Below are positions 1 through 64,000 of a DNA stretch of 64,000 bases, piece by piece. Source of the DNA: Myxococcota bacterium (GTDB lineage: Bacteria > Myxococcota_A > Polyangia > Nannocystales > Nannocystaceae); assembly GCA_039028615.1 (NCBI GenBank), contig JBCCHT010000004.1, forward strand, positions 224,001 through 288,000, in the 5' to 3' direction. The notes beneath the pieces were generated by a model that worked only from the letters and a program-made list of their open reading frames with translations, was not told the DNA's origin and ran no database searches. Positions within the stretch are counted from its first letter, which is position 1; every line of letters starts with the position of its first letter. Made by a program: the position numbers and the translations under genes.

Positions 1-248
1 CAGGGCAGCACGCCCTTGCCCTGCCACTGGAACCGCCCGATGTTTTCCATGGCCCGAACGAATGTGTCCGCCAGGAGATCCTCGGCCAGCGTGCGGTCGT
101 GGACCAACGGGAGGATCGCGTACCGAAACACCGACGGTGCGTAGCGCTTGTACAGCGCCCGAAACGCAGCGGCTTCGCCAGCTTGCGCCCGCACCACGAG
201 GGCACGCTCATCGTCGGGAGACAGAACATTGGGATCGGATCCGTTCAC
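1..248 (-). CDS. ECF RNA polymerase sigma factor, 5' part (runs off left edge; missed by ORF track)
   Basis: Minus-strand translation VNGSDPNVLSPDDERALVVRAQAGEAAAFRALYKRYAPSVFRYAILPLVHDRTLAEDLLADTFVRAMENIGRFQWQGKGVLP fits sigma region 2. Start could be GTG 248 or upstream ATG 314. Confidence 0.85.
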   Translation of the reverse strand, partial: MNGSDPNVLSPDDERALVVRAQAGEAAAFRALYKRYAPSVFRYAILPLVHDRTLAEDLLADTFVRAMENIGRFQWQGKGVLP

Positions 249-584
249 GCTGAGTCGCTCGGCGGGCCTCGGAACTGCGCTTGTCACGCAAATTCGCACC
301 TGGGATTGGGCCATCGGCGCCGGGCACACAGGGAAACATCGCTCCTCGTGGGTGGCAACGGGGGCCCGCCCGCCGCCTTACATCGGCCCACGGGCCGGCC
401 CTTCGTGAGCGGTCGCTCGGCCGAGAAATCTTAGCGTTGAGCCAGACGAAACCGTGATTGGACCGATGACGTCCAAGGGGTACGAGCAGGGTCGATCACG
501 GCCTCGCTTGACCCCGATGGTGCGCGGCGGTATCCGCCCGAACGCAGATCGGGGCCTCGCCAAGTCCCCGCTCGTGGGGTTTCC

Positions 585-2321
585 GTGCACCTTCTCACGA
601 ACATTGCCGCTCTGCTTCTCGTCGCGCCCGCTCCCCAAACGCCGCCGGAGCCCGCTGCCGACGATTCCACCACCGCGCCCGCGGCTGCTCCTGCAGCTGG
701 GCCCGCGGTCGCCGATCCTCCGGCCGAGCCGGGCCCGGCCCCTGCTCCCGCGACGGCGCCCGACGATCCGCCCGCGCCTTCGGTCGAGATGACGGGGCTG
801 TCGGACGGCTACGAGCCGCCCTTCCCCAGCGACGAGCTCGAGCTTTCGGCCGTGCTGCAGCGCTCGCTCGAGACCAACCTCGACCTGAGCGTCAACGCCA
901 TCGACATCGACATCAGCGAGGCGCAGGTCCTGGCCGCGCTCGGGGCCTACGACGTGTTCATCACCGCGGGTGTCAACGGCAACATGTCCCAGACGCCGCA
1001 GCGTGGTTCTGCCTTCACCTTCGCTCTCGGTGCCCGCACGGTGGGCGCCAACTTCGGGGTGTCGCGTCAGCTGGAGACGGGCGGCAACGTCTCCGTCGAC
1101 ATCCGGGCGAGCCGCAACCTCACCGACCAGCCCATCAACTTCTTCGACGCCGACGCCGGCTCGCTGTCGCTGGCGACGTACTCCGTCGTGCCCACGCTGA
1201 CCGTCTCGCATCCGTTGCTCAAGGGCGCCGGGCTGCGAGTCAACCGAGCCGACATCAACCGGGCCAAGATCGCGGTCAGCCAGGCCGAGGCCACCCGTCA
1301 GCTCACCGCCCAGAACCTGGTGCGCGACATCATCAGCGCCTACTGGGATCTGCTCTTCACCCACCGCGACCTCGAGAACAAGCGCCGCAGCGTCGAGCTG
1401 GCCCAGAGCCAGCTCGAGCGTACGCGGGCGCTGGTGGCCGCCGGTCGCCTCTCGCCGGTCGACGCCAAGGCGGTCGAGCAAGCCCTGGCCGCGCGCGAGA
1501 GCGACGTCATCAATGCCGAGAACGCGCTGCTCGACGCCAGCCTCAACCTGCGCACCTTGATGGGCGAGTCGCTCGCCGACCAAGACACGCTGGGCGTGCT
1601 CCCCATGACCGATCCCGTGGTCAAGCCGCGACCGGTCGACATCAAGAGCGAGCTGCAAAACGCCATGGCTCAGAACCCGCAGGTGCGGCAGCTGCAGCTG
1701 GGCATCGAGAGCCGTCGCATCGACGAGCTGGTCGCGGCCAACAACCGCCTGCCGCAGCTCGACGTCAGCGGCTCGTTCACGCCGCAGGGTCGAAGTGTCG
1801 ACACCGTGCCCGACGCCCAGACCGGCGATCCCGGCACGCAGGGCAGCTGGCCCGAGGCCTTCCGCAACATCTTCAGCGACGACGTCCGCAACGACGGGCT
1901 GCTCGCCGACTGGACCCTCACCGGGCAGATCAGCCTGACCTGGGACGTGCAGAACCGCGGCCCCAAGGGTCAGCACGAGGCCGCCCTGCTGCAGCTGAAG
2001 AAAGCCGAGGTCCAGCTCGACCAGGTGCGTCAGCAGGTCGCGGCCGGCGTCATCCGGGCCGCCAACGGTCTGCGCACCGCCTCCAAGGTCATGGAGGTCG
2101 CCGACATCTCGCTCGAGCTCGCCAAGGAGAACCTCGAGGCCGAGCAGGCGCGCTTCGAGGTCGGTCGCTCGACCAACTACGACGTGCTCCAGCGCCTCGA
2201 CGAGGTCGACACGGCCGCCGCCTCCGCGCTCAGTACGCAGATCAACTACCTCAAGGCGTTGGTCCAGCTGCAGGCACTCAACGGCGAGATCCTCCCCGCC
2301 TACGGGCTCGATCTCCCCTAG
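585..2321 (+). CDS. TolC-family outer membrane efflux protein
   Basis: Signal peptide, Pro/Ala linker, two OEP-like helical repeats (DIISAYWDLL; ENLEAEQARFEVGRSTNYDVL). Confidence 0.9.
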   Translation: MHLLTNIAALLLVAPAPQTPPEPAADDSTTAPAAAPAAGPAVADPPAEPGPAPAPATAPDDPPAPSVEMTGLSDGYEPPFPSDELELSAVLQRSLETNLDLSVNAIDIDISEAQVLAALGAYDVFITAGVNGNMSQTPQRGSAFTFALGARTVGANFGVSRQLETGGNVSVDIRASRNLTDQPINFFDADAGSLSLATYSVVPTLTVSHPLLKGAGLRVNRADINRAKIAVSQAEATRQLTAQNLVRDIISAYWDLLFTHRDLENKRRSVELAQSQLERTRALVAAGRLSPVDAKAVEQALAARESDVINAENALLDASLNLRTLMGESLADQDTLGVLPMTDPVVKPRPVDIKSELQNAMAQNPQVRQLQLGIESRRIDELVAANNRLPQLDVSGSFTPQGRSVDTVPDAQTGDPGTQGSWPEAFRNIFSDDVRNDGLLADWTLTGQISLTWDVQNRGPKGQHEAALLQLKKAEVQLDQVRQQVAAGVIRAANGLRTASKVMEVADISLELAKENLEAEQARFEVGRSTNYDVLQRLDEVDTAAASALSTQINYLKALVQLQALNGEILPAYGLDLP

Positions 2322-2602
2322 CAAGCACCCGGCGCGCAGCCGTCATCGCACCCGCGTGCGGTGCGATCGCGTCGTGTCGTTCAGTCCCCACCATGGCGCG
2401 TGTGCTCGGCCCGCGATGGCCCGTGCACGGGTCGGGATCGCCGCCAGAAAACCCTGCAATGTCGAGGGGTGTCTGAACATTGCCGCCTCACTCGCGGACG
2501 CGCGAACGCTTGTCGTCGTCGGGCCGCACGTGATAGCTTGAAAATCCCCGAGGGTGTGATTCGCGCTCACATTTCAAGCCCACGGGACCACGGAGTTTCC
2601 AA

Positions 2603-2836
2603 ATGTCCTCAGCCGAGATCGCCGATAACAAGTGGGAGCTCAGCTCCACCAAGCCCCCTCTCAAGAGCGCGGGCGGAATCATGCAGTTGGCTCTCATGGG
2701 TGGCTTCGTTGCGCTGTTCGGCTGGTTGATCGGCTCTTCGGTCATCGGCCTCGTCACGCCCAAGGCCGAAGATGGCGGCCTCGCGGGCAAGTACAAGAAC
2801 ATGGGCGTCGACGGCGAAAAGGCCGCGGAAGAATAG
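2603..2836 (+). CDS. small single-pass membrane protein, hypothetical
   Basis: GGAG RBS, ATG start, one hydrophobic segment, GC-rich third positions. Confidence 0.65.
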   Translation: MSSAEIADNKWELSSTKPPLKSAGGIMQLALMGGFVALFGWLIGSSVIGLVTPKAEDGGLAGKYKNMGVDGEKAAEE

Positions 2837-2860
2837 TCGCCCTCGCGGGCTCGTTCCGCC

Positions 2861-3739
2861 ATGTCACGCGATCGCGTGATCCATAGCGACGATCTGCCCT
2901 GGACCTCGGAGGAGCGCGGAGAACTCTTCGCGCGCCGTCGTCGTCGTCTGGCGGACTCGACCGAAGCGCAGAACCTCGGGTGCAGCATGATCGAGCTGGA
3001 CCCGGGGAAGACCGCGTTCCCGTTCCACTATCACCTGGCGAACGAGGAAGCGCTGTACGTGCTCGCGGGAGAGGGCACGCTGCGCTTGGGTGCCGAGCGC
3101 GTGCGCGTTCGAACGGGGGACTACATTGCGTTCCCACCAGGCCCCGAGCACGCCCATCAGCTGACCAACACGGGCAGCGAGGTGCTGCGCTACCTCGTGG
3201 TCTCCACCATGGCTCGACCGGAGATCGCGGTCTATCCCGACTCGGGCAAGGTCGGCGTCTACGGCACGCTGCCGCCCGACAAAAACGGTGAGCCCCGCGG
3301 CGGTGCCATGTTCCCCATGGACGCACGGGTCGGCTACTGGGACGGCGAGGTCGAGCCCTCGGGCGATGCCGAGCGGGCCGAGTCGAGCGAGGCTCCCGAA
3401 GATCCCGTCGAGGCCCAGCGCCAACGCGAGGCGGCTCTCGACGAGAGGGTCGAGTCCGATCTCGAGGCGCTCAAGCGCAAGCTCGAAGCCGAGGGGCACA
3501 CACAGCCCTCAGCGCCCGAACCACAGCCCGAGCCCGAGCCTGCGCCGTCGTCCGACACCGCGGGCGACAGCGACATCGAGGACGATCTCGAGGCGCTCAA
3601 GCGCAAGATCGCGGCCGAGCGAGCGGGCGGTCAGTCGAAGGCCGACGCCGAACCGGCCGCCTCGTCGAGTTCATCCGCGAGCCCGAGACCCAGCGACGAT
3701 CTCGACGAGCTCAAGCGTCAGCTCGACTCCGATTCCTAG
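2861..3739 (+). CDS. cupin domain protein with repetitive C-terminal extension
   Basis: Cupin metal motifs PFHYHLANEE and PEHAHQL; tail has three DLxxLKR(K/Q) repeats. Confidence 0.85.
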   Translation: MSRDRVIHSDDLPWTSEERGELFARRRRRLADSTEAQNLGCSMIELDPGKTAFPFHYHLANEEALYVLAGEGTLRLGAERVRVRTGDYIAFPPGPEHAHQLTNTGSEVLRYLVVSTMARPEIAVYPDSGKVGVYGTLPPDKNGEPRGGAMFPMDARVGYWDGEVEPSGDAERAESSEAPEDPVEAQRQREAALDERVESDLEALKRKLEAEGHTQPSAPEPQPEPEPAPSSDTAGDSDIEDDLEALKRKIAAERAGGQSKADAEPAASSSSSASPRPSDDLDELKRQLDSDS

Positions 3740-3750
3740 TTCGAGACGGC

Positions 3751-4182
3751 TCAGCCCTGCGGCAAGCGAACCGGCACCATCGTCGTGCCCGGCTCCCCCA
3801 AAAACAGCCCGCGCACCTCGAGTCGGCGCTCCCGCTTGAACACCTGGAGCCGGTACCGACCCGCGGGTGGCTCCTCGATGGCGAAGACCCCCTGGTCGTC
3901 CGTCAAGGTGGTCAACTCCACCACCTCGGGCGCAGCGTCTTCGGCGACCTCGCGCTCGAGGAACACCGTGGCCTGCGCCAGCGGTATCGCGGTCTCCGCC
4001 GTCACCACCTGCCCCAGCAAGCACGAGTTGGCGGTGGCGCAGCGCGGCTGCACGAAGGTCACGCCACCCCGATGGGACGCGCGAACGGGCGGATTCGTGG
4101 GCGCAGGCACCGTACAGGCGGGGCCAAACCCCAGTGCGGTCATGAGCAAGGCTCTTACGGCGGTACGCATACCCTTCTTCAT
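3751..4182 (-). CDS. lipoprotein with carboxypeptidase regulatory-like domain
   Basis: Start MKKGMRTA; lipobox GPAC; GQVVTAETAIPLAQATV...TDDQGVFAIEEPPAGRY pattern. Confidence 0.7.
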   Translation of the reverse strand: MKKGMRTAVRALLMTALGFGPACTVPAPTNPPVRASHRGGVTFVQPRCATANSCLLGQVVTAETAIPLAQATVFLEREVAEDAAPEVVELTTLTDDQGVFAIEEPPAGRYRLQVFKRERRLEVRGLFLGEPGTTMVPVRLPQG

Positions 4183-4463
4183 CCCTCCGGCGCCCTGCCC
4201 GATCCCGTCCAGGCCCGCCCACCACGCTACCGGTGGTCCAGGGCCTCGTCCAGAGCCGCGGCAGGCGGCCATCGTGGTCTGCTCGAACTAACGCTGGCTC
4301 TGCCGCCGGCTTTCACCGGCGCCACCGACACTCGCGCCCCGCGGGACCAAACCCGGCAACGGCCCGTGAATGCTCCCGCAGGTGCTCTCGCTCGCCTGCC
4401 CTTTGCACGAGCGTGGACCGCGTCGTACGCTGAAGGCTCGAAACCGAGGCCGGAGCATTCAAC

Positions 4464-5189
4464 ATGGTGGGAATTCGCCGCGCGATCGCGCTTCTCTTCC
4501 TCAGCTTCTACGTCACGTACTTCGGGCTGACGGCAGCGCTGAATCCTGACTTCTTTGCCTGCTTCTTCGGCCTGACCATGGTCTACGGCATCGCGTTCGT
4601 AGGCCTGTCCGCGGAGTGGTTCTGGGCCCGGTGGTTCGCCATCGGGGTGGGCAACTTCGGCTCGTTGATCTTGCTGGTGTTGTTCCAGGCCGAGACCGTC
4701 GACCCGATCATCGTGTTCGTCGGCGGCACGCACTTGGCCATCTGGCTCATGCTGCTGGGGGAGGGCATGGCCGCCAAGTACGAGTACTCCGAGGCCACGG
4801 CCGAGCGCTGGAACCTGCAGGAGGAGTCGCTCATCCTCATGCGCCGCGCCATCAAGTCGGCCGGCACCACCCTGCCCTTCCTCATCCTGTGGGCCCTCGG
4901 TCCTCGCGAGGAAGCCCCGGAGATGCTGGCCCTGGGCCTCGGCGTCGCCGGCCTCATCGGCCTGCTTCGCGGCCGCACGTGGGGCGTGTTTGCGCTGGGT
5001 GGCGCGGGTGCCCTGGCCTTGGCCGCTGGGCTCGGCGCCTTTGGCCCTCCGGGCATCGGCGTCCTGCTGCTCACGCCCTCGGGCTCCACCGCCATCGCCG
5101 GCACCATCGCGGGGCTCCTGGCGGGCGGCCTGCTCATCGTGCCGCTCATCTACGCTCGCCCCATGCTCCGGTTCCTGCGGGCGCGCTGA
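4464..5189 (+). CDS. multi-pass membrane protein, hypothetical
   Basis: GGAG RBS; many hydrophobic helices; followed by a terminator. Confidence 0.75.
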   Translation: MVGIRRAIALLFLSFYVTYFGLTAALNPDFFACFFGLTMVYGIAFVGLSAEWFWARWFAIGVGNFGSLILLVLFQAETVDPIIVFVGGTHLAIWLMLLGEGMAAKYEYSEATAERWNLQEESLILMRRAIKSAGTTLPFLILWALGPREEAPEMLALGLGVAGLIGLLRGRTWGVFALGGAGALALAAGLGAFGPPGIGVLLLTPSGSTAIAGTIAGLLAGGLLIVPLIYARPMLRFLRAR

Positions 5190-5217
5190 GCGAACCTCTC
5201 GCGGTTTGCGATCAACG

Positions 5218-5250
5218 AAGGCCGAGCTCTCCCGAGCTCGGCCTTTGTTC
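5218..5250 (+). terminator. intrinsic terminator
   Basis: AAGGCCGAGCTC-tccc-GAGCTCGGCCTT hairpin followed by T-rich sequence. Confidence 0.75.
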
Positions 5251-5272
5251 GTTTGGGCGTATCCTCCCCCCG

Positions 5273-7171
5273 ATGTCGCCCCTGGATCCCGGTCGCCTCC
5301 GCCTGGCCCTGTTGGTCCTGCTCACCGCCCTGACCGCGTGTGCCCTGCCTCGCCGCGCCCACGCCAAGCCACCGACTCCCATCACGTATCGCCTCGAGAT
5401 CCCCGATCCGCATCGGCAATACGTGCACGTGACCATGGAGCTGTCGCCCGCCCGCGGCAAGCACTCGACCTTGGCCATGCCCGCGTGGACTCCCGGGTCG
5501 TATCTGGTGCGCGACCACGCTCGCCACGTCTACGACGTGCGGGCGACCGATCGAAAGGGCGCGGCGCTGCGGGTCGAGCACACCGACAAGCAGAGCTGGA
5601 CCGTGCACCACGGCGGCCGCCCCTTCACCGTTCGCTACCGGGTGTTCGCCAACGAGGCCAGCGTGCGCACCAGCCACGTCGACGATCGCCACGCGAGCCT
5701 GATGGGCACCAGCATCTTTCTGTACGTCGTGGGCGAGCTGTCCCGCGGCGCCCATGTCGACATCACCTTGCCGCCGAAGTGGTCGGCCCATACCGCGCTG
5801 GCTCCGGCCGAGCACTCCGCCGACGGGCACGCCGTGTTCTCGGCGCCCGACTACGACACCCTGGTCGACTCGCCGATCGAGCTGGGGACGCCCACCATCG
5901 CGACCTTCACCGTCGACGACACTCACTTCGAGTACGTGCTCACGGGAGCCGAAGGCACGAAGATCGACCTGGACCGGCTCAGCAAAGAGGCCGAGCAGAT
6001 CGCCCGAGCCCAGTCCGCCCTCATGGCGGGCCTGCCCATGCCGCGCTACCTGTTCCTGATGCGGGTGTCCCCGGTCGGTGGCGGCGGCCTCGAGCACGCC
6101 ACCAGCACCTCGATGATGATGTCCCGCGCCTCCTTCGACACGAGCGCGGGCTACAAGCGAGCGACGCGACTGGCCGCCCACGAGATGTTCCACCTGTGGA
6201 ACGTCAAGCGCATCCACGACCGTGTGCTCGGGCCCTTCGACTACTCCCGCGAGAACCACACGAAGCTGCTGTGGTTCCACGAGGGCTTCACCGAGACCAT
6301 GGAGGGGCTGAGCCTGGTGCGGGCCGGGATCGTCGAGCCGTCCGAGCACGTCGCGTCGCTGGGCAAACGCTGGACCACCTACCTCGGCAAGGCGGGGCGT
6401 AACCACGATCCCATCGAAGACATCAGCTTCGACGCCTGGACCAAGGCCTATCAGCCCTCCGCCAACCATCCCAACGTCTCCATCAGCTACTACGAAAAGG
6501 GCGACTTCATCGGGATCGTCCTCGACATCGAGCTGCGGCTGCGCTCGGCCAAAAACGGCCGGTCGGGGTCGGTGCCGGGGCTCTTTCGTCGGCTCATGGC
6601 CAGCCACGGCGCCTCCAATACCGGCATCACCCACGCGGACATCGTCGCGGCGGCGACCGCCGAGGCCGGGGAGCCCATGGATTGGTTCTTCGAGCGCTAC
6701 GTGCAGGGCACCGAGGAGATCCCACTCGAGACCCTGCTGCCGCAGATCGGCGTGAAGGTGGAGCAGAGCGCGGTGTGGCTCGACGACGACGGCAAGCTGC
6801 TGCCCGAGCTCACCCCGGCCCAGCGCCTCGCTCGCATCCACATCGGCCTCAAGCTCGACTCCGGGGCGACGGTCCGCAATGTGGAGCCCGGATCACCGGC
6901 CGATGGTGCCGGGCTCATGCGCGACGACCAGATCATCGCGGTGGCGGGTCGACGCACCGACGACCGCCGAACGGTCAACGTTCGGCTGGGCGAGCACGAC
7001 CCCGGGCAGCAGGTCGAGCTGTCGCTGTTCCGAGCTGGCCGCCTGCTACACCGCACGGTGACGCTGGCCGAGAACCCGCGGCGGACGTATCGCTTCTCGC
7101 TGCTGCCCACCGAGGAACTCAGCCCGGTGGTCGCCAAGCTGCGCGACGAGTGGCTCGCCGTGCTGCCCTAG
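5273..7171 (+). CDS. M61 glycyl aminopeptidase family metallopeptidase with PDZ domain
   Basis: MPAWTPGSY, GGGGLEH, HEMFHLWN (HExxH), WFHEGFT, SYYEKG; C-terminal PDZ (GSPADGAGL). Start trimmed to ATG 5273. Confidence 0.92.
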   Translation: MSPLDPGRLRLALLVLLTALTACALPRRAHAKPPTPITYRLEIPDPHRQYVHVTMELSPARGKHSTLAMPAWTPGSYLVRDHARHVYDVRATDRKGAALRVEHTDKQSWTVHHGGRPFTVRYRVFANEASVRTSHVDDRHASLMGTSIFLYVVGELSRGAHVDITLPPKWSAHTALAPAEHSADGHAVFSAPDYDTLVDSPIELGTPTIATFTVDDTHFEYVLTGAEGTKIDLDRLSKEAEQIARAQSALMAGLPMPRYLFLMRVSPVGGGGLEHATSTSMMMSRASFDTSAGYKRATRLAAHEMFHLWNVKRIHDRVLGPFDYSRENHTKLLWFHEGFTETMEGLSLVRAGIVEPSEHVASLGKRWTTYLGKAGRNHDPIEDISFDAWTKAYQPSANHPNVSISYYEKGDFIGIVLDIELRLRSAKNGRSGSVPGLFRRLMASHGASNTGITHADIVAAATAEAGEPMDWFFERYVQGTEEIPLETLLPQIGVKVEQSAVWLDDDGKLLPELTPAQRLARIHIGLKLDSGATVRNVEPGSPADGAGLMRDDQIIAVAGRRTDDRRTVNVRLGEHDPGQQVELSLFRAGRLLHRTVTLAENPRRTYRFSLLPTEELSPVVAKLRDEWLAVLP

Positions 7172-7189
7172 AACGCTCGTTGGCGTGGT

Positions 7190-8086
7190 TCAGCGCGAGG
7201 GTGCCTGCTCTTCGGCGGCGGGCAAGTCGGGCTCGAAGCCCGGGTCGGACTCCTCGTTGGGCAAGAACGAGGGCGGGTGCATGGTGCGAGCCCGACGGGA
7301 CAGCTGCCCCCACACGAGCGAGACCACCGTCCACGAGGTCGGCATCAACGCCATGAACTCGGGCAACACGCGGCCGAAGCCACACACGACGCCGGCCACC
7401 GCGTTGCTCACCACGAAGATCGTCAGCGCCTTGCTGCGGAGCCGGCCGAGCTTGGGCGTGGGCAGGTTGGACGCCATGAGGAAGGCGCCGACCAGCATCG
7501 CGGCGGGCATGTAGCCCCACACCGACATGGGGATCACCAGGTCGCCCAGCAGCCGCGGCCCTCGCATGAGCGCAGCCTGGCCCGTGGTCGTACCCAGCGG
7601 CGTGTACTGGAGGAACACCAGGTACCAGATGACCAGCGCGCCCGCGGCCAGCGTGGTCGGCACCCCGAAGAACATGTTGTTGGCCGTCGACGCGTCCTCG
7701 GTGATGACGTTGAATTTCGCCAGGCGAAACACGTTCGCCAACACCCAGACCGCACACGAGCCGAGCAGCAGAGTTCGCCCCACCCCCGCATCGAGGCCGA
7801 GCTCGGGGACCGCGCTGAGCGTGCAGTACATCAGCACCGCGGGCGCGACCCCGAAGTTGATCGCGTCGGCGAACGAGTCCATCTGCACGCCGAAGTTGCT
7901 CGTGGCCTTGAGCAGCCGCGCGACCATGCCGTCGATGCGGTCGACCAGCACCGCCCAGACGATGAGCCAGCCCGCGTCGGCGAAGCGCCCTTCGAAGCTC
8001 GCGACGATCGACAACAGCCCGAACAAGATTCCCGCCGAGGTGACGAGGTTCGGTGCCAGATAACGAAGCAAGCGTAGCGCGGGCAT
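7190..8086 (-). CDS. pssA: CDP-alcohol phosphatidyltransferase (phosphatidylserine synthase-like)
   Basis: PNLVT; DRIDGMVAR...FGVQMDSFADAINFGVAP signature; RLAKFN; FFGVP. Confidence 0.8.
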   Translation of the reverse strand: MPALRLLRYLAPNLVTSAGILFGLLSIVASFEGRFADAGWLIVWAVLVDRIDGMVARLLKATSNFGVQMDSFADAINFGVAPAVLMYCTLSAVPELGLDAGVGRTLLLGSCAVWVLANVFRLAKFNVITEDASTANNMFFGVPTTLAAGALVIWYLVFLQYTPLGTTTGQAALMRGPRLLGDLVIPMSVWGYMPAAMLVGAFLMASNLPTPKLGRLRSKALTIFVVSNAVAGVVCGFGRVLPEFMALMPTSWTVVSLVWGQLSRRARTMHPPSFLPNEESDPGFEPDLPAAEEQAPSR

Positions 8087-8406
8087 GCGGGCGGCCAGTA
8101 GAGCAGCAACGCCGCCCACAGGGCAACTGGCCGCGGATCGAGGGAGGTTCGACGTCGTCGGGGGACCGGGTGTCGGGGGGTATGGGGCCGCACGACCCCC
8201 GAAGTGGGCGCCGAACGCACGGCCTGCGCACGACCCCGGCAGTGCCCGTTCCGGCCCCGCCTTCGACTCCAGTCATCTCGAATGGCAGCGCCATCGAACG
8301 GGGCCGTGTGCTCACCCCGAGAGTCGGCGCACGGTGCTGCGGGGACCGCACCTGCGGGGATCCACGTCGTAGCGCGATGCCCCGCCGACCAGGCACCATC
8401 GATGGC

Positions 8407-9216
8407 GTGGACGCCTGCATCCGAGAGCCAGCCGTCGCCGGACGCTTCTATCCCGGACATCACGAGTCGTTGCGGGCCGAGCTGCAGGGCTTCATGCCGG
8501 ACGATGTCGATCCGCAGCTGACGATCGCGATGGTCGGACCGCACGCGGGCTACATGTACTGCGGGTCGATCCTCGGGGAGACCTACGCCCGCACCGTGGT
8601 GCCGCCGCGGGTGATCCTGTTGTGCCCCAATCACACCGGACGGGGTGTCGCTCGCTCGTTGTGGCCGAGCGGCGGGTGGCGCCTGCCCAGCGGTACGGTG
8701 CCCGTCGACGACGATCTGGTCGCGGCCGTCGAGCGTCACTGCGGCGCCACGCCGGATCAGGCGGCGCACCTGGGCGAGCACGCGATCGAAGTCCACCTGC
8801 CCTTCGCCCACGCCTACCAGCCGGACCTTCGAATCGCCGCGCTGTGCCTGGCCGGCCTCGACGTGGATGCCTGCGAAGTCGTGGGACGAGGACTCGCCCG
8901 GGTCGTCACCGAGAGCCCCGAGCCGGTCCTGCTCATCGCCAGCACGGACATGTCCCATTTCCTGTCCGCGTCCGAGGCCTCCCATGTCGATCACCTCGCC
9001 ATCGATCGCGTGACCGCCCTCGATCCGAGCGGCTTGTTCCGCACCGTTCGCGACCATCGAATCTCCATGTGCGGGGTCATTCCCACCACCGTTGCTCTGT
9101 TCGCGGCACGAGCTCTCGGTGCTCGCGAGGCGCAGCTCGTTCGCTATGGTCATTCGGGCCAAGTCAGCGGCGACCACGATCGCGTCGTCGGCTACGCGGG
9201 CTTCCGCGTGTACTGA
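8407..9216 (+). CDS. MEMO1-family protein (AmmeMemoRadiSam protein B)
   Basis: REPAVAGRFYP, PHAGYMYCG, PNHTG, EHAIEV, ASTDMSH, SMCG, VVGYA. Start uncertain. Confidence 0.9.
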   Translation: MDACIREPAVAGRFYPGHHESLRAELQGFMPDDVDPQLTIAMVGPHAGYMYCGSILGETYARTVVPPRVILLCPNHTGRGVARSLWPSGGWRLPSGTVPVDDDLVAAVERHCGATPDQAAHLGEHAIEVHLPFAHAYQPDLRIAALCLAGLDVDACEVVGRGLARVVTESPEPVLLIASTDMSHFLSASEASHVDHLAIDRVTALDPSGLFRTVRDHRISMCGVIPTTVALFAARALGAREAQLVRYGHSGQVSGDHDRVVGYAGFRVY

Positions 9217-9326
9217 CCTCATCCCACCCCGCGCCAGAACATTGATTGCCCCTGGCGCCGACCGTGATTTCACGGCGCGGTGAAACAATCGTTACGCCAT
9301 TTGCGCGCGCTGGATATGATCGGAGC

Positions 9327-9938
9327 GTGGGTCGGGGGAATTCGGGGGACGACGAGCAGGGAGACGGGCCGCTCGAACAACAGGTCAAGGGGCTCACCTT
9401 CCTCACCGCACGCAAACACTTCATCGCGCAACTGGGTGAAGAGGGATTCGGCGAACTCATCGGTCCGCTGGACGACGAGCTGTGCTCCTTGTTCGTCGAT
9501 GCCGAGCTCAACGGTTGGTACCCCGAGTCTCAGCTGCGCACGTTCATCTACCGCGTCCACAGCCACCTCGCGCAGGGTGACGACGAGCGCTTCATGGAGA
9601 TCGCACGCGACCTGGCGCTGGCCGGGATCAGCCGGTTCTTCCGCATGCTCATGAACCTCGCCTCCGCGCGCTTCGTGCTACGCAAGGTCCCCGTCGTCTG
9701 GACCCGATTGCGACGCGGCCCCGCCACCCTCGAAGCCGAGGTCACCGACGACGGTCGCGTGCTCGTCCACTACCGCGACTACTGCTACAGCGACGACCCC
9801 GTGTACCGCTTGCTCTCCGTCGCCAACTGCCAGGCCCTGGTCGTCGCCGCGACCGGCAAGGTCCCCGTCAGCGAAGTCGCCACCTTCGACGCCACCAGCA
9901 TGACTTTGTCCTTCGTCCTCCCCCAAAAGGGCGCCTAG
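9327..9938 (+). CDS. myxobacterial hypothetical protein (DUF2378/TIGR02265-like)
   Basis: VKGLTF...GWYPE pattern recalled from this family; GGAG before GTG 9327. Confidence 0.55.
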   Translation: MGRGNSGDDEQGDGPLEQQVKGLTFLTARKHFIAQLGEEGFGELIGPLDDELCSLFVDAELNGWYPESQLRTFIYRVHSHLAQGDDERFMEIARDLALAGISRFFRMLMNLASARFVLRKVPVVWTRLRRGPATLEAEVTDDGRVLVHYRDYCYSDDPVYRLLSVANCQALVVAATGKVPVSEVATFDATSMTLSFVLPQKGA

Positions 9939-10036
9939 AGCTGCTCTCGGCACCCGCACGCGGCTCATCGCCCGTCGCCAAGGGGTCCGCACTCGGCACG
10001 TCTCGCACCGACCCTGCGTGCTACGTTCCTTGCCAC

Positions 10037-10255
10037 GTGGAGCCGCTCGACCCCATGGATCTGACCTTCGAATCCTTCGAAGCACACGAGCGCACCCGGG
10101 GCGGCCCTGCCCGACGGGCCGCGATCGAGGCCGGCATCGATCCAACCGTCGTCGACTACAACCTCACGCTGACCCCGGAGCAACGCCTCGCCCAGCACGA
10201 CGCGATGCTCCGCCTCCTGCTTCACGCCCGAGCCGTGGTAGGCGGTCGGGGCTAG
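10037..10255 (+). CDS. small hypothetical protein
   Basis: Fills the gap; contains GIDPTVVDYNLTLTPEQRL; stop overlaps the convergent gene. Confidence 0.55.
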   Translation: MEPLDPMDLTFESFEAHERTRGGPARRAAIEAGIDPTVVDYNLTLTPEQRLAQHDAMLRLLLHARAVVGGRG

Positions 10256-10776
10256 GTCTCGCGGGCGAGGACCGACTCGAGGATGGCTTCGCAGCCGGCT
10301 TTGATCAGCTCGTAGGCGGCGGCGTAGTTCTCTGGGCCGCCGCGGACGGGATCGGGGACGTCGGCATCGCGTCCCTTGGCCTTGGGATCGACGAAGTGCC
10401 GCAGCAGGGTGACGCGGGCCTTGCCGCCGACGACGGGACCGAAGGCGGAGATCCGACGCAGGCGCTCGACGTCGGCGAGGTTGCGCCGATCCATGACGAC
10501 GATGTCGGCGAAGCGATCGAGGTCGTCGGGCGAGATGGAGCGCGAGCCGGTCCCCAGCAGGGCAGCATCGATGCCATGCTGACGAGCGACTTCGACGCTC
10601 AGGTAGTGCGGCGCGACGCCGTCGGCCGCCCAAGCCCCGGCGCTGTCGATGTCGAAGCGATCGGCGAGGCCCCGCTGCTGTACGAGGTGGCGGAAGATGC
10701 CCTCGGCGAGCGGGGAGCGGCACATGTTGGCGTGACACACGAAGAGCACGCCGTGGCGACGAGCGCCTTCGGTCAT
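10252..10776 (-). CDS. low-molecular-weight protein tyrosine phosphatase
   Basis: P-loop VCHANMCRSPLAE, DSAG, DVPDP. Confidence 0.92.
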   Translation of the reverse strand: MTEGARRHGVLFVCHANMCRSPLAEGIFRHLVQQRGLADRFDIDSAGAWAADGVAPHYLSVEVARQHGIDAALLGTGSRSISPDDLDRFADIVVMDRRNLADVERLRRISAFGPVVGGKARVTLLRHFVDPKAKGRDADVPDPVRGGPENYAAAYELIKAGCEAILESVLARET

Positions 10777-11600
10777 TTCAGCAGAGCCCGTACGTCGGGA
10801 TCATCCTTGAGAATCTCCCACATGGGGTCGAACTCGATCTGCTGAATCAGACGCTTGCCTCGCCGACGCTTGCGGGTCTCGGCGAGCCACTTCTTGGCCT
10901 CCTCGAGCTCGCCCAGCACGGCCGCCTGCTTGGCGAGGTTGAAGGCCGGCAGGGCGTACTTGTCGTTCTTCTCCGCGGCCCACTCGAAGAAGACCTTGGC
11001 GCGATCGGGGGTGGCGTGCAGGTACTGGCCGCGGGCGTTGGCTGCCTCGGCGAGCTCTTCGGCTTCGGCCCCGAGTTCCTCCGCCTCGGCCAGGGCCGCG
11101 AGGGCACGCGCGTCCTTGGTTCGGCGACGCTTGATCTCTTTGATCAGCGCATCCCAGTTGGGACCCCCGGTGCTCTCGCCTCCACCCGTAGCCGGACCAC
11201 CGGTGCCGCCCTCGGTTGCGGCGGCGCCCGTCGCTCCGCCCGTGGCCGGTCCACCCGTCGGCGCACCGCCCGTCGCTGCTCCACCCGTGCCGCCGCCAGT
11301 CGCCGGCGCGGCTTCGGTGGCGGCGGCAGCGGCTCCACTGCTGCCCGCCGCGGGACCTCCCGACGCAGCTGGCGTGCCCGTCTCGGCTTTACCCCCCTCC
11401 ATCGATCCGTCGGCGGCAGCGGGTCCGTTGGCGGGCAACGTGCCATCGGCTTTGCCGTCATCGGCCGAGACCGGTGTTTTGGCCTCGGTCTTGCCGGTCG
11501 TGGCCGGCTTGGACGACGAACCGCCACAGGCGGCGGGCATGGTGAGGAGCGCAAAGGTGACGAGCACCTCGGGCATCGCAGCGAGTCGAGGGATCCGCAT
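10773..11600 (-). CDS. lipoprotein with Gly/Thr/Ala linker and C-terminal TPR-like domain
   Basis: Lipobox PAAC; ATGG repeats; helical PAFNLAKQAA; 4-bp overlap with the phosphatase gene. Confidence 0.7.
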   Translation of the reverse strand: MRIPRLAAMPEVLVTFALLTMPAACGGSSSKPATTGKTEAKTPVSADDGKADGTLPANGPAAADGSMEGGKAETGTPAASGGPAAGSSGAAAAATEAAPATGGGTGGAATGGAPTGGPATGGATGAAATEGGTGGPATGGGESTGGPNWDALIKEIKRRRTKDARALAALAEAEELGAEAEELAEAANARGQYLHATPDRAKVFFEWAAEKNDKYALPAFNLAKQAAVLGELEEAKKWLAETRKRRRGKRLIQQIEFDPMWEILKDDPDVRALLK

Positions 11601-11752
11601 GGGCGACGATGCTACCCGAAAGCGAGAAACGACTCATCACTCCGGCGCCAATCCGCGCGTCGATTCGGGCCAGCGATCCGGTGCGAGCGCCGCTTTCATG
11701 CCGGCCGCCCGGCTGTCTATGGCCGTCGAGTTGACGTATGCTCGGCGCGAGC

Positions 11753-13096
11753 ATGGGCCTGTCTTCATCTGTTGCCATCGCCCTCACGACACTGCTGTAC
11801 AGCGCTCCCGAGCCTGCTGAGGAGGCAAAGGTCAAGGAGATCTTCGACGAGTGGTGCACCTCGTGCCACTCCGGCGGAGGGAATCCGGCCTCGGATCCCG
11901 GCGCCCTCGACCTCGACGTACCGCTGTCCAGTCTCGTGGGGATCCCATCGGCCGCCAACGGCAAACAACTGGTGGTCCCCGGTGACCCCGATGCCTCGTA
12001 CCTCCTCGTCAAGATGCGAGGCGGCGAGGGCATGGAGGGTGACATCATGCCGCTCGGCGACGACCCGCTGCCACCCGAGCAGCTGAAAGTGGTCGCCGAC
12101 TGGATCTCCTCGCTCCCGCCCCCGGTCACCGATCCGGGCAACGGCGACGACAACGGCGGCGAGGAGACGCCACCGCCTCCGCCGAAGAAGGGGACCAAGC
12201 CCTTCCACGGCACCACCCAGATCTCGCTGCCCACCACGACCACGCTGGGCAAGCGCACGCTGCAGTACCGCATCGACCACCGCTTCGGTCGCATCGGCAC
12301 CGAGCGCGGAGCCTTCGGCCTCGATGCCGGCGTGCAGATGGCCATGGGCCTGCAGTACGGCATCTTCGACGGCTGGGACGTGATGCTGCGCCGCGCCAAC
12401 TCCCGCAAGACCTGGGAGCTCGGCACCAAGTACATCCCCATCCGCCAGGAAGACGGCCACGCCTTCAGCGTCGGCGGTTACGCGGCGCTGTCGTTCCTGC
12501 GGGACTTCGACGTCGCGAACCCGTGGGTCGGCGACTTCCAGGCGATGATCAGCCACCTGTGGTTCGACCGGTGGAGCACGATGTTCGTCATCGGCTACCA
12601 CCTCAACACGAACCACGACACGCGGGTGAACGTGGACTTCGGCGACGGCAACCCCGTCCCGGTCAACGACCGCCGCGACACCATGACGATGGGCCTGGCG
12701 TCCACCGTGTGGGTCGACAAGAAGAAGAAGTGGGGCATCGACTTCCAGTACGTGCTGCCGATCCCCGACGGCTCCAGCCCGAACGTCTTCTACTACCGGG
12801 GCGGCGACGCGGACCCCAACGGCTTCTCCATCGGCTCGTGGGGCCTGGGCGGCTCGCTCAAGACGGCCAAGCACGTCTTCCAGGTGTTCTTCACCAACAA
12901 CCGGGAAATCGCGACCAACCTGTACGCGCCCGGTGGCCAGAGCGGCAACCCGTTCTCGACCCCCGGGGTCGACAGCAGCAACCCCTTCCACAAGTTCAAC
13001 TTCTTCTTGGGCTTCAACCTCGAACGCCGCTTTTCGATCAAGGCTCCCAAGAGCCGCAAGAAGAAAGCGGAAGCGAAAGCAGGAGGTGCATCGTGA
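11753..13096 (+). CDS. cytochrome c domain fused to DUF5777-like outer-membrane beta-barrel
   Basis: Signal peptide; CTSCH; VVPGDPDASYL...MP...WI (planctomycete-type cytochrome c); then YRIDHRFG, HVFQVFFTN, FFLGFNLERRF barrel strands. Confidence 0.75.
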   Translation: MGLSSSVAIALTTLLYSAPEPAEEAKVKEIFDEWCTSCHSGGGNPASDPGALDLDVPLSSLVGIPSAANGKQLVVPGDPDASYLLVKMRGGEGMEGDIMPLGDDPLPPEQLKVVADWISSLPPPVTDPGNGDDNGGEETPPPPPKKGTKPFHGTTQISLPTTTTLGKRTLQYRIDHRFGRIGTERGAFGLDAGVQMAMGLQYGIFDGWDVMLRRANSRKTWELGTKYIPIRQEDGHAFSVGGYAALSFLRDFDVANPWVGDFQAMISHLWFDRWSTMFVIGYHLNTNHDTRVNVDFGDGNPVPVNDRRDTMTMGLASTVWVDKKKKWGIDFQYVLPIPDGSSPNVFYYRGGDADPNGFSIGSWGLGGSLKTAKHVFQVFFTNNREIATNLYAPGGQSGNPFSTPGVDSSNPFHKFNFFLGFNLERRFSIKAPKSRKKKAEAKAGGAS

Positions 13097-13998
13097 GCAC
13101 CATGACTCGCACCACCCTCACCGGCCTCGCGAGCCTGGGCCTGCTGCTCGGCGCCAGCGCCTGCAACGAACTCGAGCGGCTCGATGACGGCGGCTCGGGC
13201 GAGGCGGCGATCCCCGACGAGGTCCAGCGGGTCTTCGACGACGGCTGCGCCATCGCGGGCTGCCACGACGCCAACTCGCGCCAGGCGGGGCTCGACCTCA
13301 CAGCCGGCGCCGCCGCGGGCATCATCGGCGGCTCCGCGACGCAGTCGTCGTTGCCCATGGTCACGCTGGGCGACGTGCAGGGCAGCTACCTCGCGCACAA
13401 GCTGCTCCCCGAGAGCGAGATCCGGCAGGGCGACCGCATGCCGGTAGGACGCGACTTCAACGACGCCCAGGTCGCCCTCGACAACGCGATCATCCTGGGA
13501 TGGATCGCGGGCGCCGAGCTGCCCGGTGGCGGCGACGACTCGGCCACCGGAGACTCCGGCGGCGAAGAGGAAGGCCAGGCCACGACCGCGGCCGAGGTGG
13601 TCGCCTGCGGCGTCTCGGACGTCGCCCCCATGGCCACCAACCCCTTCGACATCGGCACCGCGGCGGGGCAGATCCCCGAGGACATCGGCGCGGCCCTGAC
13701 CAACAACTGCGGCTGCCACGGGCCCGCCTCCGAGGAGTTCGCCGAGGGCGTCTCGGGCTACTTCGGCCAGCTCAACTTCTCGACCATCGCCGAGTTCCAG
13801 GGCGACTTCATGGGCCGCCCCGCCTACGAGGTGGTGCTCGAGCGCGTGCAGAGCACGGAGTTCAGCCGCATGCCGCCGAGCTACTACTGCGTGCTCGAGG
13901 ACGGGGAGCCCATCACCGCCGCCGACCAGCAGCTGCTCATCGATTGGCTCACGGCCGGAGCGCCCGACGCGGCGACCTGGGATCCCGCGGCCGGCTAA
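13093..13998 (+). CDS. lipoprotein with two cytochrome c-like domains
   Basis: GTG overlaps upstream TGA; lipobox ASAC; CAIAGCH...RMP...WIAG and NCGCH...RMPP...WLTAGAP. Confidence 0.7.
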   Translation: MSTMTRTTLTGLASLGLLLGASACNELERLDDGGSGEAAIPDEVQRVFDDGCAIAGCHDANSRQAGLDLTAGAAAGIIGGSATQSSLPMVTLGDVQGSYLAHKLLPESEIRQGDRMPVGRDFNDAQVALDNAIILGWIAGAELPGGGDDSATGDSGGEEEGQATTAAEVVACGVSDVAPMATNPFDIGTAAGQIPEDIGAALTNNCGCHGPASEEFAEGVSGYFGQLNFSTIAEFQGDFMGRPAYEVVLERVQSTEFSRMPPSYYCVLEDGEPITAADQQLLIDWLTAGAPDAATWDPAAG

Positions 13999-14149
13999 GA
14001 CGCGGTACGATCGTGACCGTCGCAAGGGCGCCATCTCCTCGGGGTTGGCGCCCTTCGTGCGTGATGCATACGGGCGAACGAGGAGCCACACGCGCCCCGC
14101 GGTTGAGCCTCGGCCTTGCTCGGGTATGCTTCCGAGCCGCCCGCACGAC

Positions 14150-14437
14150 ATGAACGACGCCGTCCACCACCGCTTGAACCTCCGTGTCCGTGGCCGCGTA
14201 CAAGGCGTGGGCTACCGCGCCTTCGTCCGCAAACAAGCGCGCGCGCTCGGCCTGCTGGGCTGGGTCCGCAACGAGCAAGACGGCTCGGTCTCGGTCGAGG
14301 TCGAAGGCCCTCGCGAGGACCTGCGCTCGCTCCGAGATCAATGCGACGAGGGCTCGCCCTTCGCCCGCGTCGACCAGGTCGAAGCGATCTGGGACGAGGC
14401 CACCGGGGAGTTCCCGGGCTTCGACATCCGCCTGTAG
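14150..14437 (+). CDS. acyP: acylphosphatase
   Basis: VRGRVQGVGYR and GWVRNEQDGSV signatures. Confidence 0.93.
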   Translation: MNDAVHHRLNLRVRGRVQGVGYRAFVRKQARALGLLGWVRNEQDGSVSVEVEGPREDLRSLRDQCDEGSPFARVDQVEAIWDEATGEFPGFDIRL

Positions 14438-14501
14438 CCCACGAAGCATCCCGCCCCGGGCTCTAGCCGGGGCGCGTGCATCGAATCGTCGGCCGTGAGG
14501 C

Positions 14502-17456
14502 TCAGACCCGCGCAGACGCGCTGGGCGCACTCGGCTTGGCGGTGACCTCGGCGGCCTCGGCCGCGGCGATCTCGGCCATCGCCTCTTCGTGGATCTCGAG
14601 CTCCGCCACGCCGCCGGGGATCACCAGCGACGCCACGGGCGTGCCCTCGGGAATCACCGAGCCGTCCATATGGGTGATGTCCGGCACGGGGTGGTCGGCT
14701 TCGTGCGCCACCAGCTTCTTCTCGAGCGACTTCTGCTCGGCCTCTTCGAGGGTCGTCCACCCCAGGCGACCGCGGCACTTGGGGAAGCGCGAGCAGCCCA
14801 GCCAGGGGCCACGCTTGCCGCGGCGGAGGTTGAGCGGCGCCTGCTCGCACTTGGGGCACTCGAGGTCCGTCACGAAGGGCGGCGGGGCGGGATATTTGAT
14901 GCCGGCCTTCTTGTCGAGGTTGATGACGTACGTGGTCTCCGGGTAGTTGACCGAAGCCAGGAAGGGCCCGAAGCGACCGTTGCGAAGCTCCATCTTGGAG
15001 CCGTCCTCGGGGCACTTGACGTCGACCAGCTCGGGCAGCAGCGGCCGCCCCTTGCGGTCGATGGGCGCCGAGTAGTCGCACTCGGGATAGGCGGTGCACG
15101 ACAGGAAGCGACCGTTGCGACCGAAGCGGTACTCGGTCCGCGACCCGCACTTGGGGCACTTGTAGATCGCCGGCTGCGTCTCCGCCTTGGCGTGGGTCAT
15201 CACGTCGTGGGCGCTCTCGAGCGCCTCGGCGAAGGGCCCGTAGAACGAGTGCAGCATGCCGATCCAGTCGGCGCTCTGCTCTTCGATCTTGTCGAGCTGC
15301 GCCTCCATGGCGCGCGTGTAGCCCAGGTCCATGAGGTCGGGGAACGCCTCTTGGAGCTTGTCGGAGACCACCTCGCCCAGGTCGGTGGCGTAAAACCGTC
15401 GGTCGAGCTGCTCGACGTACTTGCGGTCCTGGATGACGCCGATGATCGACGCGTAGGTCGACGGTCGGCCGATGCCCTCGGACTCGAGGGTCTTGACCAG
15501 CGACGCCTCGGTGTAGCGCGGGGGCGGGCTCGAGAAGCGCTGGTCGGCATCGATGCCGAAGGGCGCCGTCGTCTGGCCCTTCTCGAAGGACGGCAGGGTC
15601 TGCTCGTCCGACGCGGTCGGCACCCCGGCCACCCGATAGAAGCCGTCGAAGGCGAGCACGCGACCGGTGGCCTTGAGCACGGCGCCGGTCTTGCGATCGC
15701 TGCGCTCGAAGAACACCGCGGTGGCGTCCCACTTGGCGGGCACCATCTGGCTGGCCACGAAGCGGCGCCAGATGAGGTCGTAGAGCTTGAGCTGGTCGGG
15801 GGTCAGGGCCGCGGCCAAGGCCGACGGCTCGCGATGAACCCCGGTGGGCCGAATCGCCTCGTGAGCCTCCTGGGCGTCCTTGTTGGCCGAGGAGTACACG
15901 TTCGGCTTCTCCGGCAGGTAGTCGGGGCCGAGCTCGGTGATGTGCTTGCGAGCCTCCTCGATCGCCTCGGGGGCGATGTTGGTGGAGTCGGTTCGCATAT
16001 AGGTGATGAGACCGACCTGGCCCTCGCCGGGGACGTTGACACCTTCGTACAGCGACTGGGCCGTTCGCATGGTCCGCTGGGCGGAGAAGCCCAGGCGGTT
16101 GGCGGCCGCGATCTGCAGGCTCGAGGTGATGAACGGGGCCGACGGGCGGCTGGTGGTGCGCCGGGTCTCGATGTTCTTGACCGAGTAGCGGCTGCTCGCA
16201 TCGACCTGCCCGCTGAGCGTGCGGCGGAAGCGAGCGGGGCCGCGCCCCTCGGGATCTTCTTCGCTGGTGACCTGCACCTTCACCAGGCCGACCGCTTCGG
16301 CCACGGCCTTGATCTCGCCAGACAGATCGCGCGGGTCGTCGGCCTTGCAGCCCAGGGAGAAGCGCTTCCCGTCGAGCTCGACCAGCTCCGCCCCCAGGCC
16401 TCCGTTGGCGGCCAGCCAGGCGTTCTTGCTCTTGAGGGTGGGGCCCTTGCCCTTCTCGTCGACGGTGGCCAGCAGCTCGCGCCACTGCGTCCCGAGCGTG
16501 GTGGAGGCGTCGACCTTCAGCGCGAGCTGGGCGGTCACACGCCACGACTCGTCGGGGATGAAGGCTCGAATCTGGCGCTCGCGCTCGACCACCAGACGCA
16601 CGGCCACCGACTGCACGCGGCCGGCCGAGAGCCCTCGCGCCACCTTCTTCCACAGGAGCGGCGAGGCCTGGTAGCCCACGATGCGATCGAGGATCCGCCG
16701 CGCCTGTTGCGCGTTGACCTTGTTCTCGTCGATGGGGTGCGGCTTGGCGAAGGCGCGATGCACCTCGGTCTTGGTGATGGCGTTGAACACCACCCGCTTG
16801 GCCTCTTTGGGAGCGATGCCCAGCTCTTGTGCGAGGTGCCAGGCAATGGCCTCTCCCTCGCGGTCGAGGTCGGTCGCGAACCAGACGTCGGAGGCTTGCT
16901 TGGCCAGGCGCTTGAGCTCGGCGACCGTCTTGGCCTTGCCGCTCAGCACCGTATAGGTGGGCTTGAAATCGTTATCGAGGTCGACGCCGGGGACCGGCTG
17001 TTTGACCCCCTTGGGGGCCTTCTGCGGCAGGTCGCGAATGTGGCCGACCGAGGCGTGTACGATAAAATCCGACCCGAGATACTTGTTGATGGTCTTGGCC
17101 TTCGCCGGACTCTCGACGATCACCAGCTGACGGCCCTCGCCCGAAGGCGGAGCAGTTTGGGTTCGAGTCCGAGCTTTGCTCGTCTTCTTGAGGCCGGTGG
17201 TCTTCGTCGCGGCCTTCTTCTTCGCCGCGGTCTTCTTCTTCGCGGTCGTCTTCTTCTTCGCCGCGGTCTTCTTCTTCGCAGTCGTCTTCTTCTTGGCTGC
17301 GGTCTTCTTCTTGGCCGTCGTCTTCTTGGCTGCGGTCTTCTTCGCGGCCGTCTTGGCAGTCTTCTTCGCCACCTTCTTGGCGGTCTTCTTGGCCGCCTTC
17401 TTGGTGGTCTTCTTTGCCGCCTTCTTGGCGGTCTTCTTCTTCGTCGTTGCTGCCAT
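14502..17456 (-). CDS. topA: type IA DNA topoisomerase I with N-terminal Lys-rich arm and C-terminal zinc ribbons
   Basis: LVIVESPAKAKTI, ATDLDREGEAI, SAGRVQS, ITYMRTDS, QEAHEAIRP, GIGRPSTY. Confidence 0.97.
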   Translation of the reverse strand: MAATTKKKTAKKAAKKTTKKAAKKTAKKVAKKTAKTAAKKTAAKKTTAKKKTAAKKKTTAKKKTAAKKKTTAKKKTAAKKKAATKTTGLKKTSKARTRTQTAPPSGEGRQLVIVESPAKAKTINKYLGSDFIVHASVGHIRDLPQKAPKGVKQPVPGVDLDNDFKPTYTVLSGKAKTVAELKRLAKQASDVWFATDLDREGEAIAWHLAQELGIAPKEAKRVVFNAITKTEVHRAFAKPHPIDENKVNAQQARRILDRIVGYQASPLLWKKVARGLSAGRVQSVAVRLVVERERQIRAFIPDESWRVTAQLALKVDASTTLGTQWRELLATVDEKGKGPTLKSKNAWLAANGGLGAELVELDGKRFSLGCKADDPRDLSGEIKAVAEAVGLVKVQVTSEEDPEGRGPARFRRTLSGQVDASSRYSVKNIETRRTTSRPSAPFITSSLQIAAANRLGFSAQRTMRTAQSLYEGVNVPGEGQVGLITYMRTDSTNIAPEAIEEARKHITELGPDYLPEKPNVYSSANKDAQEAHEAIRPTGVHREPSALAAALTPDQLKLYDLIWRRFVASQMVPAKWDATAVFFERSDRKTGAVLKATGRVLAFDGFYRVAGVPTASDEQTLPSFEKGQTTAPFGIDADQRFSSPPPRYTEASLVKTLESEGIGRPSTYASIIGVIQDRKYVEQLDRRFYATDLGEVVSDKLQEAFPDLMDLGYTRAMEAQLDKIEEQSADWIGMLHSFYGPFAEALESAHDVMTHAKAETQPAIYKCPKCGSRTEYRFGRNGRFLSCTAYPECDYSAPIDRKGRPLLPELVDVKCPEDGSKMELRNGRFGPFLASVNYPETTYVINLDKKAGIKYPAPPPFVTDLECPKCEQAPLNLRRGKRGPWLGCSRFPKCRGRLGWTTLEEAEQKSLEKKLVAHEADHPVPDITHMDGSVIPEGTPVASLVIPGGVAELEIHEEAMAEIAAAEAAEVTAKPSAPSASARV
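17175..17441 (-). repeat. histone H1-like KK(K)T(A/T)A repeats in topA N-terminus
   Basis: About 90 codons, mostly K/A/T, in 5-6 aa units. Confidence 0.9.
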
Positions 17457-17867
17457 GAGCCGAGGTCCAAAAAGAGCGCAAGTTGCGCTCGCCCACCGAC
17501 GTGGGCGCCCGAATGTAATGGAACCGAGTTGGCCCGGCTACCCGGGAAGCTCGGACCCCGCCGATTGGCATCGGGCGAGGTCGGGCGCTCAGCATGGGTC
17601 GGGCAGCGACGTCCGCAACCGCAGGCCTCTGAGTACCGGTCAATGTGCGTAACCCCCCGCCGTGGTGCCTCGGCGGAGATCGGCCCCCTACTCCCGATCA
17701 ACGCCGGTTGTTGGATCTCCGACGCTCGCCGATCCCGCCGAGCCGCCCGCGCATCGCGCACAGCCCGCAGCTCGTTGATCGAGCGGTCGATCTCACACCG
17801 CAATCGACGACGCCGCCGCTCCGAAGAGCCGCGGCGTCAGTAGCGTGGTCGTTCGGAACGGAATCGC

Positions 17868-18599
17868 TCAGACGCCGGCGCCGCCGTTGAGCGACGTGCA
17901 CGCGTCCACGAAGGTCGGCTGGTCGGTCGGGCAAGTCTGCCCGGCTCCGAGCGCCATGCAGAAGCCGCGCTGGTTGGCGACCGAAAGCTGGCGAACACAG
18001 TCCTGGAAGATCGACGAGGTGTTGTCACCCCCGGCGAGCCCGAGGCAGCCGTCGCCGTTCGGGTCCTGGTGGGTCGCATGGTCGGCGGGACGCCAGCTGG
18101 TGAGACCACCGATGTCGTTGCCGTCCACAGGCCGGAACGAGCCACCGTCCTGAACGCAGTCAGGAGCCTCGATAGCGACCGTTTGGCAGCAAACGCGGGC
18201 GGGGCCGCACACGTCGTCGATCCACTCCGCGTCCCACGTGGGGTTGCACGGGATGGGGCAGTTGAGCGCGGCGAGGTCTTGGAGACCCTGGCCTTGAATG
18301 TCGTCGACTCGGACGCACATGCCCGAGGTGCCGACGTTGTTGTTCGCTCCCGAGAAGTAGGGCGCGCCCACGGGGTCCGGGATGGACCGGTTGGTGTAGT
18401 CGGGCTTGTTGCCCTCCTCCGCAGCCGGGTCGTCGGAACAACAAAAGTGCGTCGCCGGGCAGTTGTTCTCCTGCCGAGGATTGCAACGGAACGCCACCAG
18501 TGGGTAGTCGACTCCAATACAGGAGGTGCCCACGATCGCGCCGAGCCCAATGGCACCGCCGTTGACCAAGACGAAACGAAGCATCATTTCGGACCGCAT
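17868..18599 (-). CDS. Cys-rich lipoprotein, hypothetical
   Basis: Lipobox GTSC; many Cys (HFCCSDDP, CPIPCNP, RVCCQT). Start uncertain (18620/18599/18587). Confidence 0.75.
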   Translation of the reverse strand: MRSEMMLRFVLVNGGAIGLGAIVGTSCIGVDYPLVAFRCNPRQENNCPATHFCCSDDPAAEEGNKPDYTNRSIPDPVGAPYFSGANNNVGTSGMCVRVDDIQGQGLQDLAALNCPIPCNPTWDAEWIDDVCGPARVCCQTVAIEAPDCVQDGGSFRPVDGNDIGGLTSWRPADHATHQDPNGDGCLGLAGGDNTSSIFQDCVRQLSVANQRGFCMALGAGQTCPTDQPTFVDACTSLNGGAGV

Positions 18600-18827
18600 T
18601 GCTGATTCGGACCGTGGCATGGCCGCGCGCTGATGTAAAGCTTCACGCGCCCTGTGGTTTCTGGTCCTCCCGGCATGGATGATGCCGCTTCATGCAGTAT
18701 TCGCGACACCGGGGCGGCGGTGCGCCCGGCCCGAGACCTGGCGATTCTGACACTTCGGGCCGGCCTGGAATCGGCCTGTGCTTTGGCGCGTAAGCCGAGC
18801 ACGGGCTAGGATCAGAAGGAACCGACA

Positions 18828-21029
18828 ATGGCAGAGAAGGAGCGGATGGGTCCAATGGCGACGACTCGACCTATGAGACTCGAGCGCATACCGGCCGGGG
18901 TTCCCCGACGGATCGTGAGAGGGGCGATTTGCGGCGGTTTGCTGCTCGCCTTGGCCTGCTCTGGGGCGAAAAGCGTCGGCGAGGAACCGCCCGCCGCGGG
19001 GCTCGGCGCAGCTGCGCCCAGCGATCCCGAGGAAGCGCCCGAGGTCGAGCACATTCCTACTGAAGAAGAGCTCGGGCCCGTGACGAAGAACAGCTTCCGT
19101 GAGCACCCCGCGGAGCAGGTGTGGATCTTCGAGTCCGGCCAGGAGCCACGGTCCGTCCCCATCGGTGCCGCCGAGTCCTGGGGCTATTCGGTCATCGACC
19201 TATCCAACGACTGGACGCCGTACATTTTCAGCGACAAGACGGCCGGGGCCGACGACACCCAGGCCAACCTCTACCGGGAAAAATATATCGGCCTCGCCAA
19301 CGATCGCATCGATCACTACGGCGACGAGCTGAGCGAGCACCAGCACAACTTCTTGGAGCTGTACGGCATCCCGCCCTCGCTGGCCGTGCTCCAGCGCGAG
19401 TGGGCCTGGATGGACGCCGAGGTCAAACCCTGTCTCGAGCAGGCCGGCTTCGACCCCGAGGTCTTCCACGGCTACGACCGCACCATCGCGTACCGCAAGG
19501 CGGGCCAGGGCAAGCGCAACAAGAGCGCCCGACGACGTCGGGCCATGCTGGGCAAGGCCATGCGCAAGGCGGGGCTCGACCCCAGCTCCGAGGAAGACCT
19601 CGCCAAGGCGGCCGAGGACCCGGCCACCCAAAAGGCGCACAAGCGCTGGCGCCAAGACCAAGACGTCATCGACATCATCGACCACGCCCAGCGGCGCTTC
19701 CGCTGCGAGCGGCTGTTCAACGGCAACCAGGGTCGCGGCAAGTTCAAGCCGGGCATCTACGACTCCGCCACCACCCACGCCCTCGCCAACTTCGAGCGCA
19801 AGCACGACGTGATGGGCTGGGGGCACTTCAAGCCCGACAACCGGGCCGCCTTGGCCATGAGCACCGACGCGTCGACCCACGCGCGCCTGCTCCGGGTCAT
19901 CACCGAGCGCGTGGTCATGTCCACCGGCATCATCGAGGACGGCTCGGCCGCCCAGATGGACGAGGGCTTCCGCTGGACCGACGCCGACGGGGTCGAGCAC
20001 GAGCTGCCCAACCTGGTCGACGACTACACCGAGACCGTCATCGAGGCCCTGGGCGTGGGCACGCCCGACGACGCCAAGGCGGCGCTCGCCATGCTCTCCG
20101 ATCTCGGTGAGGGCGGCTTCGAAAACCTACTGATCGCGGTCAAGCTCCCGCCCCGCCCCGCCTACCACTCCGACGACATGCAGCTGTCGGCGGTCATCGA
20201 TCGGGGCGACGTCTGGTACGACTTCCCCTACGACGACGAGGGCAACAAGGTCGGGCAGCCACGCAAGCGCTATCCCCACGTCACTCTCTTCGTCGAGTAC
20301 GAGGGGCAAAAGATCCCGGTCGTCCACTGGCGCACCACCATCGGCTCTTGGCGCACCGAGCTGTCCGAGGGCGAGGTGATGCTCAAGTACAAGAACTCCG
20401 ACGTCGGACCGCGGGTGTGGAAGAACATCGTCGCCGCACCGGTGTGGATTCCCCCTCCCACCACACCCGCCAAGGAGCTGGTCAAGTCCAGCTGGCGCAA
20501 GGGCAAGTTCAAGACCGACGTGCACTACTCGGAGATCGGGCCCGGCTATAAGTCGGCCTACGGCCTCGTCGCCGCGTACCACGTCAAGCAGATCAAAAAC
20601 GAGGACGGCACGGTCCGCGCCGAGATTGACAACGGCATCCGAACGCACGGCAGCGTCGACTACATGTCCATCCTGCGGCGCTACTCGCACGGCTGCCACC
20701 GGCTCTACAACATGGATGCGGTGCGGCTTTTCTCCTACGTCCTGCGCCATCGGGACTACACCCGACACGGGCAGCAAAACGTGGGCGTGCGCCGCAACCT
20801 CGAGGTCGACGGCAAGTCCTACCTCATGAAGATCGACACCCGCGGCTACAAGTACGAGCTGGTGGAGCCCATCCCCATTCGCGTGCTCGAGGGTCGTATC
20901 CGTGGGTCCCGGCAGTATCCGGTCGACGACTACGTGCCCAAGCCGGTCAAGCCGTCGGAGTTCGAGGCCGAGAGCGCGGACGGCGAGCTCGTCGTCGATA
21001 CCCCCGTCGCCCCGGTCACTCCGCAGTGA
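18828..21029 (+). CDS. large lipoprotein with L,D-transpeptidase (YkuD-like) domain and probable peptidoglycan-binding segment
   Basis: Lipobox ALAC; GIYDSATTHALANFERKH; PVWIPP; IRTHGS...YSHGCHRL catalytic motif. Confidence 0.75.
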   Translation: MAEKERMGPMATTRPMRLERIPAGVPRRIVRGAICGGLLLALACSGAKSVGEEPPAAGLGAAAPSDPEEAPEVEHIPTEEELGPVTKNSFREHPAEQVWIFESGQEPRSVPIGAAESWGYSVIDLSNDWTPYIFSDKTAGADDTQANLYREKYIGLANDRIDHYGDELSEHQHNFLELYGIPPSLAVLQREWAWMDAEVKPCLEQAGFDPEVFHGYDRTIAYRKAGQGKRNKSARRRRAMLGKAMRKAGLDPSSEEDLAKAAEDPATQKAHKRWRQDQDVIDIIDHAQRRFRCERLFNGNQGRGKFKPGIYDSATTHALANFERKHDVMGWGHFKPDNRAALAMSTDASTHARLLRVITERVVMSTGIIEDGSAAQMDEGFRWTDADGVEHELPNLVDDYTETVIEALGVGTPDDAKAALAMLSDLGEGGFENLLIAVKLPPRPAYHSDDMQLSAVIDRGDVWYDFPYDDEGNKVGQPRKRYPHVTLFVEYEGQKIPVVHWRTTIGSWRTELSEGEVMLKYKNSDVGPRVWKNIVAAPVWIPPPTTPAKELVKSSWRKGKFKTDVHYSEIGPGYKSAYGLVAAYHVKQIKNEDGTVRAEIDNGIRTHGSVDYMSILRRYSHGCHRLYNMDAVRLFSYVLRHRDYTRHGQQNVGVRRNLEVDGKSYLMKIDTRGYKYELVEPIPIRVLEGRIRGSRQYPVDDYVPKPVKPSEFEAESADGELVVDTPVAPVTPQ

Positions 21030-21112
21030 TCTCACGCCGCTTCGCCCATGCGACATAGCGCGGGCCTCGATCGGGTTGGCCCGACCGAACCAAGCTGCTA
21101 ACGTCCCGCGCC

Positions 21113-21931
21113 GTGCAAGGGCAACAGGTGGGGTTCGAGAGCAGCTTCCGGCGGCACCTCGACGCAGAGCAACGGCGAGCCGTCCTCGAAGCGATCGGGG
21201 CGAGCATCAACCCCGATTCCACTTTGGGTGAGGTCGTCGATGCAGCCGAAGCTCTGGGGTGGAGTCAGCAGATGGGCGACCTGTCGCTCGCCGATCTCGC
21301 CGAAGCCCTATTGGCGCCCGAGTCCGACGAGCCCGAAGAGGTAGAGGCCGCGGCCGACGAAGAAGAGGACGAGGTCGAAGAAGAGGAAGAGGAAGAGGAA
21401 GAGGAGGAAGAAGAGGAAGAGGAGGAAGAAGAAGAAGAGGAGGAGGAAGAAGAGGAAGAGCAGCTCGAGCTCGAGACCGCCCCTCGTCGCGGCCGCAAGA
21501 AGGCCGCTTCCAAGAAGAAGGCCGCTTCCAAGAAGAAGGCCGCCTCCAAGAAGAAAGCCGCTTCCAAGAAAAAGGCCGCCTCCAAGAAGAAGGCCGCTTC
21601 CAAGAAGAAGGCCGCTTCCAAGAAGAAGGCCACTTCCAAGAAGAAGGCCGCTTCCAAGAAGAAGGCTTCTTCCAAGAAGAAGACCGCCAAGAAGTCCTCG
21701 CGCAAGCGCAAGCCCACCGCAGCCGACGTGGACGACCGGATGAGCCTCGATCAGGCGGCCGAGTTCTTCGTGCCCTACGTCGAGGAACTCGGCGAGGCCA
21801 CGATGCAGGACCTCGAAGAGAACACCGGGGTCGCCCGCCGCAAGCTTCGCTTCCACGTGGGGCAGCTGGTGCGCAACGGCTACCTCGAGCGCCACGGCAT
21901 GGGCCGCGGCACCTACTACACCGTCTGCTAG
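21113..21931 (+). CDS. putative nucleoid-associated protein: poly-Glu tract, KKKAAS repeats, C-terminal winged helix
   Basis: 28 consecutive Glu, ten Lys repeats, ATMQDLEENTGVARRKLRFHVGQLVRNGYLERHGMGRGTYY. Confidence 0.8.
   Translation: MQGQQVGFESSFRRHLDAEQRRAVLEAIGASINPDSTLGEVVDAAEALGWSQQMGDLSLADLAEALLAPESDEPEEVEAAADEEEDEVEEEEEEEEEEEEEEEEEEEEEEEEEEEEQLELETAPRRGRKKAASKKKAASKKKAASKKKAASKKKAASKKKAASKKKAASKKKATSKKKAASKKKASSKKKTAKKSSRKRKPTAADVDDRMSLDQAAEFFVPYVEELGEATMQDLEENTGVARRKLRFHVGQLVRNGYLERHGMGRGTYYTVC
21377..21712 (+). repeat. GAA/GAG tract (Glu28) followed by 18-nt tandem repeat (KKKAAS-type, about 10 copies)
   Basis: Read directly from the sequence. Confidence 0.95.
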
Positions 21932-23043
21932 CTGGCCGGGGCGGCGAAGCCCACCCGCTCGAGCAGCTTGGCAGTCACACGGGGCAGGCCTCCATCGGGG
22001 CGCTGCCCCGGGGTGATCCAGCACTGGCGTTCGGCCGGAACCTCATTGAGCTTCGGCTTGCGGGCGGCCTTGCCGATCAGCGGATGGAGCTTCCAGATCC
22101 GGTGCGTGAACACGTGGCGGACCTCGGCCAGCGGCGCATCGGCCCAGCGCGGCGCCGCCGAGAGCAGAGCCGAGGCGGCATTCGAGTCGAATACGGGCAA
22201 CGCGGGGGCCGAGACCAAGGGCAGGCACCACAGGTCCGCCAGGAGACCCTCCCCGGGACGACGTACCAGCAGCAAGCGGCCCCGCCAGGTCACGGCCAGG
22301 GCCAGCCACGCGTCGACCGGTTGAGCAACCTTCTTACGGGGGGCGGGGATCCGGTCGGTGCTCCCATCCCGAAGCGCGTCGCAGTGCTTGGTCACCGGGC
22401 ACTGCGCGCATGACGGAGACTTGGGCGTGCACACCGTCGCGCCCAGCTCCATCAGCGACTGTGCGAGCAAGCGCGGCGTGCCGTGCTGGAGAATCCCGGC
22501 CACCCGTCCCCAGTGGCGACGCGCGGTGGCCTGCTGCTGCTTGGGCTCCTCGATGCCCTCGATGCGAGACAACACCCGGGCGACGTTGCCGTCGACCAGC
22601 GGCTCCGGCCGATCGAACGCGATGGACGCGATGGCTCCGGCCGTGTAGTCGCCGATGCCGGGGATCGAGCGTAGCTGTGCCGCCGCCTGCGGGATGGTGC
22701 CCCCGAGCTCGCGGGCCACGAACTGCGCCCCTTTGTGCAACAGCCGCGCCCGTCGGTAGTACCCGAGCCCGCTCCACTGCTGCAGCACGGCCTCCTGGTC
22801 GGCCGAGGCCAGCGCCTGCAGCGTGGGGAAACGGCGCAGGAACGCGTCGTAGAAGCGCTCCACCGTCTCCACCCGGGTCTGCTGGAGCATGATCTCCGAG
22901 ACCCAGATCGAGTACGGGTCTCGGGTTCGCCGCCACGACATCTCTCGCTGGTTGGCCACGAACCATGGCTCCAGCGCCCGCGCCAGCGCCCGCGAGCGCT
23001 CATCGTCGACCGGCTCTACCGGCTGCGCTTTCCGCCCCGCCAT
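21928..23043 (-). CDS. mutY: A/G-specific adenine glycosylase
   Basis: WVSEIMLQQT, WSGLGYYRRA, PGIGDYTAGA, VDGNVARV, CTPKSPSCAQCP Fe-S motif, HVFTH. Confidence 0.95.
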   Translation of the reverse strand: MAGRKAQPVEPVDDERSRALARALEPWFVANQREMSWRRTRDPYSIWVSEIMLQQTRVETVERFYDAFLRRFPTLQALASADQEAVLQQWSGLGYYRRARLLHKGAQFVARELGGTIPQAAAQLRSIPGIGDYTAGAIASIAFDRPEPLVDGNVARVLSRIEGIEEPKQQQATARRHWGRVAGILQHGTPRLLAQSLMELGATVCTPKSPSCAQCPVTKHCDALRDGSTDRIPAPRKKVAQPVDAWLALAVTWRGRLLLVRRPGEGLLADLWCLPLVSAPALPVFDSNAASALLSAAPRWADAPLAEVRHVFTHRIWKLHPLIGKAARKPKLNEVPAERQCWITPGQRPDGGLPRVTAKLLERVGFAAPAS

Positions 23044-23153
23044 GGGGGCCGAGCATGCAACGGCTGGCGCCGTCCCGCGACCCCGTGGGCTCACGTGGCG
23101 CCGCGGTTGTACCGCTGGCATCGAGATCGGTACATTCCCCCGGCTGAGGCCTC

Positions 23154-24539
<1,386 letters not shown>

Positions 24540-24583
24540 GCCGCCACTTTTGTCGGGGGCGTCGCCGCGGTACGTTCCCCGGC

Positions 24584-24841
24584 ATGTCCCATCACCCCAC
24601 TGACTTTCAGGGCTCCGTGATCGATGCCATCCGCGAAGCGGTCGAGGCAGCGATTCCCGACAGCAAAGCGCAGGTCGACGGCGGCGGCGGGCACTACACC
24701 ATCGAGGTCACCGCGGCCGCGTTCGAGGGTAAGTCCATGCTGCAGAAACAACGCATGGTCCTGTCCTCCATCAAGCACCTGATGGCCGGAGACCGGGCCC
24801 CCGTGCACGCGGTCGACAGCATCAAGACCCACCTGGCCTAG
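24584..24841 (+). CDS. BolA/IbaG family protein
   Basis: GGGGHY...FEGKSMLQKQRMV...VHA. Confidence 0.9.
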   Translation: MSHHPTDFQGSVIDAIREAVEAAIPDSKAQVDGGGGHYTIEVTAAAFEGKSMLQKQRMVLSSIKHLMAGDRAPVHAVDSIKTHLA

Positions 24842-24930
24842 GCCGAACTCTCGGCCGGCACATCCGACATCTGCCTACCTATTTCGGACTCATGCCGGAA
24901 AAACGGGCTCGGGTGGCATCCAAAGAGACG

Positions 24931-26298
24931 GTGAGGCGCAAGACCATCGTAGGTCTCGGCCGAGCCCCGCTGAGCGTCGTTGGTTGGACGCTGGTCGGGC
25001 TCGTCGGGAGCGGCTGCCAAGACCTCCCCACGGAGGCCCAAGGAACGGGCGGCGACACGGGTTCCGCGACCGAGCCGATGGCCACGACGGTCGACGAGAG
25101 CATGCTCGCCGACACCACCGCGACCGGCACCGACAGTTCCGCAGGAGCCGGTGAGAGCACGAGCACCACCTCGCCGGGCACGACCACCGAGGACGACGCG
25201 AGCGACTCCAGCAGCGAGACGACCGCGGCCCCCGAGCCCTTGTGCGGAGACGGCTTCGTCGTGCCCACCGAGCAGTGCCACGTGCTCGGCCCGGCCATCG
25301 AGCTCACGCCCTCCCCCGAGCGCCTCGCGATCGTCGACTTCGACGAGGACGGTGCCCTCGACCTGTTGGTCAGCAACCGCCTCTCTCCCGAAGTGCATGC
25401 CCTGTGGGGTGTGGGCACGGGTGATTTTCTCGCGCCCCAGCTGCTGGTCACCGCGAGCGCCAACGTCGAAGACCTCGTCGCGGCCGACTACAGCGGCGAC
25501 GGCACCCCCGATCTCGTGCTCACCGACACCCCGGGCCTTCGGGTCGTGTCCTACGCCGGTAGCGGCGACGGAGGGCTGTTCTTCGCCGGGCAATACCCTC
25601 TGCCGCTGGCCCCGACGCGGCTGGTCACTGGCGACATCGATGGCGACGGCACCCCCGATCTCGTCGCGGCCGGCAACACCGTCGCGACGCTCATGCGAGG
25701 CAACGGCCTCGCCGGGTTCATCCCCCAGCAAGACCTCTCCATGCCCACGGGGCCCCACTACTTGGGCCTGCCCGACCTCGACGGCAACGGCGACCTGGAC
25801 TTCGTCACCGTCAATCAGGGGCGCGGCGGCAACACGACCTGCTTTTTCAACCAAGGCACCGAGTTCGGCGAGAGCACCATCCACGACACCGCCTCGGCGC
25901 CGCGGGGCCTCGCGTGGGGCGACATCGACGAAAACGGCACGCTCGACCTGCTGGTCACCCACATCACGGGCGCCTCCGTCGGCATCCTGCTGGGCGAAGG
26001 CGCGGGTGGGATCGCGGCCCAGTCGCTGCTCATGCTCGAGGATACCGACCCCCGCTCGGTGCAGCTCGCCGACTTCGATCGCGACGGGCACCTCGACATC
26101 GTCGTCGCGCACTTCAACCCGGGCCTCGTCGTCATGCACATGGGCCTCGGTGACGGGACCTTCGTCCCCGGACCGCGCTTCGAGGTCACCACCCCCGGCG
26201 ACCTGTGGGTCGACGACCTCAACGACGACGAGGTCCCCGACGTGGTCATCATGCGACCGCTGTCCGGTGCCCTGCAGGTGCTCTACTCGCAGCCGTAG
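24931..26298 (+). CDS. FG-GAP/VCBS repeat lipoprotein
   Basis: Lipobox GSGC; Thr-rich linker; CGDG; about seven DxDxDGxxDL repeats. Confidence 0.85.
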   Translation: MRRKTIVGLGRAPLSVVGWTLVGLVGSGCQDLPTEAQGTGGDTGSATEPMATTVDESMLADTTATGTDSSAGAGESTSTTSPGTTTEDDASDSSSETTAAPEPLCGDGFVVPTEQCHVLGPAIELTPSPERLAIVDFDEDGALDLLVSNRLSPEVHALWGVGTGDFLAPQLLVTASANVEDLVAADYSGDGTPDLVLTDTPGLRVVSYAGSGDGGLFFAGQYPLPLAPTRLVTGDIDGDGTPDLVAAGNTVATLMRGNGLAGFIPQQDLSMPTGPHYLGLPDLDGNGDLDFVTVNQGRGGNTTCFFNQGTEFGESTIHDTASAPRGLAWGDIDENGTLDLLVTHITGASVGILLGEGAGGIAAQSLLMLEDTDPRSVQLADFDRDGHLDIVVAHFNPGLVVMHMGLGDGTFVPGPRFEVTTPGDLWVDDLNDDEVPDVVIMRPLSGALQVLYSQP

Positions 26299-26305
26299 TA
26301 CGCCG

Positions 26306-26725
26306 TCAGCCGTCGAGCATCGCCAACGCAGCGGCCTCGGTGATGCACTCCCGCTCGCCGGCCATCGCATAGCCATCGGGCTTGCGATCGATGAACCACT
26401 CCTTGACCAGGCTGACGCCGCTGCGGTCGTCGAGGCTGCCCAAGGTCACCGACGTCGTGCCCTGGTAGGGGCCTTCGGCCGTCAGGCGCCAGAACAGGCT
26501 GGAGCCGCAGCGGTTGCAGAACGCCCGCTGCGCCAGATCCGACGACTGGAACCAGGTCAGCGACTCCTGCCGCTCGAACTCCAGCGACTCGACGAAGACC
26601 GCGATCCACGGGCCGCCCGACCAGCGCTGGCACATCTCGCAGTGACACACGCTCGCCCGATCCGGCTTGGTGCCCCGCGCCGTGAAGGCCACGGCGCCAC
26701 ACAGACACTTCCCGCTTCGGTCCAT
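26306..26725 (-). CDS. GFA family protein
   Basis: GKCLCGAV, CHCEMCQR, FCNRCGS. Confidence 0.92.
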   Translation of the reverse strand: MDRSGKCLCGAVAFTARGTKPDRASVCHCEMCQRWSGGPWIAVFVESLEFERQESLTWFQSSDLAQRAFCNRCGSSLFWRLTAEGPYQGTTSVTLGSLDDRSGVSLVKEWFIDRKPDGYAMAGERECITEAAALAMLDG

Positions 26726-26874
26726 CGTTGCCCTATAGCACGGCGCGAGAACGCACCCGAACGCCCCTGCTGGCCGCAGCGAATCACCGTCGTCTTTTTT
26801 TCGAGCCGAGGCTGTAACGATTCGGCCGCTCGTGAATCAAGGGATGTGCGGGGAGAAATGGCTCGAGACAAACG

Positions 26875-27846
26875 GTGCAGGCCCTAGGATTTGACTCAGC
26901 ATTCGGCGACGAACGGTTCACTCCACCGACCGAGCACGCGCAGCTGTTCATGCCGCTGCGCCCCGCAGCGAAGACACCCGCGGCGGACCTGTCGCCGTGG
27001 CTCGTGGGCTGGGCCGAGAACGTCGGGCTCACCGAGCACGTATCGCCATCGAGCATCGTCGAGCTCCGGTTCGGCGTGCTCGTCGACGCCGCCTTCCCGC
27101 ATGCCTCCGAGGACCGACGACGGCTCGCGGCGGCCTGGATGCTGCTGCTGTGCCTGCTCGACGACTTCGCCGAGACCCACGAGGGCTCGAGCCGAACGCT
27201 GGCCGCGAGGCTCGAGTGCCTCCAGCTACGGCTCGGCGGCACCCGGCGCCTGGGCTCGAGCCCCGACGTGCTCGGCCGGGCGTGTGACCGCTTCCATCGC
27301 CTGACGACGCGAACGGGCACGATGCATCGCTTCCATCGCGAGGTGGGCACGTTGTTCGCGGCGTACGTCGAGGAGCACGCGTTCCACGGTCACCCACCCC
27401 ACACGGGACTGCAGCGCCATGTCGCGCTGCGCCGAACGACGTCGGGCGTGGCCACGGTCCAGGCGCTATTTCCGTTGATGACCGGCTACCTGTGGCCCGA
27501 ACGGCGCCGCCGAGTCCAACAGCTCGCCGAGTGGGCGAGCGACCTCATCGCGTGGAGCAACGACCTGTGGACGGCCGAGGTCGAGCGAGACACCCGGGCG
27601 CACAACCTGCTGTTCGTCCTCGAACGAGCCCACGGTCTCGAGCCGCTCTACGCCCGCCGAAGCCTGGTCTCCATGCACAACGTGTTGATGCGCCGGTTCG
27701 TGTCGCTGGTGCGGGTCCTGCTCCACAACGACCTCGAGCCCACGACGCGGGCCTTCGTCGCGATGCAGGTGGCCATGGTCCGCGCCCACTACGACTGGGC
27801 CGGGGTCACGGGTCTGTACGCAGAGCTGGCAATGGACCCGCGCTGA
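26875..27846 (+). CDS. class I terpene synthase-like protein with degenerate motifs
   Basis: LDDFAE, RRTTSG, NDLWTAEVE, HNLL, WAGVTGLY. Start may be ATG 26950. Confidence 0.75.
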   Translation: MQALGFDSAFGDERFTPPTEHAQLFMPLRPAAKTPAADLSPWLVGWAENVGLTEHVSPSSIVELRFGVLVDAAFPHASEDRRRLAAAWMLLLCLLDDFAETHEGSSRTLAARLECLQLRLGGTRRLGSSPDVLGRACDRFHRLTTRTGTMHRFHREVGTLFAAYVEEHAFHGHPPHTGLQRHVALRRTTSGVATVQALFPLMTGYLWPERRRRVQQLAEWASDLIAWSNDLWTAEVERDTRAHNLLFVLERAHGLEPLYARRSLVSMHNVLMRRFVSLVRVLLHNDLEPTTRAFVAMQVAMVRAHYDWAGVTGLYAELAMDPR

Positions 27847-27850
27847 GGCC

Positions 27851-28735
27851 TCAGCCGTCGCCTTCGACCCTCGCCAGCACCCACTCCTCGAGCATCTCCA
27901 TCACGGGCGCCCGCAGCTCGGTCGGCTCGTTGTGCAGCTCGTGGTAGTAGCCGGCGAAACAGTGCAGGCTATGCCCGCGGTCGCCCGCGTCGGGGATCGA
28001 GCGAAACGCAGCAATGCCCGCCTCGTGGCTGCAGACGGTGTCGCCCGTGCCCACGTACCAGAGCATCGGCACGTCGATGCTGCCGACGTCCGCCTTCACC
28101 CGCTCGGCCGCGCGCTGCATGGCGCCGAACCACCCCGCGGTCACCACCCCGACCCGGCGCGGGTCCTTGCGGTAGCGCTCGACCTCGGCCGGGTCGCGAC
28201 AGATGGCCTCCTCGGGGATCCCGGTGGGCAGGCTCAGGCCGGGGGCCAAGCGAGAGGCGACGTTGCCGACCCAGCGCTTGACCGGGTTGACCTTCACCGC
28301 GACCTCGATGAGCGGGCTGCTGATCATCGCCCCCGCCAGCGGAATCGCCTTGGCGTGGTCGAGCAGGTAGGTCAGCGAGATGAGCCCCCCCATGCTGTGC
28401 CCGAACAGAAACCAGGGGATCTCGCCCGGCCGCTGCTCGGCGGGCAGCGACTCGGCGTAGGTCTCGATGACCCGCCGGAGGTCCCGCGCGTAGTCCTCGA
28501 AGGCGTCGACATGGCCGCGGCGGCCCCCCGAGTGGCCCTGCCCGCGGTGATCGAGGCCGAAGCACCGGGCCCCCAGGGCACCGAAGATCTTGGCGAGCCG
28601 ATCGTAGCGCCCGATGTGCTCGGCGCCCCCGTGCACGATCACCACGACGAAACGCGGCTCGTTCTTCGGCTCCCAACCCTCGACTCGCAGGGTCGTACCG
28701 TCCGCCGCCTCGATCGTGCGCTCGTGATGGTTCAC
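27851..28735 (-). CDS. alpha/beta hydrolase, lysophospholipase/monoacylglycerol lipase type
   Basis: VHGGAEHIGRY, DHRGQGHS, GHSMGG, YHELHNE. Confidence 0.9.
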   Translation of the reverse strand: MNHHERTIEAADGTTLRVEGWEPKNEPRFVVVIVHGGAEHIGRYDRLAKIFGALGARCFGLDHRGQGHSGGRRGHVDAFEDYARDLRRVIETYAESLPAEQRPGEIPWFLFGHSMGGLISLTYLLDHAKAIPLAGAMISSPLIEVAVKVNPVKRWVGNVASRLAPGLSLPTGIPEEAICRDPAEVERYRKDPRRVGVVTAGWFGAMQRAAERVKADVGSIDVPMLWYVGTGDTVCSHEAGIAAFRSIPDAGDRGHSLHCFAGYYHELHNEPTELRAPVMEMLEEWVLARVEGDG

Positions 28736-28828
28736 GCCCGGGATTAGAGCGCACGAGCGGCCATGAAGGAAGGGCGAGCCTCGATCCCGAGACTCGCCCT
28801 ACTCTTGCGCCATGAACCTCGATGGCGC

Positions 28829-30118
28829 TTAGAACATCTCGCGGACCCAGCTGGTGAAGCGACGCGCCAGCCCCGGCCCTTCGTCACGGGGACGCATGCC
28901 GCCGCCGACACGCGGCGCGGCCTCGATGGGCATGGGGTCGTGAGTGGCTCCGTAGAGCACCAGACCGACGCCGGTCGAGAACTTGGGGTCCTGAATCATC
29001 CCGGCGAAACCGCCTTCGGTGAGTCGAATCTTCTGACGCCCGGCGGTCGCGGTGGCCACCCCGGTGGGCACGCCCTTGCGAACCGGCATCTGGAAGATGT
29101 CCTCGGCGATCTCCAGCATGCCCTCCATCTGCGAGGCGCCACCGGTGAGCACGAGGCCGCTGGCGGCCAATTCGGCGCACCCGCTCGCGAGCAGCTCCTG
29201 CTGAGCGAGCAGGAAGATCTCCTCGACCCGCGGCTCGATGACCTCGGCCAGGAAGCGACGCTTGAACTCGCGGGGCGGACGGGGACCGACGCCGGGCACG
29301 GCGATCTGGTCGTCCCCCTCGATCATGCTGATGAGGGCACAGCCGTGCTTGCGCTTGATCTGCTCCGCCTCGGCGACCGAGGTCCGCAGCCCATGGGCCA
29401 CGTCCTGGGTGATGCGATGCCCGCCCATGACGATGACCGAGGTGAAGACGTTGCTGCCCTCGCTATAGACGGCCACGTCGGTGGTGCCGCCGCCGATGTC
29501 GATGAGCGCGACCCCGAGGTCCTTCTCGTCGTCGTGCAGCACCGCGGTGGAAGACGCGATGGGCTCGAGCACGACCTCGATGACCTCGAGCCCTGCCCGG
29601 TTGCAGCACTTGATGATGTTCTGGACCGAGGTGACCGCCGCCGTGATGACGTGGGCGCGGACCTCCATGCGCACCCCGTTCATGCCGATGGGGTCGCGGA
29701 TCTGGCCCTGGCCGTCGATCATGTACTCGAGCGGCACGGTGTGGATGATCTGGCGATCGAGCGGAATATTGACCGCCTTGGCCTGCTCGATGACGCGGGC
29801 GACGTCGGTCTCTTCGACCTCGCGCGAGCGCATGCTGACCTGCCCCAGGCTGTTGAAGCCTCGGACATGACCGCCCGCGATGCCCACGAACACCGACTGC
29901 ACGTCGGCCGCCGCCATCTGCTCGGCCTCCTGAACCGCCTGCGCAATCGAGTTGGTCGTGGCCTCGATATTGACCACCACGCCCTGCCGTAGCCCCTCTG
30001 AAGGGCTGGTGCCGACGCCCAAGATCTCGATGCCCGCCTCGGTCACCTCCCCGATGAGGGCGGCGATCTTGGTGGTCCCGATGTCCAAGCCGCAGATGAT
30101 CTCTCCCACCTCTGCCAT
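28829..30118 (-). CDS. ftsA: cell division protein FtsA
   Basis: GLDIGTTK, DIGGGTTD, EVIEPRVEEI, VLTGGAS, FSTGVGL, amphipathic tail FTSWVREMF. Confidence 0.97.
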   Translation of the reverse strand: MAEVGEIICGLDIGTTKIAALIGEVTEAGIEILGVGTSPSEGLRQGVVVNIEATTNSIAQAVQEAEQMAAADVQSVFVGIAGGHVRGFNSLGQVSMRSREVEETDVARVIEQAKAVNIPLDRQIIHTVPLEYMIDGQGQIRDPIGMNGVRMEVRAHVITAAVTSVQNIIKCCNRAGLEVIEVVLEPIASSTAVLHDDEKDLGVALIDIGGGTTDVAVYSEGSNVFTSVIVMGGHRITQDVAHGLRTSVAEAEQIKRKHGCALISMIEGDDQIAVPGVGPRPPREFKRRFLAEVIEPRVEEIFLLAQQELLASGCAELAASGLVLTGGASQMEGMLEIAEDIFQMPVRKGVPTGVATATAGRQKIRLTEGGFAGMIQDPKFSTGVGLVLYGATHDPMPIEAAPRVGGGMRPRDEGPGLARRFTSWVREMF

Positions 30119-30151
30119 GATCGTCTCCGCTGTCGCTTTCCGTCGGGCGGC

Positions 30152-31270
30152 CTAGTGGTACCGGGGCAGCTTGCCCTTGACCTTGCCTTTGCCCTTGTTC
30201 TTCTTGGATTTGTTCTTGCCCGCGTTGGCCTGTAGCTCGGCCTTGCGTGCAGCCTCGGCCGCCCGATCGGCGGCCCGTGCCTCGGCCTCCACCACCAACG
30301 AGGGGGCTTCCTTGGCCGGGAAGAAGCTGGCCACGATGCGATCGGGTCGCCCCGGGGCTCGGCTTCCGTCGAGATGAATCAGTGCGAGCTTCTCCGCCTC
30401 TTCACCGAGGGCGGCTCGCAGCGCGTCGTAGCGAGCGAGCGCAGGCTCGACGTCGCCGCGACCCAGTCGCAGCTGCGTGCCCATCTCCGCGGTGTAGAGC
30501 GTCAGCTCGCCGGTCTCTCCGACGTGCAGCTCCGACAGTCGCGGGCGTCGCTTGTCTTGGTACGCGCCCAGTGCCTCGAGCCCCTCCATCACGCGCTCGT
30601 GCATGAGCTCGGGCCGAGAGAAGAGGCCGGAGTCGTCGAAGCCGGTGAGCACGGGAAGTCGCCCCCGCTCGCCAGCCTCGAGAGCCTTGAAGGACACCCC
30701 CTCGTCGTCGACGAGGACCAGACGCCCCGCGGCGAGCAACACCGCGACCGGCTCGTGCTCTTCCACGGTGACCGACAGGCTGTCCGGCAACACCCGCACC
30801 ACGGACGCCTTGGCCACCCAAGGGTCGGCCGCAATCCGAGACGCGACCTCGTCGAGGTCGAGCGAGAGGATGTTGGTGCCCGGCGACAGAGCCATCAGCT
30901 CACGCAACCGGGCGTCATCGATGTGTGGGGTCGGCTCGTAGGTGAGCCCCCGAACCTCGAAGCGAGGCGAAGTCGTCGCGTACGCGTAGCCCTCTTTGAC
31001 CCCCACCAGCAGGCCCCAGGCGAGGGTCCCGACGATCCCCAAACGCAGGCTCACGCCCGCGATCCGACGGGGCCAGCTCGGGCCACGGGGGGTCGCCTCA
31101 GTGCGACGGGCCTTGCGCAGGGCCGCCGCAGAGCCCCGATCGGCCTTCGTTTCGGCCTTGGAGCTGCTGGGCTTCCGCCGGGCGCCCGTGGTCTGGCGAC
31201 GACGGTTCCCACGTCGGGCCGGACCGGTTCGGCGCTTGGTCAGGCGGGCAGCTAGGCGACTGATCTGCAC
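30152..31270 (-). CDS. ftsQ: cell division protein FtsQ/DivIB
   Basis: Basic N-terminus, one TM helix, POTRA region (GTNILSLDL...DPWVAKASVVRVLPD); directly upstream of ftsA. Start uncertain. Confidence 0.85.
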   Translation of the reverse strand: MQISRLAARLTKRRTGPARRGNRRRQTTGARRKPSSSKAETKADRGSAAALRKARRTEATPRGPSWPRRIAGVSLRLGIVGTLAWGLLVGVKEGYAYATTSPRFEVRGLTYEPTPHIDDARLRELMALSPGTNILSLDLDEVASRIAADPWVAKASVVRVLPDSLSVTVEEHEPVAVLLAAGRLVLVDDEGVSFKALEAGERGRLPVLTGFDDSGLFSRPELMHERVMEGLEALGAYQDKRRPRLSELHVGETGELTLYTAEMGTQLRLGRGDVEPALARYDALRAALGEEAEKLALIHLDGSRAPGRPDRIVASFFPAKEAPSLVVEAEARAADRAAEAARKAELQANAGKNKSKKNKGKGKVKGKLPRYH

Positions 31271-31436
31271 TGGAATTCGCGTCCTAAGCCCCGTTTGGAG
31301 GCCGATTTCGGGAATAACGCCCTCGGCTCGACAACGCAAAAAATCACCAAGCACGAGACCTCGTCCGGCGATTTTGGGGTGGTCGCAGGCCCAGCGAGAT
31401 CCACTCGTAGATCTCGGTCCAAACCCGGCCGCACGA

Positions 31437-31492
31437 AATTCGGCCGAATTCGGCCGAATTGGGCTTGCCACGAGATCGCACTCGCCTACAAT
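31437..31492 (+). promoter_or_regulatory. sigma70-like promoter of the histone gene with upstream 24-bp palindrome
   Basis: AATTCGGCCGAATTCGGCCGAATT (31437-31460), then TTGCCA (31465-70), 16-bp spacer, TACAAT (31487-92). Confidence 0.65.
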
Positions 31493-31563
31493 CGCGAGCG
31501 CGGCGCCCTAGAGTGCCGATCTCGACCGTTACCGAACCCAAGCTGTTCCGCGAGGAAAACCCC

Positions 31564-31773
31564 ATGGCGAAATCGAAGAAAACCGCGAAGAAGAAGGCCC
31601 GTGAAGTTGTTGTCGTTGGCTCGAAGGTCAAGGACGTGATCCGTAACGCTGGCTTGCGCAGCGACGGAGAGCTCGTCCAGGCCGTGTCCGACAAGGTTCA
31701 CGATCTACTCGAGGCGGCCATTGCCCGCGCCCAGTCCAACAAGCGCGGCACCGTTCGTCCCTACGACCTGTAG
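31564..31773 (+). CDS. bacterial histone-fold protein (69 aa) with Lys-rich N-terminal tail
   Basis: GAGGA RBS; MAKSKKTAKKKAREVVVVGSKVKDVIRNAGLRSDGELVQAVSDKVHDLLEAAIARAQSNKRGTVRPYDL; VVxSKVK start, long alpha2, and R-x-T-V-x-x-x-D L2/alpha3 motif. Confidence 0.88.
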   Translation: MAKSKKTAKKKAREVVVVGSKVKDVIRNAGLRSDGELVQAVSDKVHDLLEAAIARAQSNKRGTVRPYDL

Positions 31774-31802
31774 TCGACGATCGGCCTAAAGGCCAATCGA
31801 GG

Positions 31803-31838
31803 AAGGCGGCATCCCCAACCGGGGAGCCGCCTTTCTCT
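31803..31838 (+). terminator. intrinsic terminator between convergent histone gene and ftsZ
   Basis: AAGGCGGC(a)TCCCC-aacc-GGGGAGCCGCCTT followed by TCTCT. Confidence 0.75.
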
Positions 31839-31858
31839 CGTTCGAAGACCGGTTCGAT

Positions 31859-33265
31859 CTAGCGACCGTAGCCGTCTTCGCCCCGGCGCCGCAGGAAGGC
31901 GGGAATCTCCGAGGGATCGGGAGCAGCACCATCGCCTCGGCTCCATCCGGCATGCGAGGCCGAAGCGGAGGGTCGACGACCGGTGGTGCTCATCGTGGCC
32001 TCGCCCGCGACCGGAGTCTGCTGGCGACCGGCGGGAGTCTGCTGGCGCCCCGCGGGAGCCTGCTGACGACCGACGCGAGGGGCCGAGATCAGCGACTCGG
32101 CGGGTGCGCTCGCGTTGGCGTTGGAGTTCGAGTTCATGTTGGTGAACAGACCCGTCTGTCGCTGCGGCACGGCAGCGGGACGCGTGTGCAGCTCGGCGTG
32201 GCCATTGGGGCCCATGGTCCCGGTGGCGAAGACCTGCTGCGACTGACGACGACGCCCGGAGTGGGTCTTGATCGCCTCTTCGATGATGTCCTCGGCCGGC
32301 TCGTGCTGATCGAAGCCAGTGGCGATCACCGTGATGCGCAGCGCCTCGCCCATGTTGTGGTCGATGACCGCGCCGAAGATGATGTTGCAGTCCTCGTGGG
32401 CGGCCTCTTGGATGAGAGAGGCGGCCTCCTCGACCTCGTGAAGCTTGAGATCGGGGCCCGAGGTGATGTTGATGAGGATGCCCTTGGCGCCCTCGATGGT
32501 GACGTCCTCGAGCAGCGGGCTGTTGATGGCCTGCTGCGCCGCGGCGACCGCTCGCCCCTCTTCGGTGGCGAAGCCCATGCCCATCAGCGCGCGGCCCTGG
32601 TCGGCCATGATCGTGCGCACGTCGGCAAAGTCGACGTTGATGATGCCGGGAATGGTGATGAGGTCGGACACGCCCTGCGTGGCGTGCTGGAGCACCTCGT
32701 CCGCGAGCTTGAAGGACTCGAGCAGGCTGGTGCTGTTGCTCGTGACGTCGAGCAGTCGATCGTTGGGAATGGTGATCAGGGTGTCGACGGCCTGCTCGAG
32801 GATCTCGATGCCCTTGCCAGCCACTCGACCCCGTCGGCGCCCCTCGAAGCGGAAGGGCTTGGTCACGACGCCCACGCACAGCGCTCCGCACTCACGGGCC
32901 ACCTGAGCCACGATGGGAGCCGCTCCGGTCCCGGTACCGCCGCCCATGCCCGCGGTCACGAAGACCATGTCTGCGCCCTTGAGGGCCTCGGTGAGCTCCG
33001 AGATGCTCTCGAGCGCCGCCTCGCGGCCTCGGTCCGGGTTCGCGCCCGCTCCCAGGCCGCGGGTCACCGCTCCGCCCAGCTGGATGCGAATCGGCGCGGC
33101 GTTCTTGTCGAGGGCCTGAACGTCGGTGTTGGCGGCCACGAAGTCGACGCCCTCGACGTGGTGTTCGATCATCGTGTTGACCGCGTTGCCGCCGGCTCCA
33201 CCGACGCCAATGACGATGATTTTGGCCTGGTCCGGGAAACAGTCGTCGAGCTCGAAGTGCGCCAT
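31859..33265 (-). CDS. ftsZ: cell division protein FtsZ
   Basis: [38 protein letters not shown]-terminal EIPAFLRR. Start MAHFELD. Confidence 0.98.
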
Positions 33266-33429
33266 GATTCCGCTCCTGCCCTGGCTCGAGCGACGGATCT
33301 GCCGTCGCGAGAAAGGGGCGTGGATCGGGCCTATCCGAGCTGATCCGCCGACGCAAAAAATCGGGGATTTGATCAAAGACGCTCGCTCGGGTGGCCGAAA
33401 ATACTGCACACCCGAGCAGCCAGCGACCG

Positions 33430-34401
33430 CTACAGCATCCCCGCGAGGCGCTGCCGGATCAGCGACTCGGCCTCGGTCATGATCCGCCCGATGAGCTCGG
33501 CGCAGGTGGGGATGTCGTTGATGAGCCCCGCCACCATCCCGCACGACCACGCCCCAGAGTCCATCTCTCCCTCCATCATGATCTTCGGGTAGACGCCCGC
33601 GACCTCCTCGATGATGTCGTTGATCCCCAGCTTGGGACCGAGCGTGCGCTCCTTGTCGAGCAGCCGCTCCACCGCCTTGTTGTTGAGCACCCGCTCCGTG
33701 TTGCGCAAAGGTCGCATGATGAGCCGGGTATCCAGCTCCGACGCGGCCACGATGGCCTGCTTCACGTTGTCGTGAACCGGCGCCTCCTGGGTCGCGATGA
33801 AGCGCGTGCCCATGTTCATCCCGTCGGCGCCCATGGAAAGCGCCGCCACCAGCGAGCGCGCGTCCGCCATGCCGCCGGAGGCCACGAAGGGAATCTCGAG
33901 CTCGTCTGCCGCCCGGGGCAGCAGGATCATATTGGGGATGTCGTCCTCGCCCGGGTGCCCGCCGCACTCGAAGCCGTCGACCGAGACCGCGTCACAGCCG
34001 ATCTTCTGGGCCTTGAGCGCGTGGCGAACCGACGTGCACTTGTGGATGACCTTGACCCCCGCCTCCTTGAGCTTGGGCAGGTAGGGCTGAGGGTTGCGCC
34101 CCGCCGTCTCCACGATGCGAATGCCCCCGTCGATGATCGCGTCCACGTAGCCGGGGTAGTCGGGCGAGCTGAGCGTGGGCAAAAACGTCAGGTTCACGCC
34201 GAAGGGGCGTGAGGTCATCTCGCGACACTTGACGATCTCCTCGGACAGCGCCTGCGGGCTCTTTTGCGTCAGCCCGGTGATGAGCCCCAGGCCGCCCGCG
34301 TTGGAGACCGCCGCCGCCAGCTCGGCGAAGCCCACGTAGTGCATGCCGCCTTGGATGATGGGGTGCTCGATGCCAAACAGTTCGGTGATTCGCGTCTTCA
34401 T
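33430..34401 (-). CDS. nitronate monooxygenase-family flavin oxidoreductase
   Basis: [38 protein letters not shown]. Confidence 0.9.
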
Positions 34402-34523
34402 GGACCGGGGGTGATGATGCCTGCAATTGGCAGGCGGCGCTTCACTCGAACACGGCCTCTCAGGGCCTCGGCCCGGGGATCCATTGGCCGAATTCCGCCG
34501 CCAGCGCTAAGGCCAGGGGCACC

Positions 34524-36053
34524 GTGGCCGAACGCGCCTTCCTCGTCCTGGGAGACCAGCTCTTTGCGCCGTCGCTGCTTCCCGTGCCCTCGGGCACCCG
34601 GGTGTTCATGCGCGAGGACGTGGGCTTGTGCACGGATGTCGCTCACCACCAGCAGAAGATCGCGCTGTTTCTGGCCGCCATGCGCTCCCACCGAGATGTG
34701 CTGCGCGAGCGTGGCTTTGCGGTCGAGTACCAGGCCCTCGAGGAGCCCCGGGCCGAGGAGCCCTACGAAGAGGCCCTCGGTCGATTCGTCCGCGACCACC
34801 GCGTCGAGCGACTGGAGACCTTCGAGATCGGTGACCGAGGGTTCGAGGCGCGCATGCTCGCATTCGCCACCAGTCATGGCGTGACTTTGGTGCAGCACCC
34901 GAGCCCGATGTTCATTACGCCGACCGCAGCGCTCGACGCATGGATGGCCGAGCAGCGGCCCCATATGGCGGCGTTCTATCGGTGGCAGCGGCGACGCCTG
35001 GGCGTGTTGCTCGAGCCCGATGGCACGCCACGTGGGGGGCAGTGGTCCTTCGACGCCGACAACCGCAAGCCGCTGCCGCGAGGCGTCGAGCTACCCGGGC
35101 TGCAGCCGGCCCGACCCACGGCTCACGTGGAGGCCGTGGTCCCGCTCGTGGCCGAGCGCTTCGGCGAGCACCCCGGAGAGCTGTCGGTGGAAGGCTGGTG
35201 GCTGCCGACGACGCGCCCGCAGGCCCTGCGATGGCTACGGAACTTCCTCGCGCGGCGCTTCACCGACTTCGGTCCCTACGAGGACGCGCTCAGCCAGCGA
35301 GATCCACACCTGTTTCATGCCGTGCTCACCCCCGCACTGAACATGGGCCTGCTGACCCCGGCCGAGGTGCTCGGCCGAGCTCTCACCCACGCAGCCGAGC
35401 ACGAGACGCCGCTGCAATCGGTGGAGGGATTCGTGCGGCAGCTGGTGGGCTGGCGGGAGTTCATTCGCGGCATCGATCGTCACTACGGCCCCCAACAACA
35501 CACCCGCAATTTCTTCGGTCACCGACGCGGGCTCACCCGGCACTGGACCGAAGGCACCACCGGGCTACCGCCCCTGGACGCGGCGATCGCCAAGACCCAT
35601 CGATGGGGCTGGGCGCACCACATCGAGCGGCTGATGGTCACCAGCAACCTGATGACCCTATGCGAGATCGAGCCGCGCCAGGCCTACGGTTGGTTCATGG
35701 AGCGCTTCGTCGACTCCGCCCATTGGGTGATGGGGCCCAACGTGTACGGCATGGGCCTATTCGCGGATGGAGGCGTCTTCGCCACGAAGCCCTATATCTG
35801 CGGTAGCAACTACGTGCGCAAGATGAGCGACTTTTCCAAGGGCCCCTGGTGTGACGTGATGGACGGCCTGTACTGGCGCTTCATCGCGCGCAACCGGGAG
35901 TTCTTTCGTCGCCAAGCGCGACTGTCTCGGGTCGTCGGCAACCTCGACCGCATGTCGGTGTCGAGAAAAGAGACCATCTTTGCCGCCGCCGAGACCTTCA
36001 TCGAACGTACGACCCTGGCCCCGCCAGGCCCGCAACGGAAGCCAACGACATGA
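34524..36053 (+). CDS. bacterial cryptochrome/(6-4) photolyase-related protein
   Basis: LVLGDQL, HHQQKI, GGQWSFDADNRK, FGPYEDA, EGFVRQLVGWREF, HHIERLM, WVMGPNVYGM. Confidence 0.9.
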   Translation: MAERAFLVLGDQLFAPSLLPVPSGTRVFMREDVGLCTDVAHHQQKIALFLAAMRSHRDVLRERGFAVEYQALEEPRAEEPYEEALGRFVRDHRVERLETFEIGDRGFEARMLAFATSHGVTLVQHPSPMFITPTAALDAWMAEQRPHMAAFYRWQRRRLGVLLEPDGTPRGGQWSFDADNRKPLPRGVELPGLQPARPTAHVEAVVPLVAERFGEHPGELSVEGWWLPTTRPQALRWLRNFLARRFTDFGPYEDALSQRDPHLFHAVLTPALNMGLLTPAEVLGRALTHAAEHETPLQSVEGFVRQLVGWREFIRGIDRHYGPQQHTRNFFGHRRGLTRHWTEGTTGLPPLDAAIAKTHRWGWAHHIERLMVTSNLMTLCEIEPRQAYGWFMERFVDSAHWVMGPNVYGMGLFADGGVFATKPYICGSNYVRKMSDFSKGPWCDVMDGLYWRFIARNREFFRRQARLSRVVGNLDRMSVSRKETIFAAAETFIERTTLAPPGPQRKPTT

Positions 36054-37042
36054 GCGAATCTCGAGTTGCAATCATTGGAGCGGGCATCTGCGGCCTGAGC
36101 TGTGCGCAGTGGCTGCAGCGCCGAGGGGTCTCGGTGCGCCTGTTCGACAAGGCCCGCAAAGCGGGCGGGCGCATGTCGACTCGCCGTGGCCCGGAGGTCA
36201 CCTTCGATCACGGAGCCCAGTACTTCACGGTGCGCAGCGACGCGCTCGGCGAGGTCGTGCAGACGTGGGCCGACGCGGGCGTGGCGAAGCCGTGGACAGG
36301 CCGCATTGCGGTGGCGCGGCACGGGTCGGTGACGGCGAAGGGCGACGGCGTCACTCGCTGGGTCGGTACCCCCACGATGTCGGCCATCCCCCGGCATCTC
36401 GCCGCGGGCCTCGACGTCGCGGCGCAGACCCGCGTAGGGGCGGTGGAGCGAGACCATGACGGGTGGCGACTCATCGATACCGACGGGGTGACCCTCGGTA
36501 CCGCGTCCACCGTGCTGCTCACGACCCCCGCGGGGCAAGCGGTCGACTTGCTGGCCGCCGCACCACAGCTGGCCGAGCGTGTCGCGGCGGTGGAGATGGA
36601 GCCCTGCTGGGCGGTGATGGTGAGCCTGGAGCGACCGTGGGAGATTCCGGCGGACGGCGTGTTCGTGGACGACAGCCCCGTCGCCTGGGCGGCGCGCGAC
36701 GGCAGCAAACCGGGCCGAGGCGCGCGCGAGACCTGGGTGCTGCATGCGACCCCCGCCTGGACCCGAGCGCACTGGGACGACGACGCCGCGACGGTGGTGC
36801 AGACACTGACCGCCGCGCTGGCCGAGGCCTCGGGTGTGGAGCGGCCCTCGCTCGCCCACGCCGACACCCAACGCTGGCGCTACGCCCGGGCCGACGCCCC
36901 ACTGCCCGAGCGAGCGCTGTGGGATCCCGAGCTTCGGATCGGCGTCGCGGGCGATTGGTGCGGCGGACCCCGGGTCGAGGGGGCCTGGCTAGGCGGTCGA
37001 GCCCTCGCCGAGCGGGTGCTGGCCGACGCCCCGAACACGTGA
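36050..37042 (+). CDS. renalase-like FAD-dependent oxidoreductase
   Basis: IIGAGICG, GGRMSTRR, FDHGAQYFT, RWRYA, GDWC...VEGAWLGG; ATGA overlap with the photolyase gene. Confidence 0.9.
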   Translation: MSESRVAIIGAGICGLSCAQWLQRRGVSVRLFDKARKAGGRMSTRRGPEVTFDHGAQYFTVRSDALGEVVQTWADAGVAKPWTGRIAVARHGSVTAKGDGVTRWVGTPTMSAIPRHLAAGLDVAAQTRVGAVERDHDGWRLIDTDGVTLGTASTVLLTTPAGQAVDLLAAAPQLAERVAAVEMEPCWAVMVSLERPWEIPADGVFVDDSPVAWAARDGSKPGRGARETWVLHATPAWTRAHWDDDAATVVQTLTAALAEASGVERPSLAHADTQRWRYARADAPLPERALWDPELRIGVAGDWCGGPRVEGAWLGGRALAERVLADAPNT

Positions 37043-37057
37043 AGGGCCGCCGATGGT

Positions 37058-38656
37058 TCAACCCCGGCGGCGGGTGATCTCCGCGGCCTCCCCCACCAAG
37101 TCGACGAACTCCCGGCGAACCTCTCGCGGGTCGCGGCCCAGGGCGCCCTTGGCCAGCGTGCGGACCTTCCGATAGCTGACGTCGCCCTTGTGCTCGCTGT
37201 CGCGGAGCAGCATGCCGAAGCCGGCGACGGCGGCCGAGAAGCGAAAGTCGTCGCTGGTGTCGGCGAGCGGCAGGGTGGGCAAGTCGACCGCCTGCTCCAC
37301 GAGCTGGCTGTTGGCCTCCCCCGGGTTCTTGTAGCGAATCTTGACGAACATCGTCTCGCTCGACGCCGTGGCCGCAGCGGTGGTGGTGCTGTCGGTCTGG
37401 TAGCGCGAGGGATCGACGCTCCCCTCGAACTCCCCTGCCCCAGCCGGCACGACCTCGTACAGCGCGGTCACGGAGTGCCCCGCCCCGATCTCGCCCGCAT
37501 CCTTGCGATCGTCGTTGAAGTCCTGAGCATCGAGCGCTCGGTTCTCGTACCCGACCAGGCGATAGGCCTCGACCTTGGCCGGGTTGAACTCCACCTGGAG
37601 CTTCACGTCGGCGGCGATGGGCACCAGGGTGGCATTGACCTGCTCCACGAGCACGCGCCGTGCCTCCTTCTCGCTGTCGATATAGGCATAGTGGCCGTTG
37701 CCGTGGTCGGCGACCTGCTCCATCAATGCGTCGTTCAGGTTACCGCTGCCGTAGCCGAGGATGGAGAGGAAGACCCCGGACTCCCGGTACTCTTCGATCA
37801 AGTCCACCAGCTCGCCCTGGCTCGAGGGGCCGACGTTCAGGTCGCCGTCGCTGGCCATGATCACGCGGTTGATGGCGCCGTCTTCGAAGTTGCGTCGGGC
37901 GACCTGGTAGGCCAACGCGAGCCCGGCCGCGCCCGCGGTGGAGCCCCCCGCATCGAGGCGCCGCAACGCTTTCTTGATCTGTCGCTTGTCGTTGGTGGGC
38001 GGCAGCACCAAGCCGCTGGCCCCCGCGTAGACGACGATGGCCACGCTGTCCTGTGGGCGCAGCTGGTCGGCGAGCATCGACAAGCTCTTCTTGAGCAGCC
38101 CGAGCTTGTCCTCCGAGTCCATCGAGCCCGAGACGTCGATGAGGAACACCAGGTTGCGCGAGGGCACCTCGTCCAGCTCGACGTGCTTGCCCTGGATGCC
38201 CACGTGAACGAGCTGATGCGCCTCGTTCCACGGGCAGGTGCCGATCTCCGCGGTGACCGAGAACGGGTGTGGTCCGGCCGGCTCCGCGTAGTCGTACTCG
38301 AAGTAGTTGATCATCTCCTCGATCCGCACCGCGTCCGCGGGTGGCAGCTGCCGTCGGCTCAGGAAGCGCCGCGCGTTGCTATACGACGCCGTGTCCACGT
38401 CCACGCTGAAGGTCGAGAGCGGGAAGTCGGCGGCGACGAAGAAATCGCTCTCCTCGATATGGTTGTAGTCCTCGCGGTCCGTGGGAAACGGCTCCATGCG
38501 CCGGGGCGCGAAGCCGTCGGCCGACATCATCTCGACCGAGGACCCGCTCACCTTGTAGGCGTTGGCTCCCGCCGAGTAGCACCCTGCCCCTAGCCCCACG
38601 ACGAGGGTGCATAGAGCAAACGGGCGGGCGAGAGGCGGGGGGACGAGGCGTGCCAT
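37058..38656 (-). CDS. vWA domain lipoprotein (YfbK-like)
   Basis: STFSVDVDTASY, VRIEEMINYF, FLIDVSGSM MIDAS, DFNDDRKDAGE. Confidence 0.9.
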   Translation of the reverse strand: MARLVPPPLARPFALCTLVVGLGAGCYSAGANAYKVSGSSVEMMSADGFAPRRMEPFPTDREDYNHIEESDFFVAADFPLSTFSVDVDTASYSNARRFLSRRQLPPADAVRIEEMINYFEYDYAEPAGPHPFSVTAEIGTCPWNEAHQLVHVGIQGKHVELDEVPSRNLVFLIDVSGSMDSEDKLGLLKKSLSMLADQLRPQDSVAIVVYAGASGLVLPPTNDKRQIKKALRRLDAGGSTAGAAGLALAYQVARRNFEDGAINRVIMASDGDLNVGPSSQGELVDLIEEYRESGVFLSILGYGSGNLNDALMEQVADHGNGHYAYIDSEKEARRVLVEQVNATLVPIAADVKLQVEFNPAKVEAYRLVGYENRALDAQDFNDDRKDAGEIGAGHSVTALYEVVPAGAGEFEGSVDPSRYQTDSTTTAAATASSETMFVKIRYKNPGEANSQLVEQAVDLPTLPLADTSDDFRFSAAVAGFGMLLRDSEHKGDVSYRKVRTLAKGALGRDPREVRREFVDLVGEAAEITRRRG

Positions 38657-38746
38657 CGGTGACTCCGAACGCACCAACCTACCGCGTCATTACGCTTCGG
38701 TTCGGCGAATCGGGAACACAAATCGGGACCGAACCGTGGAAGGACG

Positions 38747-39570
38747 TCACTCGTTGCGGGTCGATCCAATGGCCGCCCGCATGGCGTCCACGACCTCGCG
38801 CGGCAGCGTCATCGCCAACCACTCTTCGAGCGCACGCACGCCCTGCCACAGCAGCATGGGCAGGCCGTCTTGGTGGGGTAGCCCCGCCTCCGCGGCCGCA
38901 TCGAGCAGCCCTCCGCTCGGTCGCGGATAGACGAGGTCGGCCACCCGGGCCCCCGACTCCAGTTTCGACAGCGGCAGCGCAGCGGGGAAATCGGTGGGGC
39001 CGCCCTTCATGCCCACCGTGGTCGCATTGACCAGCAGGTCGGCCCCGCGCAGCGCCTCGTCGATCGCGTCCCAGCCGACGCCACGATGAGGGCCGGCCGG
39101 CAACGCCTCGGGACGACGGGTCACCCAGCACAGGTCCGCTCCGGCCCGATGCAGCAGCGCATCGACGACGGCCCGCGACGCACCACCCGAGCCGAGCACG
39201 ACGGCACGACGCGGGGTTCCCCCCGGCAGCTCCTCGAGGCCGGCCAAGAACCCCCGGCCGTCGGTGTTGTGGCCGATCATGCGATCGCCATCGAAGCCCA
39301 CGGTGTTGACCGCCCCGATGCGCTCCGCCTCCGGGCTCAATTCGTCCATGAGGGGCACCGCGGCCTGCTTGTGCGGCACGGTGAGGTTGAGGCCGCCGAG
39401 CCCCAGCGCCCGTGCCCCGGCCAGTGCCGCAGGCAGACCTTCGGGTCGCACGTGAAACGCGAAGTAGCGGTGCGGCAGCCCGAGGACGTCGAACGCCGCA
39501 CAGTGCATGGCCGGGGAGCGCGAGTGCCCCACCGGATCGCCCAGCACCCCGAACGCACGCGCCGAGTTGG

Positions 39571-39574
<4 letters not shown>
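38747..39574 (-). CDS. aroE: shikimate dehydrogenase
   Basis: GHSRSPAMH, NLTVPHK, GAVNT, HNTDG, GSGGASRA, NATTVGM. Confidence 0.95.
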
Positions 39575-40347
<773 letters not shown>

Positions 40348-40375
40348 GGCGCTGGAGTGGAGGCTAGCAGCTTCG

Positions 40376-41752
40376 TCACTCCTCGGACTCGGCCGTGGTC
40401 ACCCGCGCCCGTAGCCGGCCCTTGTGGAGCCGCAGTCCGATCTCGTCGCCTTCGCTCAGCCGCGATGCATCGGTGATCGCTTGCCCGTGCTCGTCGGTCG
40501 CGACCGCATAGCCCCGCTCGAGGACACCGAGCGGCGACAAGGCCTGCAGCGCGCCCGCGGCCCGAGCCAGCCGTAGCCGAGCCCCGCGAGGCGCTCGCTG
40601 ACCGGCGGCGACGAGTCGATGGTCGAGCTTCACCAAGCGCCGCCTCGCGCGGGGCACCAGCTCGAGCGCGGCTTGTCGCAGCCGAGCTTCGAGGGCATCG
40701 AGCCGACGGCGATCTCGCTCGACCCGACGCTGCGGATGATGAGCCTCGAGCCGACGTCGCAGCGCCTCGAGCCGCTCGCGCGGGCGTACCGAAAAGCGAT
40801 GACCCAAGCGAAGCAGGCGAGCCCGCGCCCCCTCGAGCCGCGCCCGCTCGTCCAGCGTGCTGCGCTCGAGCGCACGGGCCAGGCGACGGCCGAGCCCGTC
40901 GAGCCGCTGCTCCACTGCGTACAGATCGGGCACGACGAGCTCGGCCGCGTGCGAGGGCGTCGCCGCCCGCAGATCCGCCACCAGATCGGTGATGGAGATG
41001 TCGACCTCATGCCCCACTGCCGACACGACCGGCACGGGGCAAGCCGCGACGGCGCGCGCGAGGTTCTCGTCGTTGAAGCCCCACAAGTCCTCGAGCGAGC
41101 CACCACCGCGACCGATGATCACCACCGACACGCCGGGCTGGCGCTGCACCCGTTGCAGCGCGCGAATGAGCGAGCGCGGGCTCTCGGGCCCCTGCACCAC
41201 GGCGGGCGAGATGAGGATCCGGCTCGGGCAGCGGCGGCGCGCGACCTCGATGATGTCGTGCACGGCCGCGCCCTGGGCCGAGGTGACCACGCCGATCACC
41301 CCGGGCCAGCGCGGCAGCGGACGCTTGCGTTGCTCGTCGAACAAGCCCTCGGCCGCGAGCCGCCCCTTGCGGCGCTCGAGCTCTTGCATGAGCGCCCCGA
41401 GCCCGGCCGGCTCGGCTTGCTCGGCGTACATCTGAAAGCGCCCCTGCTTGGCAAAGATGCCCAGCCGCCCCTGCACGCGTACCCGCTGGCCGTTGTCGAG
41501 CCGGAAGCGCAATCGCTCGACGCTCGACCGCCACATCGCGACGGGCAGCGACGCGCCCGCGTCCTTGAGGCTGAAGAAGGCGTGACCGCTGGCGGCGATC
41601 TTGAGGTTGATGAGCTCGCCCTCCACCCACAGCATGGAGAAGCGCTCCTCGAGCGCTCGGTTGGCACCGCGCACCACCTGGCTCACCGTCCAGGCATTGG
41701 GCTGGGCTCGCGTGCGCGCGGGCGCACCGAAGGTCAGCTTGGTCTGCGCCAC
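40376..41752 (-). CDS. xseA: exodeoxyribonuclease VII large subunit
   Basis: WVEGE, SGHAFFSLKD, RGGGSLEDLWGFN, SAVGHEVD, AATPS, LSPLGVLERGY. Confidence 0.96.
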   Translation of the reverse strand: MAQTKLTFGAPARTRAQPNAWTVSQVVRGANRALEERFSMLWVEGELINLKIAASGHAFFSLKDAGASLPVAMWRSSVERLRFRLDNGQRVRVQGRLGIFAKQGRFQMYAEQAEPAGLGALMQELERRKGRLAAEGLFDEQRKRPLPRWPGVIGVVTSAQGAAVHDIIEVARRRCPSRILISPAVVQGPESPRSLIRALQRVQRQPGVSVVIIGRGGGSLEDLWGFNDENLARAVAACPVPVVSAVGHEVDISITDLVADLRAATPSHAAELVVPDLYAVEQRLDGLGRRLARALERSTLDERARLEGARARLLRLGHRFSVRPRERLEALRRRLEAHHPQRRVERDRRRLDALEARLRQAALELVPRARRRLVKLDHRLVAAGQRAPRGARLRLARAAGALQALSPLGVLERGYAVATDEHGQAITDASRLSEGDEIGLRLHKGRLRARVTTAESEE

Positions 41753-41847
41753 GGCTCGGGCACGCTAGCAGGCTTGGATCGGACGCCGAAGCGGGCCCAC
41801 CCCGCGACCCAAGCCCCTAGATTTACTGAGCAAAATTCACCCCACGC

Positions 41848-43542
41848 TCAGCCGGCCGGAGTACACACTCCACCGTCCGCCTGGATCTGGGCCTGCGTTC
41901 GGAACGTGTTGAGGCTCGACCAGTGCGGAGGCTGAACGGTTGGGATCGTTCCGTCTTCTCGAACATTGGTGACGAAGTACGCGTGCTGGTTCCAGATCCG
42001 CCGCGCGGCCGTCCACCCCGAGTCGGCGTCGCCGATGACCTGTACCGCGGGGGCCGTGCCGCTCGGGTCGGCCGAGACCACGATGATCTCCGCGGACTGA
42101 TCGTTGTCGACGTCGGCGACCACCGGGTAGTCCGTGCCCGTCGGGCTGCTGCGCGGAGCAGTGAGCAGCGCGGTGCCGTCAGCGTCGAAGACGTAGAGCT
42201 GATCGTCGTCGCCGAACATCGCTTCGGCGCTGCCGTCCCCGAGAAAGTCGAAGGCCGTGCCCGAGGCGCAGCACCCTCCCAGGACGGGCAGCGACCAGTC
42301 GGACGCCAACCCCTCCGTCCTCGGGTCGTAGCGCAGCACGCCGAAGTTCGGAGTCACGTACGAGCCGTTGCCGACCACCAGATCGGCCGCACCGTCGCCA
42401 TCGATGTCGTGGACCGCGGCTGGCAGCCCCGACAGCGAGGGCATGGCGTCCTCGAACTTCACCGTGCCGTCGTGCTCGACCACGGTGAGCCCCCGCAGCC
42501 CCGCGTCGTCCCGCGTACTGATGATGACCTCGGGCAAGGAGTCGCCGTCGATGTCCGCGACGTGGGCGAAGTGCAGCTCATCGGGATCGTTGGGCAGCGC
42601 GAAGTAGGTCGACCCGTCGTGGTGGTAGGCGTAGTTGCCGTAGATGATCTCGAGGTCGCCGTCGTCATCGAGATCGGCCGCGACCGGGGTGACCCCCGCT
42701 CCGCTGCCCGGCTCGTTGCTGCCGATCTGGGCGCCCAGATGCGTGGCGACGACCTCGTCGACCATGATCTCCACATCGCCGTCGGCATCGAGGTCGGCCA
42801 GCGTGATGTGCCCCAGCCCTCGAAATCCATCGACTGCGGACCCCCACGCGACGCTCCCGTCGTGTTCGAACGCGATGATCTCTCCCGGCCCCCCGAAGTC
42901 CAGCTCGCGGACGGCCAGGATCTCGACCTGCCCGTCGCCGTCGATGTCCCCCAGCGCCGGGTTGGTGAGAAAGTCGAGGGTGAAGCCGCTCGCCCAGTGC
43001 AAGGCACCCGTGGCCCCGTCGAGCACGTAGAGCCGGGCCTCGCTGGTGCCGGCCGGAGCGGCCAAGACCACCACGTCCGGGATGTCGCACAGGGTGACCT
43101 CGCCGTCGCCATCGTCGTCGGTGAGGTTGGCGACCAGCGGAGTGGTGAGGACCTGGAGGTCGCCCGAATCCCCCGACCACGACCACTCCACGTTCGGCTG
43201 GAAACTCTCGGCCAGAGGCGGCGCATCGCAGCCACCGATGCCCGTGATGTCGTCGTCCGCGACGAAGCACAGCTCGGACGGACCGCCGAGGTCGAGCCCT
43301 CCGCCCACGTCGAGCACGGGCGTGTCGTCGCCCCCCGTCGAATCGCCTCGGGTGCCCTCGGCGGTGGAGTCCGCCACGTCCGTGCTCGAGCCCGGCGTCG
43401 GACCGGAAGTCATCGTGCCGGATGTCGCCTGGCCCGACTCGGCGCCGGCCGACGACGCGGAGTCCTCACCGGGGTCTGGATCGCCGCACCCGACCAGCGC
43501 CGTCACGGCGACGGTCACCTCCAAGAGCCGATGGTTCCGCAT
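41848..43542 (-). CDS. FG-GAP repeat lipoprotein
   Basis: Lipobox LVGC; repeated DxDGDG motifs; FDFLGDG, YPVVADVDND, IWNQHAY. Confidence 0.85.
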   Translation of the reverse strand: MRNHRLLEVTVAVTALVGCGDPDPGEDSASSAGAESGQATSGTMTSGPTPGSSTDVADSTAEGTRGDSTGGDDTPVLDVGGGLDLGGPSELCFVADDDITGIGGCDAPPLAESFQPNVEWSWSGDSGDLQVLTTPLVANLTDDDGDGEVTLCDIPDVVVLAAPAGTSEARLYVLDGATGALHWASGFTLDFLTNPALGDIDGDGQVEILAVRELDFGGPGEIIAFEHDGSVAWGSAVDGFRGLGHITLADLDADGDVEIMVDEVVATHLGAQIGSNEPGSGAGVTPVAADLDDDGDLEIIYGNYAYHHDGSTYFALPNDPDELHFAHVADIDGDSLPEVIISTRDDAGLRGLTVVEHDGTVKFEDAMPSLSGLPAAVHDIDGDGAADLVVGNGSYVTPNFGVLRYDPRTEGLASDWSLPVLGGCCASGTAFDFLGDGSAEAMFGDDDQLYVFDADGTALLTAPRSSPTGTDYPVVADVDNDQSAEIIVVSADPSGTAPAVQVIGDADSGWTAARRIWNQHAYFVTNVREDGTIPTVQPPHWSSLNTFRTQAQIQADGGVCTPAG

Positions 43543-43615
43543 GACAACCACCGTACCCGTTGGGCGCGGACGTTCGCCGCGGCTTCGCGGTTGCGAACCC
43601 GAGCCCTCGAGCGCT

Positions 43616-43852
43616 TTAGTGCGCGGGGTCGAGCTGCAGATCGCCGTCGCTGAGGGACTCGAGCTGAGCCCGCAGCTCCTTGAGTTCCGTCTCCAGGCGG
43701 GTCACGCGCTCGGCGAATTCGCGCACGACCTCGTCCAGGTCCTCTACGCTGCGCTGCTGAAACTGCGCCTGCATCTCGAGCTCTCCGAGCCTCGCGTCGA
43801 CCTCGCTGCCTCCCGGCTGTGCGCCGTGGGAGCCCTCCGCGTCGGGAATCAC
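43616..43852 (-). CDS. SlyX family protein
   Basis: RLGELEMQAQFQQRSVEDLDEVV coiled coil; ends PAH. Start uncertain. Confidence 0.75.
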   Translation of the reverse strand: MIPDAEGSHGAQPGGSEVDARLGELEMQAQFQQRSVEDLDEVVREFAERVTRLETELKELRAQLESLSDGDLQLDPAH

Positions 43853-43953
43853 GGTCGGAGTGTAGCCGCTTTTGGGCCCCGTCGGCCAAATCCGGCCATG
43901 CGGGGTCGCGAGAAATTTGGGCCACACCCGGTTTCGTCGTTCTACTGGGCCTG

Positions 43954-44598
43954 ATGCGCCCCGTGGCCCACTGCCGACCGTTTCTCACGCTCTGCCAAAT
44001 CTTCGTCTTGGCGGCGTTTGGCGGGGGTTGCGACTTCTTTCAGGAGCTGGAGTCAGAGCCGGGCGCGGGCGAATCCGGGGCCGAAGAGAGCACGGGCGCG
44101 GACGAAGGTACGGGAGACACTGACGACGGCCCGTGCACCCTGGCGGAGGACGATCGCTGCCTGGACCAGGACACGGTGCAAAGTTGCAGTGTCGAGGACG
44201 GCACCGTCTCCGAGCTCGACTGCGGAGCGCTGTGCGGGGGCTTCACGAATTTCTCCTGCGTCGCGACGGGCACGGGGCAGCACGCCTGCTGGTGCGTCGA
44301 GCCGGGGCCGACCAAGGTCTACACCTGCCGCGAGCTCGAGGACTGCATGGAGGGCTGCCCTCCCGCGGCCGACTTCTCGTGCCCCGACCAATGCTTCGCG
44401 CGCACCGACGCGATGACGATCCGAATCTTCGGAGCCCTGCTGCACTGCGCCGAGGCGACCTGCGAGCAGCAGTGCATCGATGCCCCGCAGACCTGCAACG
44501 CATGCATCGAAGCCGCGCGCATCGAGGGCAGCGGCGGCTGTAGCTTGCCGCGAGCGATCTGCGACGACGATCGCAACCCCGAAGATCCCTGGCCCTGA
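43954..44598 (+). CDS. Cys-rich lipoprotein, hypothetical
   Basis: Lipobox GGGC; many CxxxC pairs. Confidence 0.7.
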   Translation: MRPVAHCRPFLTLCQIFVLAAFGGGCDFFQELESEPGAGESGAEESTGADEGTGDTDDGPCTLAEDDRCLDQDTVQSCSVEDGTVSELDCGALCGGFTNFSCVATGTGQHACWCVEPGPTKVYTCRELEDCMEGCPPAADFSCPDQCFARTDAMTIRIFGALLHCAEATCEQQCIDAPQTCNACIEAARIEGSGGCSLPRAICDDDRNPEDPWP

Positions 44599-44695
44599 TC
44601 GCGCTCGCCACGGGGTGCCACGCCGCGTGAGCCAGACCGCGTGGGCCAGGCACATTGCGGGTCGAAACTCGGGGGTTTCGTGGTAGCTCGACTCC

Positions 44696-45538
44696 GTGCC
44701 CGCCTTCGTCGACGTGCCCGATCCCGTCGCTGGACCCGACGCCACCGGTCGCATTCGCTACGACCTGCGTCAGCCCAAAGACGCCAGCCCGCACCCTCCC
44801 CTGGTGTTGCTCGGCGGCATGACCCAGACCCTGTCCAGCTGGGGCGGCCAGCTGCGGCCGCTGTCCAAGACCCGCACGGTGCTCGCCTACGAAGCCCGTG
44901 GCCAGGGGTCGACCGAGCTCGACCCCTCCGAGGCCGGGCTCGCCCGCCACGCCGAGGACTTCGCCGCGTTCGTGCAGGCGCTGGGGTTGCCCACGCCGCT
45001 GGATCTCTGCGGGTTTTCGTTCGGCGCGCGCGTGAGCATGTCCGTGGCTGCGACTCACCCCCACCTGATTCGACGGCTGGTGCTGTCGGGGGTGGGCAGC
45101 GGGCGCGGCATCGTCGGGCAGCTCATCGTCGAGGGGTGGATCGCCTCGCTGAAGACGGGTGACCTCGAGACGCTCGCGCGGATCAGCCTCCCGGACATCG
45201 TGGGGCCGCGATATCTGGAGAAGCACGCCCACCTGGTGGAGCCGATGGTGCGCGCGGTGATCGAGCGCAACTCCTTCGAGGGAATCCGGTCCCTGTTCGA
45301 GCAGACCCTGCGCTCCGATCCGGATAGCCCGTGGGCCATGGACGCCCTGGCTGCGCGCGTGCAGTGCCCGGCGTTGGTCATGGGCGGCGCCCTCGACCGG
45401 CTGGCGCCCCCCGAGGAAGTGCAGGGCCTCGCCGCCCGCATGGGTGCACAGACGCGGCGCTTCGAGGATGCCGGCCACACCATCCCCATCGAGGCGGCCG
45501 AGCCGTGGCGTGAAGCGGTGGTCGAGTTTCTCGGCTGA
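44696..45538 (+). CDS. alpha/beta hydrolase
   Basis: RGQGS, GFSFGA nucleophile elbow, AGHTIP. Confidence 0.88.
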   Translation: MPAFVDVPDPVAGPDATGRIRYDLRQPKDASPHPPLVLLGGMTQTLSSWGGQLRPLSKTRTVLAYEARGQGSTELDPSEAGLARHAEDFAAFVQALGLPTPLDLCGFSFGARVSMSVAATHPHLIRRLVLSGVGSGRGIVGQLIVEGWIASLKTGDLETLARISLPDIVGPRYLEKHAHLVEPMVRAVIERNSFEGIRSLFEQTLRSDPDSPWAMDALAARVQCPALVMGGALDRLAPPEEVQGLAARMGAQTRRFEDAGHTIPIEAAEPWREAVVEFLG

Positions 45539-45541
45539 CGC

Positions 45542-45760
45542 TCAGGCGTCGGCCACCTCGGGCTCCCACTGCAAGATGTCGCCGGGCTGGCAATCGAGCG
45601 CCCGACAGATGGCGTCGAGGGTGGTGAAGCGCACCGCCTTGGCGCGACCGCTCTTGAGCACCGAGAGGTTCTGAGCGGTCACCCCCACCGCCTCAGCCAG
45701 GTCGTTGAGCCGCATCTTGCGGCGCGCGAGCATCACGTCGAGTCGGATCACGATCGGCAT
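45542..45760 (-). CDS. Cro/XRE HTH regulator (YozG-like)
   Basis: LDVMLARRKM...NLSVLKSGRAKAVRFTTLDAICRALDCQPGDIL. Confidence 0.92.
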   Translation of the reverse strand: MPIVIRLDVMLARRKMRLNDLAEAVGVTAQNLSVLKSGRAKAVRFTTLDAICRALDCQPGDILQWEPEVADA

Positions 45761-45776
45761 GGCGAAACTCCCGAGG

Positions 45777-46223
45777 TCAGATGGTGAGCCCGTGCTCTTC
45801 GTCGAGCTTGCGGGCCTCGTCCATGACCCAGGACATGAAGATCAGCACCAGACCCGCGACGAACGAGCCGGGACCGAAGCCGACTCCGGTCGTAAACTCG
45901 GCGGCGGCCTGGTCGTAGTCGACGCTGACCTGCGCTGCGGTGAGCACGATGAGCCAGCCGATGACCCGCAGGTGGCGAACGTTGGCGAGCCCGAACAGCT
46001 CGCCGCTCTCGTAGCGCTCGGCCAGGCGGGCGACCTGGTGAAACACCACCGTCATCACCAGCGCGAGCGCCCCGCTGTACAGCATGATGACCGAGTACGA
46101 GGGCGGCTCCTGCTGGGCTCGAGCGAGCACGAAGCCCATGAGCGCGGCCGAGATCAGCGACACCACCGAAAGGGCGTACGCGAGGAGCTTGACGACTTTG
46201 CTGACTCGTTGGATGCGGCGCAT
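45777..46223 (-). CDS. DUF2975-like membrane protein
   Basis: TM helices, NVRHLRVIG, C-terminal EARKLDEEHGLTI; usual partner of the adjacent HTH gene. Confidence 0.85.
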   Translation of the reverse strand: MRRIQRVSKVVKLLAYALSVVSLISAALMGFVLARAQQEPPSYSVIMLYSGALALVMTVVFHQVARLAERYESGELFGLANVRHLRVIGWLIVLTAAQVSVDYDQAAAEFTTGVGFGPGSFVAGLVLIFMSWVMDEARKLDEEHGLTI

Positions 46224-46278
46224 CGGCGACTTCTCTCGATTCCCAACCTACGGGACGCCTCTCGATTTTCAACCATTT

Positions 46279-46297
46279 TTTACCGAAAAACGATAAA
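46279..46297. promoter_or_regulatory. probable operator (imperfect inverted repeat) upstream of the DUF2975-HTH operon
   Basis: TTTACCG-AAAAA-CGATAAA in an AT-rich patch. Confidence 0.55.
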
Positions 46298-46386
46298 TAA
46301 ATCTCGATTACCGTGATGCGCGCCGGTTGGCGGGCGGCTTTTTCCCGCTCCGGGTCACGCGGTGCGGCCGGGTGCCTACCGTGGAC

Positions 46387-46497
46387 ATGAAGACCATGAC
46401 CAAGTGGCTCGTCGGCGCCTCCATCCTCCTTCTGCCTGCCGCCGCGTGGGCCGGAGAAGCCCTCGGCGCAGGCTGCATCTGCCCGTTGTGCTGCTGA
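46387..46497 (+). CDS. 36-aa secreted Cys-rich peptide (below ORF-track cut-off)
   Basis: MKTMTKWLVGASILLLPAAAWAGEALGAGCICPLCC*; Sec signal with AWA cleavage site; GC-rich third positions. Confidence 0.7.
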   Translation: MKTMTKWLVGASILLLPAAAWAGEALGAGCICPLCC

Positions 46498-46537
46498 GAC
46501 GAAGACTCTTCGAACTCGTGACGTTGTCTCCCCGGGT

Positions 46538-47077
46538 ATGCACGCATCGACGCGTCGGCGACTTCAGCAGGGCCTCACCGCGCTGGCAGCGGGTGACCGG
46601 CAGGCCTTCGACGGCGTGTACGCCTCGAGCTGGCCGGTCATGCACTCGCTCGCGGTGCGGCTGCTCGGCGACTCCGCCGAGGCCGAAGACGCGGCCCAGC
46701 GTGCCCTCCTCAAGCTCTTTTCCAATGCCTCTCGCTTCGATCCGGAGCGGGAGGCATTGCCGTGGATCCTCACCTTCGTGATCAACGAATGCCGAACGGT
46801 GCGCGCGCGGTGGCGACGTCGACCCCTGCAATCGCTGACGGTCGAGCCGTCCTCGGACGCAGGGTCGCAGGCGCTACCCGAGGACATCCTGGTCCGGGCC
46901 GATCTGGCCGAGGCGCTGCAGTCCGTGGTCGGCACGCTCACACAGGACGATCGAGTCGCGCTGGGACTGGAAGACGGGGCCGACGACACGGTCGCCCCGG
47001 CCACCCGACGAAAGCGAAAACAGCGGGCGCTCGTTCGCCTGCGCAGCGCGTGGAGGAGGATCCATGGACTCGCATGA
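46538..47077 (+). CDS. ECF sigma factor
   Basis: AAGDRQAFDGVY, AEAEDAAQ, FDPEREALPWI; degenerate region 4. Confidence 0.85.
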   Translation: MHASTRRRLQQGLTALAAGDRQAFDGVYASSWPVMHSLAVRLLGDSAEAEDAAQRALLKLFSNASRFDPEREALPWILTFVINECRTVRARWRRRPLQSLTVEPSSDAGSQALPEDILVRADLAEALQSVVGTLTQDDRVALGLEDGADDTVAPATRRKRKQRALVRLRSAWRRIHGLA

Positions 47078-47591
47078 GCTCGCCGCCCGGGCCCGCCGGG
47101 CCTACGAACTCGGACGACTGCGTCGGGCCGCATGGGCGTGGTGGCCCGTGTCGCCCGTCGTGGTCGTCGCCCTGCTCATGGGCCACACCGCCACCGCCGT
47201 CGCCCTGGCCGTGCCGCTGGTGCTGATGTGCGTGTGGTGCTCGTATCGCGGCCAGGGCCTCGAGCGAGCGATCACCCCCGGGGCAGTGGCCGGGCTGCTG
47301 CCCGCCATGGTCGCCATGGGCACGATGCAGCACTTCGGCTGTGCCTCGAACTCGTGCGCCGAGTTGTGTGCCCCCTTGTGTGCCGCGACCGGGCTGGTGG
47401 TAGGTGCGTGGCTGGGCACCAAGACGGCGGCACGCGAGACGCCACGGGTCACCGCGGCCTCGCTGGCGATCGCGGCCGTGTCCGCTTCGCTCGGCTGTGC
47501 ACCGATCGGCCTGGGCACCCTGGTCGGTGCCATCGTGGGCATGGCCGTCGGCGTGGTGCCCCTGTGGGTCGTGCGGCACGCGGCCGACTAG
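47064..47591 (+). CDS. Cys-rich multi-pass membrane protein, probable anti-sigma factor
   Basis: Overlaps the sigma stop; several TM helices; seven Cys (CVWC, CASNSCAELCAPLC, LGC). Confidence 0.65.
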   Translation: MDSHELAARARRAYELGRLRRAAWAWWPVSPVVVVALLMGHTATAVALAVPLVLMCVWCSYRGQGLERAITPGAVAGLLPAMVAMGTMQHFGCASNSCAELCAPLCAATGLVVGAWLGTKTAARETPRVTAASLAIAAVSASLGCAPIGLGTLVGAIVGMAVGVVPLWVVRHAAD

Positions 47592-47595
47592 AAGT

Positions 47596-48759
47596 TCATG
47601 GCGACTCGGGCAGGTCTGCGCCGTCTCTAATCACGTGCCGGGGCACGGCGTCGAGCCCTTCGAAGGCGGCGTCGAGGCGTGCCTGAAGCCCGGGCGTGCC
47701 GCCGGGTCTCGGGTCTCGCAGGTAGACGCTGCGAACTCGTCCCGGAAACTGCCGCGCGATCGCGGCGTAGATCTCGGGGTCGTGCTCGCCCGTGTCGCCG
47801 ATGAGCACGAACTGGCGTGTGGAGAACGAGCGGATGATGGTGGCGATGGTGGTCTTTTTGTAGGCCTCGGACGGCGCGAGCAGGTCGATCATCTCGCCCG
47901 CGCGCCAGCGGAAAGGCCGGAGCGCGAAGCTTCCGCGCGGGAAGCCCTCGTCGCGGGCGAACTCGGCCATTGCGTCGAGCAAGGGCAGCGGAGACGCGGA
48001 GACGTAGTGGAACGCGACGTCCTGCTCGGCCCAGCGCTCGTAGACCGCGGCCATCTTCGGCACCGCCACCGGGTCGCGCAGGAACGTGTTCTCGAACATC
48101 GCCTTGCGGTCGTGCACCTCGGTGACCTTGATCGTGTCGTCGACGTCGGAGATGACCGAGACGCCCTCGTCCGCCAATAGCTGCGCCCAGGCCGAGAAGC
48201 GTCGCGTGTCGCCTTCGCGCACCACGACCTCGAGCTCGACCCACGAGCGCTCGCCGTGCGGCACGGGGGTGTCGACGGGCAGCTCGAACGCACCGCGGGC
48301 CCGGCCGCTGGGGGTCGTGGGCCCGACCCGCGCGGCATGAGGACCCCGACGCAACGCCAGATACTCGCCGCGCTCGTTGTCGACGACGAAGGGCTGCAGC
48401 CGCGCCCGGACCTTCGCATCGGCCGACCACCCGTCGGGGACCGAGATGGCGTCCCCAAAAAGCTCCAGCACCACGCGACGGGAGAGGCTGTCGTACTCGG
48501 GCTCGAACACCCAGGCCTCGATGGGGATGTCCCAGGTGCTCCCTCGGAGAACGCCGAAGGTGGGCAAGAAGCGGACGACTTCGTCGCTGGCCAGGGTGCT
48601 GGGGTCGACCTGGGCAAGCTCGTATTCGGGCATCGGAGGCGGGGATGCGGGCGCAGGGGATTCCGGCTCACCGTTGGCACAGCCCAGACCCACTACGGAC
48701 ACGGCGAGCACCCAGGACGGCAGGCGTAGCGACGAGGTCACGGCCTTCGAGCGTGGCAT
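47596..48759 (-). CDS. App1-like phosphatidate phosphatase (DUF2183) lipoprotein
   Basis: VISDVDDTIK HAD motif, FHYVSASP, LIGDTGEHDPEIY; lipobox GLGC. Confidence 0.85.
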   Translation of the reverse strand: MPRSKAVTSSLRLPSWVLAVSVVGLGCANGEPESPAPASPPPMPEYELAQVDPSTLASDEVVRFLPTFGVLRGSTWDIPIEAWVFEPEYDSLSRRVVLELFGDAISVPDGWSADAKVRARLQPFVVDNERGEYLALRRGPHAARVGPTTPSGRARGAFELPVDTPVPHGERSWVELEVVVREGDTRRFSAWAQLLADEGVSVISDVDDTIKVTEVHDRKAMFENTFLRDPVAVPKMAAVYERWAEQDVAFHYVSASPLPLLDAMAEFARDEGFPRGSFALRPFRWRAGEMIDLLAPSEAYKKTTIATIIRSFSTRQFVLIGDTGEHDPEIYAAIARQFPGRVRSVYLRDPRPGGTPGLQARLDAAFEGLDAVPRHVIRDGADLPESP

Positions 48760-48883
48760 CGTCGTCACGACGATCACAAGCACGTCGAACATCGATTCAC
48801 GCGAGCCCAGCAGGCCCCGATGCGGCCGCGCCTACGCTTGCCGGCCATGGGGCCCTATGCCACGATGCGAGCGCGGAACCGAG

Positions 48884-51016
48884 ATGCTCGACGCTGGTAG
48901 TGCTCCCCGAAGAATCGGTGGTCTGACGATCTTCGAGGACCACGCCGATCCACTGCTGTTCTACGTGCTGCCCGAGATTCCGCGGGTCGTCGCCAACCCC
49001 AGCCCTGCGCTGTCCCTGTTGCTGTTTCGCGGCGACCAGGCGGGCGCGATGCTGCACTTCGAATCGCAGCTCGCCCCCACGCAAGAGCAGCTCGACCTCG
49101 TCCGAGACGAGCTCACCGAGCAAGGGCAGGCGCCACGATTGCATCGGCCGGATTGGCGCGACGGCACGGTTCGGGTCGCCGGGTGGCTCGATGCGGACGA
49201 ACTCGGTCCCGTCAGCCTGAACGTGGGCACGCCGTCGCTCATCGGCGATCCGTCGTCCATCGTGGCCGCCCGGCTCGATCAGCACGGAGCCGCGCTGGCC
49301 GAGCAAGCGCTTCGGGGCGGCGATGCTCTGCCCACGGTGCTCCTCTTTCAGCTCGAGTTCCTCGGCTTGGGCGGGCCTCTGGGCATCGAGGCCGAGGCCG
49401 ACGTCCAGTCCATCTTCGACCACTTCTCCGTCGAGGGCGCGGCCAAGGCCCCCTTCGGCAAGGCCCGCCTCGCCAAGAGCTGGGAAGAGCTGGTCAACAA
49501 CGGCCTCATCCGTCTCGAGGTCATCGACGAGAGCGGCGAGCTCGAGGGTCGACGCGCCGAGGCCCTCAGTCGGGTGGGTCAGGAGCTGGTGAGCAACATG
49601 TTCACCCCCATGCCGCCCGTGCAGATGCCCCGGGTGCGTGAAGACGGCACGGCGCCTCCCTACGAGCTGAGCTTTCGCCTCGTCGACCGCCGCGAAGAGC
49701 TGACCACCACTGCCCGCTGGAGCTTTCGCGAGCGCGCCGCGCGTCGCATCACGCATCACGCCGCGGCGAGCCTCATCGGCATCCTCGGCGACAGCCCCGT
49801 CGACGATCACATCTCCTATGTCGATCTGGGCACGCCGAGCCGCGAGATCGTGGTGAGGGCCGAGCCCGAGCTGGCCGAGCTGGCGATCGCCACCCTCGAT
49901 GTCGAGCTGCGCCTCGAAGAGCCGGAGGCCCCGCCGAGCGAGGAACCAACCGATGAGCCCGAGGCCACGCCGGAGCCCGAGCCGGCCGAGGAAGAGGCCG
50001 AGTTCGCGGTCATGCTCGACCCCGAGACGCTCGAAGCCACCCTGGCCCTGCAGCGCGATCCGGGACAGCCGCTGTGGTACCGCGTGCGGGCGCGCTTCGA
50101 CCCCGAGCGCACCCGCGCCGACGATCGCCAGACCGAGTGGACCCTCGCCCACGGCGGCCTCGTCGTCGTGTCACCGCGCCGCCTGTTCCCGCAGCGCGAA
50201 CTCACCGTGGTGGCCGGTCATCTCGAGCTCGACTGGCTCGATCACATCGAGGTCGTCGTCCAGCCGCCCGACCCCGAAGAGCCGCCGCGCTCGGTGATGT
50301 TGTCGGGCGAGCAACGCACGGGTCGGGCCTCGTTCCCGGCCGCGGGCGAGCAGCCCCTGACCCTCACCACGCACTATCGCGGCCGCGAAGGCGAGCCCTC
50401 GCGCTCCGACGAGCCCTTCACCGTGCCCGCGAGCGAAGAACTGGCCGTCATCGATGGGCCCTTCGGCCCCTCACTCCGAGTGCTGGTGGCTCGGCTGCCG
50501 CGCCCGGGCCTGTTGTCGGCCGTCACCGAGTTCGAGCTGTCGCACGAAGACTGGACGCAGACGGCCTCGGTGAGCTTCGACGATCCCAGCCCCACCACGG
50601 CCACGCAGACCGTCGTCCTCCGTCGGCTACGCGACACCCCCGACGAGTATCGCCACCGCACCACGCTCATCTTCGACGATGGCCGCACCGAGGTCGGCAC
50701 GTGGGCGAGCAGCGACAAACCGAGCCTGGTCATCGGTGCCGACGGGCCCTCCGCCGTCCATCGCACCCAGGTCCTCGTGCTCGGCGGTGGTCCCAACGCC
50801 CGCGGCAGCTTCCTCATCGAGCTGGTGCTGAGCGCAGGCAATGTCACCACCAGCGCCCTGATCGAAGGCGACGCCACCCAGGCCGAGCTCGTGCTGGTCG
50901 CCCCCGAGGGCTCCGCCGCAGTGCTCACGGTCCGCGAGATCACGAACACCGGCCACACCCACGAGCAACAGTTCTCCCCCCCGCCCGCGATGACCGTTCT
51001 TCCCCCGAAACCGTAG
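48884..51016 (+). CDS. large hypothetical protein, paralogue 1
   Basis: Long ORF with coding-like codon usage; N-terminus aligns by eye with the next gene. Start trimmed to ATG 48884. Confidence 0.8.
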   Translation: MLDAGSAPRRIGGLTIFEDHADPLLFYVLPEIPRVVANPSPALSLLLFRGDQAGAMLHFESQLAPTQEQLDLVRDELTEQGQAPRLHRPDWRDGTVRVAGWLDADELGPVSLNVGTPSLIGDPSSIVAARLDQHGAALAEQALRGGDALPTVLLFQLEFLGLGGPLGIEAEADVQSIFDHFSVEGAAKAPFGKARLAKSWEELVNNGLIRLEVIDESGELEGRRAEALSRVGQELVSNMFTPMPPVQMPRVREDGTAPPYELSFRLVDRREELTTTARWSFRERAARRITHHAAASLIGILGDSPVDDHISYVDLGTPSREIVVRAEPELAELAIATLDVELRLEEPEAPPSEEPTDEPEATPEPEPAEEEAEFAVMLDPETLEATLALQRDPGQPLWYRVRARFDPERTRADDRQTEWTLAHGGLVVVSPRRLFPQRELTVVAGHLELDWLDHIEVVVQPPDPEEPPRSVMLSGEQRTGRASFPAAGEQPLTLTTHYRGREGEPSRSDEPFTVPASEELAVIDGPFGPSLRVLVARLPRPGLLSAVTEFELSHEDWTQTASVSFDDPSPTTATQTVVLRRLRDTPDEYRHRTTLIFDDGRTEVGTWASSDKPSLVIGADGPSAVHRTQVLVLGGGPNARGSFLIELVLSAGNVTTSALIEGDATQAELVLVAPEGSAAVLTVREITNTGHTHEQQFSPPPAMTVLPPKP

Positions 51017-51031
51017 CGAGTCCACCACGCC

Positions 51032-53533
51032 ATGATCTACGACGAGCCCGTCGACTACATCGGTGGTCTGGAGATCTTCCGAGACTTCTCCAACCCCAAC
51101 ACGTTTTACTTCCTGCCGCCCACCGGTCCCCGTGTCGCCCGCGTTGCCGGCGGAGGCGAAGATGGTGACTACGCGCTGCGGCTGGTGCTCTTTCGCCCCG
51201 ATCCCAACGCTACGCCGCCGCAGGGCATGGAAGACGGCGGCGGCTTCCTCAACCTCGACGTCGATCTGAACGTGACCGAGGCCCAGCTCAACAGCATCGA
51301 GGAAGAGCTGCGCAGCAAATTCGGAGACGAGGCCAACCTCGTGCCCGTGCCCTTCACCGAAGGCAGCGTCGAGCTCGTGCTGCTCGGCGTCGGCCGAGGC
51401 GACGAGGGCCAGCCCTTCGTGCGCAAGGTCGCCGGCTCGGCCGTGCCCTCGCTGTACGGCTCGCAGCGCGCGGCCTTCAGCGTGGTCCTCGATCGCCATG
51501 GCGCCGCGCTGATGCGCCAGGTCATCGCCGAGGGCGGCCTGACCATGGCCCTGGCCATCTATCACCTCAAGTACGCGGCCATCGGTCCCGCCTACAACCT
51601 CGAGATCACCATCGACTACTCGAAGTCTCGCGAGCTGATGGACCTGCGGCTCAACGCGGGCGTCGGCGTGGCCAGCGGCAACACCAAGTTCGTGGGCAAG
51701 GCCGGCTTCCACATGCTCATGGAGGAGCTCCAGGAAAACCGCGCCATCGTGGTCCGGGAGCTCGACCCCATTCCGGGTGAAGGCGGGCGCGACGAGACCA
51801 ACCAGGAGCAGATCAACGAGATCATCGGCAATCTCATGGGCTCCACCTGGTTCCGCCCCTCGCTGAGCCAGATGTCGCAGCTGACCCAGGTGCAGCCGTC
51901 GGGCAGCAACACGACGACCACCACCAACGCCACGACGGCGCCGACCACCGCTCCCACCACCGCTCCCACCACGCGACCGAGCCCGAGCCCTTCGCCGAGC
52001 CCGAGTCCCAGCCCCTCGCCCAGCCCCAGCCCGAGTCCCAGCCCCTCGCCGAGCCCCAGCCCGAGTCCCAGTCCCTCGGCCAGCCCGACGCCGAGCACCG
52101 CGCCCGGCACCTCGGCGCCCAACTCGGGCGGCTCCGGGGGCGCGACCGTCGAGGCGAGCTTCGAGATCAACTTCGAGATGATCGAGCGGACCGAGCAGAC
52201 CACGGCGAGCTACAACCTCAGCCGCCGCGAGGCCCGAATCCACGAGATCCATCCGCAGGGGCAGCTGTCCTTCGACGTCGACAATCCCGAGGACTACATC
52301 ATCGAGGCCGACGGGGCGATCGACTTCTTCCAGAACCTGCAGCTGCGGGCCACCACCACCGCGGTCTGGGACCTCGACGGCATCGACTCCATCCAGATCC
52401 AGATCCGCTACGGCACCGATGGCCAGGGCGGCTTCCGACGTCGCGGCGAGATGATGCTGACCCCGACCCAGACCTCCGACACCTGGAAGGTCAACGTCCT
52501 CCACGAGGACGACGACCGCAGCAACCCCGTCGCGTACTGGTACGACTACAAGGTCACCATCCACTACCGACAGGGCGTGGCCCTGGGCAACCAACGCGGG
52601 GCCATGGACAGCGTGGGGGCCGAGGGCGCCGACGCCGAGGGCTGGATCCGCAGCCACTCGCGCAACCTGGTCATCCACCCGCGCGACGTCACCCCCGGCC
52701 TGACCGTCAACGTGATGACCGGCATCGTGAAGTACGAGCTGCTGGCCCATGCCAACCTCGTGCTCAGCTACGGGCCCTACCGGCAGAACCTCAAGCTCTC
52801 TGCCGAGCAACCCGAGCACCGCCTGGTCATCCGTCCCGAGCGCGACCTCGCCGACGAGCCCATCCGCACCGAGGGCATGCTCTTTTACAAGGACGGGGCC
52901 CAGGTCCCGCTGCCCGCGGGCGAGTGGTCGCCGCAAGAGCTGGTAGTCGTCAACGAGGCCCGCGAGAACATGCTGCGGGTGCGGGTGATCATGGCCGACC
53001 CGGGCGACGAGTACAGCAAGATCGCCGTCCGCCTGCGCTACCAGCACGGCAACCGCAACGTCGAACAGACCTACGAGCTGACCGACCACGCGCAGCTCGA
53101 GGAGTGGACGGTGCGGCTCGAAGACCCCGAGGCCCGCGCGTGGCAGTACCAGGCCACCATGGTGAAATCCGCGGGCGCCATCGAGACCACCGACTGGATC
53201 GACGGCGAGGACGACCAGCTCATCTTGGGCATCGAGGTGGTCGACGTCATCCCCGTGCAGATCAACTGGCTCGTGCCGCTGCCCATGGGCGACCTGATGG
53301 CGGTGAAGATCGACCTGGCCTACGACGACGACCGCGAGGACGTGCACTGGGCTCACTCCGAGGTCATCAACCAGGGGCACGCGGGTGCGTTCCGCTGGCC
53401 CATCGCGATCAAGAACCGCGAGAACCGAAGCTATCGCTATCGGGTCACCGAGTTCCGCACCACGGGCACGGTGACCGAAGGCGAGTGGCGCACCACCGAC
53501 ACCCGCGCGCTCGTGCTGATGCCGGGCATGTAG
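51032..53533 (+). CDS. large hypothetical protein, paralogue 2, with (PS)17 insert
   Basis: Starts 15 bp after paralogue 1; repeated beta-rich C-terminal units. Confidence 0.85.
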   Translation: MIYDEPVDYIGGLEIFRDFSNPNTFYFLPPTGPRVARVAGGGEDGDYALRLVLFRPDPNATPPQGMEDGGGFLNLDVDLNVTEAQLNSIEEELRSKFGDEANLVPVPFTEGSVELVLLGVGRGDEGQPFVRKVAGSAVPSLYGSQRAAFSVVLDRHGAALMRQVIAEGGLTMALAIYHLKYAAIGPAYNLEITIDYSKSRELMDLRLNAGVGVASGNTKFVGKAGFHMLMEELQENRAIVVRELDPIPGEGGRDETNQEQINEIIGNLMGSTWFRPSLSQMSQLTQVQPSGSNTTTTTNATTAPTTAPTTAPTTRPSPSPSPSPSPSPSPSPSPSPSPSPSPSPSPSPSASPTPSTAPGTSAPNSGGSGGATVEASFEINFEMIERTEQTTASYNLSRREARIHEIHPQGQLSFDVDNPEDYIIEADGAIDFFQNLQLRATTTAVWDLDGIDSIQIQIRYGTDGQGGFRRRGEMMLTPTQTSDTWKVNVLHEDDDRSNPVAYWYDYKVTIHYRQGVALGNQRGAMDSVGAEGADAEGWIRSHSRNLVIHPRDVTPGLTVNVMTGIVKYELLAHANLVLSYGPYRQNLKLSAEQPEHRLVIRPERDLADEPIRTEGMLFYKDGAQVPLPAGEWSPQELVVVNEARENMLRVRVIMADPGDEYSKIAVRLRYQHGNRNVEQTYELTDHAQLEEWTVRLEDPEARAWQYQATMVKSAGAIETTDWIDGEDDQLILGIEVVDVIPVQINWLVPLPMGDLMAVKIDLAYDDDREDVHWAHSEVINQGHAGAFRWPIAIKNRENRSYRYRVTEFRTTGTVTEGEWRTTDTRALVLMPGM
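51977..52078 (+). repeat. (Pro-Ser)17 coding repeat preceded by TTAP repeats
   Basis: Read directly from the sequence. Confidence 0.95.
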
Positions 53534-53576
53534 CTCCCACCTGCGAGTGCTCCCCGCGCGTGGGACCCCAGCGGGC

Positions 53577-54197
53577 TCACGCGTAGGGGACGACGGCGAC
53601 CGCCGCGTCGGCCAGCTGCTCCAGCTGCGACCGCTCGGCACCCGCCCGGGCGCGCACCGACAGGCTGTGGGTCACGCCCGCCAAGACCGAGGCGAGCGCT
53701 TCGACGTCGGCGTCGGGATCGAGCTCGCCGTGCTCTCGGCCGCGCTGCAGCACCTGCGCGAAGCGGGCGTCGATCCCATCGAGCAGCCGACCGAGCTCTT
53801 CCCGAATCCGCTCGCTGCCCGACGCCTCGGTGGCCGCGGTGCTCATGATGAGACACCCCCGCGCGATGTCCTCGTGATCGACATAGAGCTCGATCAGCAC
53901 CTCGAAGATGCCGCGGAGGCTCTCGTCGAGCGAGGCCGCCTCTTCGAGGACGGGCGAGATCGAGGCATCGATGCGACCGAAGAAGTTGCGCAGCCCGGCC
54001 AGGTACATCTGTTCTTTGTCGCCGAAGGTGGCGTAGAGGCTGGGACGAGCGACCCCCGTGGCCGCCGATAGGGCGTCGAGGGACGTCCCCGACAATCCGC
54101 GCTGCCAGAACAGATCGGTGATGGCATCGAGGACCTCCGACTCGTCGAACTTGCGGGGTCGACCCCGGGATCGGGTGCTCTTGCTGCGCTTCGCCAT
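53577..54197 (-). CDS. TetR/AcrR family regulator
   Basis: RGRPRKFD...FWQRG...TSLDAL...RPSLYATFGDK; GCL. Confidence 0.93.
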   Translation of the reverse strand: MAKRSKSTRSRGRPRKFDESEVLDAITDLFWQRGLSGTSLDALSAATGVARPSLYATFGDKEQMYLAGLRNFFGRIDASISPVLEEAASLDESLRGIFEVLIELYVDHEDIARGCLIMSTAATEASGSERIREELGRLLDGIDARFAQVLQRGREHGELDPDADVEALASVLAGVTHSLSVRARAGAERSQLEQLADAAVAVVPYA

Positions 54198-54220
54198 GCC
54201 GCGTGCGGGACTCTCGAGAC

Positions 54221-54244
54221 ATTATATGCCAATCGGTACAAAAT
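54221..54244 (-). promoter_or_regulatory. TetR promoter/operator
   Basis: Minus strand ATTTTGTACCGATTGGCATATAAT: imperfect palindrome that includes a perfect TATAAT. Confidence 0.6.
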
Positions 54245-54567
54245 CTAACGCGTCGGGCCGCTCGAGCGCGTGGCCGCGATGCATCGCGGCTGCATCCTCG
54301 GTGCCTGTTCGTCAAGCGCAGCGATGCGGAGCCGTCGCGAGCTCGGCGAACGATCGTCGGTGCAAACCCGCGTCGATCGCCGGGACTCTCGCTCCGTCTG
54401 CCGCGGAAGTCGCGCTGAGCCGGTCCGCGGCGGGAGCCCGTTCGTCCGCCGTGCTCGCTCAAATCGCCGCCCCCCTGCCGCTACCCACCGCCCTGCCCTC
54501 GCCCGCGACCGGGCCTGCTCGTACCGCGGTGGTGGCCCCGGTTCGCCCCTGCTAGCCTCGCGACGAA

Positions 54568-55698
54568 ATGGCGGGCAATGCCTTTGGCGAGCGCTTTCGG
54601 GTGACGACCTTCGGTGAGTCCCACGGCGGAGTCGTGGGCGTGGTGGTGGACGGCTGCCCCGCCGGGCACCCCTTCCCGCTCGAGCGCATCGGGGCCCAGC
54701 TGGCGCGACGGCGCCCCGGGCAGGGAAAACTCAGCTCGGCGCGCAAAGAGCCGGACGAGATCGAGGTGGGCAGCGGGGTCGACCCCGACTCGGGCCGCAC
54801 GCTTGGCACGCCGATCTCCATGTGGGTTCGCAATCGCGACGCCAAGTCCCACCACTACGGCGAGCTCCGCGACCTGTATCGCCCCTCGCATGCCGACTAC
54901 ACCTACGACGCCCGCTACGGCCTGCGCTTCGTGGCCGGCGGCGGGCGAGCGTCGGCACGCGAGACGGTCGGGCGCGTGGCCGCGGGGGCCCTCGCCGAGG
55001 ATCTGCTCGAAGCGGCGCTCGGCATCTCCATCGTGGCCTGGGTCGACCAGGTGACGGACGTCTCGTGCCCGACCATCGATCCGGCCACGGTCACGCGTGA
55101 GCAGGTCGATGCGGCGGAAGTGCGCTGCCCCGATCCCGAGGCCGCCGCCCGCATGACCGAGGTCATCGACGCCGCCCGCTCCGACCGCGACACCGTGGGC
55201 GGCGTGCTGCGCTGTGTCGCCCGGGGCGTCCCGCCCGGACTCGGCGAGCCGGTCTTCGACAAGCTCAGCGCGGCCCTGGCCGGGGCGATGATGAGCCTGC
55301 CCGCGACCCGTGGGTTCGAGCTGGGCGAAGGCTTCGCCGCCACGCGCATGCGAGGCTCGGAGCACAACGACGCGTTCGTGCCCGACCCCGAGCGCGCGGC
55401 GAGTACCGACGGCATCCGCACCCGCACCAACCGCAGCGGCGGCATCCAGGGCGGGCTGAGCAACGGCGAGCTGATTCGTTTCGCCGTCGCGTTCAAGCCG
55501 GTCGCCACGATCTTCAAGCCGCAGGACACCGTCGATCGCGAGGGCAAGGCCGCGACCTACACCGCCCGCGGCCGCCACGACCCCTGCGTGCTGCCCCGCG
55601 CGGTGCCGATGGTCGAAGCGATGACCGCGCTGGTGCTCTGCGATCACCTCATGCGTCGCCTCGGCGCACGGGTCGAGGATCTGAAGCAATGTCGCTGA
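54568..55698 (+). CDS. aroC: chorismate synthase
   Basis: TTFGESHG, RPSHAD, GGRASARET, GLGEPVFDKL, GGIQGGLSNG, GRHDPCV. Confidence 0.97.
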   Translation: MAGNAFGERFRVTTFGESHGGVVGVVVDGCPAGHPFPLERIGAQLARRRPGQGKLSSARKEPDEIEVGSGVDPDSGRTLGTPISMWVRNRDAKSHHYGELRDLYRPSHADYTYDARYGLRFVAGGGRASARETVGRVAAGALAEDLLEAALGISIVAWVDQVTDVSCPTIDPATVTREQVDAAEVRCPDPEAAARMTEVIDAARSDRDTVGGVLRCVARGVPPGLGEPVFDKLSAALAGAMMSLPATRGFELGEGFAATRMRGSEHNDAFVPDPERAASTDGIRTRTNRSGGIQGGLSNGELIRFAVAFKPVATIFKPQDTVDREGKAATYTARGRHDPCVLPRAVPMVEAMTALVLCDHLMRRLGARVEDLKQCR

Positions 55699-56279
55699 AG
55701 GTCGTCTCCAGCTCGCCGGGCCCCGAAGGCGGCGGCGGAGGCCCACGCATCCTCGCCCCGGGGGCTCCGCCCTCGTCGGGCCCGATCCCCAACGAGCTGG
55801 CCCGGCACCTGGTGCACGGCGAGGCGCTCGTATGGTGGGGCGACAAGGACTCCATCCGCTTCGGACCGGTCCTGATGATCCTCGGCGTGGCCCTGGCCGT
55901 GCTGGCCGTCGTCACCCTGCTCGCCCCCGAGTTCTGGCAGCAACCGCCCAAGGAGCTGGCCAAGCCCATCGGCGTGCTGCTCTCCCCCGCGGCGTTCGTG
56001 CTCGTTCGCGAGCGCATCAACCGACGTGCCGTGCTGGTCACCGACGCCAGCATCACCAGCATCGACATGCGAGGCCGCGTGCAGCGACTGCCGCTGGGGG
56101 GCATCGCCAAGGTCCGCCGCGATCCGCTGCGCGGCGGGATGGTGCTCGAGGGTCGCCAGGGCCAGGTCCGCCTGCCCCCTTCGCTGCTCGACGACACCCG
56201 CCAGGCCATCGCCAGTCAGCGTCGTCACAGCGTGCGAGGCTCGGCCTCGGTCGACGACCCCCAGGGGTGGCTGCCATGA
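55689..56279 (+). CDS. hypothetical membrane protein
   Basis: Two hydrophobic segments; overlaps both aroC and proB. Confidence 0.7.
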   Translation: MSLKVVSSSPGPEGGGGGPRILAPGAPPSSGPIPNELARHLVHGEALVWWGDKDSIRFGPVLMILGVALAVLAVVTLLAPEFWQQPPKELAKPIGVLLSPAAFVLVRERINRRAVLVTDASITSIDMRGRVQRLPLGGIAKVRRDPLRGGMVLEGRQGQVRLPPSLLDDTRQAIASQRRHSVRGSASVDDPQGWLP

Positions 56280-57448
56280 ACCAGCCCCAACGCCGCGACC
56301 TCGCCGATGCGCGGCGTATCGTGGTGAAGCTGGGGACGGCCGTGGTCACTCACGACGGTTTCGAACTCGCGCTCGGCCGCCTGCATAGCGTGGTCGAGGA
56401 GCTCGGCCGGCTGCACCGCGACGGCCGCGAGCTGATGCTGGTCTCGAGCGGCGCGGTGGGCATGGGCACCCGCGCGCTGGGTCTGTCCGAGCGCCCTACT
56501 TCGCTGGGCCTGCGCCAGGCCTGCGCCGCGGTGGGGCAAGGGCACCTCATGACGCTGTACACCCAGGCCTTGGCGCAGCTGGGCCTGGTGGCGGGGCAGG
56601 TGCTGCTGACCCAGAGCGACTTTGCCGATCGCGATCGCGCGCTGTGCCTGCGCACCACCCTGCTGCGACTGCTCGAGCTGCGCACGCTGCCCATCCTCAA
56701 CGAAAACGACAGCGTCAGCGTCCGCGAGCTGGTCGAGCATCGCCAAGCCGAGCAGGAGGCCACCGCCGCCCCTGCCTTTGGCGACAACGACGGACTCTCC
56801 GCCCGGCTGGCGGTCGCGCTCGATGCCGACCTCCTGGTCCTGATGACCAACGTCGACGGGCTGTTCACCGCCAACCCGGCGCTCGATCGCGACGCGAAGC
56901 GGATCCCGGAGCGAGTGGGCGTGGATGCCGAGCTCGATGCACTGGCCAGCGGCCGCTCTACCGGGGGCACGGGCGGCATGGCGTCCAAGCTCGAGGCGGC
57001 TCGACTCGCGACCGAGTCCGGCTGCTCGGTGCTCATCATCGACGGCACGAACCCGGGGGCGCTTTCGCGGGCGCTCTCGGGAGAAGACCTCGGCACCGTG
57101 CTGTGGCCTCGCAGTCCACACCGCGCCCGTCGCCAGCACATCGCCATGGGGCGCGAGCGACAGGGGGCGTTGGTGGTCAACGACGGCGCGATCGCGGCCC
57201 TGCGCGGGCGCAAGGCCTCGCTGCTGCCCATCGGCGTGATTCGCGTGGAAGGCGAATTCTCCCGGGGTGACGTGGTGGAAGTGCGCGACGCCAGCGGGCG
57301 CGTCCACGGGCGCGGGATCGTCAACTATCACGCCGATGCCTGCCGGGCGCTCGTCGGGCGTCACAGCTCGGAGATCGACCGCATCCTGGGCTGGCGGGGC
57401 TACGATGCAGTGGTCACCCGCGACAACCTCGTGCTCTCGGAGGTCTGA
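56276..57448 (+). CDS. proB: glutamate 5-kinase with PUA domain
   Basis: IVVKLGT, VSSGAV, AAVGQ, NENDSV, FGDND, TGGMASK, SLLPIG. Confidence 0.96.
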   Translation: MNQPQRRDLADARRIVVKLGTAVVTHDGFELALGRLHSVVEELGRLHRDGRELMLVSSGAVGMGTRALGLSERPTSLGLRQACAAVGQGHLMTLYTQALAQLGLVAGQVLLTQSDFADRDRALCLRTTLLRLLELRTLPILNENDSVSVRELVEHRQAEQEATAAPAFGDNDGLSARLAVALDADLLVLMTNVDGLFTANPALDRDAKRIPERVGVDAELDALASGRSTGGTGGMASKLEAARLATESGCSVLIIDGTNPGALSRALSGEDLGTVLWPRSPHRARRQHIAMGRERQGALVVNDGAIAALRGRKASLLPIGVIRVEGEFSRGDVVEVRDASGRVHGRGIVNYHADACRALVGRHSSEIDRILGWRGYDAVVTRDNLVLSEV

Positions 57449-57474
57449 GCACGCGCGACCAAGGAGCTTCGCCG

Positions 57475-58794
57475 ATGACAACCTCTCCCGATCACGTCCG
57501 ACAGCTCGCTCGTAAGGCCCGCCAGGCGGGGTCGCACCTCGCCCGCGCCAGCGGCCCCGACCGCCGCTCCATCCTGCTCGCCATGGCCGACGAGCTGGCC
57601 CGCTCCGATGCCCGCGCCGGGATCCTGGCCGCCAACGCCGAGGACCTCGAGGACGCCAACGCCATGCGCGAGCGCGGCGAGCTGGCCCAGGCCCTGGTCG
57701 ACCGACTCGTGCTCACGGACAAGAAGCTCGACGGGCTCTGCGACGGCCTCGGTCAGCTCGCGGACCAAGTCGACTTGATCGGCCGCACCGACCTCGAGCG
57801 CGAGCTCGACGATGGCCTCGTGCTACGCCGCGTCAGCTGCCCGCTCGGCGTGCTGGGCGTGGTGTTCGAGGCCCGCCCCGACGCGGTGCCGCAGATCGCC
57901 GGGCTCGCCCTGCGCACGGGCAACGCGGTGATCCTCAAGGGCGGTCGGGAAGCGCGTCGCAGCAACGCCGCCCTCGTTCGCCACCTGCAGGGCATCCTGC
58001 ACGCCCAGGGCTTCGACCCCCACGCCGTCGCCCTACTCGAGGGCCGCTCCGAGGTCGATGCGCTGCTGGGCCTCGAGCGCGACGTCGACCTGATCATCGC
58101 GCGGGGCTCGACGTCCTTCGTTCGCTACGTGCAGAACAACACCTCGATCCCCGTGCTCGGTCACGCCGAGGGTCTGTGCCACCTGTACCTGCACCACTCC
58201 GCGTCCCCGCCGATGGCGGCCCGGATCGCGGTGGACGCCAAGACGGGCTACCCCGCGGCCTGCAACGCCATCGAGACCATGCTGTGGGAGCCCGGGGCCG
58301 AGCCGGCCCTGTTCGCCGCGGTGGAGGCGTTACAGCGGCAGCAGGTCGAGCTGCGAGGCTGCGAGCACACCCGCGGCAAGTACCCCGAGATGGTCGCCGC
58401 CACGGACGAGGACTGGTCCACCGAGTACGGCGACCGCGTGCTGTCCATTCGCCGCGTCGACCACCTCGACGCGGCCATCGACCACATCGAGCGCTACGGG
58501 TCGCGCCACACCGAGACGATCATCAGCGAGGACGACATGGCCGCGGCCACCTTCCTCGCCGCGGTCGACTCGGCCGGGGTGTTCCACAACGCCAGCTCGC
58601 GCTTCGCCGACGGCTATCGCTACGGGCTCGGGGCCGAGGTCGGCATCAGCACGGGCAAGCTGCACGCGCGCGGCCCGGTGGGCGTGGAAGGCCTGGTCAC
58701 CTATCGCTGGCTGCTCCGCGGTCAGGGCCAGGTCGCAGGCGACTACGGGCCGGGCAAGCGGGCCTTCAAGCACCGCACGCGCTCGAGCTCCTGA
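57475..58794 (+). CDS. proA: gamma-glutamyl phosphate reductase
   Basis: PLGVLGVVFEARP, LKGGRE, ACNAIET, NASSRFADG, GAEVGISTGKLHARGP. Confidence 0.97.
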   Translation: MTTSPDHVRQLARKARQAGSHLARASGPDRRSILLAMADELARSDARAGILAANAEDLEDANAMRERGELAQALVDRLVLTDKKLDGLCDGLGQLADQVDLIGRTDLERELDDGLVLRRVSCPLGVLGVVFEARPDAVPQIAGLALRTGNAVILKGGREARRSNAALVRHLQGILHAQGFDPHAVALLEGRSEVDALLGLERDVDLIIARGSTSFVRYVQNNTSIPVLGHAEGLCHLYLHHSASPPMAARIAVDAKTGYPAACNAIETMLWEPGAEPALFAAVEALQRQQVELRGCEHTRGKYPEMVAATDEDWSTEYGDRVLSIRRVDHLDAAIDHIERYGSRHTETIISEDDMAAATFLAAVDSAGVFHNASSRFADGYRYGLGAEVGISTGKLHARGPVGVEGLVTYRWLLRGQGQVAGDYGPGKRAFKHRTRSSS

Positions 58795-58874
58795 TGCGAC
58801 GAGACCGACGGGGCATCCTGCCGCCGTCGGTCTCGGTACGCCCGATGCCGTGCATCGGACAAGTCTACGCTTCG

Positions 58875-59243
58875 CTAAGGTCCGACGACTTCCGAGATCC
58901 TCAGGTGTGAACCAGAGCGATTCGGATTGCTGCGGTCGGAGTAGGCCTGCAGCTGTCGTTGCGCCGCGTTGAACGAGTCGCGCAGCGCGACCCCGAGGTC
59001 GCTGTGCTCGGGTTTCGGCTTCTCGTGACTCACGACGATCTCGTCGCCGGGCACGCTGAGCTCGATGCGTACGTGGTAGGGATTGCCCTTTTGGTGGTGA
59101 TTATGATTGGCCTCGACCACTACTCGGCAGCCGGTAATCCGATCGTAGAGGCGATCGAGCTTGGCAGCCTTCGATCGAATGCGTTCTTCGATCGCTTCCG
59201 TTCGCACGACGTTGCGAAACGTGATCTCCAATGGGAGCTTCAT
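58875..59243 (-). CDS. HPF/RaiA family ribosome-associated protein
   Basis: AAGGA RBS; LEITFRN...KAAKL...ITGCRVVV...YHVRIELSVPG...ALRDSFNAAQRQL. Confidence 0.85.
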   Translation of the reverse strand: MKLPLEITFRNVVRTEAIEERIRSKAAKLDRLYDRITGCRVVVEANHNHHQKGNPYHVRIELSVPGDEIVVSHEKPKPEHSDLGVALRDSFNAAQRQLQAYSDRSNPNRSGSHLRISEVVGP

Positions 59244-59581
59244 GGGCCTTCCTTGATGTAAGCCGCGCCGAGAGTTCCAACTGTTACTCGCATCGGCTCG
59301 GCGCCGCTGGTGGGAATTTTCCGATACGAAGAGCAACACCATCATTGTGACAGGCGAGCCCGCCAAAGTGCCAACGGAAGTTACGGTACGAAGGGGTACT
59401 CCCCCGTCGGTAGGAAGCCAGTTTCGTGGGCCAGGACCGCTGTTAGGTGGCCCAATTCTCCTCAATTCGGGCTCGTGTACGACATCCCACGACCTGAACA
59501 CGCGCCGAGGGCGGGATTCGCTCACCGCACGCAAGATCGGCACCCCGAGGGGTCGATCGACCGGGGCTCAATACGCCAGTG

Positions 59582-60172
59582 CTACAGCACGCGTCGCTCG
59601 ACCAATGCGCGCCGCAATGCGCTGGCATCGGTGAACACGACCGCGTCCATGCCTTCGTCGCGCGCCGCCTCGCAATTGTCTTCGCGATCGTCGACGAATA
59701 GGCACGCGGAGGTCGGCACGCCGAGCTCGGCGGCCACGTGCTGGTAGATCTTCGGGTCGGGCTTGCGCATGCCGACCAGGCACGACACGAAGCTCCAGCG
59801 CAGGTAACGAGACAGCTCGAGCCGCTCTTCGATGAGCTGATACCAGCTCGGGTAATTCGACAGCGCGTGCATGGGCACGCCGTGCGAATAAAGCTCGTGC
59901 AGCAACGACTCGATGCCGGGCAAGAGCCGGTACGACTGGCTCATCTTGCGCTTGAGGCCGACCCCGTCGACGGCTCGACCATCGGCGAAGTAGCGGCTCA
60001 GCATCGTGCGCTCGTCGATGGTGCCGAGCTCGAACTCCACCCAGGTCGACGGGTGCTTGGCCTCGAGCAGCTCGGGCAAGCTCATCCCGAAGAACTCGGG
60101 GATCTCGACGTAGAAGGGGTCGTACGTCAGCGTGCCCAATACGTCGAGCAACAGGACCCGGGGCACCTTCAC
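59582..60172 (-). CDS. HAD family phosphatase
   Basis: LLDVLGTL, LSN, RKPDPKIY, FVDDREDN. Confidence 0.9.
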   Translation of the reverse strand: MKVPRVLLLDVLGTLTYDPFYVEIPEFFGMSLPELLEAKHPSTWVEFELGTIDERTMLSRYFADGRAVDGVGLKRKMSQSYRLLPGIESLLHELYSHGVPMHALSNYPSWYQLIEERLELSRYLRWSFVSCLVGMRKPDPKIYQHVAAELGVPTSACLFVDDREDNCEAARDEGMDAVVFTDASALRRALVERRVL

Positions 60173-60266
60173 CCTCGAACGATAGCAGCCAGCGACCGCG
60201 GTGTCGCGATCGCGGGTGGGGTGCGCGGACCTGCCCCACCCCACGCGCGGCCCCGCGCCGCCTCGA

Positions 60267-61412
60267 CTACAGCAGCTGCGCCTCGGCGTCCTTCGGATCG
60301 CACTCGAGCAAGTCGATGGCGGTCAGCTCCGTGGAGGGCTTCTCGTTTTCGTAGACGAGCAAGCCGAGCGCGTCGTAGTGCGGCCGCACCCGGTCGGAGA
60401 GCAGGTGAATCTTCTTCAGATTGGGGATCAGGCGTCGGAACAGGGTATTCCGAAAACGGCCCATGAAGTGGGAGTTCAGCACCGTTTCGTTCCATTGCCG
60501 CCGCGACATGCTGTGCGCGTAGTACTCGTCGTAGAACTCGTGGGCCAAGAAGCGATTTCGAAGCAGGACTGAAATCTCGTAGGCCCAGTCCTCGCGATCG
60601 CGTCGTTCGCTCTCGGGCAACGCCTCATAGTAGTCGCGCAGCGCCACCACCCCGAAGGTCACGTGCCGCGCCTCGTCGGTGATGACGTACTTGAGCAGCT
60701 CGCGGAGCAGGGGCTCCTTGGTCGACTGGCGCATCGTGCCGAAGGCCCCGAGCGCGAGCCCCTCGATCATGATCTGCATGCCCAGGAACTTGAGGTCCCA
60801 GCGGCCATCGGTCATCAGCGCATCGATGATCGTGTACAGGTTGTCGTTGATCTCGTAGACGCGCCCGAGCTTCTCCTCGAGGTAGCGGTGGAAGACCTCG
60901 ACGTGGCGGCCCTCGTCCACGACCTGCGTGGAGCCGTAGAGCTTGCCGTCCATCCAGTGCACCGCCTCGGTGACCTGGCACGCGGCGAACAGAGCCCCCT
61001 GCTCCCCGTGCAGGAACTGCGACAGGAGCCAGGCGGTGAGCGCCGCCCGCTGCTCCTGCTGCCGCCGCTTGGGCAAGGTGCGATAGGCCCGGACGTCGAT
61101 GAGCGGCAGGGTGTGGTCGGGCATGAGATCGAACTCCTCGTTGTGAGGGTCGACCGTCGTGGACCAGTCGAGGGTGGTGTCGGCGTCCCACTGCGAGCGC
61201 TTGGCCGCGGAGTAGAGCTTCTGCAGCTGGGGCCGGGTGCGCTCGTAGTTCCAGTCGAAGTGAGCCTCGTGGGTCGCCCGCATCTGGGCGGTGTCGCCCT
61301 GCTTGCCCCGCTTGAGCAGCAGCCCGCGCACGGCCGGGCCGGCGAGATCGAGAAAGACCCGGGGGTTGCGACTGCGACCCATGGGGCCGAACACGGAGTT
61401 CTGGGCGTTCAT
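60267..61412 (-). CDS. ferritin-like diiron protein (AurF-like superfamily)
   Basis: HGEQGAL, DEGRH, IEGLALGAF, DEARH; overlaps the TetR stop. Confidence 0.85.
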   Translation of the reverse strand: MNAQNSVFGPMGRSRNPRVFLDLAGPAVRGLLLKRGKQGDTAQMRATHEAHFDWNYERTRPQLQKLYSAAKRSQWDADTTLDWSTTVDPHNEEFDLMPDHTLPLIDVRAYRTLPKRRQQEQRAALTAWLLSQFLHGEQGALFAACQVTEAVHWMDGKLYGSTQVVDEGRHVEVFHRYLEEKLGRVYEINDNLYTIIDALMTDGRWDLKFLGMQIMIEGLALGAFGTMRQSTKEPLLRELLKYVITDEARHVTFGVVALRDYYEALPESERRDREDWAYEISVLLRNRFLAHEFYDEYYAHSMSRRQWNETVLNSHFMGRFRNTLFRRLIPNLKKIHLLSDRVRPHYDALGLLVYENEKPSTELTAIDLLECDPKDAEAQLL

Positions 61413-62038
61413 GACGGGCTCCTGACGGTGGACGTTGAGCAAGGGGGAGGATCGCGAAGCAACAAGCGACGCGCGAGGTCTCGGCTGTGGTCGACGGCGC
61501 CCCACAGGGGTTCGCGCAACGAGCCCGCCGCGGCCCGCAGCAGGGCTCCCGAGCCCACCTGCATCACCGCGGCGCGCACGGGGAGATCGGGCGGCACCTG
61601 GCCGTCGCCGTGGACCTCGATGAAGCGCTCGACGGTGTCGAGCAGGCGCGCGAGCTGACGCAGCAGAATGGGTCGACCGGGGCCGTTTTCGTCGAGCAGC
61701 TCGCGCAGCACGATGCGGGCGAGCTGGGGCTCGGCGTCGAGGAACTCGACGTAGCGAGCGACCGTGCGATCGATGCGCTGCACGAAGTCACCGTCGGCGC
61801 CCATCGTCTCGGTCAGGGCGACGCTCAGGCGTTCGAAGCAGCGCTCGACCGTGCGCTCGTACAGCGCCTCCTTGCTGCCGAAGTGATAGAGCAGCGAGGG
61901 GCGACGAATGCCGGCCCGGTTGGCGATGTCGGCGAGCTTGGCCGCCCCGTAGCCCACGGTGGCGAACGCCAGCTCGGCAGCCACCAGGACCCGCTCGGGG
62001 GTCGCGATGGGGTTAGCGCTCGCAGGAGGGCGGCCCAT
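61409..62038 (-). CDS. TetR/AcrR family regulator
   Basis: MGRP...FATVGY...IANRAGIRRPSLLYHFGSKEALY. Confidence 0.93.
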   Translation of the reverse strand: MGRPPASANPIATPERVLVAAELAFATVGYGAAKLADIANRAGIRRPSLLYHFGSKEALYERTVERCFERLSVALTETMGADGDFVQRIDRTVARYVEFLDAEPQLARIVLRELLDENGPGRPILLRQLARLLDTVERFIEVHGDGQVPPDLPVRAAVMQVGSGALLRAAAGSLREPLWGAVDHSRDLARRLLLRDPPPCSTSTVRSPS

Positions 62039-62054
62039 GATGAATTACAGACTT

Positions 62055-62102
62055 ATCGACTCACGAGTAGATTGCAAGGATTTTATCGACTCGTGAGTCG
62101 AT
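62055..62102. promoter_or_regulatory. twin 18-bp palindromic operators
   Basis: ATCGACTC-AC-GAGTAGAT (62055-72) and ATCGACTC-GT-GAGTCGAT (62085-102), 30 bp apart. Confidence 0.8.
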
Positions 62103-62134
62103 TACTGTCGGAACCGTGTCATGGTGAGCAGAAC

Positions 62135-62572
62135 GTGCGTCGCTGGATTCGCAAGCTGATGGCGCTCAACGGCAGCCCGCGGGGAATCGCGGGCGGCTTT
62201 GCGTTGGGCCTATCGCTGTCGCTGGTGCCGATCCCGGTGGCGGGCATGCTGGTCTCGCTCGCCCTCGCCCCCCGCCTGCGCTGCAACCTGCCCGCGACCT
62301 ACCTCGGCACGGCGGTGGTCAACCCGATCACCGGTCCTTTCATCTACTTCAGCAAGCTGTGGCTCGGCCTCGCCCTGCTCGGCCGCGAGCTGCCCACGTG
62401 GAGCCTCATGCGGAGCCTCGACGCCGCGGGCTGGTGGCAGGTGCTCACCGACGCGCTGCTGCCCTTCGGGCTCGGGGCGCTCGTGGTCGCGTCGGTGTCC
62501 TTCGCCCTGAGCTTCCCGTTGCTGTCGTGGCTCGTCCGGCGTTGGCAGGCCCGAGCATCCGCGGCGGACTGA
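62135..62572 (+). CDS. DUF2062 family membrane protein
   Basis: SPRGIAGGFALG...P...NLPA...NPIT. Start trimmed to GTG 62135. Confidence 0.85.
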   Translation: MRRWIRKLMALNGSPRGIAGGFALGLSLSLVPIPVAGMLVSLALAPRLRCNLPATYLGTAVVNPITGPFIYFSKLWLGLALLGRELPTWSLMRSLDAAGWWQVLTDALLPFGLGALVVASVSFALSFPLLSWLVRRWQARASAAD

Positions 62573-62586
62573 AGTGCGAGCACGAA

Positions 62587-62621
62587 GAAGGCGCGACCCC
62601 CATGCGGGATGTCGCGCCTTC
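62587..62621. terminator. hairpin terminator between convergent genes
   Basis: GAAGGCGCGAC...GTCGCGCCTTC 11-bp stem. Confidence 0.7.
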
Positions 62622-62657
62622 GAGGCCCCGATGATTCAGGGCCGGGGTCGTCGCTGG

Positions 62658-64000
62658 TTACCAGCGGCGACGCATGGCACCGAGGCCCATGAGGCCGAGC
62701 AGCATCAGCGCCGGAGCGGCGGGGGTGCTGTCGCCCGTGGTGCAGGCGCAGCCGCCAGTGTCGTCGCCGTCGTCGCCCGCGGGGGTGGTGTCGCCGCCCT
62801 CGCTCGCGTCGGTGGCACCCTCGGAGAGCACGCCGCCGCCTTCGCCGGCCGTCTCGTCGCCGCCCTCGCCCGCGGTCTCGTCACCCGCGGTCTCGTCACC
62901 GCCACCGCTGCCCTCGATGGTGACGTTGATGCTCACCATCTCGGACACGTTGCCGTGGTAGTCCGAGGCCTCGAGGGTGATGGCGTAGGCGCCCGCGGGC
63001 AGACCACCGAGGGTCACGATCCAGTCGCTCTCGGTCGCCTTGAGGGGCGCGGCGTCTTCCCAGTTCACGTTGCAGACGTCGTTGGTGCACTGCGAGATGG
63101 TCCCGTCGGGGAACATGTCGCTGACGATGGCGTCGGACTGGATGATCCAGCGCAGGCCCACGACGGGGTCGGAGTCGGCCACGTCGACGTCGAGCACCAG
63201 GTCGTCGCCCTCCATGAGGATCGCGCCGTCCTCGGGGACGATGTTGGTCAGCTCGGGGGGATCGGTGTCCTCGACCACGTCGCCGTAGAACTCGACCATG
63301 TCGAGGTGGCTGTTCTGGCCGGGGTCACCGTTGGTGCCGTCGGGGCACTCGACGTGGTCGACGCTGGTGCACTCGAGCGGGAGCTCGATCTGCATGTCGC
63401 GGTCGTTGAAGCCGAACTGGTTGAGGCGGTCCGAGCACGAGTCCTGGAAGCCCATGGGCAGGGTCGTGTAGTCGGGCGGGTAGTTCATCCAGTCCTCGGG
63501 GTTGTCGATACCCTCGAGGCCGGAGTTCCGACCGAACGCGTACAGGGCCGCGTGAAGAACGTCGGGGTCGGTGCAGTTGTCGGTCGAGCCGGAGGTCGAC
63601 ACGATGTCGTTGCGACCACGCGCGGCGCAGTTGATGCCACCGAAGGCGCAGGTGAAGCTGCGGATGCCCGCCGACTTGGGGTCGAGGGGCTCGTCACCCG
63701 GGAGCAGCATCGTGTACGAGATGTACTCGGGGGGACGGGTGTTGGTGACGTGGACGTCGTACGCGGCCAGGGCATCGGCCATCCCCGTGGTGAGGTCGGC
63801 AGCGCCAGCGAAGGGAGGCTCTTCGACCTCCATCGAGGCACCACCACAACCGGTGGCCGAGTTCACGCCGCTGCCACACGGGGCCACGCCGGTCGGACGC
63901 AGGGTCACGGGATCGGTGGGGATGTAGAGGACGCCGGGCTCAGCCGAAGCCGTCGAGGGGGCAAGGACGGCCGCGAGGGCACAGGTGGTCAAGAAAATCC
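62658..64000 (-). CDS. MYXO-CTERM surface protein with metzincin-like and Ig-like regions (start beyond right edge)
   Basis: C-terminus GGCACTTGDSTPAAPALMLLGLMGLGAMRRRW; Ig-like DTDPP...YAITLEASDYHGN; GDETA linker repeats. Confidence 0.85.
   Translation of the reverse strand, partial: IFLTTCALAAVLAPSTASAEPGVLYIPTDPVTLRPTGVAPCGSGVNSATGCGGASMEVEEPPFAGAADLTTGMADALAAYDVHVTNTRPPEYISYTMLLPGDEPLDPKSAGIRSFTCAFGGINCAARGRNDIVSTSGSTDNCTDPDVLHAALYAFGRNSGLEGIDNPEDWMNYPPDYTTLPMGFQDSCSDRLNQFGFNDRDMQIELPLECTSVDHVECPDGTNGDPGQNSHLDMVEFYGDVVEDTDPPELTNIVPEDGAILMEGDDLVLDVDVADSDPVVGLRWIIQSDAIVSDMFPDGTISQCTNDVCNVNWEDAAPLKATESDWIVTLGGLPAGAYAITLEASDYHGNVSEMVSINVTIEGSGGGDETAGDETAGEGGDETAGEGGGVLSEGATDASEGGDTTPAGDDGDDTGGCACTTGDSTPAAPALMLLGLMGLGAMRRRW

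What the first reader, a model, noticed from the sequence alone, without database searches (positions are those of the whole stretch)
31564..31773. Bacterial histone with a lysine-rich N-terminal tail
Seen: 69-aa protein with RBS, sigma70-like promoter and terminator, suggesting a dedicated monocistronic gene. From memory, VVVGSKVKDVI and SNKRGTVRPYDL closely match Bdellovibrio Bd0055 and Leptospira histones (short alpha3, RxTxxxxD motif). The extra MAKSKKTAKKKAR tail has six Lys plus Ser/Thr; the characterised bacterial histones I recall lack such a basic tail. Inference: a tailed, possibly modifiable histone in a myxobacterium. The ORF track hides it inside a 104-aa frame with the wrong start.
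Basis: partly seen in the sequence, partly recalled or inferred. Interest (0 to 1): 0.85.

Follow-up and report, generated by a model that had tools for sequence, protein, structure and literature searches.

The report
Long-tailed face-to-face bacterial histone gene
This is a real, probably highly expressed gene for a small bacterial DNA-packing histone with a lysine-rich tail, but it belongs to a known histone class in which such tails are already described; the less expected part is that many of these bacteria keep it alongside a second, short-tailed copy.

Summary
The gene is real: 31564-31773(+), 69 aa, SD GAGGA, with a sigma70-like promoter pattern found in 30 of 36 orthologous loci and a 3' hairpin. 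RNA contigs of a close relative span 31514-31838. The start precedes the tail.

It is a face-to-face (FtF) alpha3 histone like Leptospira HLp (best hit by sequence and fold), not a Bd0055-type dimer: the tetramer residues R55/N59/R61 are kept. The tail is not new. Schwab 2024 reports basic tails in most bacterial FtF histones and classes the Plesiocystis orthologue A6GJS9 as FtF. This scan has also reported tailed FtF histones on other DNA.

Not found in my seven literature searches: the family carries two paralogue groups at fixed loci. Long-tailed A lies at ftsZ/ftsQ (31 of 37 loci) and short-tailed B beside tsaE (62 of 65); 30 genomes have both. A's promoter has conserved 10-bp-phased AATT tracts.

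Tail modification is untested, no SET domain was found, and no tetramer model could be run. New member of a known kind.

The parts
31437..31460 (.). Three AATT tracts phased at 10 bp just upstream of the -35 box (AATTCGGCCG x2.8); probable UP-like or bent element, possibly a histone-binding site
   Evidence: Tandem repeat at 31437-31464. AATT at -28/-18/-8 from the -35 box; at least one tract in 28 of 30 and at least two in 22 of 30 clade-A promoters, spacing 9-11 nt in 28 of 31 intervals; 117 of 6900 comparable genomic windows hold any. Function is inference.
31465..31492 (+). Sigma70-like promoter TTGCCA-16-TACAAT
   Evidence: 10 of 12 matches. A looser pattern drawn from the same loci occurs within 230 nt upstream in 30 of 36 clade-A loci, 0 of 64 clade-B loci and 57 of 6900 genomic ORFs.
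31552..31556 (+). Shine-Dalgarno-like GAGGA, 7 nt before the ATG
   Evidence: Sequence; purine-rich AGGA/GGAG/GAAG motifs before the ATG in orthologues
31564..31602 (+). Basic disordered N-terminal tail, residues 1-13 (6 Lys, 1 Arg)
   Evidence: pLDDT <50 for residues 1-13. Clade A tails are 11-23 aa with 4-8 Lys (6 Lys in 29 of 36); clade B tails are 6-12 aa with 1-4 Lys.
31603..31773 (+). Alpha3/face-to-face histone fold, residues 14-69, and stop codon; R55, N59, R61, T63, D68 conserved
   Evidence: Helices 16-28 and 35-58 and a 3-residue alpha3; HLp 9QT0 best by phmmer and Foldseek; invariant columns in 121 sequences
31799..31836 (.). Long GC-rich hairpin between the converging histone and ftsZ genes; probable bidirectional terminator
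   Evidence: z -5.2 and -4.5. A long stem follows the stop in nearly all of 22 loci folded (read by eye). RNA contigs of two runs end at 31838 and 31840. Not called by the terminator scan.
30152..31471 (-). Neighbour: ftsQ, divergent (true start uncertain, probably downstream of the listed GTG); ftsA follows at 28829-30118(-)
   Evidence: Pfam POTRA_1 and FtsQ_DivIB_C; FtsA
31859..33262 (-). Neighbour: ftsZ, convergent
   Evidence: Pfam Tubulin and FtsZ_C

Best explanation
A stand-alone, strongly expressed gene for a face-to-face (FtF) alpha3 histone. SHOWN: gene, start, histone fold, HLp-type interface residues, conserved promoter and locus. INFERRED from HLp: two dimers close into a torus tetramer through R55/N59/R61 and the C-terminus, and wrap about 60 bp of DNA without sequence specificity through G19-S20-K21, R27, S33, G35, K60 and R65. 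INFERRED for the tail: a disordered polycation that adds electrostatic grip on linker or neighbouring DNA, selected for charge (about six Lys) more than for a fixed motif. It is the long-tailed member (A) of a pair. The short-tailed paralogue (B, beside tsaE) is the more widespread copy. A is an accessory, more basic variant (it also has K60 where B has none) that some lineages have lost. Any acetylation would most likely be the general bacterial kind that lowers charge, not a read code.
For: Best solved relative is HLp: E 5e-10 versus 0.045 for HBb; Foldseek ranks 1-2 are 9QT0 and 9QT1. HLp R49/S52/N53/R55/D62 (PMC12701072, passage read) map to R55/S58/N59/R61/D68 by the alignment. R55 and N59 are present in 37 of 37 A and 65 of 65 B sequences. 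The P. pacifica orthologue P0020 (89% identical over 83% of the query, same tail type) is UniRef A6GJS9, labelled 'Face-to-face' in Schwab's supplementary file 3. Codon usage is ribosomal-like: percentile 99.9 of 6911 ORFs for A, 99.7 for B, against 95.6, 90.9 and 7.6 for the three HU/IHF genes. RNA-library contigs span leader, tail and core. 73 of 73 family genomes have a hit. Tail length varies 11-23 aa while the Lys number stays at 4-8. A was not found in any of 34 genomes of four genera, and its absence needs two changes on an FtsZ tree.
Against: The monomer model is moderate (mean pLDDT 76, pTM 0.51). The genome also has three HU/IHF-family genes, unlike Leptospira, so this need not be the main chromatin protein. 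RNA evidence is contigs only (95-99% alike, three runs of one study plus one run guessed to be RNA); it cannot give strand, level or ends. B was not found in 7 of 37 A-bearing genomes, three of them 94-96% complete, so 'B core, A accessory' is not strict.
Confidence: 0.75

Rival explanations
1. Histone-variant system with a regulated tail: A and B co-assemble into mixed tetramers, and A's tail Lys/Ser/Thr are modified by dedicated enzymes and possibly read, switching chromatin state with growth, division or development.
For: Two FtF paralogues with 77% identical aligned cores in this genome; both in 30 of 73 family genomes, at separate fixed loci with different promoters. The genome has one HDAC-family gene, three sirtuins and a ZZ-histone-like third gene. 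Precedent: mycobacterial HupB is acetylated and methylated (PMC5931751, abstract only).
Against: No SET domain found (the control rang in only 1 of 14 genomes). HDAC and sirtuin families are ordinary in bacteria (controls 9 of 14 and 10 of 14). I did not scan the wider neighbourhoods for modifying enzymes; the immediate neighbours are ftsZ/ftsQ and tsaE. The tail has no fixed length or motif. [quoted passage not shown] A is missing from whole genera.
Confidence: 0.15
2. A and B are simply redundant dosage copies; the longer tail is lineage drift on an ancestral Lys-rich N-terminus and has little function.
For: Either copy can be missing (A only 7, B only 35 genomes). Long Lys-rich tails also occur in histones of other families of the class (L028-L031) and in a third type (L110-L114), so they are a lineage habit.
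Against: The Lys counts of A (4-8) and B (1-4) barely overlap, and tail type goes with core differences (K60 in 36 of 37 A, 0 of 65 B; Cys56 in 60 of 65 B, 1 of 37 A) across many genera, which suggests maintained divergence. Kin are not independent, so this is suggestive only.
Confidence: 0.25
3. Bd0055/HBb-type dimeric histone that bends or coats DNA.
For: HBb chains rank 3-6 in Foldseek with similar TM-scores; the VVVxSKVK stretch is shared.
Against: It keeps the Arg and Asn that bacterial dimers lack, and has RGT instead of RKT (criteria in PMC11390915 section 8).
Confidence: 0.05
4. The position between ftsZ and ftsQ reflects a functional link to cell division, such as co-regulation through the divergent promoter region.
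For: 31 of 37 A loci have ftsZ or ftsQ in the fetched flank, 23 have both; 5 of the other 6 have ftsQ 2-9 kb away on the same contig.
Against: The ftsZ-then-ftsQ-ftsA order also holds where A is lacking (12 of 20 loci checked, no histone hit in any of the 20). The gap takes in other DNA, up to about 23 kb in one A-bearing genome. The gene has its own promoter and terminator. Inherited synteny suffices.
Confidence: 0.15

Closest known systems
HLp, face-to-face alpha3 histone of Leptospira perolatii (PDB 9QT0-9QT2; PMC12701072)
   Same: Fold, short alpha2, one-turn alpha3, RD clamp, tetramer residues, and DNA-contact positions; 40% identity over 55 columns
   Different: HLp's N-terminus is short and not basic, and HLp is the only histone in a genome without HU. 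Here the tail has 13 residues with 6 Lys, and the genome has a second FtF paralogue, a ZZ-histone-like gene and HU/IHF genes.
Plesiocystis pacifica A6GJS9 (PPSIR1_24119) and A6GF99, classed 'Face-to-face' by Schwab et al. 2024 (PMC11390915, supplementary file 3)
   Same: A6GJS9 is the orthologue, with the same tail type and RGTVRP loop. A6GF99 is probably the second paralogue (sequence not checked); it also appears in the Fig. 1A alignment of the HBb preprint with Enhygromyxa and Nannocystis histones (legend passage).
   Different: Listed only as data rows; in the passages and sections I read, the long-tail/short-tail split, the loci and the promoter are not discussed.
HBb/Bd0055, bacterial dimer histone of Bdellovibrio bacteriovorus (8CMP, 8FVX, 9EZZ; PMC10627809)
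   Same: Alpha3 histone fold and the Lys-rich start of helix 1
   Different: About 30% identity; it lacks the FtF tetramer Arg/Asn and a basic tail
HTkC, archaeal FtF histone of Thermococcus kodakarensis (9F2C)
   Same: FtF class; Foldseek ranks 7-8
   Different: Archaeal, and archaeal FtF histones generally lack tails
Mycobacterial HupB (HU with a Lys-rich tail; PMC5931751 abstract, PMC5676037 search listing)
   Same: Bacterial nucleoid protein with a eukaryote-like tail; acetylation and methylation shown
   Different: HU fold, not a histone fold; an analogy only

Membership tests
Face-to-face (FtF) alpha3 histones | Single histone fold with shortened alpha2 and a 3-4-residue alpha3 | tested here: met
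   AF2 helices 16-28 and 35-58, 3-residue helix near the C-terminus; Foldseek best hit 9QT0
Face-to-face (FtF) alpha3 histones | RxTxxxxD motif without a conserved Lys after the Arg | tested here: met
   R61-G62-T63...D68, invariant in 121 of 121 aligned sequences
Face-to-face (FtF) alpha3 histones | Dimer-dimer residues (HLp R49, N53, R55; profile R48, N52) | tested here: met
   R55, N59, R61 by alignment to 9QT0; R55 and N59 in 37 of 37 A and 65 of 65 B
Face-to-face (FtF) alpha3 histones | Torus-shaped homotetramer (predicted or observed) | not tested
Published data class the orthologue A6GJS9 as FtF and list ipTM 0.829, 0.851 and 0.47 in three successive tables, probably dimer, tetramer and a larger assembly; I did not see the table headings.
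Face-to-face (FtF) alpha3 histones | DNA-contacting residues on helix 1, l1 and l2 | tested here: met
   HLp A13/S14/K15/K21/T27/G29/K54/R59 align to G19/S20/K21/R27/S33/G35/K60/R65; by sequence only
Face-to-face (FtF) alpha3 histones | Wraps about 60 bp of DNA | not testable with these tools
   Needs MNase, tethered particle motion or a structure
Bacterial dimer histones (HBb/Bd0055) | Lack of the FtF Arg/Asn, and an RKT motif | tested here: not met
   Has R55 and N59, and RGT
DUF1931 pseudodimeric histones | Two histone folds in one chain | tested here: not met
   69 aa; the Pfam DUF1931 hit (22.1 bits, cut-off 21.8) covers only positions 21-53 of 138
Eukaryote-type modifiable histone tail | Conserved tail sequence with fixed modification sites | tested here: not met
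   Length 11-23 aa and variable sequence; only charge and a few Lys columns are kept
Eukaryote-type modifiable histone tail | Dedicated writers, erasers or readers | tested here: inconclusive
   No SET domain; one HDAC-family and three sirtuin genes on other contigs; acetyltransferase, bromo and chromo families not searched
Eukaryote-type modifiable histone tail | Modification in vivo | not testable with these tools
   Needs mass spectrometry

The most novel reading that the evidence does not exclude
These myxobacteria run a bacterial histone-variant system. A long-tailed FtF histone with its own conserved promoter and a short-tailed FtF histone form mixed DNA-wrapping tetramers whose composition and tail-lysine modification regulate chromatin, and the phased AATT tracts are a site where the histone wraps and regulates its own promoter next to ftsQA.
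Probability: 0.12. Interest if true: 0.8.

Novelty: new member of a known kind. Interest (0 to 1): 0.3.

Why it matters
Whether bacterial histone tails do anything, or are modified, is open: both crystallised bacterial histones lack a basic tail. Named, described species carry this long-tailed type (Plesiocystis pacifica P0020, Paraliomyxa miuraensis P0069), and many family genomes offer a built-in comparison of long and short tail on a closely similar core. That makes the question testable. The sequence itself does not surprise a specialist, since tailed FtF histones of Myxococcota are in print.

Tried and rejected

The 104-aa frame: rejected, because its TTG precedes the promoter, RNA contigs start at 31514-31521, and Met1 is kept in at least 90% of 121 sequences. 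Three of the 120 listed homologues are called at 95-105 aa; the two shown have unrelated upstream extensions.

A start after the tail: no such codon in this gene. In 14 of 36 orthologues a Val GTG lies in the Val run just after the tail; I did not test it for an SD.

The terminator scan found nothing; the claim rests on folding.

The tsaE labels came from a query translated in the wrong frame and undercount; the corrected counts are.

A first promoter scan of only 110 nt upstream found 9 or more of 12 matches in 17 of 36 A loci. The 30 of 36 comes from a looser pattern read off the alignment of these same loci, so it is partly circular.

The core-only tree (79 distinct cores, 56 columns; ten loci without a parsed start, L033 and four loci without a hit left out) groups 25 A cores at 94/90, just under the star threshold, and leaves B unresolved, so the order of duplication is not shown. 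The FtsZ tree is unrooted FastTree on 38 rows.

RNA runs: 6 listed with word shares of 0.04-0.11, 4 laid. Lack of cover over ftsZ and ftsQ is not evidence of relative expression.

The weak genome hit at C9:20738 (E 0.13; E 2.6) is rejected as chance. Pfam gave no family for the ZZ-histone-like ORF or for the gene after B.

Literature: seven searches gave no paper on the A/B pair or the ftsZ locus. Subscription papers are missing from the library, Alva and Lupas 2019 (recalled) was not read, and the Schwab supplementary figures on tails are an image-only PDF that I could not see; they may show these very tails.

Full report
OBSERVATION. It has an SD-like GAGGA 7 nt before the ATG and the only sigma70-like site in 1.8 kb, TTGCCA-16-TACAAT at 31465-31492. 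After the stop lies a long hairpin at about 31799-31836 (z -5.2) that the terminator scan did not call. The longer 104-aa frame starts at a TTG upstream of the -35 box, and no alternative start codon lies between codons 2 and 24. Of six sequencing runs listed four were laid. Contigs 95-99% alike cover 31514-31838, 31514-31810 and 31515-31840 in three runs of one study, and 31521-31756 in a run guessed to be RNA. This fits a stand-alone transcript that includes the tail, but contigs cannot show strand, ends or level. Codon usage scores at percentile 99.9 of 6911 roughly called ORFs against 19 ribosomal-cluster genes. Only 3 of those ORFs have six Lys in the first 13 residues.

WHAT IT IS. The best solved relative by sequence is Leptospira HLp (9QT0, E 5e-10); HBb/Bd0055 scores E 0.045-0.052 and HTkC 0.069. 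An AF2 model from a 121-sequence alignment has a disordered residue 1-13, helices 16-28 and 35-58 and a one-turn third helix. Foldseek ranks HLp first and second, then HBb and HTkC. The HLp paper (PMC12701072; first two of nine parts, keyword passages and the Discussion read) names R49, S52, N53, R55 and D62 for the tetramer interface and RD clamp. These align to R55, S58, N59, R61 and D68 here, and its DNA contacts align to G19, S20, K21, R27, S33, G35, K60 and R65. By the criteria of Schwab et al. (PMC11390915, sections 7 and 8 read whole) this is a face-to-face histone and not a bacterial dimer.

WHAT IS ALREADY IN PRINT. Schwab et al. list Myxococcota among the main FtF phyla. [quoted passage not shown] Their supplementary file 3 labels P. 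pacifica A6GJS9 and A6GF99 as Face-to-face and A6GGA7 as ZZ histone. A6GJS9 is P0020, 89% identical over 83% of our protein, with the same kind of tail. The HBb preprint's Fig. 1A legend includes Plesiocystis, Enhygromyxa and Nannocystis histones (passages). Against this, Hocher et al. [quoted passage not shown] Earlier notes of this scan report tailed FtF histones in seven other windows and an FtF histone in one more; they are unchecked AI notes and did not set my reading.

FAMILY PICTURE. All 73 family genomes searched have a hit, as do 7 of 16 genomes of other families of the class. The family hits split in two main groups, which I assigned by core tree and locus, not by tail. Group A (37 loci in 37 genomes, 13 of 17 genera) has tails of 11-23 aa with 4-8 Lys, K60 in 36 of 37, and ftsZ or ftsQ in the flank in 31 of 37. 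Group B (65 loci in 65 genomes) has tails of 6-12 aa with 1-4 Lys, no K60, Cys56 in 60 of 65, and tsaE in the flank in 62 of 65. Thirty genomes have both, 7 only A, 35 only B, and one only a third long-tailed type. This genome has A in the window and B at G000:C5 (L002:1492-1686, 77% identical over the aligned part), also with top-percentile codon usage. A tail-free tree groups 25 A cores at 94/90 and leaves B unresolved. At 20 ftsQ loci from the four genera without A (20 of 34 genomes) no histone was found, and ftsZ still lay upstream of ftsQ in 12. On an unrooted FtsZ tree the absence of A needs two changes, compatible with two losses. Kin are not independent, so these counts describe and do not test.

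PROMOTER. The -35/-10 pair is conserved: a pattern read from the alignment occurs in 30 of 36 A loci, 0 of 64 B loci and 57 of 6900 genomic ORFs. Upstream of the -35 box, AATT tracts recur at about -28, -18 and -8: one or more in 28 of 30 loci, two or more in 22 of 30, spacing 9-11 nt in 28 of 31 intervals, against 117 of 6900 background windows with any. The simplest reading is an UP-like, bent activating element (phased A/T tracts binding the RNA polymerase alpha subunit are recalled knowledge, from no call). A wrapping site for the histone itself, or an element of the divergent ftsQ promoter, is not excluded.

MECHANISM. Most likely (0.75) an abundant FtF tetramer wraps about 60 bp non-specifically, and the disordered tail adds charge to hold linker or neighbouring DNA; A is the more basic variant of a partly redundant pair. 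The fold, residues, locus and promoter are shown; tetramer, wrapping and tail role are inferred from HLp. A regulated, enzyme-written tail is possible but unsupported: no SET domain, only ordinary HDAC and sirtuin families, no fixed tail motif, and three HU/IHF genes share the job. HupB shows that bacterial nucleoid proteins can carry functional acetyl and methyl marks (abstract). The confidences of the rivals overlap and are not meant to sum to one.

VERDICT. Observation confirmed; interpretation partly supported. A new member of a known kind. The long-tail/short-tail pair with fixed loci and the phased promoter element were not found in seven literature searches, but image-only supplementary figures and subscription papers were not seen. 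Interest 0.3.

Noticed in passing
L002:1492-1686 (G000:C5:108394-108588, +): Second FtF histone, 64 aa, short tail, downstream of tsaE; this type lies beside tsaE in 62 of 65 family loci
   Followed up: yes
L004 (G000:C1:401867-402895, -): Third histone-fold gene: Cys/His-rich N-terminal part and a C-terminal dimer-type histone with RKT motif, resembling the ZZ histones of Schwab et al.; no Pfam hit
   Followed up: partly
window 28829-33262 (-): ftsZ lies upstream of ftsQ-ftsA, not after ftsA as in the usual order (recalled); the same order was seen in 12 of 20 loci from genera lacking histone A. murC is at 23154-24539 on the opposite strand.
   Followed up: partly
L110-L114 (genus g2 genomes): A divergent histone type with 17-25-residue tails holding nine Lys and an RKTVRAHD loop, in a genus that lacks group A
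   Followed up: no
G000 contigs C46 (+, 545 aa) and C30 (-, 510 aa): Two long ORFs that begin with extended Lys/Ala-rich, linker-histone-like N-termini; families not examined
   Followed up: no
window 32013-32079: 21-bp repeat, 3.2 copies, in the low-complexity linker near the FtsZ C-terminus
   Followed up: no
window 26875-27846 (+): Terpene synthase family 2 gene (Pfam PF19086)
   Followed up: no
group B histones, position equivalent to 56: A Cys next to the tetramer Arg in 60 of 65 B sequences and 1 of 37 A sequences; a possible redox-sensitive site near the dimer-dimer interface (inference)
   Followed up: no
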